Virus genome (UHGV): UHGV-0269933
Direction: 5' to 3' (one strand)
DNA length: 13,616 bases
DNA from: a virus
In this document: in pieces, positions 1 through 13,616 of the stretch
Position numbering within the stretch: position 1 is the stretch's first letter
Layout: the number at the start of each line of letters is the position of its first letter
Made by a program: the position numbers and the translations under genes
The notes under the pieces: generated by a model
Database searches by the model: none
What the model saw: the letters and a program-made list of their open reading frames with translations, nothing else
What the model was told of the DNA's origin: nothing

Positions 1-25
1 TACTAATCAGTTAAGTGTTTGTTTT

Positions 26-63
26 AAAAGGCGCTACTCGGCATGGGGAAGCGCCTTTTTTAT
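26..63 (+). repeat. attL-type direct repeat (38 bp), also a Rho-independent terminator hairpin
   Basis: aaaaggcgctactcggcatggggaagcgccttttttat is identical to 11239..11276. GGCGCT...AGCGCC stem followed by a T-run. Confidence 0.8.
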
Positions 64-68
64 TAAAT

Positions 69-90
69 TGACTGCACCACTGACTGCACC
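69..90 (+). repeat. Tandem arm-type repeats TGACTGCACC(AC)TGACTGCACC, putative integrase arm sites (P' arm)
   Basis: Tandem 12-bp period repeat immediately inside the left att core. Near-identical tandem repeat at 11045..11068 in the same orientation. Confidence 0.55.
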
Positions 91-115
91 GATACACGAA
101 CTATAGCGAACGGCG

Positions 116-145
116 TTGAACGAAATCACCAACTAATCGTAATAT
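116..145 (+). promoter_or_regulatory. Sigma70-like promoter for the Abi-like gene (TTGAAC-N18-TAATAT)
   Basis: -35 TTGAAC at 116..121 and -10 TAATAT at 140..145. SD AAGGGG at 164..169 upstream of ATG 180. Confidence 0.4.
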
Positions 146-170
146 GATAAACCTCTACATATGAAGGGGT

Positions 171-944
171 ATGGTGTACATGAAGTCTATTCTTGATGAA
201 CTTAGTACTGATATTGAGCGCGCTGAAAGTCTACAGTCCCAGCTGATTAGCGTAGCTACTGGCGGACCTGCGTTACCATATGAATATCAGGAGCTAAGAC
301 GTTTTTTTGTTGAATCACCACTATATAGCAACATTATTCCCTCTTTCGTAAAAACAAACCGCAACACCGACCAATTTTGGCAATTTATTAAATACAAATT
401 TGGTACATATGCTGAAAGAAGGCAGTACATTTGGGATGAATTCCAAGAATTGATGGACTATCTGGAGGGTAAAAACAAAGCACCCGCAGATGAGGACATC
501 TCTGATGTATTAAGACGGTTTGATGAGGATGGTGTTCACACCGTGTGGATGAAAGCACTAGAACGGCGCCACACAGACCCGGATGGGGCGATAACCTCTG
601 CAAGAACACTTCTAGAAACGGTTTGCAAGCACATTCTTGATGATATGGATGTCCCCTATAATAATAAAAATATAGAAATGTCAGAGCTTTATAAAATACT
701 ATCAAAAGAACTTAACTTATCTGCCGACCAGCATACTGAAAGTATTTTCAAACAAATTCTTGGTGGTTGTTCAGCCGTTGTAAATGGGCTAGGTACTCTT
801 CGTAATAAACTTGGTGACGCACATGGAAAGAATCGCTCATCAGTTAAACCATCACCAAGGCATGCAGAACTCGCTGTAAATTTATCAGGCTCAATGGCTC
901 TTTTTCTAATTAGCTCATGGTTAAACCTTAAAGATAAAAATTAA
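171..944 (+). CDS. Abortive-infection family protein (Abi_C-like C-terminal domain); likely true start ATG at 180
   Basis: 257-aa ORF. C-terminal LGTLRNKLGDAHGK motif after a TLLETVCKHIL helix resembles the Abi_C family signature (from memory). AT-rich relative to flanks, own promoter and SD. Confidence 0.55.
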   Translation: MVYMKSILDELSTDIERAESLQSQLISVATGGPALPYEYQELRRFFVESPLYSNIIPSFVKTNRNTDQFWQFIKYKFGTYAERRQYIWDEFQELMDYLEGKNKAPADEDISDVLRRFDEDGVHTVWMKALERRHTDPDGAITSARTLLETVCKHILDDMDVPYNNKNIEMSELYKILSKELNLSADQHTESIFKQILGGCSAVVNGLGTLRNKLGDAHGKNRSSVKPSPRHAELAVNLSGSMALFLISSWLNLKDKN

Positions 945-969
945 TGAACTATGGACGTGATATGACCAA

Positions 970-1227
970 TTAGTTAATCATTATGTTCATCGGTTTAAGC
1001 TGTTTCTGGCTGTTCACCAGCCAATCTTGCATGTATTTGCACCAGGTACTGAACATCGCCTCATCAGTGCCTGGATAGGTGTACAGATACCCCATAAGGA
1101 CTTTATCGGTAATCTCATCCTCTTGATCCCAACCAATGATGAATTGACGAAATAGGCCGTATGATTTAGCCGGATCCGTATTCCTCCACGTTTCCACTAC
1201 TACATCGAATGCCGGAACCCTGAATGT
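970..1227 (-). pseudogene. 3' remnant of an unknown gene truncated by the IS66-family element
   Basis: Track ORF 970..1293; its N-terminal 22 aa are translation of the IS terminal repeat. Only the C-terminal ~85 aa (RVPAFDVVVETWRNTDPAKSYGLFRQF...) lie outside the IS. No start codon or SD. Confidence 0.35.
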
Positions 1228-2001
1228 GTAAGCGTGCAGTGAGAACCGTATTGACGAAGTGAAGCTGGTCAGGCAGGCAGAGTAACCCGCCACGGGAGCA
1301 GAGCACCCACCCGGTTCACAGGCCAGTCGGCGATGACATCAAGTACATAATGCAGATAGCGTTCCGGATCCACGCCGTTTAATTTGCACGTCCCGATAAG
1401 ACTGTACAGTGACGCACCGCGCTCACCACCATGATCCGAGCCGAAGAACAGCCAGTTTTTTCTCCCCAGACTGACCCGTCGTAGGGCGTTTTCGGCAATG
1501 TTATTATCCACCTCCACCCAGCCATCTTCTGCATAGCGGATCAGCGCCGGCCACTGGTTCAGCGCATACCCGAACGCCTTCGCCAGTTCTGAGTGCCTTG
1601 AGAGGGTTTTCTGTTTCTCCCGCAGCCACCCCTCCAGTGACGCCAGCAGCGGCAGCACTTTTTGGTGCCGGACTGCCTGCCGTTCCTCTGCTCTTTTACC
1701 TCTGATCTCCGACTCGATGGCATACAGCTCGCCGATCCGTTTCAGCGCCTCTTGCGAATGTCTGTCCTCTGGCTTTACTGGTGTTCATGTATTTTTCAAA
1801 GCCGGGGAGTGTAACTGACAGCGCTCGAAATACCTCTCGCGGTGTGCTAATCACTCGCTGGTGCTCCCGGCCAAATAATCTGATCAGAGGACCACTCAGT
1901 TTGATAGTTGTCATGACTTCTGCACATGGATTCATAGCCGCCTCAGTTAATTTTGGAGAAAGGAAACGGTTAGGCTTTTTTTAGCTCAAAATAGCGCTTA
2001 C
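1228..2001 (-). mobile_element. Internally deleted IS66-family insertion sequence remnant (~0.77 kb)
   Basis: GTAAGCG-type terminal sequences at both ends (1228 on +, 2001 on -). Contains the C-terminal ~170 aa of an IS66 TnpC-like transposase. No matching 8-bp target-site duplication (ctgaatgt vs catttcct). Confidence 0.7.
1269..1783 (-). pseudogene. IS66-family transposase (TnpC) C-terminal fragment
   Basis: Translation ...ALKRIGELYAIESEIRG...LAKAFGYALNQWPALIRYAEDGWVEVDNNIAENALRRVSLGRKNWLFFGSDHGGERGASLYSLIGTCKLNGVDPERYL...LLPW matches the conserved TnpC C-terminus. In-frame stop lies upstream at ~1786; N-terminal two-thirds absent. Confidence 0.8.
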
Positions 2002-2161
2002 CATTTCCTTTCTTTTTAGATGGTGTTTTCATTAAAAACATATAGTTACATCGAAGAAGAACAGAAACGGCAAATCGCAGAAAATTTTCATAAATAGCAA
2101 GAATCTGCGAGGTCGCCGCCCCGTAGCAGGCCGAATTGCCCGAAAGGACCCGCGCCGAAAT

Positions 2162-2268
2162 CGCTCAAACTTCAATCGGCCGAGTTTTCGAGGCGTTAAA
2201 GAGTAGATATGGGAATATCACATATGTAAAAACCAGCCGCGCTCAAACTTCAATCGGCCGAGTTTTCG
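2162..2268. repeat. Pair of perfect 29-bp direct repeats (2162..2190, 2240..2268) with embedded 9-bp-stem hairpin in second copy
   Basis: cgctcaaacttcaatcggccgagttttcg occurs twice, 78 bp apart. Second copy extends into aatcggccg-agtttt-cggccgatt inverted repeat. Confidence 0.6.
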
Positions 2269-2307
2269 GCCGATTACCAGGTCCGCCGGGTCATTCGGGC
2301 CTGTCGG

Positions 2308-2694
2308 TCAGCCAATCAACGTGCTTTTCCCGCCGCGAGCCTGCTGGCGCACACGCTCGGCCTTAAGGCAAAGAGATGCTTCAGGCTTAGCAGGTACAGG
2401 AACATGGCAGGTTTCAGAGGTCCGGGGAATGTTATTGATCCATTCAATAACTTCACTCAGATACCACGCCTTGCGCCCCTCAGTGACCTGGACGCGTACT
2501 GGAAACTCACCTCGCGCTTCGAGATTCAGCAATGTACGGCGGCTCAGCGTGGTGAGTTCTATGACCTGATTCATATCAACCAGGCGCTCACTGACGTTCA
2601 TTTTGTCTGCCATCTCCAGCAGTTCACCCACCACTGGATCCGGATAGAGAGCATTGGCGGTGGCCATCAGGCTGTTATTTTTATCTTGCATCAT
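2308..2694 (-). CDS. AlpA/Vis-family HTH DNA-binding protein (second copy, with N- and C-terminal extensions)
   Basis: Core MNQVIELTTLSRRTLLNLEARGEFPVRVQVTEGRKAWYLSEVIEWIN fits the phage AlpA/excisionase-type HTH pattern. Start ATGATG at 2694/2691 with AAGGAG SD; the 144-aa track ORF start is an unsupported upstream extension. Confidence 0.55.
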   Translation of the reverse strand: MMQDKNNSLMATANALYPDPVVGELLEMADKMNVSERLVDMNQVIELTTLSRRTLLNLEARGEFPVRVQVTEGRKAWYLSEVIEWINNIPRTSETCHVPVPAKPEASLCLKAERVRQQARGGKSTLIG

Positions 2695-2701
2695 AATCTC
2701 C

Positions 2702-3043
2702 TTACACCAGTGCCAGTGGCTGAACAGAAATACCAGAGCCAACGAACGCTGCTACTTTTGCAGAAAGCGTGGTTACATCATCAGGCCAGTTAAGGGCATC
2801 AACATTCAGCACGCCAGCTTTGTAGACCTGAGCATGTGTCTGGCTTGCGGTATCAACAGCAAAGCAAGATACATAGACAGCCTGCCCGGCATGCGCCCCA
2901 TCCCAGACCACCAAAGCCCCATTGGTAGCATCCTGCATAAGTGGAGTCAGCGCGGGAATAACGCCCTTTGCTCCAGCGAAGATACCCAGAGTTGTCACCA
3001 GCGCTTCAGTACCGGCCGCCAGTTCAGTGTAATGCGTCGTCAT
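2702..3043 (-). CDS. Phage head decoration protein, lambda gpD-like
   Basis: 113 aa; ALTPLMQDATNGALVVWDG...VYKAG...AAFVGSGISV aligns with lambda gpD (AMTPLMLDTSSRKLVAWDG...FYKSG...TAFAGTAISIV). AAGGAG SD; translationally coupled to upstream capsid gene. Confidence 0.75.
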   Translation of the reverse strand: MTTHYTELAAGTEALVTTLGIFAGAKGVIPALTPLMQDATNGALVVWDGAHAGQAVYVSCFAVDTASQTHAQVYKAGVLNVDALNWPDDVTTLSAKVAAFVGSGISVQPLALV

Positions 3044-3052
3044 GATTACTCC

Positions 3053-4093
3053 TTAGGCCACGCGAACGGTGACAAAACGGTTGATACGGGCCGGGATAGG
3101 CTGCGGTGCGGAGTGGGTCTGAACGTACTCAATAGCTGGGTCGCCAGGAACAATGTAGTTCTTTGGCGCCAGCTCAGCTTTGGTAATACCCATACGGATG
3201 AGCTCTGGATCCTGAATTCCGCCGTAGGCCACAATGCCCTGCAGGGCGGTGTTTCCCAGCACCATCAAATCAGGATCGAGGAAGTGCTTTTCGGTGCCGT
3301 CTTCGTCGGTATAGCGACCGCTATAAACCACAATAGCCACATCGCCCATATAGCCTTTAAAGCTCACTGAATCGCCCAGGTCTTTAAGTGCTGTTTCAAG
3401 CTGTGCGTTGGAGCCGCGGCGCGTGTCGAGTACATCTTTAATCGCTTTGAAAGAACGATATTTTTTCCAGACGTTCCCGCCCATAATGATGATATTGGTT
3501 ACGCCTTCACTCAGCTCTGAATAGGTTTCAATATCGTCATTTGGATCAAACGTCGTTTTATCTTTACCTGACCAGGCAGCGCCACCAGCCTGAGTGATTA
3601 TATTCTGGGATTTGATATTCCAGTCCAGCTCATAACGCTCGATCCCTTCCCCCTCAATAATATTTTTCCCGGTAGTTACAGCCTGAACAGCCAGCCATTC
3701 AATACGCGCACGAATAGCAATAGACTGTTTGAGGATTGACTGTTTTACCTTGATATTGCGGGTATCAAGCGTGCTGTATTGATCAGGAGTAACACCAGCA
3801 GGACGAACAGCCAGTTTGTTAGGGTCAATGTTGCTCTTTGGTTTCATGTAGCCAGGACGGATAGACTTGGACTCATATCCCTCATCACGCGCCACCTTAC
3901 TACCCACCATAGGCGAACAGAACGCCGCGATTGGAATATTTGGGTCGTCGATAGTGTCCAGGATGATATCGCGCGTTTCAAAAGTAACTGCGCGGGTAAA
4001 GAATAAATCAGTGAACAGGGTTTTTAGTTGCTTCTGAATATCCTCAGCGCTAACAACCCGAACCAGCGCCGCAGGTGAATATAAATCTGGCAT
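3053..4093 (-). CDS. Major capsid protein, lambda gpE-like
   Basis: 346 aa, full-length collinear similarity to lambda gpE (341 aa): PGYMKPK..., ITQAGGAAWSGKDKTTFDPNDDIETY..., FRSFKAIKDVLDTRRGSNAQLETALKDLG...YMGDVAIVVYSG...MVLGNT...YGGIQD...GDPA... SD GAGG upstream of ATG. Confidence 0.9.
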   Translation of the reverse strand: MPDLYSPAALVRVVSAEDIQKQLKTLFTDLFFTRAVTFETRDIILDTIDDPNIPIAAFCSPMVGSKVARDEGYESKSIRPGYMKPKSNIDPNKLAVRPAGVTPDQYSTLDTRNIKVKQSILKQSIAIRARIEWLAVQAVTTGKNIIEGEGIERYELDWNIKSQNIITQAGGAAWSGKDKTTFDPNDDIETYSELSEGVTNIIIMGGNVWKKYRSFKAIKDVLDTRRGSNAQLETALKDLGDSVSFKGYMGDVAIVVYSGRYTDEDGTEKHFLDPDLMVLGNTALQGIVAYGGIQDPELIRMGITKAELAPKNYIVPGDPAIEYVQTHSAPQPIPARINRFVTVRVA

Positions 4094-4301
4094 ATATTAC
4101 CTCAGTAAAATAAATAGAGCGTTCATCACAAAAATAATGTTAACACTGACAAACACAGAATGATTGAATGCAATGATGTGCAATAGAGTGCAATAATGTA
4201 TAAAGTTAATTCACGGTGATATGGCCCGCTAAATATCTGTTAATGTCCTCACTGTTATTTCCTCCAAATAACATCGTTCGTTAAAAATCCATGTTTTCCC
4301 A

Positions 4302-4331
4302 AGCGGGTCTGGTTGCAGCCCGCTTTTTTTT
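4302..4331 (+). terminator. Rho-independent terminator on + strand (hairpin + T8) with no annotated + strand gene upstream
   Basis: agcgggtctggttgcagcccgct stem-loop followed by tttttttt. Lies in the leader region upstream of the capsid gene. Confidence 0.45.
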
Positions 4332-4366
4332 CGTCTTTCGCAAAATTATGGATCGGCAAAATGAGT

Positions 4367-4646
4367 GGTGAAAATCACCCTACCCACAGCTTTAAAATTA
4401 AAAAATATCCTTTTAAGTGTTCACCCGTTCACCTTTGCGAATTTCTTAATTAAATTCATGTAGTTATAGGGTGAATACTACTCTTTCAGGTATTCACTAG
4501 TGTTCACCCTACCCTTCACCCTTTAGGGCAAAAAACAATCAAAAGGTGAACAGGTGAATACTTGGTGAATACTTAATAAATAAGTGTCCACCCCTTAACA
4601 CTCTGTTATTAATAGAATTTTAAACAGGGTGAATACTGGTGAACAC
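4367..4646. repeat. Iteron cluster of P4 ori/crr type (TGTTCACC / GTATTCACC), ~12 copies in both orientations
   Basis: TGTTCACC at 4418, 4426, 4501; GGTGAACA/GGTGAATAC at 4470, 4545, 4553, 4564, 4628, 4638; variants at 4490, 4513, 4585; GGTGAAAATCACC palindrome at 4367. Matches the P4 type I iteron motif bound by alpha (recalled). Confidence 0.7.
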
Positions 4647-4659
4647 TTTATCTATAACT

Positions 4660-5361
4660 TTACTCTACCCCTTCATTCTCAGTAGTGATTGCACATGATG
4701 GCATCCAGTCGCCAGAATCATCATGCAGGGTTACGTTAGAGCGTATGCCATGTTTGGTTTTCCGCTTCTGGTATTCCTTCCCATACTCAACCATTGCGCC
4801 AGGCATATCTGTACCGAACCGCATCAGTGAGACAGGCTTACTCAGGCCATTGGCTCTCATGTATGCCAGATAGGCGTGATACAGGTACTTGCGCGGGCTG
4901 AATGGCACTATCTCGGCATTACCGATAAACATCCCGTCACACACTACCGACGCCATCAGGTAGCCGCAGAAGTCCACCAGCGAATCACCTTCACGCTTGA
5001 TCGCCAGAGCCTCCTCTGATTTCTGCTGCTCATACAATAACCGTCTGGCTTCGTCCTGGTCTGCAAAACGTGTAAGCAGATGGCGGATAACTACAGCCAG
5101 TTCCCCTTCTATTTTCTCTGCCAGCATCGAGTCTCGCTCGTTTTCTGGTACAACCTCCGAGAAATTGAAAATAACCCGGCGCCGCGAAATCCCCCCGCTA
5201 CGGTCGCTGAATGTCATAGCATTGTTGTTTACCGCCAGCACCACCGCCGGAATACGGGTTGAATATGGTGCTTTATGTTTAGGATCGATAGACACCTTGT
5301 CACCACCAGTTATGGCCTTAATACCTGCACCATCGCCAGCGTACCGGGTCATATCAGGCAT
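4660..5361 (-). CDS. P4 alpha-type primase/helicase C-terminal (iteron-binding) domain homolog, stand-alone/truncated
   Basis: 233 aa beginning near the SF3-helicase arginine-finger region (AVVLAVNNNAMTFSDRSGGISRRRVIFNF). No Walker A/B or primase domain. Located immediately upstream of the TGTTCACC iterons, as the alpha 3' end is in P4. Confidence 0.55.
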   Translation of the reverse strand: MPDMTRYAGDGAGIKAITGGDKVSIDPKHKAPYSTRIPAVVLAVNNNAMTFSDRSGGISRRRVIFNFSEVVPENERDSMLAEKIEGELAVVIRHLLTRFADQDEARRLLYEQQKSEEALAIKREGDSLVDFCGYLMASVVCDGMFIGNAEIVPFSPRKYLYHAYLAYMRANGLSKPVSLMRFGTDMPGAMVEYGKEYQKRKTKHGIRSNVTLHDDSGDWMPSCAITTENEGVE

Positions 5362-5427
5362 AATGATCGTAATGTTCCTTTATTTCATGAATCGTAATAG
5401 GCATAAATTCTCCTTGTTTGTCTAACC

Positions 5428-5620
5428 TGCCGCATTTAGTGCCGCGTTTAGCAATGCCGCACTTAGCGCCGCACCAGTTTTCTCAAAAAATTACGCAAAC
5501 CCAGTAATGACGTGGGTTTCAGTGAAATGCCGCACTTAGCGCGTGTATACAGGGACTAAGTGCGGCATTTGGTCATAAAACATACTAAATGCCGCACATG
5601 CCGCACTTACCGCCGCATTT
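5428..5620. repeat. Cluster of >=5 copies of ATGCCGCACTTAGCGC-like repeats including a 15-bp perfect inverted repeat
   Basis: Copies at ~5428, 5455, 5527, 5554 (inverted), 5588-5620. AAATGCCGCACTTAG-N16-CTAAGTGCGGCATTT at 5526..5571. Hairpin aaaccca/tgggttt at 5497..5519. Confidence 0.6.
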
Positions 5621-6983
5621 ACTCGACTGTTACCGGGTAAAGGTTCTCACCCTCGATGCGAATAATTTGCTCACTCTCCAGCTTGTCCAGCCAGCGCGGG
5701 AATGACTTTCTCACTTTGTCTGAGCCCAGCGTTGCACGCAGATCGTCTTTAATGACGGAGATAGTGCATGGCTCCCCCTTAGCTGTTCGGCTGCGAACTG
5801 CCTGCCATAGTGCATGATGGTTATCGCTAAGACGGGATACATGGGCCAGTTCAGGCTCAACCTCTTTAGCCTCTCTCGGCTGATCGTGCACAACCAGAGA
5901 GCAAACAAGCTCGCCATCTTCATCGGTGTAAAGCTCTGCCGTTCTCAGGTCATACGCTTTACGCTCTGGCTCCTCCGCGTCTTTCATCTTGGTACAGGTC
6001 AGAATAAGCGCTTTTCCATCCCCTTCACGCTTAACGTTAAATTCAGTATCAAGCGCAGCGCGGAAAGCACTGGAACCGCGAGCGCCTTTCCCTTCATCTT
6101 TGCCGGAGTGGTGAACTACCAGCACCGTTGCACCCGTTTTCTGTTTGATAACGTCACACCCTTCAATAAATGCCCCCATATCACGAGCATCGTTCTCGTC
6201 GTTACCGCCAAAACAACGGGCCAGCGTATCGATCACCACCATGCGAACCGGCACACCACATTCGGCTTCAATCTGCCTGGCAGCCAGAAGAACTTCTGTA
6301 ACCTCTGACTCACGCACCGGGAACACCGGACGATTGACCAGCCAGAGGTTGTCTGCCTGTATGCCATGCACCTGTTCCCATGCCCGTATACGCCGGGGAA
6401 CACCTACACCACCCTCGCCAACCACATACAGCACCGCGCCGGGAGTGACCTTCTTCCCCGCCCATGGCAGACCAGCAGCGATATGACAGGCCCACGACAC
6501 GGCAAGAAAACTCTTATACGAACCGCTGGGGCCGTAAATGCTGCACAGTGATTGCGCTGGCAGAAAGTGTTTAAGGATATAGTCCTGACGGATATCAAAG
6601 CCCTCAGAACCGCGAGAGAGAGGCAGCTTTGTCCTGAACTTTGCACCAGCATCAGGGAATACGCGGTGAATGCGCTGCACGTCAGACAGCATGGCATTCA
6701 TTTCCCCTTCGCCTATCTCTTCCACCAGCACAGAACGCCGCGCGGTAATCATATGTTTGCGGTCGGTATCGAGATACCCGGCATCACAAAGCTCCTCATA
6801 CGGCATTGCTGCTATCTGGTTGAGGCGAGCCACCAGCTTTCCGTAACGGGTAGTGGGGTCCTTATGCTGGTGGAGAGCTTTATCCAAATCGCTGCGACTG
6901 TACTGCTTGCCATGCGCCCACAGATACGAACAGGTGAACAAGGCATCCGATACGGTTTCTACAGCTGTCAGTTGTACCGTCAT
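5619..6983 (-). CDS. RepA-like replicative helicase / AAA_25 (RecA-fold) ATPase with N- and C-terminal accessory domains
   Basis: 454 aa; Walker A GPSGSYKS, Walker B-like VVIDTLARCF, HHSGKDEGKGARGSSA motif typical of RSF1010 RepA/DnaB-like helicases. ATGA overlap with upstream gene. Confidence 0.75.
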   Translation of the reverse strand: MTVQLTAVETVSDALFTCSYLWAHGKQYSRSDLDKALHQHKDPTTRYGKLVARLNQIAAMPYEELCDAGYLDTDRKHMITARRSVLVEEIGEGEMNAMLSDVQRIHRVFPDAGAKFRTKLPLSRGSEGFDIRQDYILKHFLPAQSLCSIYGPSGSYKSFLAVSWACHIAAGLPWAGKKVTPGAVLYVVGEGGVGVPRRIRAWEQVHGIQADNLWLVNRPVFPVRESEVTEVLLAARQIEAECGVPVRMVVIDTLARCFGGNDENDARDMGAFIEGCDVIKQKTGATVLVVHHSGKDEGKGARGSSAFRAALDTEFNVKREGDGKALILTCTKMKDAEEPERKAYDLRTAELYTDEDGELVCSLVVHDQPREAKEVEPELAHVSRLSDNHHALWQAVRSRTAKGEPCTISVIKDDLRATLGSDKVRKSFPRWLDKLESEQIIRIEGENLYPVTVE

Positions 6984-7348
6984 TTTGGAATGCCCCCGCT
7001 CATCTGGAATTTGCCGATCAGAGGATGGAACCAGTATGCAGAGCCATATTTGCGCTTAGCACTGCGCAGCACCAACCGTGCCGCTTCCCTGAACTTTTCA
7101 TCAGGTGCAACGAACCCGCCTGATTTCAGTTTAACCAGCATCACCCCTGTGTTTTTCGCCAGCTCCTCAGCCTTTTTGGTTGAGATACCGTATTCAGCAG
7201 CCAGTGTTGCTACTGGCGTCATACCCGGAGGGATTTCTCCGCCCTGACTATCGGTAAGTGATTTAACCTGAGCCTCAAGGCGCAAGACCTTCTCAACCAG
7301 CAGATCAACGCGGTTAGCCAGTTCGTTAAACTTCACATTGCTGATCAT
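6980..7348 (-). CDS. Hypothetical protein with N-terminal coiled coil and putative HTH
   Basis: 122 aa; TPVATLAAEYGISTKKAEELAK looks HTH-like. ATGA start/stop overlaps on both sides. Confidence 0.55.
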   Translation of the reverse strand: MISNVKFNELANRVDLLVEKVLRLEAQVKSLTDSQGGEIPPGMTPVATLAAEYGISTKKAEELAKNTGVMLVKLKSGGFVAPDEKFREAARLVLRSAKRKYGSAYWFHPLIGKFQMSGGIPK

Positions 7349-7572
7349 GGTCTTGCCTCCTGCGTTTCAGGGTCTGAAAAAGTAGAAATATCCAGTGAGT
7401 TTGCCAGTTCGTCAGAAAGGCGCTGAGCCAGGTGCGTTAAACTCATTACATGGATACGCTCCGCCTCCCCCTTGATAGTTGAAAGGTAAGCAGCACATGA
7501 CATGAGCGCAGCAACCTCTTGCGCCAGTAACAGCAAATCTTTTTTGCTGCGGTAGGTGTAAAAGTTATCCAT
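7345..7572 (-). CDS. Hypothetical small protein (75 aa)
   Basis: Start ATG at 7572 overlaps upstream stop (ATGGATAA). Track ORF 7345..7689 extends upstream without support. Confidence 0.5.
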   Translation of the reverse strand: MDNFYTYRSKKDLLLLAQEVAALMSCAAYLSTIKGEAERIHVMSLTHLAQRLSDELANSLDISTFSDPETQEARP

Positions 7573-7750
7573 TGAGCGCTCCCGTTTCATTCTGCTCCAC
7601 CATGCTTGCCGCAAGTTGATCCGATACTCGTCTGGCCAGACTGATAAGGTTTTCACGCTCAACCTGATCAACGTCGTACTCTTCGACAACCATCAACAAC
7701 GCAGCCAGTTCACAGGCTATTGACGCACTTTTATTGGTTAATTCACGCAT
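7565..7750 (-). CDS. Hypothetical small protein (61 aa)
   Basis: Start ATG at 7750 in ATGCGTGA overlap with upstream gene stop. Track ORF 7565..7912 is an upstream extension in another gene's sequence. Confidence 0.5.
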
Positions 7751-8012
7751 GGCGCACCTCCTGAATAGCTGCGCTATCGAACTCCCAGCCACGGCGGGTG
7801 GTGTAATCGAAAAACGCAACGCGACAAGGAGACTGGGCGCGGATTTTGGCAGCGAAAACCAAATCCCAGCCGGGGAATGCAGAGCGGGCTTTATCTTCCG
7901 TATCAGCATCAAAGCGGAGCACTACAGGTGTGCATTTTGGGGTGTGGTCTGGGGTTGCCAGGAATAACCATGTAAATTCCGGGCGAGTTTGGGTATGCTG
8001 TTGATCAGCCAT
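7743..8012 (-). CDS. Hypothetical protein (89 aa), first gene of replication operon
   Basis: Start ATG at 8012 with GGAG SD ([13 protein letters not shown]...). The 318-aa track ORF 7743..8699 upstream of this Met is low-complexity, Cys/Arg/Ser-rich non-coding translation. Confidence 0.55.
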
Positions 8013-8139
8013 AACTGTTACTCCGATTAACGGTTTGGTTAGACGCCCTGGTACTGCTCTAACAGTCCGGGGCGTTGCTTTTTGGTATGCACCTGCCATA
8101 CACTTGATTACCATTTCAAAGTAATCAGGTGTCAACCAA

Positions 8140-8319
8140 ATGTCAACCATAGAAATTAAAGCCAAAGGTAACAAGCAGATCGCATTACGCGTAGAACCAA
8201 ACCTAGAAGAAGGAATTAAACAGGCTCTGGCGCAAGATGGTGACGCTTCTGTATCAGCATGGATAAAGCGAATAATCCGCAAAGAGTTACAGCAGCGAGG
8301 CATTGAGCCGAAAAGCTGA
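8140..8319 (+). CDS. Small ribbon-helix-helix-like DNA-binding protein (59 aa), candidate island regulator/repressor; absent from ORF track
   Basis: ATG 8140 with AGGTG SD 9 nt upstream; stop TGA 8317..8319. KQIALRVEP strand plus two amphipathic helices fits Arc/MetJ/CopG topology. Divergent from the replication operon across a 127-bp region. Confidence 0.5.
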
Positions 8320-8499
8320 TACCCAAAATCTGGGTAACGGTCGAAACTACGGGAATTCTCCGGGGTATGCTGCATTGCAGTACACCCGGCACTCTGTTCC
8401 AGTTCTCCCCAGATTTGGGGAAATGGGGTATGCGCCAATGCCGTACACCCTAAACAGCCCAATTTCTGGGTAGTTTCACGTAACCGCGCCATTGACACA

Positions 8500-8519
8500 G
8501 TTCCTGTAATTACAGGAAC
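8500..8519. promoter_or_regulatory. 20-bp perfect palindrome GTTCCTGTAATTACAGGAAC adjacent to TTGACA; candidate operator
   Basis: Perfect dyad symmetry. TTGACA hexamer at 8492..8497 immediately upstream. Confidence 0.45.
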
Positions 8520-8588
8520 GCTCAGGCTTTGACCACCAGCATTAACCCTGGTATCCTGACTTTGCTTAATTTTTTGGTAGTGACATTG

Positions 8589-8616
8589 GCGGCCCGGCAT
8601 GGCCGCTTTTGTTTTA
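8589..8616 (+). terminator. Rho-independent terminator on + strand
   Basis: gcggcc-cggcat-ggccgc hairpin followed by ttttgtttta; ~270 nt downstream of the RHH gene stop. Confidence 0.55.
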
Positions 8617-8634
8617 TGTGACATTCCCCACCCC

Positions 8635-8844
8635 TCACGCTGCTTTGCTGCGGCTCTGCTGCCATGCTGTGACCTCAGAAAGAAGCCAACCAACGGCACG
8701 ACCTCCCAGCTTACGGCGGGCGGGAAAGCTCCCCTCTTTTTCCATCATGTATCGAGTGGTTCGACAAATACCGGTTAGCTGTCGGCACTCAGCCTCACGG
8801 ATAACTCTTTCTGCTGGCTGCTGGGATTGTTTAATATTGTTCAT
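8635..8844 (-). CDS. alpA: AlpA-family transcriptional regulator (prophage CP4-57-type)
   Basis: 69 aa from MNNIKQ; ...[43 protein letters not shown] is the AlpA HTH signature. The longer 81-aa reading would translate through a hairpin and has no SD. Confidence 0.75.
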
Positions 8845-8880
8845 AAAAAAATGCTCTCGTTCGCTAAGGTTCGAGAGCAT
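8845..8880 (-). terminator. Terminator-like hairpin with 9-bp perfect stem directly abutting the alpA start codon
   Basis: On the - strand, atgctctcg-aaccttagcgaa-cgagagcat followed by ttttttt then ATG of alpA. The 3' arm contains the only SD-like GAGAG. Confidence 0.45.
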
Positions 8881-8959
8881 TGTTATTCAACAAAATTATC
8901 ACCGCGACGGTGAGAAAAAAATTATATTCCTCTAAAGGAGTTACCCTTATTCAGTTATA

Positions 8960-9802
8960 TCAAGATAATTCTTTCCTGATTTTATCTAAAGAATCACTTC
9001 TTATGATTTTATCCAAGAAAGGTTTTACCGTTTGAGCTATGGCAAAGGACTCCTTTTCTCCATCCGGGAACAGGGATACTGCGAGTACGCCAAGAGATAT
9101 TTTGCTGTCGGTAGCGCTTTCCCATGACATCAAATCAATAAGTGGAATTATTCTGTAGTCAATTATTTTCCGTCTGACGCTCTCCCAGTCCCCTGAGACT
9201 GGCTTATCTGGTTCAGGTATTCCGAGTTCTTCGCGCCATTTTGGGAGGAGGTTCGTGAATGCTTCAATCAAAAGATCATCTCTGTTGTTTAAGTCAACAG
9301 TAATCATCACGTTTTCCACAACATCAGAAAGTAAGTTTACTGGCTCGCGCATGATAGCCCAAAACATACCGTTATCTGCTGTAAACAAATCCCCCACCAA
9401 ATCATCGTCAACTACTATTGGCTTTCCTTTCCAGTGACCTTTATCAGCATTGATTTTATTTAAAAATGCCAACTCAAATCTCATTAATGGTTTTATACCA
9501 TCGCCGTAACTTAATTTTAGCAAATCAGGCTGAGTCTTGTACTCGTATTCCTTTTGCTTTTCAAGAAACCATTCTTCTGCTTTGAGTTCCCCGAATGGAT
9601 CACCAAAATTATTGTTAAGCGGGTATTTAGCACCATATTGCAAACCATAGTCAGGGCAGTCTGTATTTTTTATTGCTAAATCATCGCATCGCCAATAGAG
9701 CTGACGAAACAAATCCTTATCAGACATATTTTCAAGGTCATCATATTTTTCCAAGCTGAATGACTTTGGTAAGTCTCTTTTACTGTTAATTTTTTTTGTC
9801 AT
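8960..9802 (-). CDS. Hypothetical protein (280 aa), AT-rich cargo gene translationally coupled to integrase; function unknown
   Basis: ATG overlaps the integrase stop codon (ATGA). Markedly lower GC than neighbours; acidic, Lys/Asp/Glu-rich; no motif recognised. Confidence 0.6.
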   Translation of the reverse strand: MTKKINSKRDLPKSFSLEKYDDLENMSDKDLFRQLYWRCDDLAIKNTDCPDYGLQYGAKYPLNNNFGDPFGELKAEEWFLEKQKEYEYKTQPDLLKLSYGDGIKPLMRFELAFLNKINADKGHWKGKPIVVDDDLVGDLFTADNGMFWAIMREPVNLLSDVVENVMITVDLNNRDDLLIEAFTNLLPKWREELGIPEPDKPVSGDWESVRRKIIDYRIIPLIDLMSWESATDSKISLGVLAVSLFPDGEKESFAIAQTVKPFLDKIIRSDSLDKIRKELS

Positions 9803-11022
9803 CTTGCGACCTCAAGAATAGTAACATTTGAGATATCAGAGGTAATAACCTCTAATCTCTGCATCCATTTATTCAGTGCATCCAGCTTTTCAGGTAAATA
9901 CTGACTGCGGTTATATACGGACATGACACCGCCCAGCGCATGGCCCAGAAGCTGCTCGACAACATGCGGAGCAATTCCCATGTTGTTCAGAGTCGTGGAA
10001 AACGTACGGCGTAGATCGTGAAGCGTCCACGGTTCAGAGTGGCCCAGACGCTTATACAACATCCTTCCCCACTGACTGACAGCTTCCGGTTTCTTTATCT
10101 CTCCAAGCAAAAGCCCTGTGCTTTGGTGCTGCTCTAAGAGCTGTTTGATAAATGGGCGGATATCTACGGGAATAGGACGTAGTATTTTCTCACCACCTTT
10201 GCTGTGCTCTTTAGGTACAGTCCAAACCCAATCACTTAGATCCCATTCGGTTACGCGAGACAATCTCAACTCCTGAGTTCGGCACCCAAACACTACTAGC
10301 AGACGTAGCAGCGAGGAGTAGTAGGGCTTGAATTTCAAGCCTGAACACTCCCGCCATATATCAGCCAGTTCTTGCCGGGTATGTTCCCTGTCCCGTTTAT
10401 TCTGTTTACGTCCAACATCATCAATGGTCAGATCGTCCAGGACATTACTCACCGCGTACCGATGAACACGGCAGAACTTGAGGGCTTGCTTACACATTTG
10501 CAGAAGATAGCCAGCAGCTACAGGAGCCTCATCTCTCACCCTGCTGAAACACTCCAGCCAGTGGCGGGTTTCGCACATAGAGAGGGGAAACGCCCCAATA
10601 TATGGGTAGATATGCTTATTGAGCTGTTCTATATGCTTTTCTACATTAGCCCGTTTATGAGATGCATATTCCCTTATCCAGTATTCAAGTGCCTCTTTTA
10701 CAGTTACCGGCTTAAGTGTTTCCTGTGTGGTGACAGTTAACTGGTGTTTCGGGTTCTTCCCCTCAGCAAGCCAGGCACGACATTGATCTCGCTTTGCCCT
10801 CGCGGCCTTAAGTGAAAGATCGGGATAGTTACCTAACTTCAAACGCTGAGGGGCAGTACTGCGTCCACCAATACGGTATGTAAAATACCAGGTCATTATG
10901 CCTATCTTTGACACCTTTACGCTCAGGCCATCACCATCAGCGTAAAAGCTATCACCGGGGCTTTCCCTCCCAACCATCTTGCGGAGCGATGTATCGCTTA
11001 ACTTGTTCGTTCCACCAGCCAT
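9799..11022 (-). CDS. int: Site-specific tyrosine recombinase, P4-type integrase (Arm-binding N-domain + catalytic domain)
   Basis: 407 aa. N-terminal ...DGDGLSVKVSKIGIMTWYFTYRIGG...LKLGNYPDLSLKAARAKRD arm-binding pattern. C-terminal HDLRRTFST...LGHALGGVMSVYNRSQY catalytic motifs, similar to P4 Int. GAGG SD. Confidence 0.9.
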   Translation of the reverse strand: MAGGTNKLSDTSLRKMVGRESPGDSFYADGDGLSVKVSKIGIMTWYFTYRIGGRSTAPQRLKLGNYPDLSLKAARAKRDQCRAWLAEGKNPKHQLTVTTQETLKPVTVKEALEYWIREYASHKRANVEKHIEQLNKHIYPYIGAFPLSMCETRHWLECFSRVRDEAPVAAGYLLQMCKQALKFCRVHRYAVSNVLDDLTIDDVGRKQNKRDREHTRQELADIWRECSGLKFKPYYSSLLRLLVVFGCRTQELRLSRVTEWDLSDWVWTVPKEHSKGGEKILRPIPVDIRPFIKQLLEQHQSTGLLLGEIKKPEAVSQWGRMLYKRLGHSEPWTLHDLRRTFSTTLNNMGIAPHVVEQLLGHALGGVMSVYNRSQYLPEKLDALNKWMQRLEVITSDISNVTILEVAR

Positions 11023-11044
11023 AAAAACCTCAGTTCATTTTTGG

Positions 11045-11068
11045 CACTGACTACACCACTGACTACAC
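11045..11068 (+). repeat. Tandem arm-type repeats CACTGACTACAC x2 (P arm)
   Basis: Perfect tandem 12-mer between the integrase start and the att core; homologous to the repeats at 69..90. Confidence 0.55.
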
Positions 11069-11195
11069 ATCTCAATGTTACTCTATGAACAGCAATGAAC
11101 AAAGGCAAACCAGAAAAACGATATTATCGTTATATATCATAATAATACACGAACAACAGCAAACATAACCGAACGGTAAAAAACGTAGGTTTTGA

Positions 11196-11213
11196 AAATA
11201 CGGCATGAACTAA
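11196..11213 (+). other. fis: Last six codons of fis (K-Y-G-M-N-stop) at the island/chromosome junction
   Basis: aaa tac ggc atg aac taa encodes the conserved Fis C-terminus. Stop lies 85 bp upstream of the yhdJ ATG. Sequence upstream is integrase leader, not fis. Confidence 0.5.
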
Positions 11214-11238
11214 TTCAGGTTAGCTAAATGCTTGATTA

Positions 11239-11276
11239 AAAAGGCGCTACTCGGCATGGGGAAGCGCCTTTTTTAT
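11239..11276 (+). terminator. attR-type direct repeat, the fis Rho-independent terminator
   Basis: Identical to 26..63. GC-rich hairpin followed by a T6 run, upstream of yhdJ. Confidence 0.8.
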
Positions 11277-11298
11277 AGGTGTCACAAAGGGAGTGACC

Positions 11299-12183
11299 AT
11301 GAGAACAGGATGTGAACCGACCCGGTTTGGTAATGAAGCTAAGACCATTATTCACGGTGATGCCCTTGCCGAACTTAAAAAGCTACCTACTGAAAGCGTC
11401 GATCTGATCTTTGCCGACCCACCGTATAACATCGGTAAAAATTTTGATGGTCTGATCGAAGCCTGGAAAGAAGATCTGTTTATCGACTGGCTGTTTGAAG
11501 TGATTGCAGAGTGCCACCGCGTTCTGAAAAAGCAGGGCAGCATGTACATTATGAACAGTACGGAAAACATGCCCTTTATCGATCTCCAGTGCCGCAAGCT
11601 TTTTACCATCAAAAGTCGCATCGTCTGGTCATATGACAGTTCTGGAGTACAGGCGAAAAAACACTACGGCTCCATGTACGAACCCATCCTGATGATGGTG
11701 AAAGACGCAAAGAACTACACATTCAACGGTGATGCTATTCTGGTAGAAGCCAAAACCGGATCGCAGCGCGCGTTGATCGATTATCGCAAAAATCCTCCAC
11801 AGCCATACAATCATCAAAAAGTACCGGGTAACGTCTGGAATTTTCCGCGCGTGCGTTATTTAATGGATGAATATGAGAACCACCCGACGCAAAAACCGGA
11901 AGCCTTACTGAAACGCATTATTCTCGCCTCTTCCAACCCAGGCGATATCGTTCTCGACCCGTTTGCCGGTAGCTTTACTACCGGTGCCGTAGCCATCGCC
12001 AGCGGACGAAAATTCATTGGTATTGAGATCAACAGCGAGTACATCAAAATGGGGCTTCGACGGCTGGATGTCGCGTCGCATTACTCCGCGGAAGAACTGG
12101 CGAAAGTGAAAAAAAGAAAGACGGGCAACCGGTCAAAACGATGCCGGGTTAGCGAAGTTGACCCCGATCTCATTGCAAAGTAA
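11299..12183 (+). CDS. yhdJ: DNA adenine (N6) methyltransferase YhdJ
   Basis: 294 aa from MRTGCEPTRFGNEAK...; DPPY motif (FADPPYNIG); C-terminal SAM-binding motif DPFAGSFTTG. SD AAAGGGAG. Track start at GTG 11293 is less likely. Confidence 0.9.
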   Translation: MRTGCEPTRFGNEAKTIIHGDALAELKKLPTESVDLIFADPPYNIGKNFDGLIEAWKEDLFIDWLFEVIAECHRVLKKQGSMYIMNSTENMPFIDLQCRKLFTIKSRIVWSYDSSGVQAKKHYGSMYEPILMMVKDAKNYTFNGDAILVEAKTGSQRALIDYRKNPPQPYNHQKVPGNVWNFPRVRYLMDEYENHPTQKPEALLKRIILASSNPGDIVLDPFAGSFTTGAVAIASGRKFIGIEINSEYIKMGLRRLDVASHYSAEELAKVKKRKTGNRSKRCRVSEVDPDLIAK

Positions 12184-12266
12184 AGGAAGTGTAAGCCTGG
12201 TTTTCAGATTATTCATTTCGTGTATATTTCCTGCCAGACTTGGTTAAACATGCACAGGCTCAGGTA

Positions 12267-12446
12267 ATGATTCGCAAGTATTGGTGGCTCGTCGTTTTCG
12301 CTGTCTTCGTTTTTCTGTTTGATACTTTACTGATGCAGTGGATTGAACTGCTGGCAACAGAAACAGACAAATGCCGTAATATGAACTCAGTTAATCCACT
12401 AAAACTGGTTAACTGTGACGAACTGAATTTTCAGGACAGAATGTGA
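12267..12446 (+). CDS. yhdU: Small membrane protein YhdU
   Basis: 59 aa from MIRKYWWLVVFAVFVFLF... with one hydrophobic helix; conserved position between yhdJ and envR. Confidence 0.75.
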   Translation: MIRKYWWLVVFAVFVFLFDTLLMQWIELLATETDKCRNMNSVNPLKLVNCDELNFQDRM

Positions 12447-12448
12447 AT

Positions 12449-13111
12449 TTACATGACACTTAATTCATTCGTTTGATGAATTAATTTCGTTATGTTTTCA
12501 TCTGGCATGAACATTCTTAATACGTTATCGACCAGCGCGGGTGCTTGTTTATAAAGATCATAACCCGCCATATTCATTAACCAGTTTTGAACAATTCCGC
12601 TGAAGGCACCATCAATAATAATCATCACAACATCTAAATCGAGGTTATTTGCTACACAACCTTGTTGCTGACACGCCTGCAATACTTCGCGGAGAGTCTG
12701 CGGATTAAAGCCCATCTTTTCGCGTATCACTCCCTCGGCCAGCATCTCATCATTAAATTCACATTTGTGATATAAGATTTTCAGCAACGCCTGCTGGCGG
12801 GGAATTTTGGCAATATATTGCAAGCCGACAATCAATTTTTCACGCAATTGTTGAAACGGGTCATGCTCTAATCCAGCCGTCAAGTGTTCCTGGATTAACT
12901 CCCGCAATGAAGGCTGTTGCAACCACATCTCATTAAACAGTTGAGTCTTGTTTTCGAAGTGCCAGTAGATAGCGCCACGCGTAACGTTAGCAGCGTCGGC
13001 AATGTCGTTGAGCGTCGTCTTGCTTACGCCATGCTGCGCAAACTGGGCGATGGCAGTTTCAATCAGTTCTTGCCGGGTCTTCAGAGCTTCGGCTTTGGTT
13101 CTTTTTGCCAT
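12449..13111 (-). CDS. envR: TetR-family repressor EnvR (AcrS) of acrEF
   Basis: 220 aa, N-terminal TetR HTH (TRQELIETAIAQFAQHGVSKTTLNDIADAANVTRGAIYWHF). Divergent from acrE. Confidence 0.9.
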   Translation of the reverse strand: MAKRTKAEALKTRQELIETAIAQFAQHGVSKTTLNDIADAANVTRGAIYWHFENKTQLFNEMWLQQPSLRELIQEHLTAGLEHDPFQQLREKLIVGLQYIAKIPRQQALLKILYHKCEFNDEMLAEGVIREKMGFNPQTLREVLQACQQQGCVANNLDLDVVMIIIDGAFSGIVQNWLMNMAGYDLYKQAPALVDNVLRMFMPDENITKLIHQTNELSVM

Positions 13112-13509
13112 GATTAATTATTCAGGAAATAAATATATTCGACACAGGGTGAGAAAATAGCGAAGGTTAATCTATCATCTAATGTGTATTTATACGAGAG
13201 GGTAACATTAAGTTGCTATAAATCGTCAAATAAATAATATATATTATTTACCTAAAATACATTCGCCACATGAATATATATTTCAATTTACGAGGTTTTA
13301 ATTCTACCTCTTTCAACCCGCGTCAAAATAAAACAGTAGAATATTAATCTTTTTTTGTGTTTATGTGCCTTGAGACGCCAGTATTCATAACTATTCCTTA
13401 CATCGACGAATGATAATTTGTAGGATAGCAAACTGTATTTTTCTTTCTGCGAGTTAACGCGTTGCCTTTCTGGGTAAATAACGCGCTTTTGGTTTTTTGA
13501 GGAATAGTA

Positions 13510-13616
13510 ATGACGAAACATGCCAGGTTTTTCCTCCTGCCCTCCTTTATTCTGATCTCCGCGGCTTTAATCGCCGGTTGTAACGATAAGGGAGAAGAGA
13601 AAGCTCACGTCGGTGA
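13510..13616 (+). CDS. acrE: Multidrug efflux periplasmic adaptor lipoprotein AcrE, 5' partial (runs off window)
   Basis: MTKHARFFLLPSFILISAALIAGCNDKGEEKAHVG: lipoprotein signal peptide with lipobox LIAGC. SD GAGGA. Confidence 0.85.
   Translation, partial: MTKHARFFLLPSFILISAALIAGCNDKGEEKAHVG

Follow-up and report, generated by a model that had tools for sequence, protein, structure and literature searches.

A phage satellite at the 3′ end of Escherichia coli fis predicted to supply the stop codon, spacer and terminator of its target gene

Organization of the locus

The window, that is the whole stretch of 13,616 nucleotides analyzed here (UHGV virus genome UHGV-0269933), contains a phage satellite of ∼11.2 kb bounded by two junctions, with E. 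coli chromosome beyond the right one (Table 1). The flank at positions 11277 to 13616 is 99.7% identical over 2340 bp to many E. coli genomes, in which it is annotated as yhdJ, yhdU, acrS and acrE. Next to this flank the satellite encodes a tyrosine integrase, whose DNA is 77–89% identical to the integrases adjoining yhdJ in 24 complete E. coli genomes. The opposite, outer end carries an AbiJ-like abortive-infection gene, which is found at the same position in E. coli SCU-125. None of 5,426 complete E. coli genomes contains the exact window (best match of the integrase region, 88.8%), and no record spans its left end. Two contigs with exact matches to proteins encoded in the window, L147 (window positions 34 to 11268, starting inside the left terminator repeat) and L146 (positions 1558 to 13616), both stop short of fis.

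Table 1. Features of the window and the evidence for each; island or host origin at the junctions is as predicted from comparison with related loci.
Feature	Position	Strand	Evidence
Putative island-borne spacer of the surrogate fis 3′ UTR (tactaatcagttaagtgtttgtttt)	1..25	+	Diverged homologue of the native spacer
Putative island-borne fis rho-independent terminator, left repeat copy	26..63	+	Folding: hairpin 26–59, T-run
Doubled arm-type motif TGACTGCACcacTGACTGCAC, outer (P′) arm; presumed integrase arm-domain site	69..89	+	Motif match
AbiJ-like abortive-infection gene, outer-end cargo	171..944	+	Pfam Abi_C, 7.8e-22; PADLOC AbiJ, 1e-20
IS66-family transposase fragment	970..1658	-	Pfam DDE_Tnp_IS66, 5e-26
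Tail-assembly-I fragment, 79 aa remaining	1696..1935		
Second, weaker AlpA/excisionase-like ORF	2308..2742		33.6 bits
D-like decoration gene	2702..3043		HDPD match
Lambda-E-like capsid gene	3053..4093		Phage_cap_E match
Primase fragment, C-terminal, 233 aa	4660..5361		Pox_D5
RepA-type replicative helicase, satellite replication zone	5619..6983	-	Pfam AAA_25, 6e-43; PHROG helicase/primase families
Protein with repressor-like C-terminus	7743..8699		
AlpA-family regulator/excisionase, PICI signature	8635..8880	-	Pfam Phage_AlpA, 8.6e-16; 58 bits against a cut-off of 21
DUF6387 protein	8960..9802		
Tyrosine integrase, 407 aa	9799..11022	-	Pfam Arm-DNA-bind_3, Phage_int_M, Phage_integrase
Doubled arm-type motif TGACTACACcacTGACTACAC, integrase-proximal (P) arm	11048..11068	+	Motif match
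Right copy of the 17-bp identity block AAAATACGGCATGAACT	11195..11211	+	attL/attR/attB alignment
Displaced fis tail: five codons (KYGMN) and native TAA	11196..11213	+	Read directly; equals the empty site from 11199
Native E. coli fis spacer	11214..11238	+	Identical to island-free attB of FDAARGOS_1277
Native fis terminator, right repeat copy	11239..11276	+	Equals FDAARGOS_1277 attB; hairpin −19.7 kcal/mol
yhdJ, chromosomal gene normally after fis	11299..12183	+	E. coli flank identity

Sequence comparison reveals a switch of similarity near position 5361 (within 4390 to 5425). Rightwards, the helicase, regulation and integration parts are ∼95.7% identical to the fis island of HZ13; on the left, the primase fragment is only ∼81% identical to the primases of other fis islands. 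This switch indicates that the island is a mosaic in which two different replication modules have left remnants. At positions 5425 to 5617, separating the helicase gene from the primase fragment, a ∼16–20 nt repeat (ATGCCGCACTTAGCGC) is clustered in at least five direct copies and further inverted ones, a candidate origin that looks like the iteron type.

The IS66 fragment marks a rearrangement inside the island, with a breakpoint at ∼1227/1228: three related contigs (L002, L003 and L005) lose identity to the window at 1227, while a fourth, L010, continues to 1354. Relative to L002, the fragment replaces a 128-aa ORF and a 197-aa gene similar to tail-assembly-I. In the late zone (positions 2308 to 4093), similarity of the DNA to the lambda and N15 capsid genes is only ∼69%, and the capsid and decoration genes follow each other on the transcribed strand in the order E, then D, the reverse of lambda. 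A perfect 29-nt direct repeat, CGCTCAAACTTCAATCGGCCGAGTTTTCG, occurs at 2162 to 2190 and 2240 to 2268 (78 nt apart) and adjoins the second AlpA-like ORF. Given this decay (the IS66 fragment, the truncated primase and the truncated tail-assembly gene), the element may no longer be a functional satellite.

Structure of the two junctions

The right junction reads TGA AAA TAC GGC ATG AAC TAA (positions 11193 to 11213). The displaced KYGMN-TAA within it belongs to no gene, because an in-frame TGA precedes it at 11193 to 11195. A stretch of 85 bp (11214 to 11298) then separates KYGMN-TAA from the yhdJ start codon at 11299. The same spacing is found at the island-free site of strain FDAARGOS_1277 (L143), with the end of fis at 637 and the start of yhdJ at 723, and from position 11199 rightwards the window matches this empty site base for base. 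To the left of 11195 lies the integrase-proximal arm, the upstream region of the minus-strand integrase.

At the left junction, the spacer in positions 1 to 25 is unlike the native E. coli fis spacer, and it is followed by the first copy of a perfect 38-bp direct repeat (AAAAGGCGCTACTCGGCATGGGGAAGCGCCTTTTTTAT; positions 26 to 63, identical to 11239 to 11276) that extends to 55 nt at 91% identity. A perfect match of this length is far beyond chance. Both copies fold into a hairpin followed by a run of T, with free energies of −18.8 (left) and −19.7 kcal/mol (right) and z-scores of −3.6 and −4.6. A consensus terminator scan, which allows loops of no more than 8 nt, for that reason returned no match at either junction; both hairpins are evident when the sequences are folded directly. 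Rfam gave no match anywhere in the whole window, so the repeat is not explained by a known RNA gene. A preliminary description of this DNA had drawn attention to four of these features, namely the perfect terminator repeat, the KYGMN-stop set 85 bp before yhdJ, the integrase leader just upstream of it and a degenerate copy of the native spacer, beginning tac-taa, at the left; all four are confirmed here.

The sequence on the far side of position 1 was recovered from contigs selected for the exact coding sequence of the window's first gene, the AbiJ-like gene, of which four extend upstream (L002, L003, L005 and L010). All four read AAA AAA TAC GGC ATG AAC TGA and then tactaatcag, so that ...TACGGCATGAAC TGA, and with it the codons GGCATGAAC, directly abuts the sequence with which the window opens. 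The metagenome contig L010 is 100% identical to window positions 1 to 1354, including the window-specific IS66 breakpoint, and since it runs past 1227, where the other versions diverge, it represents the same island variant as the window. It is the only exact-variant contig across the left junction and provides 129 nt of upstream sequence. Its fis stretch (about 127–129 nt, covering only the end of the gene) is 100% E. coli and ends KKYGMN-TGA, directly abutting position 1 with neither intervening DNA nor an integrase between them. By identity with this contig, the window is judged to start at the first base after the fis stop codon, and the upstream bases of its source genome are taken to be those of L010.

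Location of the strand exchange

Alignment of attL (L010 and the window), attR (the window) and attB (L143) leaves only one block common to all three, the 17-bp AAAATACGGCATGAACT. Leftwards of the stop codon attL equals attB, and from 11199 rightwards attR equals attB. The left copy of AAAATACGGCATGAACT ends 2 nt before window position 1, as seen in L010. The TACGGCATGAACT(A/G)A block has its right copy at 11199 to 11213 and its left copy just outside the window, where it is visible in L010, L002, L003 and L005. This conserved exchange block takes in the GGCATGAAC codons. Placed by these comparisons, the strand exchange is assigned to AAAATACGGCATGAACT and not to the terminator, in keeping with the earlier proposal that the island was inserted at the fis 3′ end by a crossover within the last fis codons.

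Related islands display the same pattern. In SCU-125, attL has a terminator (GGCGCTCTTCGGCATGGAGAAGCGCC) unlike the native one of attR, and the identity between attL and attR is limited to AAAATACGGCATGAACT. In 21AR0133, which has another integrase type and other arm repeats, attL and attR are identical only in TACGGCATGAACT. As the left-side terminator also differs from the native one in 33-6, in addition to 21AR0133 and SCU-125, the terminator copy evidently travels with the island. The 38-bp repeat of the window thus consists of orthologous copies of a conserved terminator, one belonging to the island and one to the host, which are identical by coincidence. More generally, recombination at island junctions need not have taken place in the longest perfect repeat that they share; the true core here would be 13–17 bp within the last fis codons.

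The arms flanking this core carry a motif of the kind bound by integrase arm domains. Only four copies of the half-site TGACTRCAC are present in the window (positions 69, 81, 11048 and 11060), always in one orientation, and they form the doubled TGACTRCACnnnTGACTRCAC at ∼88 bp and ∼147 bp from the core on the two arms. This spacing is as expected for integrase arm-type sites, indicating that both junctions belong to one element. The same motif is present on both arms of related islands. A doubled motif has been reported for HE-PICIs and was said to be absent from the attPs of fis PICIs (PMC10111431); from the sequences compared here, fis PICIs appear to have analogous doubled arm motifs of different sequence, one per integrase type. 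Islands of the 21AR0133 type have a doubled arm motif of their own, GTTTATACA, in two copies (L012, positions 18056 to 18080 and 34264 to 34285).

Origin of the fis tail at the left junction

The fis gene of E. coli ends in TAA-ttcaggttagc in ∼5,400 of 5,426 complete genomes, and a tail of the form TGA-tac... is found in only 7. All four of the TGA-tail genomes inspected have island DNA beside fis: 21AR0133, 33-6 (an IS1-truncated remnant), FDAARGOS_1283 and SCU-125, the last with the same integrase family and the same fis-Abi ... int-yhdJ architecture as the window. Across Enterobacterales, by comparison, fis natively ends in TGA-tactaatcag; TACGGCATGAACTGATAC with tactaRtcag and a terminator behind it is the native form in Citrobacter, Enterobacter, Klebsiella, Kluyvera, Serratia, Yersinia, Pectobacterium and others. 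Window positions 1 to 63 are 1 nt from the native fis tail of C. portucalensis, C. pasteurii and C. werkmanii, and likewise from the Citrobacter freundii-complex version.

The left end of the island is found next to more than one host allele. At 99.3–100% identity over 1.2 kb, it adjoins a Citrobacter allele of fis in three contigs (L002, L003 and L005), whose flanks are up to 99.9% C. braakii, and an E. coli allele in L010. L002 has a host flank 99.9% identical to C. braakii, yet its tail is 3 nt off the native C. braakii tail. The presence of the same TGA tail beside Citrobacter and E. coli alleles of fis implies that the tail travels with the island. On these comparisons, we interpret it as a replacement sequence of Citrobacter type on the outer (P′) arm.

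A first competing explanation places the crossover in, or at the end of, the shared terminator; the left spacer would then be the host's and the E. coli-like spacer at the right would be island-borne. The 38-bp terminator is indeed the longest perfect identity between the junctions, and islands of the HZ13 type bear the E. coli-type spacer on both sides, where 83 bp are identical. This explanation is nevertheless highly improbable: the host flank is E. coli at 99.7%, and in that species TAA-ttcagg is native (∼5,400 of 5,426 genomes) and the TGA type comes with island DNA (4 of 4 inspected genomes). The same tail and island also lie beside fis alleles of both genera, the two terminators differ in SCU-125 and 21AR0133, which excludes a crossover there, and the published core is TACGGCATGAACT(A/G)A (PMC10111431). 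The left spacer was accordingly rejected as the host's native one on the E. coli tail counts and its co-travel with the island, and the 38-bp repeat was rejected as the att core on the differing terminators of SCU-125 and 21AR0133.

Replacement of the fis tail by exchange in AAAATACGGCATGAACT would assign the parts of the two junctions as follows. The resident fis reading frame lies at the left. Its sequence is native as far as the crossover, and the stop codon, spacer and terminator that it now has would be island-derived. The native E. coli stop codon, spacer and terminator would be those of the right junction, where comparison with the island-free attB (L143) places them, behind a five-codon mimic borne by the island. 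Which junction carries the native fis end, left ambiguous in the preliminary description, is settled by this division; the suggestion made there that Fis itself might end differently is not upheld, as set out below.

The most probable account of the locus, in which we have high confidence, is that a fis PICI inserted itself by means of its own integrase, with exchange in AAAATACGGCATGAACT and an island-supplied TGA tail that leaves an intact Fis of 98 aa. The tyrosine integrase would have inserted the ∼11.2-kb satellite into the last four codons of E. coli fis, exchanging strands inside the 17-bp AAAATACGGCATGAACT that both island and chromosome possess. Since this position falls within the fis coding sequence, the outer arm would carry a replacement fis tail, made up of the rest of the TGA stop codon, a 25-nt spacer and a rho-independent terminator (window positions 1 to 63). 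The resident Fis would remain at 98 aa and end ...KKYGMN, the sequence upstream of the window in its source being expected to read ...AAAAAATACGGCATGAACTGA. The native TAA stop, spacer and terminator would have been pushed 11.2 kb away to the right junction, before yhdJ. If the element were excised within the core, the chromosome would regain its native E. coli site, ...AAAAAATACGGCATGAACTAATTCAGG... (attB), and the predicted attP is ...GGTTTTGAAAATACGGCATGAAC/TGATACTAATCAG...TTTTTTATTAAATTGACTGCACC.

A second competing explanation, also raised in the preliminary description, is that position 1 falls within a tandem array; in that case the left junction would be internal and attP-like, preceded by ...GGTTTTGAAAATACGGCATGAACTGA or the arm of another integrase, with fis farther away. 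From position 1 onward an internal junction would look the same. Junctions of this sort occur in L019, which joins two island types, and in L016 and L018, and a few fis tandems, a handful among ∼3,560 fis islands, are on record (PMC10111431). That rarity itself speaks against a tandem here, and in all four contigs that have this left end and reach upstream it is fis, not a P arm, that precedes it, L010 being the exact variant. For this element a tandem is therefore very unlikely, real as tandems are elsewhere (L019).

A search of IMG/VR with an attP pattern gave 9 matches, of which 6 are ordinary attR sites in hosts with a native TGA-type tail. Two IMG/VR contigs, L016 and L018, both partial loci, have the attP-type order of P arm, core, TGA tail, terminator and P′ arm; these junctions between islands of the same type could represent circles, concatemers or tandems. 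In L019 (IMG/VR 2713896732, ∼9895, minus strand), an integrase arm of the TGACTGCAC type is joined to an outer arm of the GTTTATACA type, a hybrid junction that points to two different fis satellites in tandem.

The end of Fis

With exchange in AAAATACGGCATGAACT, the protein encoded by fis is expected to be unchanged. The two Citrobacter carriers L002 and L003 encode, by translation, a 98-aa Fis ending KKYGMN, and a 98-aa Fis is likewise found in the complete E. coli genomes with a TGA-type tail (SCU-125, 21AR0133, FDAARGOS_1283 and 33-6). Annotated complete island genomes share the Fis accession WP_000462905.1 with island-free strains. Following KYGMN, the frame continues as stop, Y, stop (translations end N-stop-Y-stop). 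The TAC TAA at window positions 1 to 6 is in the fis frame, but it lies downstream of the TGA stop codon just outside the window. As judged from these carriers, Fis almost certainly stays full length, with the island providing a stop codon and terminator of its own. When a window is cut at a gene boundary, an intact gene can thus look truncated.

Truncation of Fis to ...KKY-stop without GMN was suggested earlier as a possibility. It has that in-frame TAC TAA in its favour, but is exceedingly improbable: TAC GGC ATG AAC TGA precedes TAC TAA in every carrier seen, L010 ends KKYGMN-TGA and all other carriers seen keep KYGMN, the four inspected complete genomes with a TGA-type tail encode the canonical 98-aa WP_000462905.1, and the conserved exchange block includes the GGCATGAAC codons.

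There is only a slim chance that the swapped stop codon (TAA to TGA, then in-frame TAC TAA) and 3′ UTR spacer measurably change fis expression. Such a change could act via mRNA stability, termination efficiency or low-level readthrough to a Fis longer by two amino acids. A satellite with this effect would adjust the abundance of a nucleoid protein which in its turn assists lambdoid site-specific recombination. The identical terminator hairpins, together with the fact that the TGA tail is normal in most Enterobacterales, argue for neutrality.

Relationship to described satellites

A survey by Tommasini, Mageeney and Williams (2023; PMC10111431) described 3565 fis GIs/PICIs in Enterobacterales and some other orders. 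It gives the fis identity block as TACGGCATGAACTAA, i.e. TACGGCATGAACT(A/G)A, which can extend into the fis terminator, and names yhdJ as the gene across the island in Salmonella. It also states as a general rule that attP carries replacement sequence when the crossover falls inside a gene, treats AlpA as a satellite signature and describes late zones as dynamic, with captured phage genes. In the account that it gives of Schoeniger et al. (2016), a Klebsiella fis PICI was excised within TACGGCATGAACTGATAC upon mitomycin induction, and replicated.

The element studied here matches this description. It is inserted at the fis terminus with the TACGGCATGAACT(A/G)A block (the left copy seen via L010), has its tyrosine integrase at the end that adjoins attR and yhdJ, and carries an AlpA gene. 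As expected of fis PICIs under a further criterion of the survey, the families that it names were matched by 0 of 20 scanned ORFs, which are nearly all of those of at least 100 aa between the junctions and include the small ORFs only in part. By gene content and site, the island is best classified as an already described fis PICI. It shares with this group the last fis codons as target, the block of TACGGCATGAACT followed by AA or GA, yhdJ across the island, the tyrosine integrase, AlpA, a replication zone, a variable late zone with captured head genes and a replacement end in attP. It differs in combining E. coli fis with a Citrobacter-type tail, so that the junctions are unlike between core and terminator, and in being a decayed mosaic, in which the primase and tail-assembly genes are truncated and an IS66 fragment and a second AlpA-like gene are present.

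A second point of reference is the group of capsid-forming PICIs (cf-PICIs), reportedly the subject of work by Alqurainy et al. in 2023. The closest complete-genome relatives of the window at the same site (HZ13, SCU-125, 21AR0133 and FDAARGOS_1283) carry HK97-type capsid, protease, portal, connector and HNH genes as well as small and large terminase. The window shares its integration, regulation and replication modules with HZ13 (95.7%). Of the packaging set, the scanned ORFs yielded only the Phage_cap_E and HDPD matches. Lacking the packaging module and holding only a lambda-E-like capsid gene and a D-like decoration gene, the element is not a cf-PICI by content.

The mode of integration also resembles that of tRNA-gene islands and icd-integrating prophages (PMC10111431), examples of integrative elements whose insertion replaces the 3′ end of the target gene. 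In all of them the crossover falls within the gene, a surrogate end in attP keeps the gene functional, and the displaced native fragment lies at the far junction (in the window, KYGMN-TAA and the UTR, 11196 to 11276). The window shows such a replaced 3′ end, with the intact reading frame of its own genome deduced from L010. It differs from these elements in that only four codons with the stop codon, UTR and terminator would be replaced: the protein is unchanged, and the differences are confined to the 3′ UTR spacer and the stop codon, TGA in place of TAA. The phenomenon has already been described (PMC10111431), and the case has little significance beyond correct annotation. In such strains, fis should be annotated as full length with a TGA stop, and KYGMN-TAA on the yhdJ side as a displaced att fragment.

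Variant fis ends in other genomes

Three further E. coli records show unusual arrangements at this site. In FDAARGOS_1283, attR (L144, positions 32837 to 32900) reads AAC TGA ttcaggttagctaaGtgTttgatt, a sequence unique among the 5,426 genomes. It is a patchwork, in which island-type bases (TGA, gtgttt) stand within an otherwise native E. coli tail, and suggests that attL and attR underwent patchy gene conversion, or that a heteroduplex was repaired where the exchange region ends. E. coli 33-6 (L142, positions 17057 to 20000) retains a remnant of a fis island, in which a TGA-type tail, the P′ arm and a single DUF6602 gene lead up to IS1. Deletion has removed the other parts of the island together with yhdJ through acrEF, and fis now precedes the transporter genes yhdW-Z. 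In ECDA1023 (L132, CP178308.1, labelled E. coli), a TGA-type tail at ∼1913 stands without an island, directly before an E. coli yhdJ leader, a case that speaks against the account preferred here. The 3′ coding end of its fis, however, is also non-E. coli and Kluyvera-like, and the site could have arisen by allelic replacement or be a deletion scar from recombination between two terminator copies.

Follow-up and report, generated by a model that had tools for sequence, protein, structure and literature searches.

The two pairs of co-oriented repeats that lie inside the ends of a fis-integrated island are best read as arm-type sites, predicted to be bound by the N-terminal domain of the island's own heterobivalent integrase, an explanation to which we give a probability of roughly four in five. 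The window (i.e., the whole stretch of DNA analysed, 13,616 nucleotides) carries one pair at each island end. Arm-binding sites are the expected biology for such mobile elements, and a first-pass annotation of this DNA had suggested them. The suggestion is now supported by four independent comparative lines, namely the arm-binding domain of the integrase, a repeat pair in 38 of 38 arms, a position fixed relative to the core, and the covariation of the repeats with the integrase N-domain.

The element is a phage-inducible chromosomal island (PICI) of about 11–11.2 kb, integrated by site-specific recombination at the 3' end of fis and upstream of yhdJ (11293-12183), which follows the native fis terminator. 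It has the features described for fis PICIs (PMC10111431), i.e., integration at the fis terminus, the identity block, and yhdJ across the island, together with the PICI gene set (int, AlpA, and a RepA-type helicase with iterons, within ~11.2 kb). The AlpA-family gene (8635-8844, minus strand, PF05930) encodes a small wHTH protein of 69 aa, a candidate directionality factor or activator. The head and packaging module of capsid-forming PICIs (cf-PICIs), sought as capsid, protease, portal, connectors, HNH, and small and large terminase, is incomplete in the window: the only head or packaging genes are a lambda-type capsid E gene and an HDPD decoration gene, with neither portal nor terminase. The full cf-PICI head and packaging set is present in the relatives L002-L006. 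No complete E. coli genome contained the island (best coverage 57%, with int 88% identical at the nucleotide level) or its left end, while an identical island with the same arms was found in metagenome and SRA contigs.

The crossover region is within the core block at the fis stop codon. At the yhdJ-side junction this identity block, TACGGCATGAACT(AA), occupies 11199-11213 on the plus strand (with TACGGCATGAACT itself at 11199-11211) and comprises the last codons and the stop codon of fis; it is the sole sequence common to both junctions in every integrase class. For fis PICIs the published identity block is TACGGCATGAACT(A/G)A and the consensus TACGGCATGAACTAA, within which excision has been mapped (PMC10111431). 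The left-junction core falls outside the window, ~15 nt before its first position. Positions 1-63 (plus strand) are an island-borne substitute for the fis 3' flank and terminator hairpin and form part of the P' arm, their first 29 nucleotides agreeing with the island-side flank of L005 (TGA-TACTAATCAGTTAAGTGTTTG) and not with the E. coli chromosomal flank. The chromosome's own fis 3' flank and terminator (B') occupy 11214-11276 (plus strand); this flank does not differ between any of the E. coli loci, regardless of island class, and in Enterobacter, Klebsiella, Raoultella, and others it is the host's own version. A long direct repeat (9-63 and 11222-11276, exact over 26-63 and 11239-11276) consists of the fis terminator and the island's copy of that terminator. 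The first-pass annotation had taken this terminator hairpin repeat for the core, which was ruled out both by the mapping of excision to TACGGCATGAACTGATAC and by the flank from GAACT to the hairpin, which depends on the host on the yhdJ side and on the island on the fis side.

The short-arm pair (P', at the fis-proximal island end) spans 69-89 on the plus strand and reads TGACTGCAC-CAC-TGACTGCAC, with units at 69-77 and 81-89. The long-arm pair (P, int-proximal) spans 11048-11068 on the same strand, with TGACTACAC at 11048-11056 and 11060-11068, so that 11045-11068 reads CAC-TGACTACAC-CAC-TGACTACAC. All four 9-bp copies are on the plus strand and co-oriented with a 12-bp period in each pair, and they are the only exact matches to TGACTRCAC in the 13.6-kb window. 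The doubled pattern TGACTRCACNNNTGACTRCAC, searched with up to three mismatches, had just two matches in the window, both at the island-end pairs (0.01 expected; none of 200 shuffles reached two), and the matching co-oriented 12-bp repeats that had been reported inside both ends are therefore real. The distances given with them (5 bp at the left end, ~170 bp at the right) hold when measured to the long direct repeat, but this repeat is not the crossover core. With TACGGCATGAACT at the fis terminus as the true core, the geometry had to be mended, and instead of "a few bp" and "170 bp" from the core the pairs are placed ~83 bp (fis-proximal) and 151 bp (int-proximal) from the core start, which is nearer to the lambda arrangement. 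The left core is beyond the window edge, so the 83-bp figure is deduced by homology from L002 and L005. A single unit position separates the arms, position 6 being G on the short arm and A on the long arm; the window integrase is of the 'A-type', with which only the long arm agrees. This position may simply be tolerated, since L016 has both letters inside one arm. As the 12-bp period exceeds a helical turn, adjacent sites do not fall exactly on the same face of the DNA.

The tyrosine integrase (407 aa; 9799-11022, minus strand) was identified from Pfam profiles and PDB matches. It contains Arm-DNA-bind_3 (PF13356, E=2.9e-18), Phage_int_M (with PF22022 also reported), and Phage_integrase (PF00589, 3.6e-16), and the candidate catalytic residues R248, H335, R338, H361, and Y370 are invariant. 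Residues 8-93 match the solved arm-binding domains 3jtz/3rmp (E=1.6e-6) and 3ju0 (E=2.3e-4). Because of these Pfam and PDB matches the domain identity is settled: by homology, the N-domain (approximately residues 1-95, nt 10738-11022) is a P4/CP4-57-type arm-binding domain, and the protein has the separate N-terminal arm-binding domain of a heterobivalent tyrosine recombinase. The structures belong to the HPI and HAI7 integrases (3jtz, 3ju0), whose arm-binding domains match the window N-domain by sequence, although the similarity is remote and the elements are different ones (tRNA-targeting islands).

Pairs with a 12-bp period occur in related islands of many genera, about 50 in all, and are kept while the neighbouring sequence diverges. 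In all 38 testable related long (P) arms a period-12 pair with at least 9 of 11 matches was present, against 1.1 expected from shuffling, and every other period between 7 and 18 was found in 0-9 loci. Host flanks with no island behind them had no pair. These observations bear on the suspicion that units as short as 9 bp might match by chance likeness or persist as a non-functional duplication relic. Such an origin has next to no probability: it is contradicted, and effectively refuted, by the comparative data, in which the pair is conserved across many genera despite the divergence of its flanks and is found in every testable arm, and the window has two doubled-pattern matches against 0.01 expected by chance.

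The distance to the core is also conserved, in ~44 loci on the long arm and in 10 on the short arm. The loci taken from genome contigs carry at most 10 kb of flank, so that the far arm is reached in only a few of them. The long-arm pair is 150-156 bp from the core in 37 loci and 162-167 bp, one helical turn more, in seven. On the other arm the pair is found at 81-83 bp, counted from the core start, in L002-L006, L013, L020, and L053; in L007 and L008, whose two copies are degenerate (only 7/10 alike), it is at 71 bp. Repeated sites distinct in sequence from the core (TGACTRCAC vs. TACGGCATGAACT) are present on both arms at set distances from the crossover. A quite different function could be imagined from the position of the int-proximal pair, which in the window precedes the int ATG by 26-46 bp and in L007 adjoins it: the pair could be a mere operator or promoter element for int transcription or translation, with the distal copy incidental. 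In KplE1, IntS represses its own gene through arm-type sites that overlap the -10 box of intS (PMC2951348). We consider a purely regulatory role highly improbable: among related islands the pair may be anywhere from 0 to 211 bp from the ATG, but its spacing from the core changes by no more than a few bp, and the opposite arm has a counterpart, likewise at constant spacing, 10-15 kb away from int in the integrated state. Scans for sigma-70 promoters and terminators returned nothing in both att regions, and no sigma-70-like promoter was found in 10950-11300; for this reason we do not propose an overlap between the pair and Pint. Autoregulation of int may nevertheless be a second function of true arm sites.

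The sequence of the pairs differs among related islands, which fall into at least 10 classes that include TGACTRCAC, AGACTACAC, GTGATACAC, TGTTTATACA, GAGTACCCCAC, GATTACCCCAC, TGTAGCGCAC, TGAACCCAC, GTTACAC, and TTGCAATACAC; E. coli alone has four. Every class pairs with its own N-domain segment at the place of residues 55-62 of the window integrase (there APQRLKLG), e.g., xPQRxKL/xSQRxKL, KLERL, KLHRLTL, EAIILTL/EADIITL, or APIWLTL. Across 39 loci, repeat similarity was associated with N-domain identity when AlpA and the rest of Int were controlled for (partial Mantel r=0.24, p=0.001), a modest effect obtained with a crude similarity measure on phylogenetically non-independent loci. L036 and L052 were left out of this test owing to their disrupted integrase N-termini. 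The site sequence thus co-varies with the N-domain of the integrase.

The main competing candidate is the island's AlpA-family protein, acting as directionality factor or transcriptional activator, for which the pairs would be cooperative direct-repeat sites. Directionality factors typically use direct repeats about one helical turn apart (PMC7498355), and AlpA was left open as a candidate binder of the motif in helper-embedded PICIs (HE-PICIs) by the authors who described it (PMC10111431). AlpA identity does track the repeat class before partialling (Spearman 0.34, compared with 0.45 for the N-domain), which is attributable to the linkage of the int and alpA modules; in the 39 loci the correlation vanished once the Int N-domain was controlled for (partial Mantel r=-0.09, p=0.96). 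Individual comparisons agree with this. L038 and L039 have AlpAs that are 98% identical and differ in their repeats, with 92% identity in the rest of Int and 75% in the N-domain; near-identical AlpAs also go with unlike repeats in the Xenorhabdus L032-35 vs. L036 and in L037 vs. L047-51, and the AlpAs of the window and L020 are 78% identical while their repeats are unlike. Conversely, the AlpA of L020 is just 25-34% identical to those of L040 and L053, and all three islands have the GTGATACAC repeat. In lambda, P2, and 186, directionality-factor sites are usually on one arm only, whereas the pairs described here are on both. AlpA is therefore an unlikely binder, and the comparative evidence argues that the integrase reads the motif.

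Less likely still is binding by another protein, encoded by the host or by the island itself; an island candidate is the DUF6387 protein, its gene and the end of int having 4 nt in common in the window. Other conserved arm motifs (the ATGAAC repeats) do lack an assigned binder, but L007 and L008 have pairs with no DUF6387 or equivalent gene, the covariation is with the Int N-domain, and a host protein cannot account for at least 10 island-specific classes in one host species, of which E. coli carries four. The ATGAAC motif is a second conserved long-arm repeat, ATGAAC-N4-ATGAAC, found by core-anchored alignment at 11085-11104 (plus strand), ~-114/-104 from the core; a period-10 repeat was present in 9 of 38 arms. 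The sole perfect match to the IHF consensus in the window is at 11225-11237 (minus strand) in the native fis flank, and the island flank has a copy with one mismatch at 12-24. We treat the IHF match only as a lead, because the number of one-mismatch matches in the window equals the chance expectation.

With the pairs read as arm-type sites of the integrase, we infer the following arrangement for binding, stoichiometry, and bending. The C-terminal domains of the integrase would act on the core TACGGCATGAACT, while the 9-bp TGACTRCAC sites, one pair on each side of the core, are the predicted targets of the N-terminal Arm-DNA-bind_3 domain. On the excised circle (attP), the int-side pair would lie ~151-131 bp and the opposite pair ~83-104 bp from the core, and the four arm sites could correspond to the four protomers of an integrase tetramer. 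The AT-rich arms would bend, probably aided by IHF or another accessory protein, which would let arm-bound N-domains bridge to the catalytic domains on the core. The resulting intasome of ~260 bp would give directionality to integration and excision. The int-proximal pair may in addition mediate autoregulation of int.

The closest known arrangement is that of HE-PICIs, a sister clade of the fis-PICI integrases, whose attP has a doubled motif, tgTGTATTGCantgTGTATTGCa, in co-oriented copies at 81±2 and 132±2 bp on either side of the attP centre (PMC10111431). Both systems share the integrase family, the 12-bp period, and two co-oriented doubled copies per attP, and the published distances compare with 81-83 bp and ~131 bp (proximal edge) here. 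The sequence is different, TGACTRCAC in the window island, whereas L047-L051 carry the HE-PICI motif exactly, as the reverse complement TTGCAATACAC. The same study stated that the doubled motif was not found in fis-PICI attPs (PMC10111431); fis PICIs do have a doubled motif, in several sequence classes, and the published absence is hereby corrected. The Int-vs-AlpA ambiguity left open there (PMC10111431) is addressed by the covariation, which points to Int. Neither the cf-PICI preprint nor the ICEKp1 paper mentions arm sites.

Lambda Int is likewise heterobivalent, with arm sites (P1, P2, P'1-P'3) that are distinct from the core sites and located on both arms. Its arms carry P1 and P2 on one side and P'1-P'3 on the other, a 2+3 arrangement compared with 2+2 here. 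Further likenesses are tandem sites on the short arm and an attP of ~240-260 bp (PMC4880445), and, as weak evidence, an IHF-consensus match between core and short-arm pair that recalls lambda H'. In contrast to lambda, the long arm is next to int, the period is 12 bp, and the N-domain is Pfam Arm-DNA-bind_3 (P4/CP4-57 type), not the lambda Int family. KplE1 (CPS-53) of E. coli K-12, with IntS and TorI, resembles the island in having arm-type sites in the att region directly upstream of the integrase gene, through which IntS and TorI repress intS (PMC2951348); it differs in its target (argW), in an arm motif with conserved TAAA, in its directionality factor (TorI), and in sites that overlap a promoter, where none was found by scan here.

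As fis is the insertion site for thousands of Enterobacterales PICIs, with 2,642 mapped by a single survey (PMC10111431), the arm sites have practical consequences. They define the functional attP, predicted to extend from about -155 to +105 around TACGGCATGAACT, and thus show how much flanking DNA must be included in PICI vectors and in excision or integration assays, and matched pairs of N-domain and arm site are candidates for orthogonal integration systems. The general view of how tyrosine integrases work is unchanged. More tentatively, and with the odds rather against it, fis integrases that share one core may have split, in step with their arm sites, into 10 or more mutually distinct 'arm codes', readable at window residues 55-62, a diversity that may be driven by the competition of satellites for one attB. 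Tandem island arrays do occur at fis. If this proposal is true, orthogonal arms would keep the integrase of one island from excising or scrambling its neighbour in such arrays, and the fis PICIs would offer a natural collection of heterobivalent integrases that are orthogonal and re-programmable.

The first-pass annotation had described matching, co-oriented 12-bp tandem repeats at both island ends, and these were confirmed by reading the window and by a shuffle test. The short arm (the fis-proximal end) reads ...TTTTTTATTAAAT-TGACTGCAC-CAC-TGACTGCAC-CGA... at 69–89 and the long arm (the int-proximal end) ...GG-CAC-TGACTACAC-CAC-TGACTACAC-ATC... at 11045–11068, with all four copies on the + strand at a period of 12 bp. 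Exact TGACTRCAC occurred in the 13.6 kb only as the four arm 9-mers, and the doubled pattern (3-nt spacer, ≤ 3 mismatches) matched at both arm sites only, against 0.01 matches expected from shuffles. Position 6 of the unit separates the two arms: it is G-type at 69–89 (TGACTGCAC) and A-type at 11048–11068 (TGACTACAC). The window integrase is of the 'PQR' type, elsewhere paired with TGACTACAC, and the short arm nevertheless carries TGACTGCAC. Position 6 is probably tolerated, because the same G/A configuration recurs in an independent SRA contig (L056) and another locus (L016) has both variants within one arm; a chimeric origin of the island is a possible reading of the mixed arms. Among the related loci L002, L004, and L009–L019, position 6 follows the integrase type, with SQR(I/V)KL paired with G and PQRxKL with A.

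The gene content and the flanks of related E. coli loci, where fis lies directly left of the island and several of the loci have a full capsid-forming PICI gene set, identify the element as a satellite of PICI type occupying the fis/yhdJ site; E. coli yhdJ, yhdU, and acrS follow to the right of the integrase. The tyrosine integrase (Int; 407 aa, 9799–11022, − strand) has the Pfam domains Arm-DNA-bind_3 (2.9e−18), Phage_int_M, and Phage_integrase, and its residues 8–93 match the solved arm-type binding domains 3jtz and 3ju0 (HPI/CP4-like and HAI7 integrases). Left of the integrase come genes for a DUF6387 protein and for AlpA (8635–8844), as well as small ORFs. The int stop and DUF6387 start codons overlap by 4 nt (9799–9802), which suggests translational coupling; a DUF6387 equivalent is found in some classes and is absent from loci L007 and L008. 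Iterons at 5425–5617 (at least five copies of 18–20 nt, AAATGCCGCACTTAGCGC-like, some inverted), directly beside a RepA-type helicase gene (5619–6983, − strand), are probably the island replication origin. The stretch 171–5361 is a cargo and decay region with a truncated D5 primase (4660–5361; full length, 599 aa, in contig L062), a lambda-type capsid E (3053–4093) with an HDPD decoration gene (2702–3043), a second AlpA-like gene (about 2431–2583, − strand), an IS66 transposase fragment (1269–1658), and an Abi_C abortive-infection gene (171–944), while no portal or terminase was found there.

The long direct repeat 9–63/11222–11276 (exact over 26–63/11239–11276), previously taken as the crossover core, was ruled out, as it is not the sequence common to both junctions across integrase classes; this comparison points instead to the fis terminus. 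There, TACGGCATGAACT (the last codons of fis) is shared by the two junctions in all classes, and no other sequence is. To its right, the yhdJ-side junction has the fis 3' flank and terminator native to the host, identical across all E. coli loci regardless of island class and present in Enterobacter, Klebsiella, Raoultella, and other hosts as their own version. What follows GAACT at the fis-side junction is island-specific: it differs between L005 and L006, two E. coli loci, and forms an unrelated hairpin in L007 and L008. Because the flank follows the host on one side and the island on the other, the crossover is placed by sequence comparison within TACGGCATGAACT, and the island supplies fis with a stop codon and terminator of its own. 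This placement agrees with PMC10111431, where the fis-PICI identity block is TACGGCATGAACTAA and can extend into the terminator, and where excision is cited as mapped within TACGGCATGAACTGATAC. The right core lies at 11199–11211, and the left core is placed ~15 nt before position 1, since window 1–29 matches the L005 island-side flank after ...GAACTGA. The island's own stop codon would be TGA and its copy of the fis terminator hairpin is near-identical (1–63 vs. 11214–11276), therefore fis stays terminated after insertion, with the native terminator left beside yhdJ. The island copy looks like an Enterobacter or Buttiauxella fis flank rather than an E. coli one, a hint of an earlier host.

Distances of a few bp (left) and ~170 bp (right) had been measured from the wrong core; corrected, the short-arm pair starts about 83 bp beyond the core start (left core placed from the L005 match) and the long-arm pair 151 bp from it. 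Across loci, the long-arm pair lies 150–156 bp from the core in 37 and 162–167 bp, one helical turn more, in 7, while its distance to the int ATG varies from 0 to 211 bp; what is constrained is thus the att geometry rather than int expression. The other-arm pair of the same class lies 81–83 bp from the core start in L002–L006, L013, L020, and L053. In L007 and L008 the short-arm pair has weaker copies at 71 bp and the long-arm distance is about 11 bp larger, with the pair-to-pair spacing still 236–237 bp. Host flanks without an island behind them had no such pair, and where the yhdJ-side core was followed by a pair of another class, a second island was present in tandem (L030, L032, L033, L035, L036, L039). 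These loci have hybrid junctions joining islands of different arm classes, and the tandem PICIs at fis show a different-class, short-arm-type pair 75–82 bp after the core and terminator copy.

The loci sampled comprised 7 from E. coli and 46 from other species, the latter collected through integrase alignment, and almost every one had a tandem pair just past the int start. A period-12 repeat (≥ 9/11 matches) was detected in all 38 core-anchored long arms, compared with 0–9 loci for each other period between 7 and 18 and 1.1 for shuffled arms. Unit number is not always two, as four units (ATGTGACACACC) occur in L042 and three (TGTTTATACA) in L036, a locus with a disrupted integrase N-terminus.

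The pair sequences sort into at least ten classes, and because both Int and AlpA, the rival binder, differ between them, their effects were separated by partial correlation (39 loci, 741 pairs). Repeat similarity was associated with identity of the Int N-terminal domain (N-domain) when AlpA and the rest of Int were controlled (partial r = 0.24, permutation p = 0.001; a modest Mantel effect across loci that are not phylogenetically independent), and not with AlpA when Int was controlled (r = − 0.09, p = 0.96). Single comparisons run the same way: L038 and L039 have different repeats with AlpAs 98%, the rest of Int 92%, and N-domains 75% identical; L020, L040, and L053 have the common repeat GTGATACAC, although the AlpAs of L040 and L053 are just 25–34% identical to that of L020; and the window and L020 have different repeats with AlpAs 78% identical. 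An N-domain segment aligned to window residues 55–62 (APQRLKLG) is class-specific, reading xPQRxKL or xSQRxKL with (T/A)GACTRCAC, KLERL with GTGATAC, KLHRLTL with TGTTTATACA, EAIILTL or EADIITL with TACCCCAC, and APIWLTL with TTGCAATACAC. Compared across classes, the N-domain shows lower conservation than the remainder of Int (e.g., 52% vs. 69%; 75% vs. 92%); within a class its conservation is equal or higher. These patterns favor Int rather than AlpA as the predicted binder of the pairs.

The four predicted arm sites, 2 + 2 and co-oriented, flank a core that the conserved C-terminal domains would read, a layout expected of an integrase tetramer in which N-domains would bridge the bent arms to the core as they do in lambda. 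A possible accessory site is an IHF-consensus match between core and short-arm pair, in a position analogous to lambda H' and without statistical support: the sole perfect match in the window (AATCAAGCATTTA, 11225–11237, − strand) lies between core and terminator of the native flank, and the island copy (12–24, − strand) has one mismatch. ATGAAC repeats in the long arm (11085–11104) may be others. In a core-anchored alignment, ATGAAC-N4-ATGAAC at about − 114/− 104 is kept even between islands with unrelated AlpA, and between − 45 and − 13 an AAC appears at intervals of about 10 bp. Beyond the short-arm pair come similar CGAAC and TGAAC repeats (97–120), and the ATGAAC motif resembles CATGAAC of the core. 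The long-arm pair, 26–46 bp from the int ATG, could by analogy with KplE1 (PMC2951348) additionally autoregulate int; no sigma-70-like promoter was detected in 10950–11300. An inverted ATGAACTGA (11030–11038, − strand), the same sequence as the fis terminus/att core (Met-Asn-stop), precedes the int start codon by 8 nt; it may serve as a core-type half-site or a leader mini-ORF, or it may be a relic. The sequence is found upstream of int in 20 of 51 related loci, 11–28 nt away in several integrase classes.

In helper-embedded PICIs (HE-PICIs), a doubled motif tgTGTATTGCantgTGTATTGCa occurs twice per attP, 81 ± 2 and 132 ± 2 bp from the centre, with integrase arm domains or AlpA suggested as its binder, and was stated not to be found in fis-PICI attPs (PMC10111431). 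Loci L047–L051 carry this motif. The window repeats are alike in period, 2 + 2 layout, and distances, but differ in their class-specific sequence, and on these resemblances we regard them as its fis-PICI counterpart; the fis-PICI pairs probably escaped a single-motif search because of this sequence variation. The pairs are useful for defining attP, their arm-site layout is mechanistically expected, and they favor Int over AlpA as its predicted reader.

Follow-up and report, generated by a model that had tools for sequence, protein, structure and literature searches.

The gene at positions 171–944 on the plus strand of the DNA analysed here, a 13,616-nucleotide stretch of virus genome UHGV-0269933 (hereafter the window), probably encodes a self-contained defence of the AbiJ/Abi_C kind, in which one protein acts against phages and possibly against plasmids; a phage satellite integrated at fis in Escherichia coli carries the gene as accessory cargo. 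Defence by Abi_C/HEPN proteins is of a known kind, and the gene is most likely such a single-gene system and not the remnant of a two-gene one. This reading builds on the domain identity, fold, motif conservation and modularity of the protein, the purifying selection on its gene and the cargo position that it occupies, from which we infer the RNase activity, activation logic, trigger and phenotype of the window protein.

Domain architecture and characterized relatives

The reading frame is unbroken in the ORF listing of the window, and its translation, 257 amino acids from the ATG at 171, contains TLLETVCKHIL and LGTLRNKLGDAHGK, the region in which an earlier note, made from the letters of the DNA, had recognized an Abi_C-type signature. 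A profile search bears the recognition out: Pfam Abi_C (PF14355) matches residues 172–247 over profile positions 2–82 of 83, with 77.6 bits against a gathering cut-off of 24 bits (E = 7.8e-22), and the match sits on a HEPN fold, a helical bundle with an active site, in this half of the protein. The only annotation attached to the full-length match, phrog_23253 (2.7e-125), is ‘unknown function’.

Homologue N termini align to the ATG at 180 (MKSILDEL) and not to the ATG at 171. The Shine–Dalgarno sequence proposed in the earlier note is present as AAGGGG at 164–169 (+), and G163, A164, G166 and G167 are invariant across five islands, but it lies 1 nt before the ATG at 171 and 10 nt before the ATG at 180, a spacing that suits the latter. 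Given this distance and the point at which homologues begin, the true start is probably 180 and the protein probably 254 residues long.

Two modules, joined by a disordered linker (residues 102–108), make up the protein: an N-terminal helical domain (about residues 4–100; positions 180–470, +) and a HEPN (Abi_C) effector domain (about residues 104–250; positions 480–920, +). The effector domain includes, at 801–824 (+), the codons for R211-N212-K-L-G-D-A-H218, which correspond to the Rx4-6H motif of HEPN RNases. Across 40 homologues R211 and N212 never vary and H218 reaches at least 90% conservation. Of the 79 family ORFs that were called in the loci under comparison, 75 have R-N-x5-H; the four exceptions are truncated or frameshifted copies. 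The gene is under purifying selection, with a dN/dS of 0.045 against its homologue in locus L082; synonymous sites are saturated against most relatives, and the ratio is usable only against L082 and the E. coli island L001.

Among the closest known systems is SadR, an Abi_C-domain RNase of 266 amino acids from Staphylococcus aureus (Kondo et al., Nat Commun 2026; PMC13590631). As a single gene, SadR lowers phage plating 10- to 10,000-fold and also reduces plasmid transformation; the protein degrades single-stranded RNA, runs at approximately dimer size on native gels, and loses both RNase activity and defence when its R, N or H is mutated (PMC13590631). The window protein (254–257 amino acids) shares with it the single-gene organization, the C-terminal Abi_C/HEPN domain with RNKLGDAH in the place of RNEYGDAH some 35–40 residues from the C terminus, a location adjoining an integration hotspot for mobile elements, and a CD-search class in which no N-terminal domain is recognized. 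The two belong to different phyla, and their locations differ, being rlmH and SCCmec for SadR and fis and a satellite for the window gene.

AbiJ is a known lactococcal Abi system, and the mutants that escape it map to a single-strand annealing protein of the phage (PMC13064643). AbiJ itself (Abi-859, from the Lactococcus lactis plasmid pND859) is likewise a single-gene HEPN Abi protein, but the PADLOC AbiJ model matches only the C-terminal part of the window protein (residues 118–247, E = 1e-20), over profile positions 146–274 of 281 and thus short of full length, from which it follows that the N-terminal halves are unrelated. Likeness to HepS, a HEPN nuclease of the Gifsy-1 prophage and sensor of the lambda J tail tip (PDB 9oik), is at the level of the fold only; HepS does not have the N domain of the window protein, and the sensing of tail proteins is a feature of HepS of which the window protein gives no sign. 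A profile search of solved structures returned no relative of the family by sequence.

The N domain, a helical bundle of about 100 residues with a conserved QFWQFIK motif, has the properties of a portable, sensor-like module. Pfam gives no match to residues 1–118 even at E values up to 10, while AbiJ_NTD3 is readily detected by Pfam in a Burkholderia relative, a plasmid protein in which a HEPN module 54% identical to that of the window protein follows AbiJ_NTD3. Conversely, the N domain is found fused to TIR, CAP12-type TIR, protein kinase and CHAT domains, and also behind a DnaG Zn-ribbon. Exchange at the linker is recorded as a recombination breakpoint, with 98% identity to protein P0004 on its N side and 92% to P0024 on its C side. 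Going by the published account, the domain probably corresponds to AbiJ-NTD5 (Anantharaman et al. 2013; PMC3710099), a mostly α-helical domain of about 100–115 residues with E. coli w0043 as its exemplar: size, all-α structure and fusions to AbiJ HEPN, TIR and the DnaG Zn-ribbon would agree with this account, from which the kinase and CHAT fusions are missing. Matches of residues 42–117 to Csm2 (PADLOC E = 0.0065; NCBIfam 0.024) were rejected as chance, since both are below threshold and involve a short helical region.

Family spread and restriction–modification neighbours

Clustered at 90% identity, the homologues have more than 5,000 representatives; they occur at 44–72% identity in many phyla, most of them outside satellites. 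Cultured phage genomes yielded only four partial matches, so this is not a typical phage gene. Across phyla the N domain retains about 50% identity. This is more conservation than would be expected of a binder of a fast-evolving phage protein, and it hints at a conserved cue or host partner instead.

We compared 82 loci: the window, L001 and 80 loci from genomes. In this set, type I restriction–modification (RM) genes alone recur beside the family, and no other gene is a conserved neighbour. In 21 of the 80 genome loci an hsd gene is found no more than 5 kb from the homologue, which in most of them sits inside the operon just after hsdS; the genes there usually run hsdM-hsdS-Abi-(other genes)-hsdR on a single strand. 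In 13 loci the Abi gene starts somewhere from 7 nt upstream to 117 nt downstream of the hsdS stop, and in five the two genes overlap; Pfam confirmed the hsd labels. The same operon position also holds RhuM, an OLD-type ATPase or a Schlafen/AlbA_2 protein and, with such unrelated defence genes taking turns in it, looks like a general cargo slot.

This arrangement speaks for an unlikely alternative, in which the protein is a guard of restriction like PrrC, silenced by a type I RM complex, freed when a phage anti-restriction protein disables that complex, and then cutting tRNA or other RNA as a back-up defence. PrrC and RloC are HEPN RNases encoded in type I RM operons, their nuclease domains being HEPN, and AbiJ-family HEPN ‘solos’ in R-M operons have been described as well (PMC3710099); the strong cross-phylum conservation of the N domain would moreover agree with a conserved partner, for example HsdS or HsdM. 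Yet in about three-quarters of the homologous loci hsd genes are missing from the surrounding 5 kb, neither the window nor the enterobacterial satellite loci contain one, and the operon position is shared with the unrelated genes just named. The window protein also differs from PrrC and RloC in having no ABC-ATPase domain (Pfam finds no ATPase domain of any kind in it). Since hsd genes accompany a quarter of the loci, mostly with the homologue embedded in the operon, part of the family may nevertheless depend on a partner system that is absent here.

The satellite, its cargo slot and the genes downstream

The Abi gene stands at one end of an island of about 11 kb, a PICI/cf-PICI-like satellite in E. 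coli integrated at the 3′ end of fis. A 55-nt direct repeat brackets the island, its left copy (attL, 9–63) holding the fis terminator hairpin and its right copy (attR, 11222–11276; 91% identical) being followed by yhdJ. The last codons of fis open the window, the native fis 3′ end (...tacggcatgaactaa) precedes the right copy, and the flank at 11200–13616 is 99.7% identical to E. coli fis-yhdJ-yhdU-acrS; in homologous loci, too, fis is immediately upstream. The gene begins about 107 nt inward of attL, opposite the tyrosine integrase gene (9799–11022, −), so its placement across att from int in the earlier note is correct. Homologous islands encode Arm-DNA-bind_3 and Phage_integrase domains at the integrase position, which E. 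coli records annotate as a tyrosine recombinase. With its att repeats and integrase, AlpA-like and excisionase-like regulators, a replication module (a RepA-type helicase, phrog_2850, and a D5-primase fragment), capsid genes (Capsid E and decoration protein D) and a variable int-distal gene, the island has the features of a PICI/cf-PICI-like element. We identified neither a terminase nor a portal gene among the ORFs of the window, and its tail-related genes are disrupted, which marks the element as decayed; it has probably lost the ability to transfer.

The Abi gene is AT-rich cargo, as the earlier note had said, with 39.5% GC (GC3 32%) against 47.9% in the remaining island. The exact allele is not among 5,426 complete E. 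coli genomes, in which the best match (86% DNA identity) covers bases 451–984 only. The earlier note had suggested comparing neighbourhoods with homologous islands free of the insertion sequence; such islands exist in Klebsiella, Enterobacter and E. coli, and in them the gene holds the identical att-proximal slot near fis. It is missing from one E. coli relative of the island, with 92.7% identity in the int region, and is thus accessory and dispensable for the satellite life cycle. PICIs are reported to have immune systems as cargo at the 5′ or the 3′ end (Fillol-Salom et al. 2022, as cited in PMC11364771). In being variable, AT-rich, int-distal and beside att, the window gene resembles this cargo and the defence hotspots of P4-like satellites (PMC9122126); the difference is that the island here is decayed and probably non-transferable. 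We found no report in the literature of the Abi gene family having been tested as satellite cargo. A PADLOC scan of six other island proteins, including the product of a low-GC DUF6387 gene, gave no match.

The region between attL and the gene contains repeated motifs (69–121, +), with TGACTGCAC occurring twice (69–89) and then GAAC three times at a spacing of about 10 bp (97–121). Similar motifs lie just upstream of int (11048–11068 and 11145–11164), and those at 69–121 are conserved whether or not an island has the Abi gene; they are candidate integrase arm or excisionase sites, with a possible role in recombination. They also complicate the promoter put forward in the earlier note. TTGAAC-N18-TAATAT is present at 116–145 (+), with its −35 element at 116–121 and its −10 element at 140–145, but as a σ70 promoter it is a weak match, agreeing with the consensus at 8 of 12 positions and falling below the threshold of a scan that did not call it. 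That scan found two promoter-like sites in 1–1400, compared with a mean of 3.3 in shuffled sequence. TTGAAC or TTAAAC is conserved in five islands together with G-AA of the −10 region, and the −35-like TTGAAC overlaps the third GAAC motif; conservation of GAAC across islands may reflect recombination or regulator sites and not a promoter.

Occupation of the equivalent end of several satellite types that differ in their capsid modules could also be expected of a gene that mainly serves its carrier, either as an island-stabilizing addiction toxin or as a degrader of helper-phage transcripts that favours satellite packaging. The gene is intact and under purifying selection even though its island has decayed, and HEPN RNases are common as toxins. 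We nonetheless regard such a role as quite improbable, since the majority of homologues lie outside satellites, one closely related island does without the gene, and no antitoxin candidate is found nearby: there are no tandem repeats in 1–1300, where a tandem-repeat antitoxin was sought, no Rfam family anywhere in the window and no plausible small partner ORF near the gene, and neither an MNT antitoxin nor a type III tandem-repeat RNA like those of AbiV or ToxIN was found beside it.

It is very improbable that the protein is instead a non-catalytic HEPN regulator, a ligand or RNA binder in the manner of the mannitol repressor MtlR, and has no toxic or defensive role, as the whole family retains the R, N and H of the motif, the N domain is exchanged between the known defence effectors TIR, kinase and CHAT, and the contexts are RM operons and mobile elements.

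The earlier note had further held that a convergent downstream gene was truncated by an IS66 element and that an original two-gene system might now be a single gene. The truncation is real. Bases 1228–1700 (−) are an IS66-family remnant, consisting of a terminal inverted repeat and the tnpC 3′ end only, and are 100% identical to IS66-family tnpC 3′ ends in E. coli; Pfam agrees, with DDE_Tnp_IS66 (positions 207–283 of 284) and IS66_C in the ORF at 1269–1658. To one side of it lie the C-terminal 85 codons of a 116-aa, tail-assembly-chaperone-like satellite gene (970–1227, −) that lost its 5′ end to the remnant, and to the other an N-terminal fragment of a Lambda_tail_I-like tail-assembly gene (1696–1935, −), the 3′ part of which the remnant has replaced. 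The first product is 41% identical to residues 37–115 of a Klebsiella 116-aa protein, itself a borderline match to Phage_TAC_4 (21.2 bits against a cut-off of 21.1), and the second is 57% identical to residues 4–59 of a 197-aa Klebsiella protein; the full-length Lambda_tail_I-like homologue of E. soli matches phrog_32, tail assembly protein (1e-76).

The origin proposed for the pair does not survive comparison of the loci. The Abi gene and its convergent neighbour are close, 25 nt apart here and 5 nt apart in Klebsiella islands, but where the 116-aa gene is intact it has a 4-nt overlap with the Lambda_tail_I-like gene. In L082, L089 and L002 one or two further genes lie between it and the Abi gene, and L001, whose Abi gene is 73% identical, lacks the 116-aa gene. 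Among the 82 loci it clusters only in the window and L002, that is, with one of the 81 others, and is no recurrent neighbour. The 116-aa gene is one of the satellite's morphogenesis genes and not a partner of the Abi gene, a role ruled out by the comparison of loci and by the Phage_TAC_4/Lambda_tail_I context. The comparison has thus largely refuted the view of the Abi gene as the survivor of a two-gene system, possibly inactive or unregulated since IS66 destroyed its partner, and with SadR functioning as a single gene we find that view scarcely credible. Tail-assembly inhibition (Tai) was also rejected as an identity for the gpI-like and TAC-like pair, as the Tai paper places tai genes beside pri and describes neither gene.

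Proposed mechanism and significance

On the preferred reading, that of a self-contained defence, the C-terminal module (about residues 104–250) would be a HEPN ribonuclease with R211, N212 and H218 as its active-site residues, probably dimeric like other HEPN RNases. The N-terminal module (about residues 4–100) would keep the RNase silent and respond to a cue of infection, upon which the activated enzyme would cut cellular and phage RNA. Cleavage would bring translation and phage growth to a stop, by abortive infection or growth arrest, and in protecting its host the gene would protect the satellite too. Because the island is decayed, the gene could also be a passenger without a current role.

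The N domain invites a bolder and unlikely proposal, that it is a widespread, unnamed or poorly catalogued sensor of one conserved cue for interchangeable HEPN, TIR, kinase and CHAT effectors, and that the HEPN subfamily is a portable RM guard captured by satellites. The cue might be the activity of single-strand annealing proteins of phages, to which the escape mutants of AbiJ and SadR point, or a disabled type I RM complex.

Its modularity makes this domain the most useful lead. The same module of about 100 residues precedes HEPN, TIR, kinase and CHAT domains, and finding one trigger would therefore explain several systems; if the sensor reading is true, one small domain would define a new sensing principle common to several defence families. 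Placement after hsdS provides a concrete, testable tie to PrrC-style guarding of restriction systems. For annotation, the fis-proximal end of such satellites is to be treated as a variable cargo slot, and neighbouring tail-related genes are not to be taken for defence partners. We found no report in the literature of any member of this subfamily, with its thousands of cluster representatives, having been tested. If active, the gene would add another compact single-gene RNase defence to those known, one that phage satellites have spread among the Enterobacteriaceae.

Family membership and domain architecture

The reading frame at 171..944 (+) is open and encodes 257 residues, with the segments quoted in an earlier note present in its translation. 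That note had read the gene as being of Abi_C type, correctly: residues 172-247 match PF14355 (Abi_C; Pfam) at 77.6 bits (E = 7.8e-22), where Pfam's gathering score is 24. Of the 281 positions in the PADLOC AbiJ profile, only 146-274 align, to residues 118-247 (E = 1e-20), and the likeness to AbiJ is therefore confined to the C-terminal part of that profile, with no full-length match. No NCBIfam model scored above its cut-off. The protein belongs over its full length to the PHROGs family phrog_23253 (E = 2.7e-125; annotated as of unknown function), and it carries the profile match, fold and motif of Abi_C/AbiJ-family HEPN proteins.

The AT-richness that the note had pointed out is real (39.5% GC versus 47.9% in the remainder of the island), and its promoter and Shine-Dalgarno proposals hold in part. 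TTGAAC-N18-TAATAT is present at 116-145, but it is weak, matching 8 of 12 consensus positions, and was not called in a promoter scan in which promoter-like sites around the gene were no commoner than in shuffled sequence. AAGGGG at 164-169 belongs to a purine-rich block kept in five islands, but it ends 1 base before the ATG at 171, and the homologues' starts align with the ATG at 180, which is probably the true start and would give a protein of 254 residues.

An AF2 model built on a 40-sequence alignment (mean pLDDT 77) comprises two helical domains; the linker between them, 102-108, is modelled with low confidence. The N domain, which reaches pLDDT 86 when modelled by itself, has no Pfam match and resembles only generic helical bundles. 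A search of 1.84 billion proteins with its profile returned 1,271 representatives, and in the longer hits the domain stands in front of TIR_2 (three proteins), a CAP12/Pycsar-type TIR, a protein kinase domain (P0215) or a CHAT protease domain (P0251); one homologue has a DnaG-type Zn-ribbon ahead of it. The kinase and CHAT fusions are not among the architectures given in the account of AbiJ N-terminal domains consulted here (PMC3710099). In turn, the HEPN half (residues 104-250) recurs at 54% identity behind AbiJ_NTD3, as the C-terminal half of a protein from a Burkholderia plasmid. Compared by description only, the architecture fits the AbiJ-NTD5 class (Anantharaman et al., PMC3710099).

Alignments with close relatives indicate that the two halves recombine, with the linker as breakpoint. 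Relative to locus L082, DNA identity is 90-95% over the first ~330 nt and 67-78% thereafter; relative to the E. coli WP8-S17-ESBL-12 locus (L001), there is no match before base 451 and 86% identity beyond it. The N and C parts are, respectively, 98% and 86% identical to protein P0004, and 40% and 92% identical to P0024. The dN/dS of 0.045 against L082 places the gene under purifying selection.

An apparently mosaic satellite and its cargo slot

Right of the island, 11200-13616 aligns with E. coli fis-yhdJ-yhdU-acrS at 99.7% identity, and a 55-nt direct repeat (9-63 and 11222-11276, 91% identical), its right copy preceded by the native fis 3' end, encloses ~11 kb. These att repeats, together with a tyrosine integrase (9799..11022, -), AlpA-like regulators, a RepA-type helicase gene, a fragment of a D5-type primase gene, and lambda-E-type capsid and D-type decoration genes, identify the island as a PICI/cf-PICI-like phage satellite; neither a terminase nor a portal gene was identified among its ORFs.

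The Abi gene begins ~107 nt inside attL, at the island end opposite int, where the earlier note had placed it. In intact relatives the same slot directly after fis contains an Abi gene whose protein is 86% identical in four Klebsiella loci, 90% in an NCBI assembly and in a Logan contig, and 72% in both Enterobacter soli and E. coli SCU-125; a 73%-identical gene lies at the end of a different satellite, inside a lambdoid prophage, in ~40 E. coli genomes. In a related E. coli island with a 92.7%-identical int region, the slot's ~780 bp contain neither an annotated gene nor any remnant of the Abi gene, which is therefore accessory cargo of the satellite. Immune systems have been reported at the 5' or 3' ends of PICIs (PMC11364771).

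Several further features of these islands deserve mention. The complete RepA-type helicase (5619..6983, -) is 94-95% identical to those of other E. coli fis islands. Adjoining it, the D5-type primase fragment (4660..5361, -) retains only the C-terminal third, matching PHROG primase profiles from about position 420 on, and its DNA is 85% identical to a Klebsiella island (L085). The capsid module resembles that of another island, L001 (75%), and the whole has the look of two or more satellites recombined or fused. Directly downstream of the helicase gene, five copies of an ~18-20-nt iteron (5425-5617; consensus near ATGCCGCACTTAGCGC) are probably the replication origin. Between an AlpA-like regulator and int, a DUF6387-family gene (8960-9802, -) is also low in GC (38.6%), lacks a PADLOC match and has phrog_23422 (annotated as of unknown function) as its sole PHROG match; a different gene takes its place in E. 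coli SCU-125 (L089, 14340-15152), and the int end may be a second variable cargo slot.

Matching short repeats occupy both sides of the att core (69-121 and 11048-11164), as TGACTGCAC/TGACTACAC doublets plus ATACACGAAC followed by GAAC motifs phased at ~10 bp. They are kept whether or not an island has the Abi gene, contain the proposed -35 hexamer, and may serve as arm-type sites for the integrase or as binding sites for excisionase. A 29-nt sequence, CGCTCAAACTTCAATCGGCCGAGTTTTCG, perfectly repeated in direct orientation (2162-2190 and 2240-2268, copies 78 nt apart) in non-coding DNA between a gpI-like fragment and an excisionase-like regulator gene, could be a packaging or regulatory site. 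In L001 (6783-16000), the satellite with the 73%-identical Abi gene has a TIR-domain gene at its other end and directly adjoins a major capsid gene whose annotation marks the N terminus as missing, apparently through integration into that prophage gene or recombination with it.

The IS66 remnant and the downstream gene

As the earlier note had observed, an IS66-family element lies downstream: 1228-1700 is 100% identical to the 3' ends of tnpC genes, and Pfam matches only the last part of the transposase. The note suggested that the convergent gene truncated by it may once have been the partner in a two-gene system, which comparison across 82 loci does not support. At 41% identity, ORF 970..1227 corresponds to residues 37-115 of a 116-residue protein, encoded in intact Klebsiella islands, that has a borderline Phage_TAC_4 (tail assembly chaperone) match (21.2 bits; cut-off 21.1). 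The gene for that protein shares 4 nt with a Lambda_tail_I-like gene (PHROG 'tail assembly protein', 1e-76), whose N-terminal fragment is ORF 1696..1935 (57% identity to residues 4-59). Both tail-related satellite genes are thus broken, with the remnant in place of their junction. The 116-residue gene has no fixed link to the Abi gene: three islands have other genes between the two, L001 has no copy of the former, and across the 82 loci that gene clusters only with the window and L002.

Relatives, hsdS neighbours and candidate mechanism

The family exceeds 5,000 cluster representatives at 90% identity; among the best 120, most are ~250 residues long, with at least 57% identity over at least 94% of the query. 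The genome loci, 44-72% identical, span all classes of Pseudomonadota and extend to Campylobacter, Bacteroidota, Chloroflexota, Planctomycetota, Nitrospinota, Leptospira and one Paceibacterota MAG.

The reading best supported by our analysis is a single-protein defence, in which the N-terminal module would keep the HEPN RNase in check until infection activates it to cut RNA and arrest the cell. Its experimental anchor is SadR of S. aureus, a 266-residue Abi_C protein with the motif RNEYGDAH, whose single gene suffices to reduce both the plating of phages and transformation by plasmids. SadR degrades ssRNA and migrates at about the size of a dimer, and mutation of R, N or H abolishes RNase activity as well as defence (PMC13590631). 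An escape mutation maps to a single-strand annealing protein for SadR in phage 80-alpha (PMC13590631), as do escape mutations for AbiJ (PMC13064643), making that protein a candidate trigger, although only as a lead because the N domains appear to differ.

The main rival holds that the window protein is a PrrC-like guard of restriction-modification. We clustered ORFs within 5 kb of the gene in 82 loci (80 genome loci, L001 and the window) and found no conserved neighbour besides hsd genes. Pfam-confirmed hsdM, hsdS or hsdR occur in 21 of the 80 genome loci, usually with hsdM-hsdS-Abi-(other genes)-hsdR all on the same strand. Relative to the hsdS stop, the Abi start falls between 7 nt before and 117 nt after it in 13 loci, and the two genes overlap in 5. 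This adjacency favours a guard, as does an N domain conserved to an unusual degree, but hsd genes are missing here and from three quarters of the loci, as are, in this window, the defining features of PrrC. The hsdS-hsdR interval also houses, in varying combinations, RhuM, an OLD-type AAA_15/TOPRIM ATPase, a Schlafen/AlbA_2-HTH protein and a HAD-like hydrolase (L046, L048, L056, L080 and other type I RM loci), and is a multi-gene embedded defence slot.

Unlike toxin-antitoxin systems, the window gene has no partner genes around it (no tandem-repeat antitoxin, Rfam family or small partner ORF was found); a satellite-centred role in addiction or helper interference is less likely, as is a non-catalytic regulator. 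On the sequence comparisons, the window protein is a member of the Abi_C/AbiJ HEPN family with a putative role in phage defence, carried in a known kind of cargo slot, and what most merits following is its portable N domain, together with the connection to hsdS.

Follow-up and report, generated by a model that had tools for sequence, protein, structure and literature searches.

The PICIs of Gram-negative bacteria share a four-zone organization, and the att identity block of those integrated at fis has been published (PMC10111431). Their late zones are understood to form by gene capture followed by loss, whereas IS elements in PICIs have been mentioned but not analyzed (PMC10111431). According to the literature, the late gene seen most often in Gram-negative PICIs is a major capsid gene standing alone, and transfer does not depend on it. 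Tommasini, Mageeney & Williams 2023 (PMC10111431) describe satellites inserted into a capsid gene as helper-embedded PICIs.

The window analyzed here, a stretch of 13,616 nt considered at its full length, is E. coli chromosome with an 11.2-kb island between fis and yhdJ, and the island is a fis PICI. Homologous loci are flanked by fis to the left and by yhdJ, yhdU and acrS to the right, and the chromosomal flank of L012, which carries an identical island, is 99.7% identical to E. coli. The island resembles the described fis PICIs and helper-embedded PICIs (PMC10111431; PMC6092414) in its position at the fis attB with the published identity block, in its four zones, and in possessing a captured lambda E-type capsid gene and a cos site. 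It differs from the fis PICIs in nothing essential, but the late zone of the window copy is scarred by an IS, and most of the primase gene has given way to a RepA-helicase replicon. Among the more distant relatives, at ~75-82% nucleotide identity, L004, L005, L006 and L011 are E-D-AlpA-cos satellites that split the major capsid gene of a lambdoid prophage; they are embedded in prophage E in the same manner as Eco567.11capE and represent helper-embedded PICIs. Strain NRG 857C was among the matches (H157). The features that frame the island are as follows.

9-63: left copy of the att duplication, covering the fis terminator region
180-944, plus strand: Abi_C/AbiJ-like abortive-infection gene, 254 aa, intact (Pfam Abi_C E=7.8e-22; PADLOC AbiJ E=1e-20)
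2308-2691, minus strand: late-zone AlpA-family regulator, 127 aa, intact (Pfam Phage_AlpA E=3.5e-8)
2702-3043, minus strand: head decoration protein D, intact (Pfam HDPD E=7e-14)
3053-4093, minus strand: major capsid protein E, intact (Pfam Phage_cap_E E=8e-45)
4660-5361, minus strand: C-terminal remnant of a primase, 233 aa (Pox_D5 ORF)
5425-5617: five iterons
5619-6983, minus strand: RepA-type helicase
between the integrase and the RepA helicase, reading right to left: DUF6387 protein, then a short AlpA, then an Icd-like region
9799-11022, minus strand: tyrosine integrase, at the right end of the island
11222-11276: right copy of the att duplication, pairing with 9-63

The att duplication is a 55-nt direct repeat of 91% identity in which the 3′ 34 nt are identical, and TACGGCATGAACTAA at 11199-11213 is an exact match to the published fis-PICI att identity block; the identity block of attL is itself cut by the left edge of the window, and the match is the one at the right side. 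Integration at the fis attB is thus evident from the identity block, the 55-nt repeat and the fis and yhdJ flanks. The gene order in the window is the four-zone order of Gram-negative PICIs, with an inward integrase and AlpA followed by regulatory, replication and late zones, and with no tail genes L or M; neither Phage_tail_L nor Phage_min_tail was found among the genes called on the identical island L013. The Abi gene represents the accessory or defense gene at the 3′ end of the island, and an Rfam search at gathering thresholds returned zero matches within the window. On the replication side, the 233-aa Pox_D5 ORF is what remains of the 599-aa primase present in full in L015, L016, L019 and L024. 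Identity to these intact-primase islands ends at 5368, beyond which the window has the iterons and the RepA-type helicase, and this boundary is a second recombination scar, marking a replicon swap. Farther to the right, a 318-aa ORF at 7743-8699 (minus strand) has an Icd-like cell-division-inhibitor domain at residues 242-287 only; since the Icd-like protein of L001 and L002 is encoded by a separate gene of ~70 aa, the ORF may be a fusion or over-extended.

The late zone between the Abi and AlpA genes is where the window departs from its relatives, and it contains the following elements.

970-1227, minus strand: X′, the 3′ fragment of a gene for a 128-aa protein, codons 44-128 and stop, with the first 43 codons gone
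1220-1227: IS66 target octamer CTGAATGT, the surviving copy of a would-be target-site duplication
1228-1751, minus strand: IS66-family remnant, 524 of 2,437 bp, 100% identical to L003 3505-4028
1696-1935, minus strand: chimeric ORF (P0033), 79 aa, beginning MNPCAEVMTTIKLSG, with 61 gpI residues and 18 residues out of frame into the IS
1751-1752: deletion junction, at which the interior of tnpC is joined without microhomology to codon 62 of the gpI-like gene
1752-1935, minus strand: gpI′, 184 nt from the 5′ end (codons 1-61) of a lambda gpI-like tail-assembly gene that encodes 205 aa when complete
~1945-2125, minus strand: lambda-type cos site, intact, aligning with lambda NC_001416 (bases 1-175 matched)

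Elements of the IS66 family are of the tnpA-tnpB-tnpC type, about 2.4-2.7 kb long, with imperfect terminal repeats starting GTAAGCG and an 8-bp target duplication. The complete copy taken as reference here, the 2,437-bp element of E. coli strain 873.10 (L003), is annotated tnpA-tnpB-tnpC, has the ends GTAAGCG... and ...CGCTTAC, and is bordered on both sides by the 8-bp target duplication CCTTATGT. The window is identical to this copy from the terminal G at 1228 to 1751 (524/524) and then diverges completely. By megablast, IS66 copies were found in 524 E. coli records, with an identity of ≥99% in 317, and among the matches listed the IS66 alignments all end at window position 1751; from 1752 on the window instead follows the IS-free satellites at 99.5-100%. 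The initial annotation had correctly recognized an IS66-family fragment, as both the Pfam IS66 domains and the 100% identity to a complete E. coli copy indicate, and had placed its left limit exactly at 1227|1228, but the right limit at 2001 was 250 bp too far, and instead of ~0.77 kb only 524 bp of the element are left. Positions 1752-2001 are not IS66 and comprise the first 61 codons of the gpI-like gene together with part of the cos site.

The remnant amounts to 21% of the element and consists of one terminal inverted repeat (GTAAGCG at 1228), 41 nt of end region and the 3′ 483 nt of tnpC, which hold its last 160 codons and the stop codon at 1269-1271. Nothing is left of tnpA and tnpB, of the 5′ two-thirds of tnpC or of the second terminal repeat. 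The ORF at 1269-1658 (minus strand) matches Pfam DDE_Tnp_IS66 (E=5e-26, profile positions 207-283 of 284) and DDE_Tnp_IS66_C (E=1.6e-17), so that the DDE transposase TnpC characteristic of the family is represented by its C-terminal part. The resemblance to IS66 therefore lies in 524 bp identical to the 3′ end of tnpC and a terminal repeat, with the corresponding C-terminal domains, while the difference lies in the single end and in the absence of a complete transposase and of a target duplication: the CGCTTAC end is not present in the window, satellite DNA is found beyond 1751 where tnpA and tnpB should lie upstream of tnpC, and the second copy of the octamer is gone with the deleted end. With three of the four marks of an IS66 element missing, the remnant is a dead, immobile fragment. 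It had been described as decayed, yet it is 100% identical to active copies and has undergone no mutational decay.

At the left limit of the remnant, the unoccupied target in L008 and L041 reads ...CCTGAATGT|CACCATTACGGG, beginning with CACC just past CCTGAATGT, whereas in the window the IS end stands directly after CTGAATGT. The absence of a target-site duplication had been noted before, and rightly so, but it is uninformative because only one end of the IS survives. The right limit reads ...CAGCGCCTC|TTGCGAATG..., where IS66 goes on with CTCCG and the island sequence is preceded by ...GAAGA, and in a three-way comparison of the window, the IS66 of L003 and the IS-free L024 and L041 zero bases are common across 1751|1752. 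The octamer GCGAATGT at 1754-1761 was considered as a second IS66 target and rejected, as it lies 2 nt off the junction and has no abutting IS end.

IS-free relatives were found by looking up contigs encoding X, the AlpA of the window and the Abi of the window. In L035 and L041 the order is fis, Abi, X (128 aa), gpI-like gene (205 aa), cos, AlpA (127 aa), D and E, continuing in L035 past E into a primase (DUF927). These two islands are 100% identical to the window over 1-1227 and 1752-2158, and L034, L039 and L043 are nearly so; more broadly, L007, L008, L010 and L034-L043 match window positions 1-1227 at 99.2-100%, with the match ending exactly at the end of the IS. In the IS-free islands an identical Abi protein adjoins an intact X. 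Between the two flanks L041 has 559 bp (6049-6607) that are absent from the window and are replaced there by the 524 bp of IS66. The missing segment takes in the 5′-terminal 129 nt of X and the 3′-terminal 434 nt of the gpI-like gene, two reading frames that share 4 nt, and in L035 and L041 the gap is without any other gene. Both junctions are placed to the base by this comparison, which also gives the size of the loss and the gene content of the IS-free state. The fragment at 970-1227 is, as had been supposed, the 3′ part of a gene, namely codons 44-128 and the stop of a conserved 128-aa protein, and the view that the IS truncated a gene with a deletion alongside is borne out as well, although two genes are in fact affected, with X cut short at the start and the gpI-like gene at the end.

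Since the flank-identical IS-free islands are only ~96% identical to the window across E-D-AlpA and reside in non-E. coli hosts, the direct progenitor of the window island is a mosaic, itself unobserved. Among complete E. coli genomes both the scar and the IS-free Abi-X allele are missing, and the closest match is one of 86% in Abi. Exact-pattern scans for the unoccupied IS target site in the GTDB representative genomes and for the junction of the IS end with X in the JGI metagenomes both gave zero matches, and so did a scan of the JGI metagenomes and the GTDB representatives for a full-IS intermediate, in which the other terminal repeat would be followed by CTGAATGT and the 5′ end of X.

Of protein X, the window keeps residues 44-128, and in L035 and L041 the identity is 100% up to 1227, from where the intact gene continues. 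The 85 residues of X′ have 32 homologues, mostly of 116-131 aa and with the best 96% identical, which are unannotated proteins of Citrobacter, Enterobacter, Pluralibacter, Phytobacter and metagenomes. X belongs to a conserved, unannotated family of 116-131 aa whose gene always directly follows the gpI-like gene, with a 4-bp overlap in the loci checked. The full-length protein (P0001) has no match in PHROGs or PADLOC, and the 85-aa fragment has none in Pfam or NCBIfam. A fold model of X (pLDDT 78.6) gave no significant match among solved structures and weak matches to predicted phage tape-measure chaperones (TM 0.5-0.56, E ~1e-3), which offers a lead toward a possible likeness to phage tape-measure or tail assembly chaperones.

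The truncated neighbor of X is more readily classified. The gpI′ fragment matches the tail assembly protein family phrog_32 (E=5.8e-15) and Pfam Lambda_tail_I (24.5 bits), and from 1752 on it is 100% identical to L035 and L041. The full-length genes of the IS-free relatives cover the whole lambda gpI profile (PF06805, PHROG 32), with phrog_32 matched at E=8e-78 over positions 2-201 of 203. Unlike gpI of lambda, which is encoded between K and J in the tail operon, the satellite gene lies directly after cos, is paired with the gene of a non-phage 128-aa protein, and is often degraded in relatives. It has been broken independently by an in-frame TGA in L004 and L005 (L004 9015-9017), by frameshifts in L026 (4679-5274) and L031 (4714-5308), and in L006 (6302-6454) to the extent that a C-terminal stub only is left. 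Such independent losses fit relaxed selection, accord with the published picture of late genes being captured and then lost (PMC10111431), and suggest that the gene is often dispensable in these satellites. The Tai tail-assembly-inhibition systems, which lie downstream of pri (PMC11364771), were considered and set aside, as nothing ties them to the gpI-like gene or to X (PMC11364771).

The nearest edge of the cos site is ~190 bp away from the scar. The cosN sequence GGGCGGCGACCT at 2121→2110 is the 12-nt cohesive end and identical to that of lambda, and in an alignment with lambda bases 1-200 the R3 and R2 repeats of cosB are one base each off lambda, while R1 (CGTTTCCTTTCTC) is identical. The site is of the lambda type in that the cohesive end is followed by R3, R2 and R1 at lambda-like spacing, and the cos stretch as a whole has ~81% matches to lambdoid phages. 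The gpI-like gene starts at the position where lambda has the start of Nu1, and L004 has a different cosN, GGGCGTCAGGCG. Between cos and the AlpA gene there is a 123-bp interval (2159-2281) with a 29-nt exact direct repeat (2162-2190 and 2240-2268, 78 bp apart) and palindromic TCGGCCGA motifs. The interval is length-polymorphic, being absent from L014, L024 and L035, 45 bp long in L012, L015, L016, L018 and L019, and 123 bp long in the window and L013, and a mini-insertion and a cosQ-side variable region are candidate readings of it.

The initial annotation had further proposed that the IS event may have deleted adjacent island modules and thereby capsid accessory genes beside E and D. In L034, L035, L039, L041 and L043 only the gpI-like gene and X lie between AlpA-cos and Abi. 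E and D are flanked by the replication zone or primase and by AlpA in every IS-free relative examined, in the order primase, E, D, AlpA, cos and gpI-like gene, and neither a portal, protease, scaffold nor large terminase gene was found in L024, L029, L034-L043 or in the more distant IS-free relatives L004, L005 and L011. Of these islands, L024 and L029 are 99.5% identical to the window over 2282-5368, that is across E-D-AlpA; the identical late-zone AlpA protein is recorded in 279 blocks of the protein collection. Since the IS-free relatives are likewise without portal, protease and terminase, E and D standing alone is the native design of this fis-PICI lineage and not an outcome of the IS. 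The initial annotation had itself named an unchanged gene content in IS-free islands as the sign against a loss of modules, and the comparison, which showed no capsid accessory genes, refutes that idea by its own measure. In L028, L030 and L032 Nu1- and Z-like genes are added between cos and the gpI-like gene, whereas the closest relatives are without them.

The history that very probably accounts for the scar is an insertion of IS66 into X followed by a non-homologous deletion of ~2.48 kb. The late end of the island would originally have read AlpA, cos, gpI-like gene (205 aa), X (128 aa), Abi and attL. The 2,437-bp IS66 would then have entered X by transposition at CTGAATGT, splitting the gene after codon 43, with the tnpC end of the element facing the 3′ end of X. 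A single deletion of ~2,480 bp would subsequently have removed 1,913 bp of the IS, the 8-bp second copy of the target and 559 bp of the island. The IS would thereby have been stripped of one terminal repeat, of tnpA and tnpB and of the 5′ two-thirds of tnpC; X would have lost codons 1-43 and the gpI-like gene its last 434 nt, so that an inert IS fragment of 524 bp was left with a truncated gene on either side. An octamer like the target of another copy, with the exact IS terminus directly beside it, is a signature of transposition, while the junction without microhomology points to non-homologous joining, yet identifies no mechanism. The order of the two steps is one that we infer, since no complete IS66 in X was found in the scanned collections. 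With cos, AlpA, D and E, the replication zone and the integrase all untouched, the island, judged by its gene content, is probably still mobilizable, and the intact lambda-type cos site is the one feature here that would favor induction, excision and packaging with a helper phage.

Several other histories may be considered for the same structure. A 524-bp piece of IS66 might have been pasted in from another IS66-bearing molecule in one step, by illegitimate recombination or gene conversion, replacing the 559 bp without there ever having been a full insertion in situ; the lack of a full-length intermediate among the scanned collections and the absence of homology at the internal junction agree with this, but at its other limit the fragment begins precisely with the terminal nucleotide of the IS, directly beside CTGAATGT, which resembles CCTTATGT, an unlikely coincidence for a random breakpoint, and such a replacement is improbable. 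A fusion of two tandem fis PICIs, in which a deletion of at least 10 kb would run from an IS66 in the X of the fis-proximal copy across an internal att into a second gpI-like gene and remove a whole island's worth of genes, draws on the documented existence of tandem fis PICIs (PMC10111431), on the high mosaicism of the family, and on the first left-flank references, L007, L008 and L036, which have a different late zone with a ClpP-capsid fusion and a gpI-like gene only 77-78% identical. Against the fusion, the window has only one att pair, and the single islands L035 and L041 hold both flanks at 100% with 559 bp between them; since single islands identical on both flanks exist, two tandem copies are unnecessary and their fusion is very improbable. 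The least credible history is that of the initial annotation, by which a transposase-mediated adjacent deletion took modules including capsid accessory genes and the IS decayed thereafter. A one-ended IS remnant without a target duplication does adjoin truncated genes, as that account would have it. In a classical transposase-mediated adjacent deletion, however, the IS stays whole and one of its ends abuts the new DNA, and the present case is not of that kind because one endpoint lies inside tnpC, the IS having lost 1,913 bp including its other end at a junction without microhomology. Moreover, merely 559 bp of island DNA are gone, no capsid accessory genes stand beside E and D in the IS-free relatives, and the remnant is still 100% identical to active copies.

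The insertion of IS66 into X and the subsequent deletion would have taken place once. The identical chimeric ORF is found in at least 17 contigs from several samples, and the scar-bearing module is present on at least four island backbones: window positions 34-5368 are ≥99.8% identical in L012, L015, L016, L018 and L019, but identity to the window is no more than 77-85% on the integrase side of L014-L017, and L015, L016 and L019 have the intact 599-aa primase where the window has the RepA helicase. The same chimeric ORF and the same 34-5368 block thus occur on differing backbones, from which it follows that the scar arose once and then traveled by recombination among fis PICI backbones. The hosts of L034-L043, L024 and L025 have neighboring housekeeping genes 82-94% identical to E. 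coli, and for the flank-identical IS-free alleles the prmA-panF region of the host is 82-84% identical; the Abi-X and gpI-cos modules, 100% identical to the window in hosts so diverged from E. coli, therefore indicate recent transfer between genera. Some of the IS-free hosts have a carbonic anhydrase gene between prmA and dusB. The spread could be taken to mean that the scar was selected and is not neutral, with the loss of the gpI-like gene and X, or the 79-aa chimera, benefiting the island in E. coli, for example by a removed or changed interaction with the tail assembly of the helper, which would explain the occurrence on several backbones. This is consistent with the number of backbones and contigs, with the E. 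coli identity of the one scar-bearing contig compared by its chromosomal flank (L012), with the location of every retrieved IS-free flank-identical island outside E. coli (flanking genes 82-94% identical), and with the weak fold resemblance of X to phage tape-measure chaperones. Hitch-hiking with the adjacent cos, E and D in recombination explains the spread equally well, however, and the independent breakage of the gpI-like gene in several relatives fits relaxed selection, so that we regard selection of the scar as unlikely. If it were nevertheless true, the loss of the gpI-like gene and X, a homologue of tail assembly and its possibly chaperone-like partner, or the gain of the chimera could alter the interaction of satellite and helper tail assembly in E. 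coli, and this would explain why one late-zone allele is found on several backbones and the intact allele was retrieved only from other genera.

Every component of the locus is of a known kind, namely an IS66 fragment, a fis PICI, a lambda-type cos and a homologue of gpI, and the scar is mechanistically nothing new but ordinary genome wear in the variable end of a known satellite class. The reconstruction corrects the history of the island, which did not lose capsid genes, and replaces it by a loss of exactly 559 bp. As a marker of single origin, the scar reveals a late-zone segment, from Abi through E and the 3′ end of the primase (34-5368), that is common to differing islands whose integrase and regulatory zones differ by 15-23%, and thereby recent module exchange among fis PICIs. 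The scar also disables the gpI-like gene and X together, a double knockout of natural origin. That the islands bearing it persist and continue to recombine suggests that neither captured late gene is indispensable, which agrees with the view that late zones evolve by capture and then loss.

Follow-up and report, generated by a model that had tools for sequence, protein, structure and literature searches.

We analysed a stretch of viral DNA of 13,616 nucleotides (UHGV virus genome UHGV-0269933; hereafter the window), in which a 123-bp patch at 2159-2281 carries two perfect 29-bp direct repeats and is built throughout from pieces of phage genes. Most likely the patch is a phage-DNA scar at the cosQ hairpin of a PICI-like satellite with a lambda-type cos site, and a look-alike of a CRISPR array with a single spacer. 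In our judgement the repeats are quite probably a by-product of illegitimate recombination, namely the microhomology-mediated capture of phage DNA at a hairpin, and not a working element; the capture itself is a fresh case of a type of event that is already known.

The 29-mer (CGCTCAAACTTCAATCGGCCGAGTTTTCG) occurs in two identical copies on the plus strand, at 2162-2190 and 2240-2268, which lie 78 nt apart from start to start with 49 nt (2191-2239) between them, and the recurrence of a perfect 29-mer inside 78 bp of a 13.6-kb window is well beyond chance. Our repeat search agrees to the base with the first-pass annotation of this DNA, which had also correctly located the pair between a gene for an AlpA-like protein (2308-2691 or 2694) and the scar of an IS66 element (remnants at 1269-1658). 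The same annotation described a 9-bp stem following the second copy; the inverted repeat is real, and its stem folds as 10 bp (AATCGGCCGA and TCGGCCGATT around the loop GTTT, at 2252-2275 on the plus strand, into which copy 2 runs) when the DNA of the donor gene is folded (L003, 6725-6790). Translation of the donor ORF identifies this hairpin as coding sequence of a phage Rha gene, with the codons ..QSAEFSADY... In the window the repeats are non-coding, as had been proposed: the plus-strand ORF that runs across them (2136-2366) has no match to a Pfam family, and an exact lookup of its product returned no called gene. Nor are they copies of a widespread intergenic element, a possibility that the annotation had raised against its own reading, since the 29-mer has no match in 185,579 species-representative genomes; none of 5,426 complete E. 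coli genomes gave a match to an 81-nt query across its second copy.

Exact matches to two phage genes cover the patch completely, in the order Rha (32 nt), KilA-N (57 nt) and Rha (42 nt), with both kinds of fragment in sense on the plus strand and antisense to the minus-strand operon of the island. The first Rha fragment (2159-2190, AAT plus the 29-mer) equals positions 6734-6765, and the second (2240-2281, the 29-mer plus GCCGATTACCAGG) positions 6737-6778, of a phage locus (L003) whose ORF at 6613-7317 matches Phage_pRha (PF09669, E 6.5e-14) and holds the only match of the 29-mer in IMG/VR; the N-terminal part of this donor allele matches no record of the phage collection. The KilA-N fragment (2188-2244, 57 nt) is 100% identical to positions 6001-6057 of an E. 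coli prophage (L001), within a gene with a KilA-N domain (PF04383), and likewise 100% identical to HK97 gp73 and to the KilA-N genes of HK022, HK75, the mEp phages and E. coli prophages. Of these 57 nt, 49 (2191-2239) are unique to the piece, and the others belong to the repeats, 3 nt to the end of copy 1 and 5 nt to the start of copy 2, such that neighbouring pieces overlap by TCG at the left joint and by CGCTC at the right one. The 29-mer is the stretch of Rha that flanks the KilA-N piece on either side. Every match to an extant phage sequence is perfect and the two copies of the repeat are identical, and the event is therefore recent.

A single phage as the donor of both pieces was considered and set aside: the Rha donor is not among the 17 IMG/VR contigs that contain the 49-mer of KilA-N, and none of these 17 has the 29-mer. 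We also rejected the idea that the fragments stem from homologous sites of two related proteins (E-S-L-K versus E-A-L-K), BLASTP finding no alignable similarity between the donor proteins, and we take the resemblance as a coincidence. The left border of the KilA-N piece in the prophage (5990-6010; GTTACA followed by TCGAGGCG) is alike in 10 of 14 positions to the nick region of lambda cosN (GTTACG followed by GGGCGGCG), a likeness seen by eye after many comparisons and probably coincidental. The borders of the Rha piece show nothing that resembles the cosN nick region; its ends look like restriction sites (GAATC, CCAGG), again as noted by eye, and any short end fits some site.

Most relatives lack the patch. 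When six of them were compared with the window by blastn, the alignments broke exactly at 2282/2158 in every case, and the empty site, in which GGACCCGCGCCGA is joined directly to TCCGCCGGGTC, is found in an island of Kluyvera georgiana (L005), whose AlpA-like protein is 91% identical to that of the window, as well as in two loci, L024 and L104, with 99.4% identity to the window over the flanks. Close relatives with an intact empty site are these last two and 15 loci with an identical decoration or AlpA-like protein. A conserved motif lies 25-33 nt past the stop codon in about 120 of 127 further relatives from IMG/VR and metagenomes, and at 155 nt in the window only. Together with 15 of the 19 readable loci, i.e. 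those listed from exact lookups of the decoration and AlpA-like proteins, this gives about 135 loci without an insert at the hairpin. The other four of the 19, from three assemblies (GCA_012955545.1, GCA_016504495.1 and GCA_003328195.1), carry a 45-bp insert at the same position as the 123-bp one, consisting of the Rha piece alone (AATCGCTC...CCAGG) and thus containing one 29-mer. There are hence three natural alleles: empty, 45-bp and 123-bp.

The 123-bp allele is not an artefact of assembly. The exact capsid protein of the window is on record in 12 contigs, and among the six that were listed, four contain the full 123-bp insert, base for base the same in four independent assemblies, and the other two end within the insert, past the joint between Rha and KilA-N. 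The allele is present in at least six independent samples and is therefore real and inherited. The three alleles form a natural series for the templated capture of phage DNA at a hairpin beside cos; they record physical contact between a PICI-like satellite and phages bearing Rha-type and HK97-type KilA-N genes, and they could be used to study template switching provoked by hairpins in the replication of a satellite or its helper.

The place of the insertion is a hairpin in its own right. Folding of the empty site (L005, 3376-3440) gives a stem with a 6-nt loop, and the insert sits in the middle of this loop, between GGA and TCG; in the window the minus-strand hairpin is thereby split over 2147-2292, with its 5' arm at 2292-2285, the halves of the loop at 2284-2282 and 2158-2156, and its 3' arm at 2155-2147, which contains and overlaps cosQ. 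The conserved sequence past the insertion can be aligned to phage lambda (NC_001416) across its joined ends, and on this basis we place a putative complete lambda-type cos site on the minus strand at 1950-2151, with cosQ (GGGTCCT) at 2145-2151, the 12-nt cohesive-end sequence of cosN (GGGCGGCGACCT) at 2110-2121, and a cosB-like region at 1950-2109, in which a repeat search and the lambda alignment recognise R-like sequences (AGAAAGGAAA and TTTCCTTTCT; R-like repeats at about 1950-2105) and an inverted repeat, I2 (1957-2013), that corresponds to lambda R2/R1. The names, definitions and roles of cosQ, cosN and cosB follow PMC9026076 and PMC6739421. The spacing of cosQ and cosN is 23 nt, as in lambda. 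The insert starts 7 nt upstream of cosQ and 37 nt from the site at which terminase nicks. The first-pass annotation had looked for a packaging site and offered the repeats as a possible one; a lambda-type cos indeed begins 7 nt from the insert, though the repeats lie outside it.

These features agree with the lambda-type cos sites described for PICIs of Gram-negative hosts (Fillol-Salom et al. 2019, PMC6739421; Feiss et al. 2022, PMC9026076), both in cosQ, the 23-nt spacing and cosN, and in the islands that carry them, which likewise have int, alpA, primase/helicase and capsid genes and are integrated next to fis. Unlike in the published Rpp islands, cosB here still has lambda-like R sequences and the gene for the helix-turn-helix (HTH) protein lies on the cosQ side, not downstream of cosB; the 29-mers, in contrast to these elements, are not part of cos. 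The potential to form the hairpin is kept in 14 diverse relatives, and covariation in it is weak because cosQ fixes one of its arms. In one relative (L059, compared with L040) cosQ has become GGGGCCT and the opposite arm has gone from GGGCCC to GGTCCC, so that pairing is kept (G-U to U-G), which is possibly compensatory and suggests selection on the hairpin; another relative (L115) has the same change in cosQ with the opposite arm unchanged. Phage lambda has no such hairpin beside cosQ in the alignment with its joined ends. In two metagenomic relatives (L129 and L130, 1889-2284) the interval from the AlpA-like gene to cosQ contains an extra ORF of 131 aa and lacks a hairpin.

As an explanation for the composition and position of the patch, we propose that, within a single lineage, the apex of the hairpin upstream of the satellite's cosQ took up short pieces of phage DNA, either by copying or by ligation. 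A growing strand would have stalled immediately after the loop of the strong Rha hairpin, re-primed through TCG on single-stranded KilA-N DNA of a phage, copied about 50 nt of it, and then re-primed through CGCTC on Rha at a point 29 nt behind that of its departure, which would generate the 29-nt duplication. In the sequence, the joint from Rha to KilA-N lies 0-3 nt past the loop of the 10-bp hairpin, and the two inner junctions have microhomologies of 3 and 5 nt; by our own arithmetic, a match of 8 nt of flank by chance has a probability of about 4^-8 = 1.5e-5. As in templated insertions, a template exists for every segment (all 123 bp) and the intact empty site is preserved in close relatives. 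The pattern resembles microhomology-mediated break-induced replication and fork stalling and template switching (MMBIR/FoSTeS), in which strands prime by microhomology on nearby single strands in serial switches, return behind the point of departure gives a duplication, and hairpins serve as sources of single strands (Hastings et al. 2009, PMC2621351). Shared with that model are the short templated segments of unlinked DNA, joints with 3-5 nt of microhomology, several switches per product, the duplication on the strand's return and the association with a hairpin; the differences lie in the scale, which is 123 bp here and not kilobases, in the templates, which are phage DNA and not the same chromosome, and in the outer junctions, which here have no microhomology.

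A smaller precedent comes from quasipalindromes. In E. coli, work of the Lovett laboratory reportedly describes mutagenesis by template switching in which the opposite arm of the same hairpin is copied and a few bases are changed. There, too, a hairpin makes the polymerase leave its template and copy elsewhere, whereas in the present case the template is foreign (phage DNA) and about 50 nt have been copied.

The outer junctions with the island backbone show neither microhomology nor a target duplication, and at this step the blunt end joining of a fragment therefore fits better than template switching. One could extend this to the event as a whole: a double-strand break at the hairpin apex, made for instance by SbcCD or by terminase acting beside cos, would be repaired with short double-stranded pieces of degraded phage DNA that had annealed by microhomology and were then joined. 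We regard this as an unlikely origin of the entire patch, even though its blunt outer junctions, a break point at the centre of the hairpin loop only 37 nt from the terminase nicking site, and piece sizes of 45 and 49-57 nt that suit products of nuclease degradation all speak for it. It needs two copies of Rha with nearly the same left end in one repair, which is less economical than copying one template again, and E. coli and its relatives are not known to have classical NHEJ. End joining predicts a sequence identical to that from template switching, such that the present data do not separate the two. By either route the capture would require phage DNA in the same cell, as is normal for a helper-dependent satellite, and we infer that it took place in a phage-infected cell.

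The layout of the patch, a repeat, a spacer and a repeat, with the spacer identical to a phage gene, invites comparison with CRISPR. An array in the usual sense can be rejected, in agreement with the first-pass annotation, which saw no typical CRISPR here: the patch has a single spacer of 49 nt (57 with the shared bases), microhomology at the junctions, no AAG or CC PAM, no cas gene in the window and no array repeat. Searches found no Cas domain in the 20 largest ORFs of the window and no significant match to any RNA family in Rfam, its CRISPR-DR families included, and in the genomes and viral contigs searched the 29-mer occurs in no array, its only match in IMG/VR lying within a coding gene of the Rha family. 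Virus-borne and other mobile mini-CRISPR arrays, and solitary repeat units, are reportedly the subject of work by Medvedeva et al. (2019) and Faure et al. (2019). The repeats of such mini-arrays match those of host CRISPRs and can hence be used by the Cas proteins of the host. They resemble the patch in that two repeats on a mobile element enclose a single spacer directed at a competing virus, and differ in that the 29-mer is nowhere a CRISPR repeat in the databases searched.

A more specific proposal is that Cas1-Cas2 of the host inserted the 49-nt phage piece into an existing 45-bp Rha fragment and duplicated a 29-bp target. The repeats of type I-E and I-F systems in enterobacteria are close to 29 bp in length, and their ruler in Enterobacteriaceae sets spacers of 32-33 nt. 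A 29-bp duplication would thus suit such an integration, a single-repeat allele exists that could be its precursor, and one shared SNP sets the window beside a 45-bp form; the spacer, at 49-57 nt, does not suit the ruler. The microhomologies of 3 and 5 nt at the ends of the spacer are nothing that an integrase gives a reason for, neither strand has an AAG or CC PAM beside the protospacer, the repeat is itself phage coding sequence and present as one unit only, and the step from 45 to 123 bp is only one of two possible orders. Off-target integration by overproduced E. coli Cas1-Cas2, as described in PMC7054753 (citing Nivala, Shipman and Church 2018), likewise places foreign DNA between duplicates of a target of about 28-29 bp at a site that is not a CRISPR; its spacers are 33 nt, as against 49-57 nt in the patch, and the patch further differs in its border microhomology, in having no PAM and no cas gene in the window, and in that the duplicated target is captured phage DNA. 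On balance we give an origin through Cas1-Cas2 very little credence. The patch indicates that a repeat-spacer-repeat unit with a spacer that matches a phage perfectly can arise without CRISPR machinery, and anyone scanning mobile elements for orphan or mini-arrays should ask whether the repeat is itself coding DNA that has been captured, and look for microhomology at the junctions.

The order in which the alleles arose bears on these readings. Upstream SNPs group the window and the 45-bp forms with three empty loci in one tight clade, with 2-4 differences in 1.8 kb, and the sole informative SNP among them is a derived T at 3782 that is common to the window and one 45-bp form (L165). Parsimony on this one SNP suggests the order from empty to 45 to 123 bp. 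Considerations of rate favour the reverse step, from 123 to 45 bp by slippage deletion, because slippage between 29-bp repeats 78 bp apart is common and a repeated capture at one spot is rare. Haplotypes downstream of cosN reassort freely, leaving the two sides of cos unlinked, and the downstream side is therefore uninformative on the order. Over 420 nt downstream of the hairpin the window is identical to some empty-site islands, and its closest upstream relatives differ from it there. Such unlinked flanks are consistent with recombination, or with a re-joining of different satellite genomes at cos. The 45-bp allele weakens a single event as the only route to the 123-bp insert. If it is ancestral, two rare captures fell within the same 50 bp in one small clade, which might suggest a hot spot, or a directed process, over a random accident. 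We considered the extreme form of that idea, in which the cosQ hairpin is a Cas-independent recorder of pieces of about 45-50 nt from phage antirepressor-type genes, duplicating the flank each time and yielding a CRISPR-like unit with a minus-strand transcript antisense to helper genes, and in which the alleles are its successive steps; the chance that this holds seems to us slender indeed.

Could the insert have a function? Both donors are of the antirepressor class and both fragments are antisense to the operon, which counts against a scar and could point to a function. In such a scheme, RNA reading through from the AlpA-like gene would be antisense to KilA-N (49-57 nt) and to Rha mRNA (45 nt, twice), and would damp antirepressor-type genes of a helper or competitor. 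The donors do belong to the Bro/KilA-N/Rha network of phage regulators (10.1101/2022.07.18.500453), the insert follows the stop codon and precedes the 3' arm of a possible operon terminator hairpin, so that it would be transcribed if that reading of the hairpin is right, and the allele persists in at least six samples. Conservation is confined, however, to one near-clonal lineage, with about 135 relatives lacking the insert; a shared orientation is expected by chance in 1 of 4 cases; the Rha donor allele is very rare and leaves little to target; and neither a promoter nor a processing signal was found, a scan of 1850-2800 for promoters and terminators having returned nothing relevant. We hold a regulatory role of this kind to be very unlikely.

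Far fainter still is the case for the insert as part of the packaging signal or as an operator array for the AlpA-like protein, the latter having been suggested by the first-pass annotation as a binding array. The insert directly adjoins both cosQ and the AlpA-like gene; its sequence is nonetheless foreign coding DNA, relatives with an identical AlpA-like protein and the same cosQ-cosN lack it, and lambda and the published PICI cos sites have no such element (PMC9026076). Most of the sampled islands that encode the identical 127-aa protein are without the 29-mer (14 of 19 readable loci). Islands with the identical AlpA-like protein are mostly insert-free, and the insert is therefore not needed; we infer that it has no function. 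Among the three options that the annotation had put forward, the recombination scar is the one that the evidence supports.

The island that carries the patch is 11 kb long and flanked by direct repeats of 55 nt (9-63 and 11222-11276, 91% identical), which are probably its attL and attR and which contain a terminator-like hairpin. By Pfam, its minus-strand genes encode an integrase, a DUF6387 protein, AlpA, a RepA-type helicase, a D5-type protein, a major capsid protein of the lambda E type, a D-type decoration protein and the second AlpA-like HTH protein (PF05930). The latter is encoded by the last gene ahead of cos (2308-2694), for which gene callers place the start at 2691 (127 aa), and that exact product is found in 279 blocks of the collection, with no record for exact lookups from the starts at 2697, 2694 and 2742. 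Beyond the operon lie a truncated lambda gpI-like tail gene, IS66 transposase remnants (1269-1658) and an Abi_C gene; yhdJ and acrS are on the chromosomal flank, and in relatives fis lies just outside the other end of the island. The gpI-like gene, downstream of cos on the minus strand (1696-1935), is cut to 79 aa by the IS66 remnants; it is full in relatives, at about 200 aa, and the cut arrangement is identical in SRR31598837 (L173). The island has int, alpA, primase/helicase and cos, all oriented the same way, as well as att-like repeats and a capsid gene. It appears to be a PICI-like satellite of the lambda-cos type, and its layout fits that of Gram-negative PICIs, a family of 10-20 kb described in 10.1101/2022.07.18.500453.

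Phages of the HK97 type, as donors of the KilA-N piece, were considered as helpers and rejected: with up to one mismatch allowed, no lambda cosN was seen at the loci that have the KilA-N 49-mer. In the E. coli prophage L001, however, this KilA-N gene occurs alongside a Nu1-type terminase and a lambda-like variant of cos. Between the genes for the D5-type protein and the RepA-type helicase, a cluster at 5425-5617 of direct and inverted copies of ATGCCGCACTTAGCGC (D1 and D2; I4, I23 and I24) resembles an iteron-type origin from which the island would replicate. Five islands with an AlpA-like protein identical to that of the window (L156, L159, L167, L169 and L171, at about 3150-4850) have genes for a Nu1-type small terminase, minor tail protein Z and a gpI-like protein directly after cos, and the satellite family therefore varies in how much of the helper late region it carries. 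One related island (L002; NZ_CP019273, 3350-12138) lies inside the major capsid gene of a lambdoid prophage, an arrangement known as a helper-embedded satellite (10.1101/2022.07.18.500453).

Follow-up and report, generated by a model that had tools for sequence, protein, structure and literature searches.

The 13,616-nt stretch of DNA analysed here (UHGV virus genome UHGV-0269933; hereafter the window) encodes two adjacent head proteins on the minus strand at positions 2702–4093: a 346-aa major capsid protein of the gpE family with the HK97 fold, belonging to a satellite clade (E; 3053–4093), and a 113-aa head decoration protein of the gpD/SHP family (D; 2702–3043). Profile searches confidently matched E to the Pfam family Phage_cap_E (E-value 8e-45, model positions 8–329 of 329 covered) and to PHROG 29 'major head protein' (1.6e-88), and D to the Pfam family HDPD (7e-14) and to PHROG 49 'head decoration' (1e-23). 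Sequence comparisons with the PDB identified lambda gpE (7VI9, 1e-75) and the entry 3BQW (8e-121) for E, and SHP of phage 21 (1TD0, 2e-14) and lambda gpD (7VII/1C5E, about 1e-11) for D. The alignments with these phage proteins of solved structure are collinear and full-length, with E 41% identical to lambda gpE across 99% of its length and D 37% identical to gpD. Thus, E is a member of the lambda gpE family and D of the gpD/SHP family, and the two are predicted to be competent for shell assembly. The order of the genes, E then D, is opposite to that in lambda, and they are detached from the W-B-C/Nu3 head module; a spacer of only 9 nt, with an AAGGAG ribosome-binding site, separates them. A sequence-only reading of this DNA had described full-length gpE and gpD homologs, tightly coupled in this order, and both its coordinates and its family assignments proved correct.

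The pair is followed by a third gene of the same operon, which encodes an AlpA-like HTH regulator (2308–2694, minus strand; Pfam Phage_AlpA 3.5e-8, PHROG 2790 1e-37), with the likely start at the ATG at 2694 and an AAGGAG ribosome-binding site 3 nt ahead of it. Its orthologs, 73–91% identical, occupy the same position in the E. coli HE-PICI and in the Superficieibacter, Kosakonia and Kluyvera islands. Upstream of E, at 4168–4205 (minus strand), lies an operator-like element composed of TTTATACA and three (A/G)TTGCA(C/T) repeats with a 10-nt period. The pattern TTGCAYN4TTGCAY occurs 4 times in the window, where 0.39 matches would be expected, and the repeat element is also found upstream of the capsid gene in the four islands just named. 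It is kept in six islands although their flanks have diverged, and would be regulatory. A scan for promoter and terminator consensus sequences around the E-D operon gave nothing better than shuffled sequences.

On the other side of the operon lies a complete lambda-type cos site (1951–2152, minus strand), assigned by alignment with the cos regions of lambda, the Kluyvera island, the HE-PICI and EcCICFT073. It comprises a cosQ-like segment, cosN (2110–2121) and the elements R3 (2052–2069), R2 (2002–2013) and R1 (1955–1968), named after the established lambda cosB scheme as summarised in PMC6739421; it contains an exact GGGCGGCGACCT and is 82.5% identical to lambda bases 1–118. Between cos and the regulator gene, two perfect 29-nt direct repeats (2162–2190 and 2240–2268) fall within a 123-nt insertion, positions 2159–2281 of the window having no counterpart in the Kluyvera island. 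Beyond cos, the segment 1752–1935 (minus strand) encodes the N-terminal part of a tail assembly protein like lambda gpI (Pfam Lambda_tail_I 3.6e-5, PHROG 32 'tail assembly protein' 6e-15). The Kluyvera PICI has a full-length homolog of 199 aa in the corresponding place (12062–12661), and the fragment shares 70% identity with its N-terminus. In the window the gene is cut by an IS66-family fragment (1222–1751, minus strand; Pfam DDE_Tnp_IS66 and IS66_C) consisting of the 3' end of tnpC and the end of the element, which matches tnpC at 99–100% identity in hundreds of database entries for E. coli. A 107-aa ORF on the far side (970–1293) was considered as the lost C-terminus of the gpI-like protein, and shows no similarity to the Kluyvera protein; the stretch 970–1221 (minus strand), which holds the C-terminal part of this ORF and is defined by its position between the IS66 fragment and an abortive-infection gene, has no match in Pfam, PHROG or PADLOC. 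Neither the cos site nor the truncated gpI-like gene had been mentioned in the sequence-only reading. A PICI-encoded system, Tai, is known to target phage structural assembly, and the paper on this tail-assembly inhibition states no link to a gpI-like gene (PMC11364771).

All these features belong to an 11.2-kb (att to att) element in the E. coli chromosome, inserted between fis and yhdJ at the 3' end of fis. Its left border, attL (1–63), repeats the 3' end and terminator region of fis on the island side and can be aligned with the end of fis in E. coli HZ13; attR (11199–11276) consists of the fis att identity block TACGGCATGAACTAA and the terminator repeat. The 55-nt direct repeat bounding the island (9–63 and 11222–11276) is 91% identical, and the att core TACGGCATGAACTAA at 11199–11213 exactly matches the published consensus of fis PICIs (Tommasini, Mageeney & Williams 2023, PMC10111431). 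Next to attR lies a tyrosine integrase of the fis-site type (9799–11022, minus strand; Pfam Arm-DNA-bind_3 and Phage_integrase; 54% identical to the EcCICFT073 integrase), the stop of which is overlapped by a DUF6387 protein gene (8960–9802, minus strand; 5.9e-30), an arrangement seen also in a Lelliottia fis PICI. There follow an AlpA regulator/excisionase (8635–8880, minus strand; Pfam Phage_AlpA 8.6e-16) and an early/regulatory zone of small conserved ORFs (6980–8319), including orf122 (PHROG 6610), an Icd-like ORF (7881–8012, minus strand; tblastn match) and a YlcI/Arc-like ORF (8140–8319, plus strand; PHROG Arc-like match). The replication initiator is a RepA-family helicase (5619–6983, minus strand; Pfam AAA_25 6e-43; 95% nucleotide identity to the HZ13 island), and directly 3' of its gene a repeat search revealed four 20-nt iterons ATGCCGCACTTAGCGCCGCA (5427–5617), the putative origin of the RepA replicon; PICI origins have been described as adjoining the rep gene on its 3' side (PMC6092414). 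At the opposite end, next to attL, an AbiJ-like/Abi_C abortive-infection gene on the plus strand (171–944; Pfam Abi_C 7.8e-22, PADLOC AbiJ 1e-20), 73% identical at the amino acid level to the Abi gene that ends the E. coli HE-PICI, represents accessory defence cargo.

This composition identifies the element as a Gram-negative phage-inducible chromosomal island (PICI) located at fis and bounded by att repeats: all core genes lie on the minus strand in a unidirectional order, alpA adjoins the integrase, the size lies within the range of about 10–15 kb, integration is at a specific site, the initiator is its own and has adjacent iterons, and a helper-type packaging signal is present with no complete structural, lysis or terminase module. 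The combination of Rpp with a non-phage cosB is not found here (there is no rpp or TerS-like gene, and cosB is lambda-like), which does not exclude membership, because Rpp, though frequent, is not found in every E. coli PICI. The sequence-only reading had called the other modules typical of a "P4/PICI-like" satellite; the PICI type is supported, but the island is not a P4-like satellite: among the P4 components listed in PMC10085698, Sid, Psu and Delta have no Pfam or PHROG match in any ORF, and cos is of the lambda rather than the P2 type. Nor is the island a helper-embedded PICI (HE-PICI), a type integrated within one of the late genes of a helper prophage; it is chromosomal, and its resemblance to HE-PICIs is confined to the late module. 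The whole window was also scanned against Rfam, with no match, and no immunity RNA of the C4/isrK type was detected. Two other PICIs, EcCICFT073 and one at fis in Klebsiella, have been shown to be induced and excised, to replicate and to be transferred at high frequency by helper phages (PMC6092414, PMC10111431).

A portal, prohead protease, scaffold and terminase had been reported as missing from the island, and the absence was confirmed by Pfam and PHROG scans of all sizeable ORFs, as well as by tblastn searches of the window in which the queries were lambda Nu1, A, W, B, C, Nu3, FI and FII together with the full HK97-type head module of a capsid-forming PICI (cf-PICI), none of which gave a match at E <= 0.01. 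With the HZ13 cf-PICI and lambda head proteins as tblastn queries only E and D are found, so that the complete head module typical of cf-PICIs is not present. Could the island then be a decayed cf-PICI, its portal, protease and terminase deleted by the IS66 event, as the sequence-only reading had offered as an alternative? The cf-PICI of HZ13 occupies the same fis site, is 94–95% identical at the nucleotide level from the integrase to RepA (including att, DUF6387, AlpA, the small ORFs and the iterons) and has a full head module, and the IS66 scar lies 1 kb from D. However, that module (HK97-type capsid, prohead protease, portal, connector, HNH, TerS and TerL, all missing from the fis island) has no similarity to E or D; relatives with no scar carry the same E-D-HTH-cos content; and the IS66 fragment, real as it is, adjoins and cuts the gpI-like gene instead of head genes. 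The other half of the island also has a different source: at 4385–5368 (minus strand) we found a non-functional D5-type primase remnant (Pfam Pox_D5; residues 371–602 of 605, ORF 4660–5361) and its downstream region, 88% identical at the amino acid level to the C-terminus of the HE-PICI primase, and blastn breakpoints place a junction at about 5361–5368. The remnant indicates that the E-D half came from another, primase-type PICI, and decay of a cf-PICI is therefore rejected as an explanation with little hesitation.

Judging from these comparisons, the fis island is a mosaic, in which a front half like that of a cf-PICI adjoins a back half that comes from an E-D PICI of the primase type. E-D, the AlpA-like regulator, the upstream operator-like repeat and cos travel as a unit, which recombines with differing integrase/replication front halves, that of cf-PICIs included. 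With its primase remnant, IS66 scar and truncated gpI-like gene, this particular copy of the island may be defective.

The closest characterised system is EcCICFT073, the archetypal PICI of E. coli, for which a 2018 paper (Fillol-Salom, PMC6092414) described the capsid gene c1499 and the head decoration gene c1500; PDB sequence matching shows 3BQW to be the structure of c1499. Its genes are of the same families and in the same order, E then D, placed after the replication module and before cos with no portal, protease or terminase, the integrase and AlpA lie at the other end, and the element is about 11 kb long. E and D of the fis island are 56% and 52% identical to c1499 and c1500, respectively. 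In EcCICFT073 a small ORF overlaps the start of E and D is followed by a Nu3-like ORF; there are two cos sites, cosB is not of the lambda type, and rppA is present. In the fis island, by contrast, the gene behind D is that of the AlpA-like HTH protein, cosB is lambda-like, rpp is missing, the replicon is of the RepA type and integration is at fis. The AlpA-like HTH protein was compared with the product of the EcCICFT073 ORF at the same position, and the two are unrelated. The E. coli HE-PICI (11capE type, PMC10111431) shares the E-D-HTH-cos module (75% nucleotide identity; 86% for the capsid protein), but lies inside a prophage late gene, carries a TerS-like gene after cos and has another cosN. 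The nearest relative of the module is in the PICI of Kluyvera georgiana ATCC 51603 (capsid 98.8%, decoration protein 93.8% and HTH protein 90.6% identical), where a lambda-like cos is likewise followed by a gpI-like gene; that PICI differs in its integrase and site (mug/rpoD side), in having an intact D5 primase instead of RepA, and in that its gpI-like gene is full-length and IS66 is missing. Capsid genes are reported for 21 of the 29 reference Gram-negative PICIs (PMC10111431), and SatelliteFinder counts a capsid or capsid-modification gene among the core components of PICIs (PMC10085698). Thus, the pair is the already described "capsid and head decoration" pair of PICIs and its novelty is low; the details new here are the complete lambda-type cos, the IS66-truncated gpI-like gene, the primase remnant that marks the junction, the front half shared with a cf-PICI and the operator-like repeat upstream of E.

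Comparison of homologous islands showed that E and D with no portal, protease or terminase are a conserved state and not a local accident. When 5,426 complete genomes of E. coli were searched by megablast with the E-D pair, no match was obtained; a more sensitive search mode identified relatives at 76.6% identity, the closest module being that from Kluyvera. Ten related islands from 9 genera were examined, and in each of them E is followed by D and neither a portal nor TerL lies within the island; the islands compared include EcCICFT073, the E. coli HE-PICI and those from Superficieibacter, Kosakonia, Kluyvera, Edwardsiella, Salmonella, Serratia and Lelliottia. The Lelliottia island has an additional gpC-like protease, and EcCICFT073 the additional Nu3-like ORF; the occurrence of such partners in some relatives is consistent with a role in head assembly. 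Phage-clade E homologs, on the other hand, are located in canonical W-B-C-D-E modules. The satellite E proteins form a monophyletic clade (neighbor-joining, bootstrap 50/50) with at most 46.9% identity to the phage clade; in the full tree this clade was hidden by one chimeric sequence, P0046, a fusion of lambda E and PICI E. Across the islands the E proteins are under strong purifying selection (dN/dS 0.018–0.03, about 0.02), D has a dN/dS of 0.06–0.13, and the divergences of E and D increase in parallel. The pair thus appears to be an old, satellite-specific lineage.

This bears on the possibility that E and D are recently captured helper late genes, kept as a backup by HE-PICIs that interrupt the E gene of their helper, an idea raised in PMC10111431. 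The E. coli and Kosakonia HE-PICIs are indeed inserted in gene E of lambdoid prophages and carry an E of their own, and the chimera P0046 demonstrates that lambda E and PICI E can be found joined. Yet no phage E exceeds 47% identity to satellite E, which belongs to its own clade with the inverted gene order, and the E embedded in the Kosakonia prophage is only 49% identical to the interrupted helper E. The pair is also present in chromosomal PICIs at fis, on the mug side and elsewhere, with no interrupted helper E, and the Edwardsiella HE-PICI carries it while sitting in the helper portal gene, the helper D and E being intact. We regard a backup origin as quite improbable; recent capture from helpers, backup for an interrupted gene and a cf-PICI remnant have all three been set aside as the source of E-D. 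Overall, satellite E is only 40–49% identical to the E of co-occurring helpers, so that mixed shells are doubtful.

As to function, P4 Psu is a satellite-encoded decoration protein and offers an analogy for D. Satellite-encoded capsid-protein homologs are known from SaPIbov5 (Ccm) and PmCI172 and are likewise analogies only for the role of E and D (PMC6092414, PMC6893505). Experiments have been published for EcCICFT073: deletion of c1499 or c1500 left transfer by the resident helper and interference with lambda unchanged, islands carrying c1499::cat were transferred at 1e5/ml and the authors report no phenotype (PMC6092414), and the overexpressed late genes, c1503/rppA excepted, inhibited neither lambda nor phi80 (PMC6739421). 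These results weigh against the proposal of the sequence-only reading that a satellite supplying only E and D follows a new strategy, distinct from those of remodelers and cf-PICIs, in which an obligatory private shell would be built from satellite E and D on the portal and scaffold of the helper. The conserved E+D-only content, purifying selection, the separate clade with co-inherited E and D and the scaffold- or protease-like third gene of some relatives are all in keeping with it, but this gene content was already on record in 2018, and knocking out c1499 or c1500 leaves transfer normal with the natural helper, with lambda and with phi80, packaging being in phage-sized heads (PMC6092414). 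The proposal is not novel and finds no experimental support, and we consider an obligatory private shell improbable.

Or perhaps the E homolog, together with D, redirects assembly toward small heads that hold a single genome of roughly 11 kb? Ccm of SaPIbov5 and the suspected PmCI172 capsid homolog are precedents (PMC6092414, PMC6893505), and the ten E-D islands, from 9 genera, measure about 9.6–12.3 kb by gene bounds and mostly 10.5–11.5 kb despite three types of replication module. Small heads are not required by this clustering, because four units of 10.5–11.5 kb would already fit a lambda head, as may be inferred from the packaging limits of lambda. In addition, no size redirection was observed for EcCICFT073, the DNA of which, when packaged with lambda, was all phage-sized (PMC6092414), and we find redirection unlikely, if slightly less so than a private shell. 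A device against competing phages is about as improbable as the latter: diverged E and D might poison or decoy the head assembly of non-helper phages, or act as decoys for defences that sense capsids. PICIs are rich in defence genes, among them the AbiJ-like gene of the fis island, systems directed at structural assembly such as Tai exist (PMC11364771), and strong selection coexists with the lack of a transfer phenotype (PMC6092414). Against this, neither deletion nor overexpression of c1499/c1500 affected plaquing of lambda or phi80 (PMC6092414, PMC6739421), and PADLOC returned no match for E or D.

On balance we favour, with moderate confidence, the interpretation of E-D as a conserved, helper-dependent late module of the fis PICI that provides an accessory or conditional supply of capsid protein, or a capsid modifier. 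E, D and the AlpA-like regulator form one tightly packed operon, with the triple-repeat operator-like element ahead of it and cos directly behind it. The portal, protease, scaffold, terminase and tail must come from a lambdoid helper, because the island has no portal, protease, scaffold, terminase or complete tail genes of its own. The helper terminase most likely cuts and packages the island DNA directly, because the island has an exact lambda cosN, lambda-like R3, R2 and R1, and no rpp or terS. E and D, as assembly-competent head proteins, would act with the helper portal, protease and scaffold in head morphogenesis, and their role would be accessory or conditional rather than that of an obligatory private shell, since the published EcCICFT073 knock-outs transfer normally.

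A bolder version, to which we give a minor but appreciable chance, is that with their natural lambdoid helpers satellite E and D build satellite-made, possibly smaller heads on the helper portal, protease and scaffold. Purifying selection, the co-inheritance of E and D, the occasional Nu3- or gpC-like partners and the clustering of island sizes near 11 kb are compatible with such heads. If they exist, they would represent a third morphogenetic strategy, between those of the scaffold-type remodelers and the capsid-forming PICIs, and the null phenotypes seen in the laboratory would reflect redundancy with helper E and D. As a discovery the pair carries little weight, given that it has been published, the crystal structure solved and the knock-outs found to have no phenotype. 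The worth of the case lies in the question of function, sharpened by the comparisons made here: the E-D pair occurs in thousands of satellites, forms a clade of its own and is held under a constraint (dN/dS about 0.02) typical of essential structural proteins.

The gene at 3053-4093 on the minus strand encodes a protein of 346 aa (E), which in a profile search matches the Pfam family Phage_cap_E from end to end (E-value 8e-45) and in a PHROG search the 'major head protein' family PHROG 29 (1.6e-88). Lambda gpE shows 41% identity to it across 99% of its length, and the solved lambda capsid protein 7VI9 is matched with an E-value of 1e-75. The next gene on the same strand (2702-3043) codes for a 113-aa protein (D) related to Pfam HDPD (7e-14), to the 'head decoration' family PHROG 49 (1e-23) and to decoration proteins with solved structures, from phage 21 (1TD0) and lambda (7VII and 1C5E). 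These matches bear out the sequence-only reading, which had placed gpE and gpD homologs here in the order E then D, and by identity the pair is almost certainly a capsid protein and a decoration protein. A 9-nt spacer with an AAGGAG ribosome-binding site separates E from D, and the third gene of the operon, encoding an AlpA-like HTH protein (2308-2694, minus strand), begins 7 nt after D and is likewise preceded by AAGGAG. The stop codon of E and the spacer together amount to four codons, so that loss of the stop fuses E with D; the 463-aa protein P0005 is a single in-frame fusion of this kind. The reported lack of portal, protease, scaffold and terminase genes also stands: none was identified when each sizeable ORF of the window was scanned against Pfam and PHROG, and in tblastn searches with the full set of lambda head proteins and the complete HK97-type head module of a capsid-forming phage-inducible chromosomal island (cf-PICI) E and D alone were matched.

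The window is E. coli chromosome, and its right flank (yhdJ, yhdU, acrS) shares 97–99% identity with thousands of complete genomes. Between fis and yhdJ lies an island of ~11.2 kb, delimited by a direct repeat of 55 nt (9-63 and 11222-11276), and the published identity block of fis-PICI att sites (PMC10111431), TACGGCATGAACTAA, was found at 11199-11213. In minus-strand order the island starts with an integrase, an overlapping DUF6387 gene, AlpA and small ORFs including an Icd-like one, continues with a RepA-family helicase, four iterons of 20 nt each (5427-5617), the remnant of a primase gene, then E, D and the AlpA-like HTH gene, and ends with a cos site, a fragment of a gpI-like tail-assembly gene, an IS66 fragment, a stretch without assignment and, on the opposite strand at the end nearest fis, an AbiJ-like (Abi_C) gene for abortive infection (171-944). 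The AbiJ-like gene is shared with an E. coli helper-embedded PICI (HE-PICI, L001), with 73% amino-acid identity. Of the P4/PICI-like character proposed earlier only the PICI part holds: since Sid, Psu and Delta are absent from the island and its cos is of the lambda type, the organisation is that of a Gram-negative PICI and not of P4.

Ten islands were compared, the present one included, each encoding a capsid protein of the same clade; they come from 9 genera (L001, L006-L009, L011, L013 from Salmonella, L014, L017 and the window). D immediately follows E in all ten, integrase and AlpA always lie at the opposite end, and for replication they carry a D5 primase, RepA or DUF927 module, three types unrelated to one another. 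Within the island bounds 0/10 have a portal or large terminase, and E+D without them is the conserved state, as the proposed comparison of homologous islands has now established. The gene-bound sizes are ~9.6–12.3 kb, mostly 10.5–11.5 kb, and this similarity holds across differing integrases, replication modules and cargo. The E. coli (L001 8461-20531) and Kosakonia (L008 2659-14522) islands are embedded in gene E of lambdoid prophages, the Edwardsiella island (L011 765-12681) sits in a prophage portal gene, with the helper's own D and E intact, and those of Serratia (L014) and Lelliottia (L017) are both located at fis. Extra head-related genes occur in two islands only. In Lelliottia, D is followed by a full gpC-like S49 protease (L017 11409-12752), while in EcCICFT073 the decoration gene c1500 is followed by a 137-aa ORF (L006 32084-32497), which is similar to the scaffold-like C-terminal portion of gpC-type proteases (PHROG 53, E-value 1e-8; 0.001 in a pairwise comparison with the Lelliottia protease) and gave no match to lambda C. 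Hence a scaffold or protease partner belongs to some E-D modules. Homologs with at most ~44% identity all lie within canonical W-portal-protease-D-E modules of phages.

The lineage of E was analysed using 117 full-length homologs from a search of 5.8 billion proteins, plus sequences from the loci compared. After removal of the chimeric P0046, a clade of 48 sequences (at least 48% identity to the window E) was recovered in 50/50 neighbour-joining bootstraps; identity between this satellite clade and the phage clade does not exceed 46.9%. P0046, from a 4.4-kb ENA metagenome contig, has ~240 residues 100% identical to lambda E and the rest 100% identical to HE-PICI E; it reflects either natural recombination between helper and satellite or an error of assembly. 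Comparisons of the window genes with orthologs yielded dN/dS of 0.018–0.03 for E (the cleanest being that with Kluyvera: dS 0.28, dN 0.005) and 0.06–0.13 for D. Across islands the divergence of D grows with that of E, as would be expected of a co-inherited interacting pair. In Kosakonia the embedded-island E and the helper E it interrupts share 49% identity only. Taken together, these findings speak against E and D being relics or recent captures from helpers, and against a general role as backup for an interrupted helper E.

From integrase to iterons (5361-13616) the window is 94–95% identical to the fis island of E. coli HZ13 (L003), which runs on into a complete HK97-type head module and is therefore a cf-PICI. 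The similarity switches at 5361-5368, where the remnant of a D5-type primase (4385-5368; residues 371-602 of 605, i.e. the last 232 codons, 88% identical at the amino-acid level to the HE-PICI primase) adjoins the intact RepA replicon with its iterons. The E-D-HTH-cos block, in turn, shows 92% nucleotide identity to the Kluyvera island (L009). The island is therefore a mosaic: its front half is cf-PICI-like, and its back half is that of a primase-type E-D PICI. Such a structure agrees with a view from the literature, according to which genes close to the integrase move between PICIs and cf-PICIs and capsid genes distinguish the two (PMC10085698). The identical scarred arrangement is present in contigs of at least six independent sequencing samples (L019-L024), with the primase remnant and, where the contig extends that far (e.g. 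L020), the IS66 fragment and Abi. L020 has 11,235 bases, about the length of the island.

A complete lambda-type cos (1951-2152) lies on the gene strand directly after the E-D-HTH operon. It contains an exact copy of the lambda cohesive-end sequence, GGGCGGCGACCT, as cosN (2110-2121); the 118 nt following cosN are 82.5% identical to the lambda left end, and in the alignment the terminase-binding elements R3, R2 and R1 and the cosQ-side sequence are near-identical to their lambda counterparts. In contrast, EcCICFT073 retains cosN but has a cosB that is unrelated to lambda and RppA-dependent (PMC6739421), and the HE-PICI L001 has another cosN and a TerS-like gene. Neither rpp nor terS was found in the window island or its Kluyvera relative, which, with the lambda-type cos, suggests that the helper's own small terminase recognises the island directly. 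Between the HTH gene and cos, 123 nt (2159-2281) are inserted by comparison with the Kluyvera island, and they contain a perfect direct repeat of 29 nt in two copies (2162-2190 and 2240-2268). The IS66 scar, earlier suspected of having removed the rest of a head module, exists as a 530-nt fragment, but the gene it interrupts, after ~61 codons, is the gpI-like tail-assembly gene right after cos (1752-1935), whose counterpart in the Kluyvera PICI (L009 12062-12661) has the full length of 199 aa.

Upstream of E, at a distance of 60–100 nt (4168-4205), there is a candidate operator composed of TTTATACA and three (A/G)TTGCA(C/T) repeats with a 10-nt period (4 pattern matches in the window vs 0.39 expected). 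The element is kept in six islands with diverged flanks, and lies upstream of the capsid gene in L001 (13465-13480) and the Superficieibacter (L007 9905-9930), Kosakonia (L008 9900-9925) and Kluyvera (L009 9901-9926) islands; the exact pattern was not found in EcCICFT073-type islands. The window carries a fis PICI with a helper-type cos and a conserved, selected E-D-HTH operon, without other head, tail or packaging functions. A lambdoid helper would induce the island and supply portal, protease/scaffold, terminase and tails, its terminase acting directly on the island cos, while the conserved element would switch the operon on. E and D, which are probably assembly-competent head proteins, might then contribute to head morphogenesis, whether as a modifier or as a supply of an accessory or conditional kind.

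The E-D pair in PICIs is not new here: the capsid and decoration genes c1499 and c1500 of EcCICFT073, whose products are 56% and 52% identical to the window proteins (PDB 3BQW is c1499 itself), were described in 2018 (PMC6092414), 21/29 reference Gram-negative PICIs have capsid genes, and the number of mapped fis PICIs stands at 2,642 (PMC10111431). Every published experiment on the pair has been negative. [quoted passage not shown] The c1499::cat island was transferred by the resident helper at 1e5/ml, and by lambda and phi80 too, and the authors report finding no c1499 phenotype (PMC6092414). Redirection of capsid size by the pair is rather unlikely. The same deletions did not restore lambda plaquing (PMC6092414), and upon overexpression c1503 (rppA) alone interferes (PMC6739421); an interference or decoy role of E and D is scarcely to be expected. 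The feature is real and ordinary for its class, the island being a new member of the known Gram-negative PICIs, mosaic in structure and decayed in part, and the interest of the case rests only on what a capsid/decoration pair so widespread and strongly constrained does in satellites.

Follow-up and report, generated by a model that had tools for sequence, protein, structure and literature searches.

The stretch of DNA analysed here (UHGV virus genome UHGV-0269933, 13,616 nt, hereafter the window) contains a complete satellite of ~11.2 kb lying between att copies, a phage-inducible chromosomal island (PICI) at fis. The fis-type att core, TACGGCATGAACTAA, is found at 11199-11213 (consensus for fis PICIs taken from PMC10111431), and the fis terminator is duplicated, with one copy at each end of the island; the host genes yhdJ and acrS come after the island. 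Read along the - strand, the island has genes for an integrase, a DUF6387 protein, a repressor-like protein and an AAA_25 helicase, followed by a 233-aa C-terminal primase fragment and by P4-type iterons (4360-4660), a block that is also present downstream of primase genes in ~660 E. coli genomes. Then come a lambda-E-type capsid, a lambda-D-type decoration protein and an AlpA-family regulator, and downstream of the AlpA-family gene there are insertion sequence (IS) and tail-gene debris and an Abi_C gene.

The window island is an EcCICFT073-type Gram-negative PICI: it has a size within the 10-20 kb range of these elements, an integrase with att sites, an AlpA-family gene, a replication gene with downstream iterons, and genes that are all oriented in one direction. 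In EcCICFT073 itself, c1499 is the capsid and c1500 the decoration homologue (PMC6092414). The copy in the window has only part of the primase and lacks the Nu1/Rpp gene, and may therefore be defective. In relatives, the module formed by capsid, decoration, AlpA and Nu1-like genes is kept behind very different replication modules. The features on which this study is focused, most of them in the gap between the capsid gene and the iterons, are listed in Table 1.

Table 1. Features of the capsid module and of the region upstream of it, in window coordinates.
Feature	Position	Strand	Basis
AlpA/excisionase-family regulator gene, same operon; candidate repeat binder	2308..2742	-	PHROG 2790; PF05930 in orthologues
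Head decoration protein gene (lambda gpD family)	2702..3043	-	PHROG 49; PF02924 in orthologous loci
Satellite major capsid protein gene (lambda gpE family), first of divergent operon	3053..4093	-	Pfam PF03864 E = 8e-45; PHROG 29
Extended -10 of the putative capsid-operon promoter, TGTTAACAT, GTGnTAnnAT at 4146-4137 (TG 4145-4144)	4137..4145	-	conserved across relatives
Four direct repeats, 10-bp period; - strand TTATAC, TTGCAC, TTGCAC, TTGCAT	4169..4203	.	conserved in every relative
Putative extended -10 of the small RNA gene, TGTTAATGT; TG 4238-4239, hexamer TAATGT 4241-4246	4238..4246	+	conservation
Predicted small RNA, ~78 nt, 3' end in U-run	~4254..4331	+	promoter and terminator conservation, model R1
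5' hairpin (hairpin 1), 8-bp A/U-rich stem, loop CCUCC at 4261-4265	4253..4273	+	stem covariation
Seed block 1, UUAUUUCCUCCA, complement of helper Nu3 mRNA UGGAGGAAAUA (SD through A of AUG)	4255..4266	+	blastn-short
Seed block 2, CGUUCGUUAA, 9/10 complement of Nu3 -35 to -26 (UUAACAAACG), collinear with block 1	4275..4284	+	duplex prediction
Intrinsic terminator, stem AAGCGGG(U)CUG / CAGCCCGCUU, loop GUUG, U8	4301..4331	+	sequence, fold, compensatory changes, orientation statistics

The region upstream of the capsid gene was compared in 183 loci, which reduce to 103 distinct upstream regions; the promoter and terminator counts below refer to 79 distinct regions. Strains with the region include Kluyvera georgiana ATCC 51603 and, for the E. 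coli type, E. coli IAI39 (NC_011750.1, ~540,447-540,669). Lineages whose capsids are at least 70% identical share a common layout of this gap, which in capsid orientation consists of an A-run with a GC hairpin, a spacer of ~100-130 nt, four to five phased TTGCA-like repeats, a conserved TGnTAnnAT, the Shine-Dalgarno sequence (SD) and the ATG. Homology between loci ends just past the A/T-run of the hairpin, which therefore marks the edge of the capsid module.

This hairpin, AAGCGGGTCTGGTTGCAGCCCGC followed by T8 on the + strand, is present in both the minimum free energy and the centroid folds, so that the strong + strand terminator claimed by a sequence-only reading of this DNA is real, a G+C-rich stem-loop with the U-run immediately 3' to it. 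It was not listed by a generic terminator scan of the window, probably because of a bulged T in the stem. In the alignment used for the covariance model of the RNA (R1, fitted to 26 sequences, 24 of them distinct), 99.5% of the cells of the terminator helix are paired. The stem also shows compensatory changes, pair 78/100 being AU in 18 and GC in 5 sequences, and pair 79/99 GC in 21 and AU in 2. Among the 24 distinct sequences, 14 have U.G as the top pair on the + strand, which would be A.C on the other strand. The orientation is equally marked at the level of the whole family: a canonical terminator directed away from the capsid gene (the + strand of the window) is found in 70 of 79 distinct regions, and one in capsid orientation in 10, of which 4 are the same hairpin acting both ways and, among the remaining 6, 5 are a second, forward terminator of the upstream gene, placed in front. 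EcCICFT073 has the same reverse terminator upstream of c1498-c1499, as part of a forward-then-reverse pair.

On the same strand, a putative sigma-70 extended -10 element precedes the terminator, with TG at -15/-14 and TAnnnT at -12 to -7. Among 23 aligned close relatives the only invariant or nearly invariant columns upstream of the hairpins are the TG, T-12 and A-11 (invariant) and T-7 (nearly so) of this element and one T at -18, while position -13 and positions -10 to -8 vary freely. The pattern TGnTAnnnT occurs on the + strand in 72/79 regions, its distance to the capsid ATG being nearly constant at 131-147 nt (119 nt for one locus), and on the capsid strand in 3/79, compared with a mean of 15.9 and a maximum of 25 in shuffles. 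This element has no recognisable -35 and was not flagged by a generic promoter scan of the window. With a start placed ~7-8 nt past the -10, these elements and their conservation lead us to infer a + strand RNA of ~78 nt, with a 5'-terminal hairpin, a spacer of ~27 nt and the terminator with its U8.

The 5' hairpin begins 5-7 nt after the -10, and its stem varies in a compensated manner (GUUAU/AUAAC, GUCGC/GCGAC, GUCGU/AUGAC and GCUU/AAGC), around a loop in which CUCC is invariant across the aligned relatives. In the R1 alignment 90.5% of its cells are paired (29-61% in slid controls), and double changes are seen at 9 pairs, against 3.1 +/- 1.4 in shuffles (0/500). Its fold energy is equal on either strand. 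The whole 247-nt stretch (4094-4340) folds no better than shuffled sequences (z = -0.46, neither strand being significant), and the structural signal is therefore confined to the two hairpins. Model R1 recovers the RNA in all relatives with capsids at least 88% identical, and misses the versions of E. coli, Serratia, Edwardsiella and EcCICFT073, which have different RNA bodies.

The earlier observation that no + strand ORF precedes the terminator also held, as none of at least 40 aa is present in 4038-4312, and those at 3779-4006 and 3867-4037 are antisense to the capsid gene. In the alignments of relatives there is no conserved ORF in the RNA unit on either strand, and the putative promoter and the terminator bracket ~78 nt as a predicted independent transcription unit. 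A few small ORFs were considered and found not to be conserved, namely a 7-aa GTG ORF after GGAGG (- strand), a 5-aa one in the E. coli L006 type, a 9-aa one in Scandinavium and a 37-aa + strand one in L006, and a type I toxin-antitoxin reading was dropped with them. A role in origin activation, considered as the RNA points at the iterons in the window, was likewise rejected, because relatives have other genes between the RNA unit and the origin. Searches against Rfam at the gathering threshold gave no match in the window or in nine related loci, with the exception of one tRNA; the best sub-threshold models were eukaryotic snoRNA and miRNA families and L20_leader (22 bits, threshold 58.7), and a search at a permissive threshold gave nothing meaningful. 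The predicted RNA would represent an unannotated RNA gene family, conserved upstream of satellite capsid genes.

In the opposite direction, the block G-T-G-n-T-A-n-n-A-T is kept in all lineages, and a start of the capsid mRNA near 4130 is predicted from it. The TGCAA repeats reported before are indeed there, at 4169, 4179 and 4189, followed by a fourth, degenerate copy (TATAA) at 4199, and they keep an exact 10-bp period. Matches to TTGCAYN4TTGCAY (at most one mismatch) number 4 in the window, where 0.39 would be expected, and none of 200 shuffles reaches 4. The repeat variants are lineage-specific, as in Serratia (TTAGAC/TTGGGT/TTGTGC), and a scan of viral contigs for TTGCACN4TTGCACN4TTGCA returned mostly unrelated arrays. 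Counted from the predicted start of the capsid mRNA, the centres of the repeats fall near -41, -51, -61 and -71, where an activator taking the place of a -35 element would typically bind. As to what may bind them, AlpA/excisionase-family proteins recognise direct repeats one helical turn apart, and we propose the protein of this family encoded in the same operon as the candidate; AlpA activates PICI genes (PMC6092414).

The small RNA unit and the capsid unit are predicted to be divergent, given an RNA start at ~4254 and a capsid mRNA start at ~4130, with the two starts ~120 bp apart and the capsid leader not overlapped. The four repeats would serve as a shared operator between the two promoters. 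Two elements of the sequence-only reading are concerned, the weak promoter-like hexamers and the repeats that it had seen ahead of the terminator: the hexamers near the repeats could not be confirmed as a promoter, the conserved + strand element lying instead at 4238-4246, and there is no support for the repeats as a part of the RNA or its promoter, as they form a phased array situated between both promoters. Two other candidates in this region were discarded: a + strand TATAAA at 4199-4204 as a -10, which is the degenerate fourth repeat, and a P2 Ogr / P4 delta site (TGT-N12-ACA), present once near 4148-4165, which has the wrong spacing to the capsid ATG and for which one chance occurrence is expected.

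To look for a target of the predicted RNA we considered both the satellite and its helper phages. Among the start regions within the window none stands out as a trans target, and a BLAST search of the reverse complement of the RNA against named phages found nothing, the query being too short for BLAST. In some relatives the satellite sits within a lambdoid prophage, inside its major capsid gene E, as described for helper-embedded PICIs (PMC10111431), and each RNA can therefore be compared with its own helper. In these comparisons the forward strand of the satellite resembles the helper only from -35 to +1 of the gene Nu3. Nu3 is the scaffold protein of lambdoid phages, translated from an internal in-frame start within the protease gene C. 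In the helpers this internal start was confirmed to be in frame, and the product matches PHROG 8399, 'head scaffolding protein', over residues 1-130 of 131 in the E. coli helper and 7-131 in that of the L305 type. The Nu3 region of the E. coli helper is 100% identical to phage lambda 5296-5416.

In window-type satellites the forward strand reads TTAAC(G/A)AACG-N8-TGGAGGAAATAAC, and in their helpers TTAACAAACG-N15-TGGAGGAAATATG. As the similarity is confined to -35 to +1 of Nu3, the two seed blocks, UUAUUUCCUCCA and CGUUCGUUAA, are complementary to the Nu3 start region. Block 1 gives an exact match of 10 nt in blastn-short, and of 11 nt against helpers of the L326 and L333 types. When the window RNA is paired with the Nu3 of an L326-type helper, the two blocks together give a dG of -21.0, a value met in 1/500 shuffles. 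A conserved seed complementary to the start region of its putative target is indicated by the two collinear blocks together with the permutation test. Among all windows of the helper, the duplexes of the window type rank only moderately, and the collection of named phages contains no helper of the matching type.

The covariation between the RNA and its cognate helper was evaluated by derangements of the RNA/Nu3 pairing among ten embedded satellite/helper pairs, which are phylogenetically related: the cognate duplexes average -15.1 kcal/mol, and 0 of 157,824 derangements give a mean this low. The z-scores against shuffled RNAs are negative in all 15 pairs, with a mean of -2.4. Matched changes between RNA seed and helper Nu3 can be followed in individual lineages, with GGAGGAAC in the RNA accompanied by GUUCCUCC in the helper, GGAGGAAAUAUG by UAUUUCCUCC, GGAGGAACGAUG by UGUUCCUCC in L327, GGAGGAAGCAUG by GCUUUCCUCC in L336, and UCAGGAGU by ACUCCUGA in L335. 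The RNA variants UUCCCUCC fit the Nu3 of their own helper less well, and the cognate pairs of L328 and L330 are unremarkable. Across the ten pairs, the seed of the predicted RNA follows the Nu3 start region of its own helper.

Other lineages have different versions of the RNA, and these too match head genes of the helper. The E. coli L012 type, found in 366 of 5,426 complete genomes, has an almost invariant RNA body, with the seed segments UUUGGU and GGGAUUUA of the E. coli type, and its reverse complement, TAAATCCCG|ACCAAAGAGA, corresponds to both flanks of the SD-AUG of lambda Nu3 with the central 19 nt missing; we put the probability that a 48.5-kb genome would contain a collinear 9+10 match of this kind by chance at ~1e-5. 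In L305-L307 a run of 15 contiguous bp can form between the RNA spacer, AGUUUAAAUUCUUCGU, and codons 3-8 of the helper decoration gene D (~0.013 perfect 13-nt matches are expected in the 21-kb locus), and the order of the D-like and Nu3-like blocks in the L305 type differs from that in the helper. In the E. coli L006 type the RNA pairs at 14/14 positions with the start region of helper E (-8 to +6), and at 15/17 with the helper D-E intergenic region. Among the 26-28 starts of each locus, the best paired is that of helper D in the L305 type and that of helper E in the L006 type, values that shuffled RNAs reach in 2/300 and 3/300 cases, respectively. In most lineages Nu3 would be the best-supported target; in some, D or E would join or replace it. 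The RNA region of EcCICFT073 shows no clear complementarity to the lambda head genes, despite its reverse terminator; in this island, interference was not relieved when the homologue of either the capsid or the decoration gene was deleted (PMC6092414).

We favour, with a probability of roughly 55%, the interpretation that 4238-4331 is a small RNA gene of the PICI capsid module, whose product would act in trans as an antisense RNA to the start of helper Nu3. The RNA would be transcribed from the extended -10, divergently from the capsid-decoration-AlpA operon, and end at the intrinsic terminator, with its weak A/U-rich 5' hairpin presenting CCUCC in the loop. Once the helper late genes are expressed, the RNA would pair with the SD and AUG region of Nu3, and this pairing could either block translation of the scaffold or trigger cleavage of the late mRNA, two modes of action suggested by the general behaviour of such RNAs. 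Assembly of helper heads would be disturbed, and meanwhile the satellite would make its own capsid and decoration proteins.

The original proposal was a small + strand RNA antisense to the capsid leader, which could control the late genes of the satellite, and a part of it is supported, that of a short transcript running to the terminator, given the promoter and orientation statistics above. The antisense part is not supported, the predicted starts being divergent, and as target the helper scaffold gene, in trans, is most likely instead of the satellite's own late operon. We regard a cis-antisense RNA of the lambda OOP, P22 sar or FinP kind, acting over the capsid promoter, the leader or read-through transcripts, as decidedly unlikely, although the RNA is always linked to the capsid module, and its CCUCC loop can pair with the capsid SD GAGG, at 8/9 positions in the window. 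The capsid mRNA is predicted to start ~120 nt away, beyond the operator, so that the two predicted transcripts do not overlap; the pairing with the capsid ribosome-binding site stops at the SD core and shows no covariation (L003 and L109, by eye), and the tracking of the helper Nu3 start would be left unexplained. Window-type satellites have no forward terminator between the upstream gene and the RNA region, and transcripts reading through would therefore carry the perfect complement of the RNA, with GGAGG in the loop of the mirrored hairpin, but two E. coli lineages do have a forward terminator in front of the RNA unit. Control in cis is a possibility for read-through transcripts only.

Another explanation, which we consider unlikely, is that no functional RNA is made, that the pieces resembling Nu3, D and E are helper DNA which was taken up along with the capsid gene and is now decaying, and that the reverse-oriented hairpin does no more than shield the upstream replication genes or the origin from stray divergent transcription leaving the capsid operator region. 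The capture of late genes by such satellites has been described (PMC10111431), the fold of the whole region is not significant, and the forward strand of the L006 type indeed follows the D-E intergenic region of the helper collinearly, except that the hairpin is missing, and keeps a dead ATG-TCT start. Instead of having been selected, the complementarity could have come along with captured helper DNA, and this type is the clearest case. However, an invariant TG/TA/T promoter pattern, a covarying hairpin and a terminator are all kept across lineages with unrelated flanks, the helper homology is limited to the start region, with the blocks of the L305 type out of helper order, and the cognate matching implies a continued tracking of the helper. 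It is highly improbable that the forward (capsid) strand is the functional one, as a Nu3 mimic serving as a decoy within read-through mRNA, or as a DNA site that would draw off a factor or ribosomes which normally bind the Nu3 start region: the stability of hairpin 1 is the same on both strands and the mimic keeps the GGAGG SD in its loop, but the pattern of the promoter and the terminator with its U-run each belong specifically to the + strand, no forward ORF or promoter is conserved, and the E. coli type lacks exactly the SD-AUG core while keeping the flanks, which makes sense for an antisense clamp and not for a decoy. We also consider it very unlikely that a real small RNA acts mainly on mRNAs of the host or the satellite that have strong GGAGG ribosome-binding sites, or on a protein binding to its CCUCC loop, the fit to Nu3 being incidental. 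CCUCC pairs with any strong SD and some cognate pairs match at the SD core only, whereas the second collinear block, the covariation in the spacer between SD and AUG and the independent designs seen in E. coli all indicate head genes of the helper, and no better target was found among the window's own start regions. None of these alternatives accounts at the same time for the strand-specific promoter and terminator, for the covariation of the hairpin around its invariant loop, and for the match between cognate partners.

The closest known system is SviR, of the Vibrio cholerae satellite PLE, which lowers translation of a helper structural protein by base pairing (Dunham, Angermeyer & Seed, bioRxiv 10.1101/2022.04.08.487710) and is the only helper-acting satellite small RNA that we found in the literature searched. 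Both would be satellite-encoded trans-acting small RNAs, conserved in a satellite family and aimed at a helper structural protein. In contrast, PLE is an unrelated satellite, with a different helper (ICP1) and host, SviR was shown by experiment whereas the window RNA is predicted, and the latter has a scaffold gene as its putative target and looks like an antisense copy of the start region of that target. The P4 CI and P1-P7 C4 RNAs (Rfam C4) are also short and structured, with loops that pair with ribosome-binding sites or leaders, and they control phage genes. However, P4 CI RNA arises by processing of a longer transcript and targets transcripts of its own element, whereas the window RNA has its own predicted promoter and terminator and matches a helper gene; neither the window nor nine related loci have a threshold match to this family, and homologues of CI/seqA are found elsewhere in some of these satellites (PMC10111431). 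Lambda OOP, P22 sar and F-plasmid FinP resemble the window RNA in having ~70-80 nt and two hairpins, with an anti-RBS loop in FinP and sar, but they overlap their target genes on the opposite strand, while the window RNA has no predicted overlap and its matching target is in the helper genome.

The proteins with which satellites hijack capsids act as external scaffolds, as mimics of the scaffold, or by repressing transcription of the capsid gene of the helper. P4 Sid, SaPI CpmA/CpmB and Ccm, and PLE CapR share with the present proposal an attack on the scaffold or capsid supply of the helper, by an element that has capsid-related genes, but these are proteins, whereas the effector proposed here is an RNA acting on translation. 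With the EcCICFT073-type, fis and embedded PICIs (PMC6092414, PMC6739421, PMC10111431) the window island shares the gene order, att, capsid E, decoration D and AlpA. The papers on EcCICFT073-type PICIs report activation by AlpA and redirection of packaging by Rpp, and no RNA, promoter or terminator upstream of the capsid homologue is described in PMC6092414, PMC6739421, PMC10111431 or PMC11773190. A full-text literature search on PICI small RNAs, or on Nu3 with antisense or satellite, found nothing relevant.

Tentatively, and with less confidence than for the window RNA, enterobacterial PICIs may carry a modular anti-helper RNA cassette, antisense to Nu3 and in some cases to D or E, which is retuned between helpers and would redirect head assembly. 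If this is true, a cut in the scaffold supply together with the satellite's own capsid and decoration proteins would shift head assembly toward the satellite, possibly with a change in capsid size or composition, as an RNA-based counterpart of P4 Sid or SaPI CpmB, and could help to explain why the capsid and decoration homologues are kept despite the lack of a deletion phenotype. The sequence of the seed would predict the targeted helper and thus be an easily testable and reprogrammable determinant of specificity, and the predicted RNA gene family would add an unannotated entry for genome annotation. To our knowledge, the known weapons of PICIs against their helpers are proteins (Rpp, capsid remodelling). 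Enterobacterial PICIs are common, and they shape phage-bacterium dynamics and gene transfer; a conserved anti-scaffold RNA, if true, would constitute a new layer of satellite-helper conflict.

Both ends of the satellite, a PICI integrated at fis, lie inside the window (1-65 and 11199-11275), each junction having its own copy of the duplicated fis terminator hairpin (AAAAGGCGCTACTCGGCATGGGGAAGCGCCTTTTTT); this gives an island of ~11.2 kb. P4-type iterons (GGTGAACA and GGTGAATACT, with their complements) are densely packed in both orientations at 4360-4660, immediately downstream of the truncated primase gene, and this array is probably the satellite origin. The iteron block shows ~72-81% identity to sequences adjacent to primase genes in ~660 complete E. 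coli genomes.

At its packaging end (944-2308), the satellite appears degraded. Where relatives carry a Nu1/Rpp-like gene after the AlpA-family gene, the window has fragments of a transposase and of a tail-assembly gene in its place. The degraded packaging end, together with the truncation of the primase, suggests that this copy of the satellite may be defective.

Features of the satellite and of the model satellite EcCICFT073, with coordinates in the window unless another locus is named
Feature	Position	Remark
Transposase fragment	1269-1658	Packaging end of the satellite
Tail-assembly fragment	1696-1935	Packaging end of the satellite
Truncated primase gene	4660-5361	Reduced to its 233-aa C-terminal Pox_D5 part
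fis-PICI att core	11199-11213	TACGGCATGAACTAA
Terminators of EcCICFT073, E. coli CFT073	209-462 (locus L184)	Forward terminator after perC, then a reverse-oriented terminator

Many of the relatives (L305-L307, L311-L319 and L323-L356 among the compared loci) are satellites lying within a lambdoid prophage's major capsid gene E, which they split in two, the N-terminal fragment being 84-91 aa long and the C-terminal one 254 aa, in agreement with the helper-embedded PICIs of PMC10111431. These relatives supplied the natural satellite/helper pairs used for comparing the small RNA with the head-gene start regions of its own helper. In the same stretch of EcCICFT073 as its two terminators, TTGCA/TGCAA motifs are found upstream of c1498-c1499, in a different arrangement; c1498-c1501 mRNA is reported to increase when the temperature is raised from 23 to 37 °C in the absence of phage induction (PMC12890032).

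Many unrelated viral contigs (L185-L304) also have TTGCAC arrays, with 3 to 13 units and a 10-bp period, several of the arrays lying ~120-190 nt upstream of genes that, judged by their N-terminal sequences, are putative small terminase subunit genes. The motif may serve widely as a late-operon or packaging signal, or may be a product of convergence.

Within the window, operator-like sequences are also found on the + strand at 4688-4710 (TTGCACATGATGGCAT) and 1027-1042 (TTGCATGTATTTGCAC). The former is an inverted copy within the end of the primase fragment, 83% complementary to 4162-4184. Both could be additional sites for the regulator of the capsid operator, or matches by chance.

The helper-embedded relative L305 has TTGTATTGCA motifs near both ends (~3060-3090 and 14465-14500), in pairs with 12-bp spacing. 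These end motifs and the capsid operator have an ATTGCA core in common, a hint that a single protein of the AlpA/excisionase type could serve excision and capsid-promoter control alike.

Follow-up and report, generated by a model that had tools for sequence, protein, structure and literature searches.

The analyzed stretch of viral DNA, hereafter called the window, comprises 13,616 nt of the genome UHGV-0269933 and contains an island of approximately 11.2 kb. The island is delimited by two attachment-site repeats on the plus strand, a 55-nt direct repeat at 9-63 that is 91% identical to its counterpart at 11222-11276. The right repeat adjoins the integrase gene (9799-11022) and chromosomal yhdJ, and the flanking host DNA (yhdJ-yhdU-acrS-acrE) shares 99.7% identity with E. 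coli.

The right arm of the island (5361-11276) encodes the integrase, a DUF6387 protein, AlpA, small ORFs, and repA together with its origin. The left arm (451-5368) is colinear with one phage-inducible chromosomal island (PICI) of the EcCICFT073 type and carries Abi, an AlpA-like regulator, homologs of the head-decoration protein D and the capsid protein E, an origin, and the 3' end of a pri-rep gene, as well as an exact lambda cosN at 2110-2121. Fragments of IS66 and of a tail gene are also located on the left arm.

Capsid-forming PICIs are characterized by a gene set for HK97-type capsid, protease, portal, head-tail connectors, and large terminase, none of which was found in the window. 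P4-like satellites share a core set composed of sid, delta, psu, and epsilon with alpha and integrase. Among the called ORFs and their Pfam and PHROG matches, sid, delta, psu, and epsilon are all absent, as a previous sequence-only reading of the window had stated for the first three. Thus, the island is not a P4-like satellite, and its capsid E/D homologs and cos site point to a PICI. Its nearest family is that of the Gram-negative PICIs (EcCICFT073 type) and not P4.

The octamer array and its relatives

A motif scan of both strands of the window revealed 11 exact copies of GGTGAAYA. Dinucleotide-preserving shuffles of the window (n = 200) give an expectation of 0.86 ± 0.95 copies per window, and not a single shuffle reached 11. 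Eight of the 11 copies fall within 228 bp (4418-4645), the remaining three being located at 4074 (approximately 340 bp off), 1011, and 6933; a second cluster, such as a separate crr-like element several kb off, was found nowhere else in the window. With at most one mismatch, 12 GGTGAAYA/TRTTCACC copies occur in 4367-4645, in both orientations. Read in gene sense, TRTTCACC octamers (denoted <) occupy 4638-4645, 4628-4635, 4564-4571, 4553-4560, 4545-4552, 4470-4477, and 4367-4374, and GGTGAAYA octamers (denoted >) occupy 4585-4592, 4501-4508, 4491-4498, 4426-4433, and 4418-4425. An extra copy with two mismatches, GGTGAAGG, lies at 4513-4520. The GC content of the array segment is 31-40%, compared to 50-56% for the genes on either side.

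The conserved part of the array is an iteron origin block of the alpha/Pri-Rep type (4389-4659, minus strand). It extends from just past the stop codon of a 233-aa ORF (stop at 4660-4662), with the first octamer beginning 14 nt past the stop, to an AT-rich end ...GGTGAACACTTAAAAGGATATTTTTTAATTTTA. The gene-proximal half (4545-4645, minus strand) holds six octamers in the order < < > < < <, where an AT-rich spacer of about 35 bp separates the first pair from the inverted copy. The distal half (4418-4520, minus strand) reads > > > < > >, including the weak copy at 4513-4520, and is roughly a mirror image of the proximal half, with a T-rich centre (4521-4544) between them. The sequence-only reading had described about 12 octamers in both orientations within some 280 bp of AT-rich DNA at 4367-4646. 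Number, orientation, and composition hold, and the copies do span 4367-4645; the conserved block, however, is confined to 4389-4659.

Outside this block lies the palindromic GGTGATTTTCACC (4367-4379), which contains TTTTCACC with one mismatch, is missing in the sibling contig L177, and is flagged as terminator-like by a terminator scan; it may be either an extra octamer copy or a small hairpin. Overall, promoter and terminator scans gave output at or near background, and Rfam and tRNA scans gave no matches. Within the block, the copy at 4585-4592 reads GGTGGACA in the window versus GGTGAACA in nine of nine aligned relatives. With this one octamer altered relative to the relatives, the array is essentially undecayed.

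In phage P4, the alpha protein binds type-1 repeats via its C-terminal domain, and replication requires both ori and crr in cis. The P4 GenBank record (X51522) annotates "ori type 1 repeats" reading TGTTCACC/GGTGAACA, six of them in ori (9310-9413) and ten in crr (4291-4590), the latter including GGTGAATA variants. The window octamer is identical to this repeat, and the six proximal octamers agree with P4 ori in number, orientation, and spacing: for the common gene-sense order < < > < < <, octamer starts are 0, 10, 53, 74, 85, 93 in the window and 0, 10, 53, 75, 86, 96 in P4 ori. Along this line, the last three distal octamers are spaced by 44 and 52, compared to 43 and 52 in one P4 crr unit. 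Local alignment in gene sense yields a score of 75 for the proximal half against P4 ori and of 65 for the distal half against P4 crr, each with a shuffle mean of 23, although z-scores of these alignments are inflated, as shuffling breaks up the repeats. BLAST of the window against P4 DNA gave no match at 1e-10, so the comparison is based on the identical octamer, its spacing, and local alignment versus shuffles. The P4-type octamer and the likeness to the P4 ori arrangement that the sequence-only reading had proposed are both borne out, and the motif comparison with ori and crr that it had suggested assigns the proximal half to the ori layout and the distal unit to one crr unit. Judged by sequence, the window array resembles one ori-type and one crr-type unit merged into a single element of about 270 bp.

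A scan of one genome per species yielded 80 loci with relatives of the 233-aa product (56-96% identity over 233 residues). The frames at these loci comprise 584-846 aa, save for five interrupted copies and five ending at a contig edge, and show the domain order D5_N, DUF5906, Pox_D5; in Xenorhabdus, Enterobacter, and P4, Zn-ribbon and Toprim domains precede D5_N. At about 75 of the 80 loci, an octamer cluster lies within 450 bp past the stop codon. The array block shares 77-86% nucleotide identity with islands of Kluyvera, Raoultella, Klebsiella, Pectobacterium, and E. coli, where it follows full-length primase genes, and the entire array is alignable in Kluyvera, Raoultella, Klebsiella, Citrobacter, Pectobacterium, and Pantoea. 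Octamer columns are conserved to 94%, spacer columns to 84%, and the layout is kept after the primase genes regardless of the genes downstream. The aligned arrays terminate at an AT-rich ...CTTAAA..ATATTTTTTAATTTTA, beyond which each genome differs, so that homology breaks at about 4389. This boundary was considered as a second recombination junction and ruled out, since the left arm (451-5368) is colinear with one PICI throughout; a single crossover suffices.

Three mutually exclusive octamer classes with identical array layout were distinguished at 78 classified loci. The GGTGAA class accounts for 67 of the 78, plus the window and P4; GGTGGA was found at 7 loci (Yersinia, Rahnella, Erwinia, Edaphovirga) and GGTAGA at 5 (Kluyvera georgiana, Escherichia ruysiae, Enterobacter, Scandinavium). 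The octamer versions other than that of the window's GGTGAACA class are GGTAGACA and GGTGGAGA. When the C-terminal 125 residues are aligned, the class-separating positions form two clusters, window residues 169-171 and 202-208, alongside which the GGTAGA class has 4-5 inserted residues; three more such positions (145, 210, and 223) are isolated. The long helix 179-191 does not discriminate between the classes in this alignment. The class-A signature residues of the 233-aa ORF are common to P4. In the AlphaFold (AF2) model of the 233-aa product, residues 169-171 form the end of helix 160-170, and residues 202-208 the tip of a beta-hairpin wing (199-208). Because the octamer classes covary with wing residues, the octamers are very probably the binding sites of the winged-helix domain of the initiator, and the wing, together with the end of the helix, would recognize the variable octamer positions 4, 5, and 7. 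Three octamer classes and a few wing residues constitute a ready-made, testable specificity code.

The same array occurs in EcCICFT073, the archetypal Gram-negative PICI. Its 584-aa Pri-Rep is 45% identical over 233 residues, and directly past its pri-rep gene lies an array of the same 2-1-3 / mirror layout, built from the GGTAGACA version of the octamer. Origins of Gram-negative PICIs consist of two iteron sets around an AT-rich region, 3' of rep (Fillol-Salom et al. 2018, PMC6092414). A segment with pri-rep and ori of EcCICFT073 maintained a plasmid, a rep mutant gave no colonies, and deletion of ori gave significantly fewer (PMC6092414). As the tested EcCICFT073 array is homologous, the window array falls into a class of origins with experimental support. 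By sequence class, the octamer cluster is identified as a P4/PICI-type iteron origin on several independent grounds, and in this respect the sequence-only reading of a probable replication origin was right. Taken by itself, the array is unremarkable within a known type of origin and not a new replication system. A full-text literature search for TGTTCACC returned unrelated primer matches only, and the literature on cf-PICI origins and P4 crr provided background but no account of the window's array.

The pri-rep stump and the recombination junction

The ORF preceding the array (4660-5361, minus strand; 233 aa) is a truncated pri-rep gene. Its product comprises the end of an SF3 helicase domain, connected by a linker to a winged-helix domain of the P4-alpha type for origin binding. 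Residues 125-221 match 1KA8, the crystal structure of the P4 alpha origin-binding domain (E = 6.5e-28), while the remainder matches Pox_D5 and only positions 68-114 of the 114 in Pfam DUF5906, i.e., the last 47. The AlphaFold model was built with 43 homologs and used for secondary structure and confidence. Residues 127-222 are modeled as a winged helix with pLDDT >90; residues 1-67 have pLDDT <50, and the first 67 or so residues of the product are predicted to be unfolded. D5_N, Walker A, and the N-terminal (putative primase) region are missing, corresponding to about 350 removed codons, so that primase and SF3 helicase are not combined in this polypeptide. The ORF represents the last 233 codons of a primase-helicase of approximately 585-630 aa, cut by a recombination junction, and its ATG corresponds to a Met that is conserved within the full-length protein. 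Where an EcCICFT073-type origin would have an intact Pri-Rep as neighbor, the gene adjacent to the window array is truncated at 5361-5370.

Many database matches of 226-264 aa raised the idea that alpha-domain proteins of about 233 aa form a genuine small-gene family. This was rejected, because the three other homologs of this size that were examined (P0002, P0010, P0016) are frameshift or deletion fragments that begin at this very Met, and by far most of the 80 loci have long frames. Of the placement directly after an alpha C-terminal-domain homolog, as described by the sequence-only reading, domain and adjacency stand, but the gene is a stump and not a designed small gene. Likewise, the array does follow the alpha-like ORF, but P4's own element directly past alpha is crr and not ori, which is found some 4.7 kb off, on the far side of the alpha operon.

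A three-way alignment places the junction at a microhomology, GATCAT(T/C)ATGCC (5361-5370). DNA homology to primase-type islands ends at 5367/5368, and that to the RepA-type island L091 at 5361. Homology to an island with a RepA-family helicase in E. coli HZ13 (NZ_CP128609) runs from 13616 down to 5361, with approximately 94-95% identity in the blocks 5361-7761 and 8321-13616 and a largely unalignable stretch between them. Through the crossover, a 79-aa island gene is joined at its codon 15, and out of frame, to the primase gene, which is cut between ...GYSLII and MPDMTRYAGDG within a Walker-B-like strand. The first 15 codons of the 79-aa gene now form a 16-codon leader ORF, MPITIHEIKEHYDHYA (5354-5404, minus strand), which has an AAGGAG ribosome-binding site. 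Since the stop codon (TGA) of the leader and the start codon (ATG) of the 233-aa ORF overlap, coupled translation of both may be possible. The island is a hybrid of two PICIs. One illegitimate crossover, e.g., a deletion between two tandem-integrated islands, explains its structure. The island is a clean, nucleotide-resolved case of replication-module exchange between satellites.

The 27-nt junction recurs in four metagenome contigs with 92-96% identity to the window, and it is seen in at least three different island contexts. In three of the four contigs the 233-aa ORF is intact. In L174, the binding domain and the array were lost by further rearrangement and repA was kept; in L175 and L176, the DNA past the array is unrelated to the window. 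The hybrid is thus a viable, circulating element, and a product with tandem origins and a truncated initiator has spread and diversified, which raises the question of replication interference between co-resident satellites.

Pairwise dN/dS of the stump is 0.01-0.03, with differences that are almost all synonymous. The divergence is patchy, however, with blocks of 20-25% beside flanks of 0-2%, and stump segments differ in their nearest full-length allele (up to 97% identical, in Kluyvera georgiana). Such a pattern is typical of gene conversion by functional genes, through which the synonymous excess can be explained without selection on the stump; dN/dS as proof of such selection was downgraded accordingly. 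Outside the obvious patches, 17-20 synonymous versus 2-3 nonsynonymous codon differences remain (P ~1e-8 versus neutrality), an excess that would fit selection on the stump.

Two origins on one island

Upstream of the stump, in the same orientation and at a distance of 257 bp, lies an intact gene for a 454-aa helicase of the RepA family (5619-6983, minus strand; Pfam AAA_25, E = 6e-43), the counterpart of which in E. coli HZ13 is annotated as "helicase RepA family protein". Among the junction-bearing copies, repA shows a dN/dS of 0.02-0.03. Immediately past its stop codon follows a second iteron origin (5415-5618, minus strand), apparently cognate to RepA, in which some nine (A)AGTGCGGCA copies, in both orientations, surround AT-rich DNA. 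Six of the 11 one-mismatch matches of this motif in the window fall within 5415-5618, compared to 3.05 expected window-wide. This origin is approximately 95% conserved in the E. coli islands L091 and L092, and nearly all of 80 RepA relatives from IMG/VR have a repeated 8-mer, mostly in 3-8 copies, within at most 300 bp past repA, with variants including AAGTGCGGCA, AAGTGGGGA, AAGTGGGTA, and AAGTGCGCG. Within 1.6 kb, neither a GGTGAA cluster nor an alpha-domain gene was found in these 80 relatives or, where annotated, in L091. By its sequence, the RepA helicase with its own array qualifies as a complete, conserved replicon, and its location beside a P4-type origin is exceptional.

The sequence-only reading had tied the island to P4-family replication. 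That the P4-type array defines how the island replicates is probably wrong, because the initiator of this array is decapitated and, at a distance of 770 bp, there is a complete RepA replicon, with its helicase gene intact and its iteron origin immediately upstream of the stump. RepA is the probable working initiator and helicase of the island. We consider it likely that the P4-type array is an orphan origin and that the hybrid replicates from RepA and the AGTGCGGCA origin at 5415-5618.

The mechanism we propose is the following. Each 8-bp site of the block 4389-4659 would be bound by the winged-helix domain at the C terminus of a primase-helicase initiator; the sites are arranged as two roughly mirror-image sets about a T-rich centre, and melting would begin in the AT-rich end. 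In intact relatives, the initiator encoded upstream would bind the sites, assemble its SF3 helicase, and prime, as we infer from P4 and EcCICFT073. A microhomology-mediated crossover at 5361-5370 joined a RepA-type island, contributing integrase through repA and its origin (5361-11276), to the right arm of an EcCICFT073-type island, contributing the 3' third of pri-rep, the origin, the E/D homologs, AlpA, cos, and Abi (about 60-5368). The surviving 233-aa product presumably binds the array but could not unwind or prime, and the P4-type array would fire only with a GGTGAACA-class initiator supplied in trans, either P4 alpha or the Pri-Rep of a co-resident PICI.

The stump and the array might instead be a retained functional module, acting as a dominant-negative or incompatibility factor, an iteron sink, or a trans-activatable second origin. 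In favor of this reading, which we regard as rather unlikely, the junction persists in several island contexts with the ORF intact in the window and in most contigs, the array is intact, the overlap of leader stop and stump ATG could allow stump expression, and nonsynonymous changes are rare both overall and outside the patches. Moreover, 1KA8 is a solved structure of the isolated P4 alpha domain, and this domain, according to the P4 work of Ziegelin and Lanka (1995), reportedly binds DNA alone. Opportunities for interference exist: P4-like, PICI, and cfPICI elements share several hundred genomes, with P4-like elements accompanied by a PICI in 227 and by a cfPICI in 379, although their co-occurrence in E. 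coli is below chance expectation (PMC10085698). Specifically, the 233-aa fragment might occupy GGTGAACA iterons and block P4 or same-class PICIs, or the array might exploit the initiator of a rival. This reading is likewise rather unlikely; if true, it would be a replication-level weapon in satellite-versus-satellite competition, born of domain truncation. Against retention, gene conversion can account for the synonymous excess in view of the patchy divergence and mixed nearest alleles, and the module is present in none of the 80 RepA-type IMG/VR islands. Stump and array are either an often-refreshed relic or a retained module, and because the unfolded 67-residue helicase remnant was kept, L174 lost the module, and other RepA islands lack it, the data lean toward a relic.

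It is improbable that the array is the working origin of the island with a split initiator, in which the 233-aa protein recruits the separate RepA helicase. Binding domain and sites are indeed adjacent and intact, and repA lies nearby in the same orientation. However, RepA has its own conserved iterons past its stop codon in the window, in L091 and L092, and in nearly all of the 80 IMG/VR relatives, not one of which combines it with an alpha-domain gene or a GGTGAA cluster within 1.6 kb. Furthermore, the junction lies out of frame in another gene and cuts the helicase core in mid-strand, and all other small forms examined are pseudogene fragments. That the array is no origin at all, but a chance cluster, a capsid-gene operator, or a packaging site, is scarcely credible: it does lie upstream of the capsid E/D genes in the same transcription direction, but its octamer count is not reached by shuffling, its layout is conserved after primase genes whatever follows, the homologous arrays in EcCICFT073 and P4 are origins, and the packaging site is elsewhere, at the exact lambda cosN.

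Comparison with known satellites and iteron plasmids

The yhdJ islands with RepA helicase in E. coli HZ13 and SCU-125 are annotated like capsid-forming PICIs and share the right arm and the attachment site with the window. While these islands go on to genes for HK97-type capsid, protease, portal, and terminase, what follows at 5361 in the window is the pri-rep stump with the P4-type origin and genes of the E/D type.

The logic of a retained function has one parallel. In iteron plasmids, extra iterons or a Rep fragment capable of DNA binding only can titrate or block the cognate initiator. These plasmids are without sequence relationship to the window array, and the likeness is restricted to that logic.

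In P4, crr lies directly past alpha, in the same place as the window array past its alpha-like gene, and the winged-helix domain of the P4 initiator is clearly homologous to that of the 233-aa ORF. In contrast to the single composite array of the window, however, P4 ori and crr are split, about 4.5-5 kb apart, and flank the alpha operon. Zn-ribbon and Toprim, present in P4 alpha, are absent from the full-length close relatives of the window initiator.

The nearest family is that of the EcCICFT073-type PICIs. As in these, the origin of the window lies directly 3' of pri-rep, two iteron sets flank AT-rich DNA, and the left arm of the island has capsid E and decoration D homologs and a lambda cos site. 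Differences are the octamer class, GGTAGACA there and GGTGAACA in the window, the window initiator of only 233 aa, and the second, RepA-type replicon fused upstream. The layout of P4 ori is kept octamer for octamer in PICI origins across Enterobacterales. Origin architecture thereby joins P4 and PICIs, two satellite families usually treated as separate.

Octamer classes and initiator residues

Across the 80 genome loci encoding primase-helicase (initiator) relatives, satellite phage P4 and the window, the origins share one common layout, and their octamers fall into three classes that exclude one another, GGTGAACA, GGTGGAGA and GGTAGACA. In the same set, octamer class tracks the residues of the initiator in window residues 169-171 and 202-208, which sit at the helix end and the wing tip, respectively, of its winged-helix domain. 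Octamer classes together with these helix-end and wing-tip residues therefore represent a candidate specificity code.

A comparable relationship may exist on the RepA side of the hybrid island. Immediately 3' of the stop codon of repA, the intact helicase gene, a second iteron array comprises about nine copies of (A)AGTGCGGCA on the minus strand (5415-5618). Because the octamer of this array varies among 80 IMG/VR relatives, with the variants AAGTGGGGA, AAGTGGGTA, AAGTGCGCG and AAATGCGC, these sequences suggest initiator-site co-variation in the RepA family like that of the primase family.

The P4-type origin in the hybrids

Within the ori-like half of the P4-type array, the lone inverted octamer at 4585-4592 reads GGTGGACA in the window, whereas GGTGAACA is found in nine of nine aligned relatives, which include three sibling hybrids. 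The change may reflect constraint that is beginning to relax, or it may be without significance. L174, a sibling hybrid on metagenome contig OIER01000723.1, has the junction in common with our hybrid but also a second breakpoint, corresponding to window position 4982, which deletes the winged-helix domain and the entire P4-type array, leaving a 133-aa ORF.

From the capsid side, a terminator-like structure points at the P4-type origin. On the plus strand (4297-4335), it comprises a GC-rich hairpin, GCGGGTCTGGTTGCAGCCCGC, with a tail of eight T's, and it is kept in the sibling hybrid L177. Among the called genes, no plus-strand gene lies upstream of it.

Island ends, likely cargo and probable packaging region

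The island of approximately 11.2 kb adjoins yhdJ and is delimited by 55-nt direct repeats of 91% identity (9-63 and 11222-11276). These are likely attachment sites, and inside them lies a hairpin, GGCGCTAC...GAAGCGCC, that resembles a terminator and leads into a T run.

The related EcCICFT073-type PICI L093 (E. coli WP8-S17-ESBL-12, NZ_AP022222 3535238-3546520) is inserted in a lambdoid prophage, whose major capsid gene it splits into annotated N- and C-terminal fragments. Besides a TIR-domain gene and an Abi gene, L093 encodes capsid E and decoration D homologs of its own. At the equivalent position, on the opposite (plus) strand at its left end, our island encodes an Abi_C (abortive-infection C-terminal domain) gene (171-944) with 86% identity to the L093 'abortive infection family protein' gene; it is likely anti-phage cargo. 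The place of the small terminase gene of L093 is taken in the window by an IS66 tnpC fragment, matching E. coli copies at 99-100% identity, and a 79-aa phage tail-assembly gene fragment (about 1220-1935). The hybrid island appears to be devoid of terS.

An exact lambda cosN, GGGCGGCGACCT, is located on the minus strand at 2110-2121. A 29-nt direct repeat comes next, in two identical copies that lie 78 bp apart (2162-2190 and 2240-2268). Together with a 57-bp segment (2188-2244) showing 100% identity to lambdoid phages including HK97 and HK022, these elements probably constitute the cos packaging region of the island.

Follow-up and report, generated by a model that had tools for sequence, protein, structure and literature searches.

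A probable 3′ remnant of a primase-helicase gene at the junction between two phage-satellite replication modules

The window considered here, a stretch of 13,616 nucleotides of the UHGV virus genome UHGV-0269933, contains an open reading frame of 233 codons that probably represents what remains of the 3′ part of a pri-rep gene where illegitimate recombination joined two replication modules of PICI-type satellites (a probability of roughly three in four, judged from sequence comparison). One parent, of the RepA type, would have contributed integrase, alpA, repA, the repA iterons and the first 14 codons, including Shine-Dalgarno (SD) sequence and start codon, of an 80-codon gene, and the other parent the last 233 codons of pri-rep together with an iteron origin. 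The crossover between them would have taken place at an imperfect microhomology of 8-9 nt inside the part of pri-rep that encodes Walker B. The positions of all features are collected in Table 1.

Table 1. Features of the replication region and the late zone (positions in the window).
Feature	Position	Strand	Basis and remarks
repA-type helicase gene (454 aa, AAA_25), presumed working initiator	6983..5619	-	Pfam AAA_25 6e-43
oriA, RepA-type iterons: five ATGCCGCACTTAG-like repeats, one of them inverted, between the repA stop and the leader	5425..5617		repeat search
AAGGAG Shine-Dalgarno sequence, 5 nt upstream of the leader ATG	5415..5410	-	read from sequence; same in H1
Leader ORF MPITIHEIKEHYDHYA, 16 codons and TGA	5404..5354	-	ATG 5404..5402, TGA 5356..5354
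Recombination junction, imperfect 8-9 nt microhomology GATYATYA common to both parents	5361..5368		blastn and sequence comparison
Main ORF, ATG start, 233 codons (233 aa)	5361..4660	-	ORF list
Identity of main ORF: 3′ third of a P4-alpha-type primase-helicase (pri-rep) gene, equivalent to P4 alpha 548-771	4660..5361	-	Pfam, TIGR01613, tblastn
Helicase stub: SF3 motif C AVVLAVNNN (codons 39-47) and arginine finger R60-R62 in SRRR	5176..5247	-	alignment to P4 alpha and the full-length H2 protein
Winged-helix origin-binding domain, intact, codons 125-221	4699..4989	-	phmmer to PDB 1KA8 and Pfam Pox_D5
oriB, primase-type iterons: about 13 copies of TGTTCACC/TATTCACC in both orientations, with AT-rich spacers	4367..4650		repeat families D3, D4, I1-I13
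Far end of the primase-derived patch, the usual replication-module end in all relatives	4385..4390		homology limits
Late zone: capsid E	3053-4093
Late zone: D-like decoration protein	2702-3043

The main ORF shares homology with the final 233 codons of full-length genes, and its residues 1-223 align with residues 548-771 of P4 alpha at 56.7% identity (tblastn). An earlier note on this DNA had recognized an alpha-type C-terminal, origin-binding domain in the ORF, and database comparison bears this out: residues 125-221 match PDB 1KA8, the origin-binding domain of P4 alpha, over its residues 2-99 of 100 (phmmer, E=6.5e-28), and residues 124-215 match Pox_D5 (Pfam, 6.5e-12, 46 bits, cut-off 21.4). 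P4 alpha has the domain order primase, SF3 helicase and winged helix, with paired arginines at the arginine-finger position (PMC2777425). Just the last part of the SF3 NTPase core is matched by the ORF, at positions 68-114 of the 114 of DUF5906 and by PPV_E1_C, below threshold (Pfam), and ORF residues 7-68 match residues 577-638 of the helicase 7OLA. TIGR01613, which covers the C-terminal region of P4-family primases, is matched over positions 141-299 of 304 with 53.4 bits, under its cut-off of 108.7 (NCBIfam). As had been noticed from the letters, primase and Walker A are lacking: neither a primase nor a D5_N domain was found in the 233-aa ORF with all Pfam and NCBIfam models, the Walker A pattern G-x4-GK[ST] is absent from it, so that its SF3 NTPase core is incomplete, and the last residues of Walker B are all that remains of that motif, at codons 1-3. 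What is missing corresponds to the N-terminal 547 residues of P4 alpha (zinc/Toprim primase, D5_N and Walker A); the P-loop GPGGSGKS (P4 alpha 501-508, present also in the protein of the E. coli island H2) and the primase domain map upstream of the junction.

The initiator methionine of the ORF is a conserved internal methionine of Walker B, where P4 has SLIRLPD (L548) and its relatives have SLIIMPD; it lies in the context ...SLIIMPDMTRY... in the 584-aa H2 protein, and the full-length protein context of the main ATG reads ...VVGYSLIIMPDMTRYAGDG.... Alignment to P4 alpha therefore puts the boundary at residue 548, within Walker B, and not near the arginine finger, where the start had been placed before; the ORF begins about 60 residues ahead of SRRR, with motif C still inside. 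By these alignments, the ORF is a fragment of a member of the P4 alpha/Pri-Rep family and no family member itself, and its predicted product cannot be a primase or a helicase.

The short ORF ahead of it, with an AAGGAG SD sequence and a stop codon overlapping the main ATG, was found on the minus strand as previously described. The two frames share the 8 nt ATGCCTGA at 5361..5354, which hold both the main ATG (5361..5359) and the TGA of the leader, and there is no separate SD sequence upstream of the main ATG. By itself, a 16-codon ORF is unremarkable. The tight overlap had been taken as a sign of coupled translation by design, an interpretation that is not sustained by a three-way alignment, in which the SD sequence, the ATG and the first 14 codons of the leader correspond to the beginning of an 80-codon gene located after repA and its ori in the E. 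coli island H1, where this gene is intact (its 80-aa product begins MPITIHEIKEHYDYYGLHD...). The leader is thus not a chance ORF, because its SD sequence and ATG belong to a real neighboring gene in a relative. It is absent from the full-length relatives and conserved only among copies descended from the same junction, and on this alignment it is the stump of a neighboring gene and no dedicated leader. Since the frames of the stump and of pri-rep differ, the TGA falls 5 nt past the conserved internal methionine, giving the ATGCCTGA overlap, a product of the junction. CCT, the codon responsible for the overlap, is present in 1 of 27 full-length alleles, 25 of which have CCG, and could represent either a selected change or inheritance from an unsampled donor.

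Both parental types can be recognized on the two sides of this point. The window from 5361 to 7761 is 95% identical (blastn) to the RepA-type island H1 (L001) of E. coli strain HZ13, which has the order int, DUF6387, alpA, repA, iteron region and 80-codon hypothetical gene. The segment 4390-5368 matches full-length primase genes from more than 10 genera at their 3′ end and ori (79-86% identity, blastn), and is about 80% identical to E. coli genes annotated as "DNA primase family protein", such as the 584-aa one of H2 (L002). The H1-type and primase-type homologies overlap by 8 nt, where the recipient reads ACGATTATTACGGG, donor-like alleles CTGATCATCATGCCGGAT and the window ACGATCATTATGCCTGAT. 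Homology to primase-type islands stops at 5367/5368 on one side, and on the other side homology to more than 10 different islands of this type stops at 4382-4402; the primase-derived patch is therefore about 980 bp long, of which 702 nt are coding and the rest is the origin. Similarity to the capsid-E module of another island (L093) sets in at 4339. A megablast of 4300-7400 found the whole arrangement in none of 5,426 complete E. coli genomes, and these genomes contain no closer full-length parent (best fragment identity 81%); a junction pattern with degenerate positions had no match in viral contigs. The limits of homology strongly support the view that the locus is an illegitimate-recombination scar with identifiable donor and recipient. 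The event may have been a deletion between tandem satellites at the fis-yhdJ att site, as we infer, or an exchange between co-replicating satellites.

To compare the locus with its relatives, 80 species-representative genome loci encoding a relative were retrieved. A full-length primase-helicase of 570-814 aa occupies the homologous position in about 70 of them, with an open frame that reaches 355-614 codons further upstream, and the few short loci among the 80 have breakpoints that are scattered and differ from one another. At the amino acid level, the product of the main ORF is 91-96% identical to the C-terminal 233 residues of full-length proteins encoded by Kluyvera, Pluralibacter, Raoultella and Klebsiella and by the induced satellite vB_KppS-Ant. 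These findings bear on two claims of the earlier note. Its view that the ORF is no dead fragment does not agree with a full-length gene in about 70 of 80 related loci and with a clear recombination scar at the locus itself. Its description as a "split or remnant initiator" holds for the remnant, given the full-length relatives and the scar, and fails for the split, given that RepA and oriA occur without the fragment.

Databases contain many entries of approximately 230-260 aa, and a recurrent family of stand-alone C-terminal-domain genes was considered as a candidate. It was rejected because each of the five short homologues examined goes back to an unrelated frameshift or deletion, with breakpoints that differ: two are frameshifted full-length genes (P0002 and P0010), one is a deletion that places the fragment beside a truncated acrE (P0016), one is another chromosomal scar (P0050), and one lies next to sid, delta and psu in a decayed P4-like element (P0052). 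None of these five Pox_D5-only homologues has a RepA neighbor. The similar lengths of such entries arise because gene callers pick the conserved Walker B methionine as the first available start; annotation pipelines name the fragments "primase-like DNA-binding domain-containing protein", and their lengths reflect the internal methionine and no conserved stand-alone gene.

The junction is not confined to the window. The exact 233-aa protein is encoded on two other assemblies (ENA and Logan) that are 99.99-100% identical to the window, and a 28-mer spanning the junction, which includes the CCT codon and the overlap, was used as a probe for further copies. It identified four metagenome contigs (L100-L103) in which the block is 92-96% identical and the flanks differ, including int, DUF6387 and the downstream modules, so that no fewer than four diverged island backgrounds share the junction. 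The full 233-aa frame is preserved in L101 (identical to L102) and in L103; in L100 a second rearrangement has cut it to 133 aa, with loss of the winged helix and oriB. According to an exact look-up, the three intact alleles are present on 26, 20 and 1-2 contigs, roughly 50 in all. A private, recent deletion in one strain was rejected on the basis of the four diverged metagenome contigs and the approximately 50 contigs that carry the alleles. Every junction-bearing copy has kept the SD sequence, the ATG and the tight overlap of stop and start; for CCT and the overlap, this conservation is partly a consequence of the search, because the 28-mer contained both. In our reading, the block of repA, oriA, stump, remnant and oriB would have moved into several island backgrounds after the junction had formed.

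Variation among these copies calls for a careful interpretation. The junction-bearing ORF alleles differ by 54-96 nt, with 51-82 synonymous and 3-9 non-synonymous codons (omega 0.014-0.03), and even within the tract of low divergence there are 13 synonymous changes versus 2 non-synonymous ones (P=3e-7 under neutrality). Such a synonymous excess is the pattern that would be expected from purifying selection on a working protein. Long-term purifying selection read straight from dN/dS (omega of about 0.02) was, however, not taken at face value, since divergence is mosaic and segments of the alleles lie close to full-length alleles. For about 900 nt upstream of the junction and the first 50 nt past it there are 0-3 differences per 50 nt; beyond these 50 nt there are about 11 differences per 50 nt over 200-300 nt, and then divergence is low again. 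The dS of the ORF (0.4-0.9) is far above that of the adjacent repA (0.08-0.17). Over codons 1-126, the L101 allele differs at 11 of 378 nt from a full-length Kluyvera georgiana gene and at 74 of 378 nt from the window allele; the best-matching full-length allele switches from segment to segment, the segments being 96-99% identical to full-length alleles, and nearly all amino acid variants of the junction-bearing alleles also occur in full-length ones. Among private changes, the ratio of non-synonymous to synonymous ones is 4:6 in L100 and 0:11 in the L101 and L103 alleles. The simplest reading is a single, fairly recent junction (flank divergence of about 2%), after which the remnant would have swapped segments with the pool of full-length genes by homologous recombination. 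Exchange with full-length alleles imports variation that has already been filtered by selection, and the synonymous pattern would be mainly due to such imported variation. Counting against a mere remnant are the intact ORF in three distinct junction-bearing alleles, the synonymous excess and the presence on about 50 contigs.

These observations are relevant to an alternative which accepts that the locus originated as a scar and proposes that the 233-aa protein is made by re-initiation and kept by selection as an iteron-binding inhibitor. The protein would occupy TGTTCACC-type iterons or poison full-length pri-rep/alpha hexamers, and would thereby block competing primase-type satellites or P4-like elements, or modulate the use of oriB. 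The earlier note had offered, along similar lines, that the binding domain on its own might titrate iterons or interfere with a P4-type competitor. This alternative fits with the intact winged helix and the cognate-type iterons next to it, with the retention of SD sequence, ATG and tight overlap in every junction-bearing copy, with an ORF that is open in three of four distinct alleles and has an overwhelming synonymous excess, with the relaxed pattern of the L100 allele that has lost the winged helix (4:6, compared to 0:11 in L101 and L103), with the rarity of the overlap-creating CCT among full-length alleles and with alleles on about 50 contigs. However, recombination with full-length alleles can account for the synonymous excess, a divergence of only about 2% on the junction side has perhaps left little time for decay, and the conservation of CCT and overlap stems in part from the search probe. 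In addition, the L100 contig illustrates that loss of winged helix and oriB can occur, and the arrangement is absent from the 5,426 complete E. coli genomes. We consider it unlikely that selection has retained the protein in this way.

Under the preferred reading, in which the ORF is a recombination remnant, the 233-aa protein might be expressed by re-initiation after the stump, and any such expression would be accidental in origin. Re-initiating ribosomes would produce an incomplete SF3 core, with neither P-loop nor primase, joined to an intact winged helix; this protein could attach to the iterons of the TGTTCACC type (4367-4650) but would be unable to unwind or prime DNA.

The organization of the replication region argues against a functional partnership between the fragment and RepA. 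A RepA-type helicase gene lies upstream, as the earlier note had stated, and its H1 counterpart is annotated as 'helicase RepA family protein' in RefSeq. The iterons between repA and the leader comprise five matches to ATGCCGCACTTAG-like repeats versus 0.33 expected, and this oriA region is 95% identical in H1, which is without the alpha fragment; RepA and these iterons (5425-5617) presumably constitute the working replication system of the island. The second array is of a different type: 8 of the 11 exact matches to TRTTCACC in the window fall within 4418-4645 (228 bp), with 0.92 expected for the whole window, and this octamer is the P4 "ori type 1 repeat" of ori and crr (annotation in X51522). 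Its position immediately 3′ of an initiator gene is that of P4 crr and of the PICI ori, and in Gram-negative PICIs the ori has been located directly 3′ of the initiator gene (PMC6092414). Scans of the region revealed no promoters above shuffle expectation at 4050-5700 (promoter and terminator scan), and an Rfam scan of the whole window gave 0 matches at the gathering score. The island thus appears to carry a RepA-type origin with its initiator, plus a primase-type origin with just the binding domain of its initiator.

It had been suggested that the two proteins form a modular initiator, with RepA as the helicase and the 233-aa protein as the origin-recognition component acting jointly at one origin. 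The genes are adjacent and co-oriented, and a DNA-binding domain in the short ORF would complement the helicase core of RepA. Nevertheless, RepA occurs with its own ATGCCGCACTTAG array and without the alpha fragment in H1 (at 95% identity), and the diverged RepA alleles of four other islands (L090-L093) likewise lack the fragment; the winged helix derives from a different initiator family, which is found as full-length genes without RepA and whose iterons form a second, separate array. Moreover, the arrangement arose only once, at a microhomology junction, and the binding domain was lost in one lineage. The split initiator was rejected on these grounds and is, in our view, very improbable. An assembly or sequencing artefact, in which a chimeric contig joins two islands, is hardly credible, since the junction, even though it sits at a short repeat-like microhomology of two related mobile elements, a typical spot for mis-assembly, recurs in two other assemblies (99.99-100%) and in four further metagenome contigs with different flanks (92-96%), and database records place the exact proteins on about 50 contigs.

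The element that contains the junction can be assigned to a known type of satellite with some precision. Its ends are marked by 55-nt att repeats (9-63 and 11222-11276) that span about 11.2 kb, and the flank at 11283-13616 is 99.7% identical to yhdJ-yhdU-acrS-acrE of E. coli. Besides capsid E and the decoration protein, the late zone contains a second AlpA; satellites with such a late zone often lie inside the capsid gene of a lambdoid prophage. The region of the island for a Nu1-type small terminase has been lost to an IS66 fragment. With int, alpA, a replication gene plus iteron ori, a unidirectional layout, a late zone, att sites and a size within 10-20 kb, its predicted gene content is that of a Gram-negative PICI or HE-PICI-type satellite. 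The capsid-E satellite family has already been described, as HE-PICIs or "11capE" (Mageeney et al. 2023, PMC10111431). Within this family, the same position is occupied by a RepA helicase in L090-L093, with RepA alleles that have diverged to 70-76% nucleotide identity, and by a full primase with SSB in L094-L097. Exchange of replication modules is evident from this, and the window contains what reads as one such exchange between islands, its scar still legible.

Comparison with known systems may help to place the remnant. It resembles P4 alpha in that it corresponds to residues 548-771 (56.7%), has the C-terminal domain represented by 1KA8 and is followed directly on its 3′ side by the type-1 octamer, as at P4 crr; unlike P4, the element is a PICI-type island with a RepA initiator and has no sid, psu or delta. 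The Pri-Rep proteins of PICIs and cf-PICIs (D5_N, DUF5906 and Pox_D5) are 91-96% identical to it in amino acid sequence and match in ori position and iteron organization (PMC6092414), whereas the ORF is cut off at Walker B and joined, in a different frame, to what is left of another gene ahead of it. The fis-site "11capE" PICIs share int, alpA, a replication zone with ori, capsid E, decoration protein, second AlpA, yhdJ and the 55-nt att with the island, but their members normally have either a full primase (with SSB) or RepA, whereas the island combines RepA with a primase remnant (PMC10111431). This particular chimeric module was not found in the literature searched, and gene remnants at mosaic junctions, here within an established satellite family, are an already known kind of feature.

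Truncated initiators that act as repressors include E2C and E8^E2 of papillomaviruses and the short pi proteins of plasmid R6K. By analogy, the remnant also presents the DNA-binding domain of an initiator without the catalytic part, beside its own binding sites. However, those proteins are programmed by internal starts or splicing and have demonstrated functions, whereas the remnant would be a recombination accident with a putative product. If it had nevertheless been co-opted, it would represent an evolved dominant-negative initiator, a weapon against primase-type satellites and P4-like elements dependent on the same helper or, alternatively, a means to control the second origin, oriB. Expression of the binding domain could interfere with P4/Pri-Rep replicons and would then amount to a new kind of satellite competition, which the evidence does not favor. 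The locus is better viewed as an ordinary and well-resolved case of how phage satellites evolve as mosaics by swapping replication modules, with two iteron origins now present in the island.

The leader, a 16-codon ORF overlapping the start of the remnant ORF (the 233-codon 3′ third of a P4-alpha-type primase-helicase gene), ends at a TGA that arises from CCT, the second codon of the remnant ORF (window position 5357). This codon specifies Pro and is a synonymous variant of CCG, which occupies the position in 25 of the 27 full-length alleles and with which the stump frame would extend approximately 12 codons further. The CCT either came from an uncommon donor variant or was acquired after the junction was formed.

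In L100 (OIER01000723.1), one of the metagenome contigs with the same junction, a second rearrangement lies approximately 380 nt past the junction and shortens the remnant ORF to 133 aa, with unrelated sequence, beginning with a terminator hairpin, in place of the winged-helix part and oriB (the primase-type iteron array). The L100 remnant also carries four private non-synonymous changes, including N66K and A118S, which fall at sites where full-length proteins show no variation or almost none.

Similar C-terminal alpha fragments are found in independent deletion scars. The scar in L007-L009, which encodes P0016, belongs to a cf-PICI in which the region from int to mid-primase is deleted and a truncated acrE now adjoins. 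The scar in L106-L107, which encodes P0052, lies in a P4-like element in Serratia, where the alpha fragment overlaps a sid-like gene and adjoins a reverse-transcriptase cargo gene.

The island is inserted at the E. coli fis-yhdJ locus, and a terminator-like hairpin is present inside its att repeat. Features of the island are summarized in the table below.

Features of the island in the window
Feature	Position	Strand	Remark
Direct repeat, 55 nt, 91% identical	9-63 and 11222-11276		att sites, island ends
Abi_C-domain protein, 257 aa	171-944	plus	att-distal island end
IS66-family transposase C-terminal fragment, 129 aa	1269-1658 and 1660-2300 region	minus (1269-1658)
Perfect 29-nt direct repeat CGCTCAAACTTCAATCGGCCGAGTTTTCG	2162-2190 and 2240-2268		spacing 78 nt
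Capsid E, D-like decoration protein and second AlpA module	2308-4093	minus	compare loci L090-L097
GC-rich hairpin followed by T8	4303-4335	plus	between oriB and capsid gene
318-codon ORF (putative gene), GTG start	7743-8699	minus

The 318-codon ORF, a putative gene, covers a region that in H1, a related RepA-type E. coli island, is occupied by several small genes, among them an icd-like gene and, in the opposite orientation, YlcI/YnfO. In L003 and L004 gene callers give a 293-aa product, for which no Pfam match was found. The Abi_C gene is probably abortive-infection or defence cargo, and its DNA is 86% identical to the cargo at the equivalent position in L094 and L097.

Satellites possessing the capsid E module are approximately 10 kb in size, and both the island and L090-L097 fit the published helper-embedded PICIs designated '11capE' (PMC10111431). 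The second AlpA gene has the 29-nt repeat pair just downstream. The GC-rich hairpin, whose reading as a terminator is opposed to the direction of every neighbouring gene, is kept in L093, where homology extends to 4339. At the site of the IS66 fragment, relatives L090-L095 and L097 carry a Nu1-type small terminase gene, and the counterpart in L103, another contig sharing the junction, is likewise a Nu1-type small terminase (a 202-aa ORF). The packaging specificity gene is probably missing from the island in the window through loss, and this island may be defective.

Follow-up and report, generated by a model that had tools for sequence, protein, structure and literature searches.

In plasmid RSF1010 (IncQ), the helicase RepA carries no DNA-recognition domain; the 20-nt iterons are bound by a separate protein, RepC, and RepB' primes at the ssi sites (ssiA/ssiB). 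SV40 large T antigen and papillomavirus E1 are SF3 hexamers that form two opposed rings, with a non-winged-helix origin-binding domain N-terminal to the motor. Origins have also been described for phage satellites. In SaPIs and Gram-positive PICIs (Rep1, PriRep5; Ubeda et al.), the origin is located immediately 3' of rep and consists of 6–12 short iterons, some in opposite orientation, flanking an A/T-rich region (PMC9371898). The SaPI Rep protein is a self-loading helicase with an SF3 or SF6 AAA+ motor, in which a C-terminal winged helix sets the iteron specificity (PMC9371898). In Gram-negative PICIs, an A/T-rich region 3' of rep lies between two sets of iterons, and the rep-ori segment of EcCICFT073 supported plasmid replication (Fillol-Salom et al. 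2018, PMC6092414).

Here, we describe a locus in the UHGV virus genome UHGV-0269933, analysed as one stretch of 13,616 nucleotides (the window). Positions 5427–5621 are likely to serve a phage-satellite island (PICI/cf-PICI-like), integrated next to yhdJ in E. coli, as its vegetative replication origin; the adjacent 454-aa protein would act as initiator as well as helicase. As in SaPIs and PICIs, the region lies immediately 3' of the proposed initiator gene, two iteron sets (5427–5477 and 5527–5621) flank a spacer (5478–5526), and one unit is inverted. In contrast to SaPIs, the motor has a RecA fold (AAA_25, RSF1010 RepA-like) rather than an SF3/SF6 fold, and the iterons are 12-nt units with a AAGTGNGG core, compared with 5–6 nt. 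Furthermore, a strict 30-nt inverted pair around a TATATA centre is conserved, and the helicase has no adjacent primase gene. By analogy, the window helicase may work like SaPI Rep, yet it falls outside the SaPI Rep protein families, lacking their AAA+ SF3/SF6 core. EcCICFT073 has the same island type and the same gene order, int-alpA-...-rep-ori, but its initiator is a primase/D5-type pri-rep, unrelated to the window helicase and iterons; a truncated copy of that type is found at 4390–5361.

The ATPase core is homologous to the hexameric RepA helicase of RSF1010 (1g8y/1olo), and both systems are iteron-based. The island, however, encodes no RepC or RepB among the neighbouring ORFs; its helicase has a predicted winged helix of its own. 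We therefore rejected an IncQ oriV system, of which only the helicase core is common to both (no RepC/RepB' domains in the neighbouring ORFs). A classical iteron-plasmid origin (Rep_3/RepA-WH1-WH2, DnaA-assisted) was also rejected: Pfam returned only AAA_25, no DnaA box (at most one mismatch) occurs in 5362–5625, and the units are 12 nt long and partly inverted, as opposed to direct iterons of 17–22 bp. The likeness to SV40 large T antigen and E1, namely inverted short elements by an A/T-rich element and an origin-binding domain fused to a hexameric helicase, is a functional analogy only. The literature that we covered, which is incomplete, describes the PICI/SaPI origin in general and yielded nothing on this helicase type or motif, so a prior description is possible.

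The repeat array and its conserved geometry

Nine 12-nt units (helicase-sense TAAGTGCGGCAT, matched perfectly by four of the nine) occupy positions 5427–5621, 3' of the helicase gene (5619–6983, minus strand) and 5' of the ORF 4660–5361. Eight run in the helicase orientation, at 5427, 5439, 5454, 5466, 5527, 5589, 5598, and 5610, while the unit at 5557–5568 is inverted. Cluster I (5589–5621, minus strand) contains three direct units, 5610–5621 (TAAATGCGGCGG), 5598–5609 (TAAGTGCGGCAT), and 5589–5600 (CATGTGCGGCAT), the first of which includes the helicase stop codon (5619–5621). Cluster II (5427–5477, minus strand) contains four direct units spaced 12–15 nt apart, 5466–5477 (CTGGTGCGGCGC), 5454–5465 (TAAGTGCGGCAT), 5439–5450 (TAAACGCGGCAC), and 5427–5438 (TAAATGCGGCAG). 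Between the clusters, a palindrome at 5525–5570 combines the inverted iteron (5557–5568) with a direct iteron (5527–5538) around the centre TGTATAC (5544–5550). A repeat search identified it as a perfect 15-bp inverted repeat, AAATGCCGCACTTAG (5525–5539) and CTAAGTGCGGCATTT (5556–5570) separated by N16. The initial annotation had reported this inverted repeat, together with at least five copies in both orientations at 5428–5620, just downstream of the helicase gene; all three observations were borne out, with nine units, one of them inverted, and a first unit that overlaps the stop codon.

The 13.6-kb window contains 10 occurrences of the core TGCCGCAYTTA (at most one mismatch), 8 of them inside 5428–5621; by chance, 0.58 would be expected in the entire window, and no more than 3 were seen in 200 shuffles. 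No DNA similar to the repeat region was found in the phage collection. IHF-like sites, judged by eye only, were not robust across relatives and were dropped.

The conservation of the array was examined in two collections. The first comprised 80 loci with helicase homologues (51–99% identity; one genome per species), of which 76 were distinct, from many genera of the Enterobacterales, including Enterobacter, Kluyvera, Kosakonia, Pantoea, Pectobacterium, Serratia, Morganella, Xenorhabdus, and Gilliamella. The second comprised 80 IMG/VR loci, 68 of them typed, and about 150 related loci were compared in all. A locus was counted as positive when at least three copies of one GTGNGGN core were present within 260 nt past the helicase stop. 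This was the case directly past the stop in 65 of the 76 distinct loci, and the motif density after the stop was 21.3/kb versus 0.13/kb elsewhere in the loci (~160-fold enrichment). Repeats of matching design were also found in the IMG/VR contigs, most of which are 9–20 kb long and therefore satellite-sized. The initial annotation had suggested looking for these repeats beside RepA-type helicase genes in related islands, and both collections contain them there. Among the 11 loci below the strict GTGNGG threshold, some have variant cores in an unchanged layout (L082, L053, L078, L077, and L081 among them), and others have lost most of the repeat region (L055, L064, L065, L074, L076, and L079).

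Across the approximately 150 loci, the order of elements is conserved: two or three direct units, the inverted pair, an A/T-rich spacer, and two to five further direct units. In terms of offsets past the stop, the units lie at ~10–30 (+), ~50 (–), ~80 (+), and 130–200 (+), with a gap at 100–130, and clusters I and II of the window occupy the conserved places at 10–30 and 130–200 nt. In 55 of 56 loci, the cores of the inverted pair are exactly 30 nt apart, even where the iteron sequence differs, and a conserved TGTATATAC-like or TGTATATA-like (TATATA) element is present between the arms. The unit sequence itself changes with lineage. The window's group has GTGCGGC; Pectobacterium, Serratia, and Morganella have GTGGGGG; Xenorhabdus has GTGAGGA; and others have GTGGGGA. 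The IMG/VR contigs add GTGCGC, GTGAG, and GTGGG(C/T). A fixed geometry with a changing unit sequence is expected of a binding-site array co-evolving with its reader. The genes that follow the repeats belong to more than 20 unrelated families across the loci, or are absent.

Further iteron variants with unchanged geometry were observed in the first 260 nt past the stop of IMG/VR loci L111/L112, L115–L117, and L128–L141. Their pairings with helicase residues 425–428 are AAGTGCGC(G/A) with RRGF/RKGF, AAGTGAG with KNM/KNF, and AAGTGGG(C/T/A) with KHL/KHF.

The 49-nt spacer between the iteron sets (5478–5526) is composed of an A/T-rich tract (5478–5499; 23% G+C) and a short hairpin (5497–5519; AAACCCA-N9-TGGGTTT). 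The spacer of distant lineages is A/T-rich too, and the offsets 100–130 nt past the helicase stop, which correspond to it, are iteron-free in all loci, making 5478–5526 a candidate unwinding region. The initial annotation had considered the hairpin as a possible operon terminator, which was not borne out. Four of the seven stem pairs are A–T, and the T6 run (helicase strand) begins 7 nt beyond the stem, so that it does not have the G+C-rich stem directly abutting a U-run of an intrinsic (Rho-independent) terminator. A terminator scan returned none, the RNA fold of the hairpin is no better than that of shuffled sequences (z = −0.42), and the motif is confined to the window's sublineage. Spacers of this sublineage (5478–5526; L003–L017) retain CTGAAACC...ATTACTGG...TTTG followed by a T/A tract, with a short stem showing partly compensatory changes. 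This motif may be a structural origin element, a host-factor site, or a weak terminator.

The helicase and the candidate reader of the iterons

In the 454-aa product of 5619–6983, a helical N-domain (aa 1–~110) precedes the RecA-fold ATPase core (aa ~120–365), and a C-terminal domain (aa ~385–450) follows it. The only Pfam match in the protein is AAA_25 (E = 6e-43), in the core; sequence comparison with the PDB returned RSF1010 RepA (1g8y), the closest solved relative of the ATPase core, and the protein matches phrog_2850 over its full length. An AlphaFold model of the whole helicase reached a pLDDT of 79.5, and a Foldseek search with it returned Rad51, RadA, RepA (1olo), DnaB, and KaiC, all through the RecA-fold core. 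The C-terminal domain (aa 385–454) is encoded at 5622–5831 (minus strand), with the codon of S427 at 5703–5705. Residues 387–450 were modelled with the topology helix-helix-helix-strand-strand, at a pLDDT of 81–91 within the whole-protein model and 88.9 for the domain on its own. The structural neighbours of this domain are all winged-helix proteins (HrcA, DtxR, E2F/DP, LexA, MCM, and ORC), each match being insignificant (E-values above 0.1). The domain is accordingly described here as a predicted winged helix and is the proposed iteron reader.

The N-domain (aa 1–125; window 6609–6983) is exchanged among relatives, with a mean pairwise identity of 0.14–0.30 versus 0.63–0.83 for the core. This contrast points to a three-module mosaic, in which the N-domain and the C-domain swap independently.

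Between loci of differing iteron type, C-domain identity does not exceed 0.61, whereas the core reaches 0.96 and the N-domain 0.98. The iteron type goes with the final ~70 residues of the helicase, and not with the core, the 122-aa protein, or the downstream genes. In the Kluyvera locus L006, the helicase is 93–100% identical to that of the window up to about aa 400 and 20–33% identical over the final 60 aa. L006 carries GTGGGGAA iterons, and its DNA homology ends at window position 5764. From these alignments, L006 looks like a natural domain swap.

A mutual-information scan of the 454 alignment columns ranked residue 427 first for covariation with iteron type. This residue is the S of RKSF, at the start of predicted helix 3, the predicted recognition helix. 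It corresponds to the base after AGTG (the fourth core base), with S/G accompanying C, H/K accompanying G, and N accompanying A. The rule fits 68 of the 68 typed IMG/VR loci in a test that was only partly blind: the S, K, N, and H classes came from the first set, while the G class and the fourth-base grouping were fixed after the second set had been inspected. The loci counted for this covariation are related by descent and are not phylogenetically independent. Since the C-terminal codons adjoin the iterons, linkage and shared ancestry inflate the association and could yield much of the covariation without contact. The covariation is strong circumstantial evidence for the winged helix as the iteron reader, and not proof of contact.

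The initial annotation had also suggested DNA-binding assays with the products of 5619–6983 and 6980–7348 (minus strand). The latter, a 122-aa protein of unknown function (orf122; phrog_6610) that forms one module with the helicase, does not track the iteron type and is not what determines specificity. In L006 it is 93% identical despite the different iterons, and only 18 of 82 loci encode it, while about 64 keep the repeat design without it. On these grounds, we rejected orf122 as the iteron binder. Nearly all of its carriers share the window-type helicase N-domain, with the exception of L064 (a partial hit). This distribution suggests that orf122 is probably a partner of the N-domain, perhaps as a loader or adaptor.

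Island context and a second, orphan iteron set

The window is E. coli chromosome, its yhdJ-acrS flank matching E. coli genomes at 99.7% identity, and the island is integrated beside yhdJ. Its minus-strand genes encode a tyrosine integrase (9799–11022), a DUF6387 protein, an AlpA regulator (8635–8880), small ORFs, orf122, and the helicase. In E. coli HZ13 and SCU-125, the left arm runs past the repeats into small genes, followed by those for capsid, protease, portal, connector, HNH, terS, and terL. This is the gene organisation of capsid-forming PICI satellites (bioRxiv 10.1101/2022.09.08.507074). The order expected of a satellite island (int, alpA, rep, and then packaging/interference genes) was found when the window and its intact relatives were considered together.

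In the intact relatives, the origin region is followed by a small gene, the start of which is retained here at 5354–5415 (minus strand; RBS 5410–5415, ATG at 5404) as 16 codons. In an alignment that included HZ13 and SCU-125, homology with every relative (L001, L003, and L005 included) ends at 5361–5364, inside this small gene, and the position marks a recombination or deletion joint. The ATG of a 233-aa primase remnant (5359–5361) lies exactly at the joint. The island is truncated at 5361 and may no longer be mobile.

The ORF 4660–5361 represents the C-terminal 233 aa only of a pri-rep/D5-type primase. Directly 3' of this truncated gene, at ~4390–4660, is a second set of iterons, GGTGAATAC/GGTGAACAC (TGTTCACC-type; GGTGAAYAC), which is unrelated to the 5427–5621 units and is also conserved in classical E. 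coli PICIs, next to their intact 'DNA primase family' genes. The region 4390–4660 thus has the appearance of an orphan origin without a full-length initiator, and the island is a hybrid between a RepA-helicase satellite and a pri-rep PICI. The initial annotation had placed the repeats between two replication genes and had credited the island with two distinct iteron sets. The helicase gene is intact, while its presumed counterpart is the truncated pri-rep remnant; likewise, the second set is real and unrelated, but the two sets do not amount to two working systems, and they are present together because the hybrid island carries a truncated second replicon.

Other elements occupy positions 171–4093 of the window: an Abi_C abortive-infection-like protein (171–944, plus strand), an IS66-family transposase fragment (1269–1658), a second AlpA-like ORF (2308–2742), a lambda gpD-like head decoration protein (2702–3043), and a lambda gpE-type major capsid protein (3053–4093). 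They are the remains of the second satellite and its cargo.

Origin function, rival explanations, and implications

The initial annotation had named the repeats as a possible cognate origin or operator for the RepA-type system. An origin is supported by the conservation in 65 of 76 loci, the covariation with the C-domain, and the PICI/SaPI layout. It is favoured over an operator because the downstream genes are unrelated between loci and the layout equals that of the published PICI/SaPI ori (PMC6092414, PMC9371898). We infer iteron binding, melting, helicase loading, and replication as the following series of events. The C-terminal winged helix of the helicase would bind the 12-nt iterons (TAAGTGCGGCAT). 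Copies on the inverted pair, and on the direct arrays to either side of it, would let the RecA-fold rings assemble in opposing orientations. Opening of the duplex would follow, at the TGTATAC centre and/or within the A/T-rich spacer. With no primase gene next to that of the helicase, primers would have to be supplied by the host or a helper. RecA-fold helicases of the RepA/DnaB type normally depend on a separate initiator or loader, which counts against this scheme.

The repeats could instead be an operator, at which the winged helix or another regulator controls transcription into the downstream (packaging) genes, or autoregulation, with no replication initiation. The helicase gene lies on one side of them and the RBS of the following gene on the other, their palindromic sites around a TATA-like hexamer resemble operator/−10 arrangements, and many iteron origins double as autoregulatory operators. 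However, a promoter scan detected no sigma-70-like promoter in 5362–5620, and nine sites distributed across 195 bp with an A/T-rich gap are origin-like rather than operator-like. Because the same repeat design is followed by genes of at least 20 unrelated families, or by none, we rejected the operator of a specific downstream gene as the main role. We regard a purely regulatory function as unlikely, while a regulatory side-role alongside the origin is possible. It is quite unlikely that the repeats are bound by some other protein, such as orf122 or a helper-phage or host protein, to which the helicase would be recruited in the way that RSF1010 RepA depends on RepC. This arrangement has a precedent in that RSF1010 RepA, for all its similarity to the ATPase core, does not itself recognise its origin, and orf122 does share a module with the helicase. 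Nevertheless, orf122 is conserved where the iterons differ and missing from most loci, the neighbouring ORFs include no RepC- or RepB-like gene, and the iteron type follows the helicase C-domain and residue 427.

We consider it highly improbable that the region is mainly a transcription stop, a REP/BIME-like host repeat, or a packaging site without any role in replication, a set of readings that is already largely refuted. In favour of a stop at 5497–5519 are the 7-bp stem, the T6 run that follows 7 nt on in the helicase strand, and some compensatory changes in the stem among close relatives. The terminator scan and the RNA fold speak against it, as does the absence of the hairpin from most of the helicase family, where the iterons remain, and the entire window has no match in Rfam that would indicate a known RNA family. 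Of 5426 complete E. coli genomes, only 4 contain the repeat region, each time adjoining this helicase gene, and we rejected a dispersed host repeat for this reason. As for packaging, the repeats of the relatives are linked to the helicase gene and not to terminase genes.

Returning to the origin at 5427–5621, the PICI-type, rep-adjacent layout is already known and is expected for a satellite. New here are the class to which the helicase belongs, a palindrome with a rigid 30-nt spacing, and a simple correspondence between residue and base. More tentatively, these features could define an undescribed family of self-loading RecA-fold (RepA/DnaB-class) replicative helicases. Such helicases would recognise their own dsDNA origin through a swappable C-terminal winged helix, following a near one-residue/one-base rule (residue 427 S/G, H/K, or N versus C, G, or A at core position 4). 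Their entry point would be a rigid inverted-iteron site of 30 nt with TATATA at its centre, and these bacterial-type enzymes would need no separate initiator or loader, like the SF3/SF6 helicases of viruses and SaPIs.

Satellite islands of the PICI and cf-PICI types are vehicles for virulence and defence genes, and it is the replication module that determines their compatibility and induction. A rep-then-ori layout on a RecA-fold, RepA-type motor suggests convergence or modular domain exchange. With its natural iteron variants, the apparent swap in L006, and a single candidate specificity residue, the family would offer a compact test system for helicase loading without a separate initiator or loader. 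The motif AAGTGNGG in its fixed geometry would mark the origin of hundreds of enterobacterial satellites that are now annotated only by a 'helicase RepA family protein'.

Follow-up and report, generated by a model that had tools for sequence, protein, structure and literature searches.

A probable P4-like early operon in a fis-integrating PICI of E. coli

Known Satellite Operons

The left operon of satellite P4 begins with vis. In its sequence, the vis stop is overlapped (ATGA) by the start of eta, a 199-codon ORF whose last 65 codons form kil. Overlaps of 8 nt lead from kil into epsilon and from epsilon into orf151, and these genes are followed by cnr, alpha and the origin (crr/ori). Translation of eta/kil is described as having an anti-termination role in the account given in PMC10111431.

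[quoted passage not shown] The switch in Gram-negative PICIs is AlpA, which is induced by the helper and activates itself, and the origins tested consist of iterons 3' of rep (PMC6092414). Helper phages are known to induce and mobilise EcCICFT073 as well as a Klebsiella fis PICI (PMC6092414, PMC10111431). More than 3,500 fis-integrated islands have been counted, nearly all of them PICI-like (PMC10111431). Neither paper gives tested roles for the small genes that lie between alpA and rep.

The window analysed here is a viral DNA stretch of 13,616 nt (UHGV virus genome UHGV-0269933). It contains a string of genes that looked unannotated and now sits in the framework of P4 kil/eta anti-termination and AlpA-driven PICI induction. 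This framework suggests a testable role for each gene. With a probability of about 0.7, the region is the early transcription unit (regulation, host takeover, replication) of a fis-integrating PICI in E. coli, built like the P4 left operon. The system is of a known kind, that of fis-integrating PICIs and P4-like satellites, with some details unexplored. The result refines this kind of element and leaves current concepts unchanged.

The Island

As in the PICI models, the tyrosine integrase gene (int, 9799-11022, minus strand), alpA, the replicase gene and the iteron origin are all co-oriented in the window, according to the ORF map, family matches and an iteron search. Between int and yhdJ, at 11199-11211 on the plus strand, lies TACGGCATGAACT. 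This is an exact match to the att identity block of PICIs that integrate at the 3' end of fis, for which a consensus is given in PMC10111431. The location is also that of fis PICIs: in RefSeq loci of relatives the island lies between fis and yhdJ. The window covers the yhdJ-side end, and the fis side is outside it.

In the late region of the window, the only genes seen are a Phage_cap_E capsid gene and a D-like decoration gene; an IS66-like fragment comes next. Relatives L001-L003 have HK97-type packaging genes, running from capsid to terminase in L001 and from a protease remnant to terminase in L002; in L003 they are capsid, protease and portal only, within the stretch examined. With capsid, protease, portal, HNH and terminase genes, the relatives resemble capsid-forming PICIs, whereas the late region of the window is interrupted by the IS66-like fragment and shows the capsid E and D-like genes alone. 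Unlike P4, the window has no sid, delta or psu, and has a lambda E-type capsid gene instead.

An AbiJ-like gene is found at 171-944 on the same island. It would suit an alternative in which the operon is an anti-phage abortive-infection or superinfection-exclusion system: a phage protein would trigger expression of an Icd-like toxin and its linked genes, so that the cell dies or stops growing, and the replication genes would be co-opted or incidental. [quoted passage not shown] The module is likened here by its description only, and that description is of superinfection exclusion rather than of a satellite operon. For the window this alternative is quite unlikely. The island has the full satellite kit of integrase, att block, alpA, replicase with iteron origin, and capsid genes, to which close relatives add portal, protease and terminase. 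Growth arrest upon induction, moreover, would also be expected of an ordinary satellite (PMC6092414). The abortive-infection and satellite readings may also describe one phenomenon.

A Chain of Overlapping Genes

The early operon of the satellite includes five successive genes on the minus strand. These are ORF1 (89 aa, ATG 8012 to TGA 7743), orf61 (61 aa, ATG 7750 to TAA 7565), orf75 (75 aa, ATG 7572 to TGA 7345), orf122 (122 aa, ATG 7348 to TGA 6980) and the gene of a RepA-type helicase (454 aa, ATG 6983 to TAA 5619). An earlier note on this DNA had reported that every junction overlaps, and its ORFs and overlaps are exact at all four. The junction is ATGCGTGA between ORF1 and orf61 (7750-7743) and ATGGATAA between orf61 and orf75 (7572-7565). 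It is ATGA both between orf75 and orf122 (7348-7345) and between orf122 and the helicase gene (6983-6980). The chain goes beyond coincidence: identical 8/8/4/4-nt overlaps are annotated by RefSeq in the E. coli relatives, and P4 likewise has 8-nt stop-start overlaps into the small genes that follow kil.

Overlaps of this kind were counted in 29 loci, including the window, that had been found with orf122 as the search anchor. Their homologous gene chains contain 118 junctions, and 112 of these overlap, by 4 nt (55), 8 nt (48), 11 nt (7) or 14 nt (2), with small gaps at only 6; the counts are approximate, as the chain-walking procedure favours overlapping solutions. Of the 118 downstream starts, 114 carry a Shine-Dalgarno-like motif, among them the four starts of the window. 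With a motif for each cistron, independent initiation is possible, and the overlaps do not imply the obligate translational coupling that had been proposed.

The Long Leader Frame

The operon does not simply start at 8012, because the frame of ORF1 is open up to 8699 and an ATG at 8624 opens an ORF of 293 aa within which the 89-aa ORF1 lies. This eta-like ORF (7743-8624, minus strand, 293 codons) starts 10 nt past the stop of alpA (TGAGGGGTGGGGAATG) and shares its own stop with ORF1. Directly upstream and co-oriented is alpA itself (8635-8880, minus strand), coding for a P4 vis-like regulator or excisionase (Pfam Phage_AlpA, 8.6e-16) that shares 99% identity with the HTH regulator in the E. 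coli relatives. The arrangement is that of the P4 left operon, with the AlpA/Vis gene first on the same strand and a long ORF running from its stop to an Icd-like Kil gene at the 3' end. What had been taken for a self-contained replication operon of five genes therefore extends upstream to alpA through the eta-like ORF, as in P4.

The eta-like frame is free of stops over 242-413 codons in 17 of the 29 loci (the window and 16 others). Its 4160 codons contain 0 stops; the two alternative frames have 239 and 254, in line with the expected 10-20 per locus. These counts rule out a compositional accident. Wherever an alpA homolog was located, the ORF starts 8-11 nt after the alpA stop, despite very different locus sequences. 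The frame is discontinuous in the remaining 12 loci, and in at least two of them (L004 and L025) there is a chain of overlapping ORFs instead.

The ORF is also ruled out as a conserved protein. Outside the part that overlaps an antisense ribbon-helix-helix (RHH) gene (see below), the frame has no codon periodicity, with flat rates of 0.244, 0.22 and 0.235 at the three codon positions, and close pairs have a dN/dS of about 1. A Pfam search with the 293-aa product gave no match. The frame may be kept open over 200-350 codons purely for the passage of ribosomes from alpA to the Kil-like gene, making it a selected “ORF without a protein”.

Overlaps of 4 and 8 nt are common in phage and operon genes. 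They could be mere genome compaction without a regulatory role, the long frame being an accident of the antisense RHH gene; the Shine-Dalgarno motifs at the starts and the free variation of amino acids upstream of ORF1 agree with this. It is nevertheless very improbable. Of the 200-350 stop-free codons, the RHH gene spans no more than about 60. The other frames hold the usual number of stops, the start just past alpA is recurrent, and an anti-termination role is described for eta/kil translation in P4.

The Kil-like Gene

The first cistron of the P4-like chain, ORF1 (7743-8012, minus strand), is an Icd/Kil-like gene. Its product matches NCBIfam NF033153 Icd-like at 4.5e-18 and phrog_1743 at 1.2e-41, the same two families that P4 Kil matches at 1.6e-21 and 2.2e-21. 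By pairwise BLASTP the two proteins give no alignment; they are linked via HMMs and intermediate sequences only. Third codon positions of ORF1 show an excess of substitutions (0.39 vs 0.21), and a Shine-Dalgarno motif, GGAG, lies 9 nt upstream of its ATG.

The statement of the earlier note that the small proteins have no assigned function is thus wrong for ORF1. Its guess that they include host-interference or helper-derepression factors fits two of the four, namely ORF1 and, through the relatives described below, orf122.

Another operon with an Icd-family gene is immI of P1 and P7, which in the work of Riedel, Heinrich and Schuster is said to run c4 RNA, icd, ant. There, reportedly, the Icd-family gene is the first to be translated, overlaps the next gene and controls downstream expression, all of which resembles the window. 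The window differs in having no C4 RNA match, and in that accessory and replication genes lie downstream in place of an antirepressor.

Variable and Constant Genes

Between ORF1 and orf122 is a variable accessory slot. In the window it is occupied by orf61 (7565-7750, minus strand) and orf75 (7345-7572, minus strand), which code for small acidic proteins of pI 4.3 and 4.9. Neither protein has a Pfam, PHROG, NCBIfam or PADLOC match, and a tblastn search of 50,697 phage records with orf75 gave none either. Given the lack of PADLOC matches, the small proteins were rejected as members of a defence system. The two look alike by eye, and they were also rejected as tandem paralogs, since BLASTP gives no alignment and they fall into separate clusters.

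Both genes are under purifying selection, with dN/dS of 0.11-0.44 for orf61 and 0-0.33 for orf75. Together with the 0.04-0.08 of orf122, these values indicate that the small genes are real. Conservation in homologous islands, on which the earlier reading depended, applies to the overlapping chain and to orf122, but not to the families of orf61 and orf75, which occur in only 8 and 6 of the 29 loci. Where they are absent, other small genes occupy the slot.

The basic protein of orf122 (6980-7348, minus strand; pI 9.8) matches phrog_6610 at 3.4e-65, a family of unknown function. It has a long N-terminal helix, a winged HTH of the MerR/Xis type and an invariant C-terminal tail. In all 29 loci orf122 directly precedes the replicase gene, overlapping it by 4 nt in 28 and by 8 nt in one. 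P4 is similar in having a small gene immediately before the replicase and origin repeats 3' of it. BLASTP detects no similarity between the products of these three small genes (orf61, orf75, orf122) and P4 epsilon, orf151 or cnr, and the alignments are too shallow for profile-profile comparison.

Distant homologs of orf122 were found with phmmer among 1.8 billion proteins. These are P0211 (4.2e-6), where Pfam recognizes Phage_pRha, and P0214 (2.7e-4), where it recognizes AntA; in each, the kin of orf122 is the C-terminal domain. C-terminal domains are also where tblastn matches lie in phage KilA-N and “anti-repressor” genes. The protein itself has no Pfam ANT/KilAC match. Judged by sequence, orf122 is a member of the Bro/KilA-N/Rha/AntA domain network, with a coiled coil and a winged HTH.

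These data bear on the idea of a dedicated replication operon, built on the earlier note, in which the four small proteins would be accessory subunits or loaders of the helicase, held at a fixed ratio by obligate coupling. Cnr of P4 is a regulator of replication, and its gene holds the same position before alpha that orf122 always holds before the replicase. All junctions overlap, the overlaps are conserved, and so is the N-terminal domain of the replicase across ATPase classes. A dedicated replication operon is still unlikely, as ORF1 belongs to a family of Icd/Kil-like cell-division inhibitors and not of replication proteins, orf122 has its closest relatives among antirepressor-type domain proteins, and the starts carry their own Shine-Dalgarno motifs. 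Nor do the small genes form a fixed set of RepA partners, since orf61 and orf75 are missing from most related loci, where other small genes replace them, and the cassette also precedes replicases that are not of the RepA type.

Replicase and Origin

In the P4-like early operon of the window, the last gene codes for a RepA-type helicase (5619-6983, minus strand; AAA_25/RepA-type) that is also the likely initiator. An N-terminal helical domain (residues ~1-120) is followed by a RecA-fold SF4 ATPase core, with Walker A present, and by a C-terminal winged helix (~387-450). In RSF1010, the roles of initiator and helicase are split between RepC and RepA. The window helicase probably combines them, because it has, unlike the hexameric RSF1010 RepA (PDB 1g8y), about 130 extra N-terminal helical residues and the C-terminal winged helix. 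It has no primase domain, in contrast to P4 alpha, and it differs from the Pri-Rep or primase-type replicases of the PICI models (PMC6092414, PMC10111431).

The replicase that follows orf122 varies, being of the RepA, P4-alpha/D5, VapE or DUF927 type. An N-terminal domain of about 134 aa is common to three of the classes in this position (HMM E 1e-25 to 1e-68). By binding this domain, orf122 may act as a universal adaptor for three unrelated classes of replicase ATPase, a partnership read from co-occurrence in loci that were themselves chosen via orf122.

A probable replication origin is located at 5426-5613, directly 3' of the helicase gene. It contains at least six copies of the iteron (A)ATGCCGCACTTAG, in both orientations and in two groups around an AT-rich spacer, and has the layout of the tested PICI origins (PMC6092414). 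Close relatives of the helicase have the same iterons, while divergent or different replicases have different ones. A role for orf122 as an origin-specificity factor is unlikely, since it is 70-99% conserved while the iterons change with the replicase. An alpha-like ORF remains in truncated form only, at 4660-5361.

The operon can be split in evolutionary terms into exchangeable cargo, represented by orf61 and orf75, and a core that comprises the Kil-like leader, orf122, the replicase N-terminal domain and the replicase-matched iterons. Because fis PICIs are numerous and their capsid-forming relatives cross species, it is plausible that the cargo slot holds a store of small proteins aimed at the host or the helper.

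A Proposed Mechanism

Coupling and anti-termination are transferred to the island by analogy with P4. The process would start with infection by a helper phage, which switches on alpA. Ribosomes coming off alpA would start the eta-like ORF 10 nt further on and cross about 200 unconstrained codons into the Kil-like domain. From there they would be handed over between cistrons via the 8/8/4/4-nt stop-start overlaps. Such unbroken translation would shield the long transcript from Rho-dependent termination, and we propose that the replicase would therefore not be made unless the leading cistrons are translated. Indirect support for the shielding comes from the leader frame, which stays open although its amino acids are unconstrained.

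The Kil-like protein would then arrest division of the host cell, with orf61 and orf75 supplying accessory factors directed at the host or the helper. orf122 would either partner the conserved N-terminal domain found in the replicase or bind DNA as a regulator. Finally, the helicase would bind its own iterons and replicate the excised island.

An Antisense Gene in the Leader

Nested in antisense within the eta-like ORF, at 8140-8319 on the plus strand, is an RHH gene (YlcI/YnfO or Arc-like), a candidate for the island repressor. Its product matches NCBIfam YlcI_YnfO_N at 4.9e-4 and the Arc-like phrog_228 at 3.9e-5, and the gene is annotated by RefSeq in relatives. Among the 17 loci that have the long ORF, 16 carry, always in the same relative frame, an RHH gene of about 60 aa that belongs to one of two types; in the other (L013) none was identified. 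The pattern of substitutions over the overlap fits the RHH frame. Adjoining the RHH start are palindromes that differ between islands and are candidate operators.

Two conserved terminator-like structures are found on the plus strand. The first, T1 (8042-8089), is a hairpin with a T-run lying between the starts of ORF1 and the RHH gene. RNAalifold gives it 14 pairs across 16 loci, 6 with compensatory double changes. Many of the pairs are G-U on the plus strand; read on the operon strand they would become C-A mismatches. The inner part was flagged as terminator-like by a terminator scan. A short cis-antisense RNA over the ribosome-binding site of the Kil-like gene could have its end at T1. A conserved antisense promoter within ORF1 that would feed T1 stays speculative, as only a weak CTGATA-17-TAGACT/TATGCT occurs in 6 of the 17 loci and is unconvincing in the window. 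The second structure, T2 (8583-8617), is an intrinsic terminator that adjoins the alpA stop and was detected by both the terminator scan and RNAalifold (15 loci; 10 pairs, 3 of them compensatory, then TTTTGTTTTAT). T2 is the probable end of the RHH transcript.

The P4-type immunity RNA was searched for with the Rfam models C4 and isrK. There was no match in the whole window at E<=1, nor on the 1.35-kb regulatory stretch (7600-8950) with permissive filters at E<=10. The window is thus unlike P4 in that an antisense RHH gene and two plus-strand terminators are found in its leader ORF, and no CI/C4/isrK-type RNA is detectable. In the quiescent island, the RHH gene, the candidate operators and T1/T2 would keep the start region of ORF1 shut, together taking the role that CI RNA has in P4.

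An RHH-based switch packed in the same place may have replaced the P4 immunity RNA in this branch of satellites. If this is true, the RHH protein and antisense transcription would decide the expression of the whole coupled operon, replicase included. The arrangement could also serve as a compact, portable genetic switch. The joint reading, with the RHH/antisense switch in place of the immunity RNA and orf122 as a universal replicase adaptor, is a tentative one.

In the relative L003, a KilAC antirepressor is encoded upstream of the RHH gene.

Operon Layout and Probable Coupling

The operon under study is a P4-type early operon, of a satellite class already known. It consists of five genes on the minus strand, namely ORF1 (89 aa, 8012-7743), orf61 (61 aa, 7750-7565), orf75 (75 aa, 7572-7345), orf122 (122 aa, 7348-6980) and a helicase gene (454 aa, 6983-5619). 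From ORF1 to the helicase gene, the junctions read ATGCGTGA, ATGGATAA, ATGA and ATGA, exactly as the earlier note had claimed. The closest complete E. coli relatives, approximately 94% identical over the region, have the identical gene set with overlaps of 8, 8, 4 and 4 nt in their RefSeq annotation.

The comparison covered 29 loci: besides the window and its three E. coli relatives, these are 25 further loci from Enterobacterales, fetched with the 122-aa protein as anchor. Their gene chains contain 118 junctions. Overlaps of 4 nt (55 junctions), 8 nt (48), 11 nt (7) and 14 nt (2) account for 112 of these, and gaps of 2-15 nt are found at the other six, although the counts are approximate because the chain-walker favours overlapping solutions. 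The overlap architecture clearly characterizes the family and has not arisen by chance.

Given the overlaps, coupled translation is plausible, and on the whole the genes are probably coupled. The coupling had been described as obligate, and that part does not follow from the sequence, since 114 of the 118 downstream starts have a Shine-Dalgarno-like motif of their own. For the four downstream starts of the window these motifs are AGGAGG, GGGAG, AGGAGG and GGGGG. A leading cistron of the Icd family can gate downstream expression in the icd-ant operon of P1. The same is true of eta/kil in the satellite phage P4, where the leading Icd-family cistron is able to gate the genes that follow (PMC10111431).

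The Leading Cistron and Its Open Frame

ORF1 matches the NCBIfam family NF033153, “host cell division inhibitor Icd-like” (4.5e-18), and phrog_1743 (1.2e-41). The Kil protein of P4 (65 aa) matches both families as well (1.6e-21 and 2.2e-21, respectively) and shares 39-41% identity with Icd-like domains from several related islands; the window allele of ORF1 gave no pairwise BLASTP alignment with it. Icd-like genes have been reported for most Enterobacter satellites, in all three families (PMC13612085).

The frame of ORF1 is open far upstream. It reaches an ATG at 8624, 10 nt past the stop of alpA, which is preceded by GGGGTGGGG and gives an eta-like frame of 293 codons. Long frames ending in an Icd-like domain occur in 17 of the 29 loci, with 242-413 stop-free codons, and the ATG lies 8-11 nt past the alpA stop in every long-frame locus where an alpA homolog was located. 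Composition alone would predict 8-18 stops per locus in the extension. Over 4160 codons there are none, compared with 239 and 254 in the two remaining frames of that strand.

The extension is nevertheless unlike a conserved coding region. It is rich in indels across loci, its substitution rates differ little among codon positions 1/2/3 (0.244/0.22/0.235, against 0.209/0.214/0.39 in the Icd-like domain), its dN/dS is approximately 1.0-1.5 among closely related pairs, and the 293-aa product has no Pfam match. Together, these properties indicate that the extension is not conserved as a protein.

A similar arrangement can be found in P4. There, eta has 199 codons, its ATG overlaps the stop of vis (ATGA), and kil is made up of the last 65 codons. 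Kil is the truncated form that acts in cell killing (PMC10111431). Downstream of kil, epsilon and orf151 are joined on by 8-nt overlaps, and cnr, alpha and the origin repeats complete the order. From the comparison of the two sequences, we conclude that ORF1 is the counterpart of kil, and the long frame that of eta.

An Antisense Gene in the Leader

Wholly antisense inside the eta-like frame lies a ribbon-helix-helix (RHH) gene of about 60 aa (8140-8319, plus strand), with YlcI/YnfO and Arc-like matches and annotated in relatives. An RHH gene of one of two types is found in 16 of the 17 long-frame loci, always in the same relative frame, with the third codon positions coinciding; the exception is L013, in which none was identified. 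Across the overlap segment, substitution rates at the eta-like codon positions are 0.124, 0.187 and 0.448. Because these correspond to RHH positions 2, 1 and 3, the RHH frame is the selected one. This leader differs from that of P4: the window has no match to C4 or isrK (CI-type) RNA, and the leader holds the RHH gene instead.

The RHH gene has a plus-strand hairpin with a T-run on either side, both of them conserved and both showing compensatory changes. The one at 8583-8617 (T2) abuts the alpA stop, has 10 pairs of which 3 are compensatory, and is probably the RHH terminator. The one at 8042-8089 (T1) separates the start of ORF1 from that of the RHH gene, and has 14 pairs of which 6 are compensatory. 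T1 is taken as a plus-strand element because its many G-U pairs would turn into C-A mismatches if read from the operon strand. It is conceivable that a short antisense RNA ends at T1 and covers the ribosome-binding site of ORF1; a search for a conserved promoter of such an RNA found nothing convincing.

Between T1 and the RHH start is a palindrome that differs from island to island. It is GTATGGCAGGTGCATAC in the window (approximately 8093-8109), and AAGGTG-N5-CACCTT, GGTGTTCAACACC and others at equivalent positions elsewhere. Such island-specific palindromes are candidate allele-specific operators for the RHH protein. The RHH and ORF1 alleles are 40-49% identical, the most divergent part of islands that are otherwise about 97% identical, as expected of an immunity determinant. 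The RHH gene, antisense inside an ORF apparently selected only for openness, may be worth further work together with its two terminators.

In L003 (E. coli KFu015), a gene for an antirepressor with a KilAC domain (8489-9268) stands between an HTH regulator and the RHH gene. This places an antirepressor paired with an Icd-like gene, as in P1, within the island family of the window. Inside the eta-like extension, the translated minus strand at approximately 8350-8470 is repetitive (GCTALAHTP...). Units of this kind recur in differing copy number in L009, L026 and L027. This points to short repeats in the DNA that would lie in the 3' untranslated portion of the RHH transcript.

A Cargo Slot

The small proteins had been described as lacking an assigned function. 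ORF1, with its Icd-like family, no longer fits this description. It still holds for orf61 (pI 4.3) and orf75 (pI 4.9), neither of which matches Pfam, PHROGs, NCBIfam or PADLOC; orf75 also has no tblastn match among 50,697 phage records. With dN/dS values of 0.11-0.44 and 0-0.33, respectively, both are real genes under purifying selection.

They are, however, no constant component of the unit: the families are confined to 8 (orf61) and 6 (orf75) of the 29 loci. Elsewhere, the slot is filled by between one and four different small proteins, most of them acidic, such as a 102-103-aa family (12 loci), families of 62-65 aa, or a second Icd-like gene. On this pattern of exchange, orf61 and orf75 behave as accessory cargo, not as replisome subunits, and their slot is comparable in position to epsilon of P4. 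The cargo slot, too, may deserve further work.

Two loci, L012 and L028, have two Icd-like genes per chain. One ends the long ORF. The second (92-97 aa) precedes orf122, adjoining it in L012, and with a 65-aa gene between the two in L028.

orf122 and the Replicases

As the search anchor, orf122 is present in all 29 loci by construction. Its identity across loci is 69-99%, its dN/dS of 0.04-0.08 marks strong constraint, and its family is narrow, amounting to 27 representatives (50% clustering) in a set of 1.8 billion proteins. The N-terminal helix of the protein is heptad-like and variable, the centre is near-invariant, and the C-terminal tail, LRSAKRKYGSAYW.HP..GKFQMSGG, does not vary. In its few distant relatives, the module follows an N-terminal Rha or AntA domain and makes up the C-terminal half of the protein, and it is also present in phage “KilA-N domain” and “anti-repressor” genes. 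These fusions place orf122 in the domain-shuffling Bro network, which defines the Bro zone of phage-inducible chromosomal islands, or PICIs (PMC10111431). An Icd/Kil-like ORF1 and an orf122 of the Bro network fit the suggestion that the small proteins include interference-type factors.

A functional precedent comes from E. coli ECOR61, in which a phage accessory protein triggered cell death, and all six linked genes, a primase among them, were needed to rebuild the effect in a lab strain (bioRxiv 10.1101/2023.04.06.535777). The description fits an operon of the window's type. By analogy, it shows that induction of such an operon would be toxic, whether the outcome is called abortive infection or induction of a satellite.

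The gene that follows orf122 comes in four forms. It is RepA-type (453-458 aa) in 17 loci including the window, and D5_N/DUF5906/Pox_D5 (579-599 aa), equivalent to residues ~300-775 of P4 alpha at 44-51% identity, in eight. One locus has a DUF5906/VapE-type gene (560 aa), and two have DUF927, directly after orf122 in L026 and with an additional 121-aa gene in between in L003. The helicase gene of L002, the one locus left, breaks off past its N-terminal part. Of the four small genes, orf61 and orf75 are exchangeable and not bound to the RepA-type helicase.

An N-terminal domain of about 134 aa is common to the RepA-type, P4-alpha/D5-type and DUF5906/VapE-type proteins (HMM E-values 1e-25 to 1e-68); HMM searches did not find it in the DUF927 proteins. 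In the window this helical domain spans helicase residues 1-134 (6581-6983), and is shared with L007, L012, L016, L019-L021, L024, L025 and L028. The comparison implies that, in replicases following orf122, the ATPase part may be swapped behind a constant N-domain. The overlap at the orf122-replicase junction measures 4 nt in 28 of the 29 loci and 8 nt in one. A constant orf122 that overlaps replicases with only the N-domain in common suggests that the two work together, judging from co-occurrence in an orf122-anchored sample. This pairing may likewise be worth pursuing.

Directly 3' of the helicase gene are iterons, (A)ATGCCGCACTTAG, in at least six copies, in both orientations and two groups. 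In layout they agree with the tested origins of E. coli PICIs, which run iteron / AT-rich / iteron (PMC6092414). In most loci a 9-mer is repeated at least three times within 350 nt downstream. Because the repeat varies with the replicase, it supports a role of the replicase as origin-specific initiator.

Further downstream, a 233-aa ORF (4660-5361, minus strand) corresponds to the C-terminal portion of a P4-alpha/D5-type replicase, with 96% identity to Kluyvera L007. Behind it lies an iteron set of its own (AGTATTCAC / GGTGAACAC, 4490-4572), which Rfam mis-scored as MIR395. Together they look like what is left, downstream of the RepA-type module, of a replicase and origin that have been displaced.

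Island Identity and Neighbourhood

The flanks of the island are 99% identical to E. coli yhdJ-yhdU-acrS. Upstream of the operon and on its strand lie a tyrosine integrase gene (int, 9799-11022) and an AlpA-family gene (8635-8880). An exact copy of TACGGCATGAACT at 11199-11211, between int and yhdJ, is the att identity block of PICIs that integrate at fis (PMC10111431), and relatives of the island are located between fis and yhdJ. Because of the att block, this position, and the gene layout, the element is assigned to the fis PICIs, a catalogued kind of phage satellite. Their genes are ordered in four zones, namely Integration, Bro, Replication and Late (PMC10111431).

Between int and alpA is a DUF6387 gene (8960-9802, minus strand) that overlaps the int stop by 4 nt. 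Unrelated genes take its position in L003 and other loci, which makes it another variable slot.

Pooled, the late genes of the relatives encode capsid, protease, portal, connector, HNH and terminase, by sequence a capsid-forming PICI layout. The window has a lambda E-type major capsid gene (Pfam 8e-45) and a D-like decoration gene, followed by a further ORF; the three intervals on the minus strand are 2308-2742, 2702-3043 and 3053-4093. By tblastn this further ORF resembles the alpA region, with matches at the positions of alpA in several loci. An equivalent trio is present in L010 and L027 at 71-91% identity, downstream of the matching helicase type.

At the far end of the island, a gene for an AbiJ-like protein of 257 aa (171-944, plus strand; PADLOC AbiJ 1e-20, Pfam Abi_C) may be anti-phage cargo. 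A 129-aa ORF between it and the late genes (1269-1658, minus strand) looks, by eye, like the C-terminal part of an IS66-family transposase. With an IS66-like fragment at this place, the late region of the window's island is probably disrupted.
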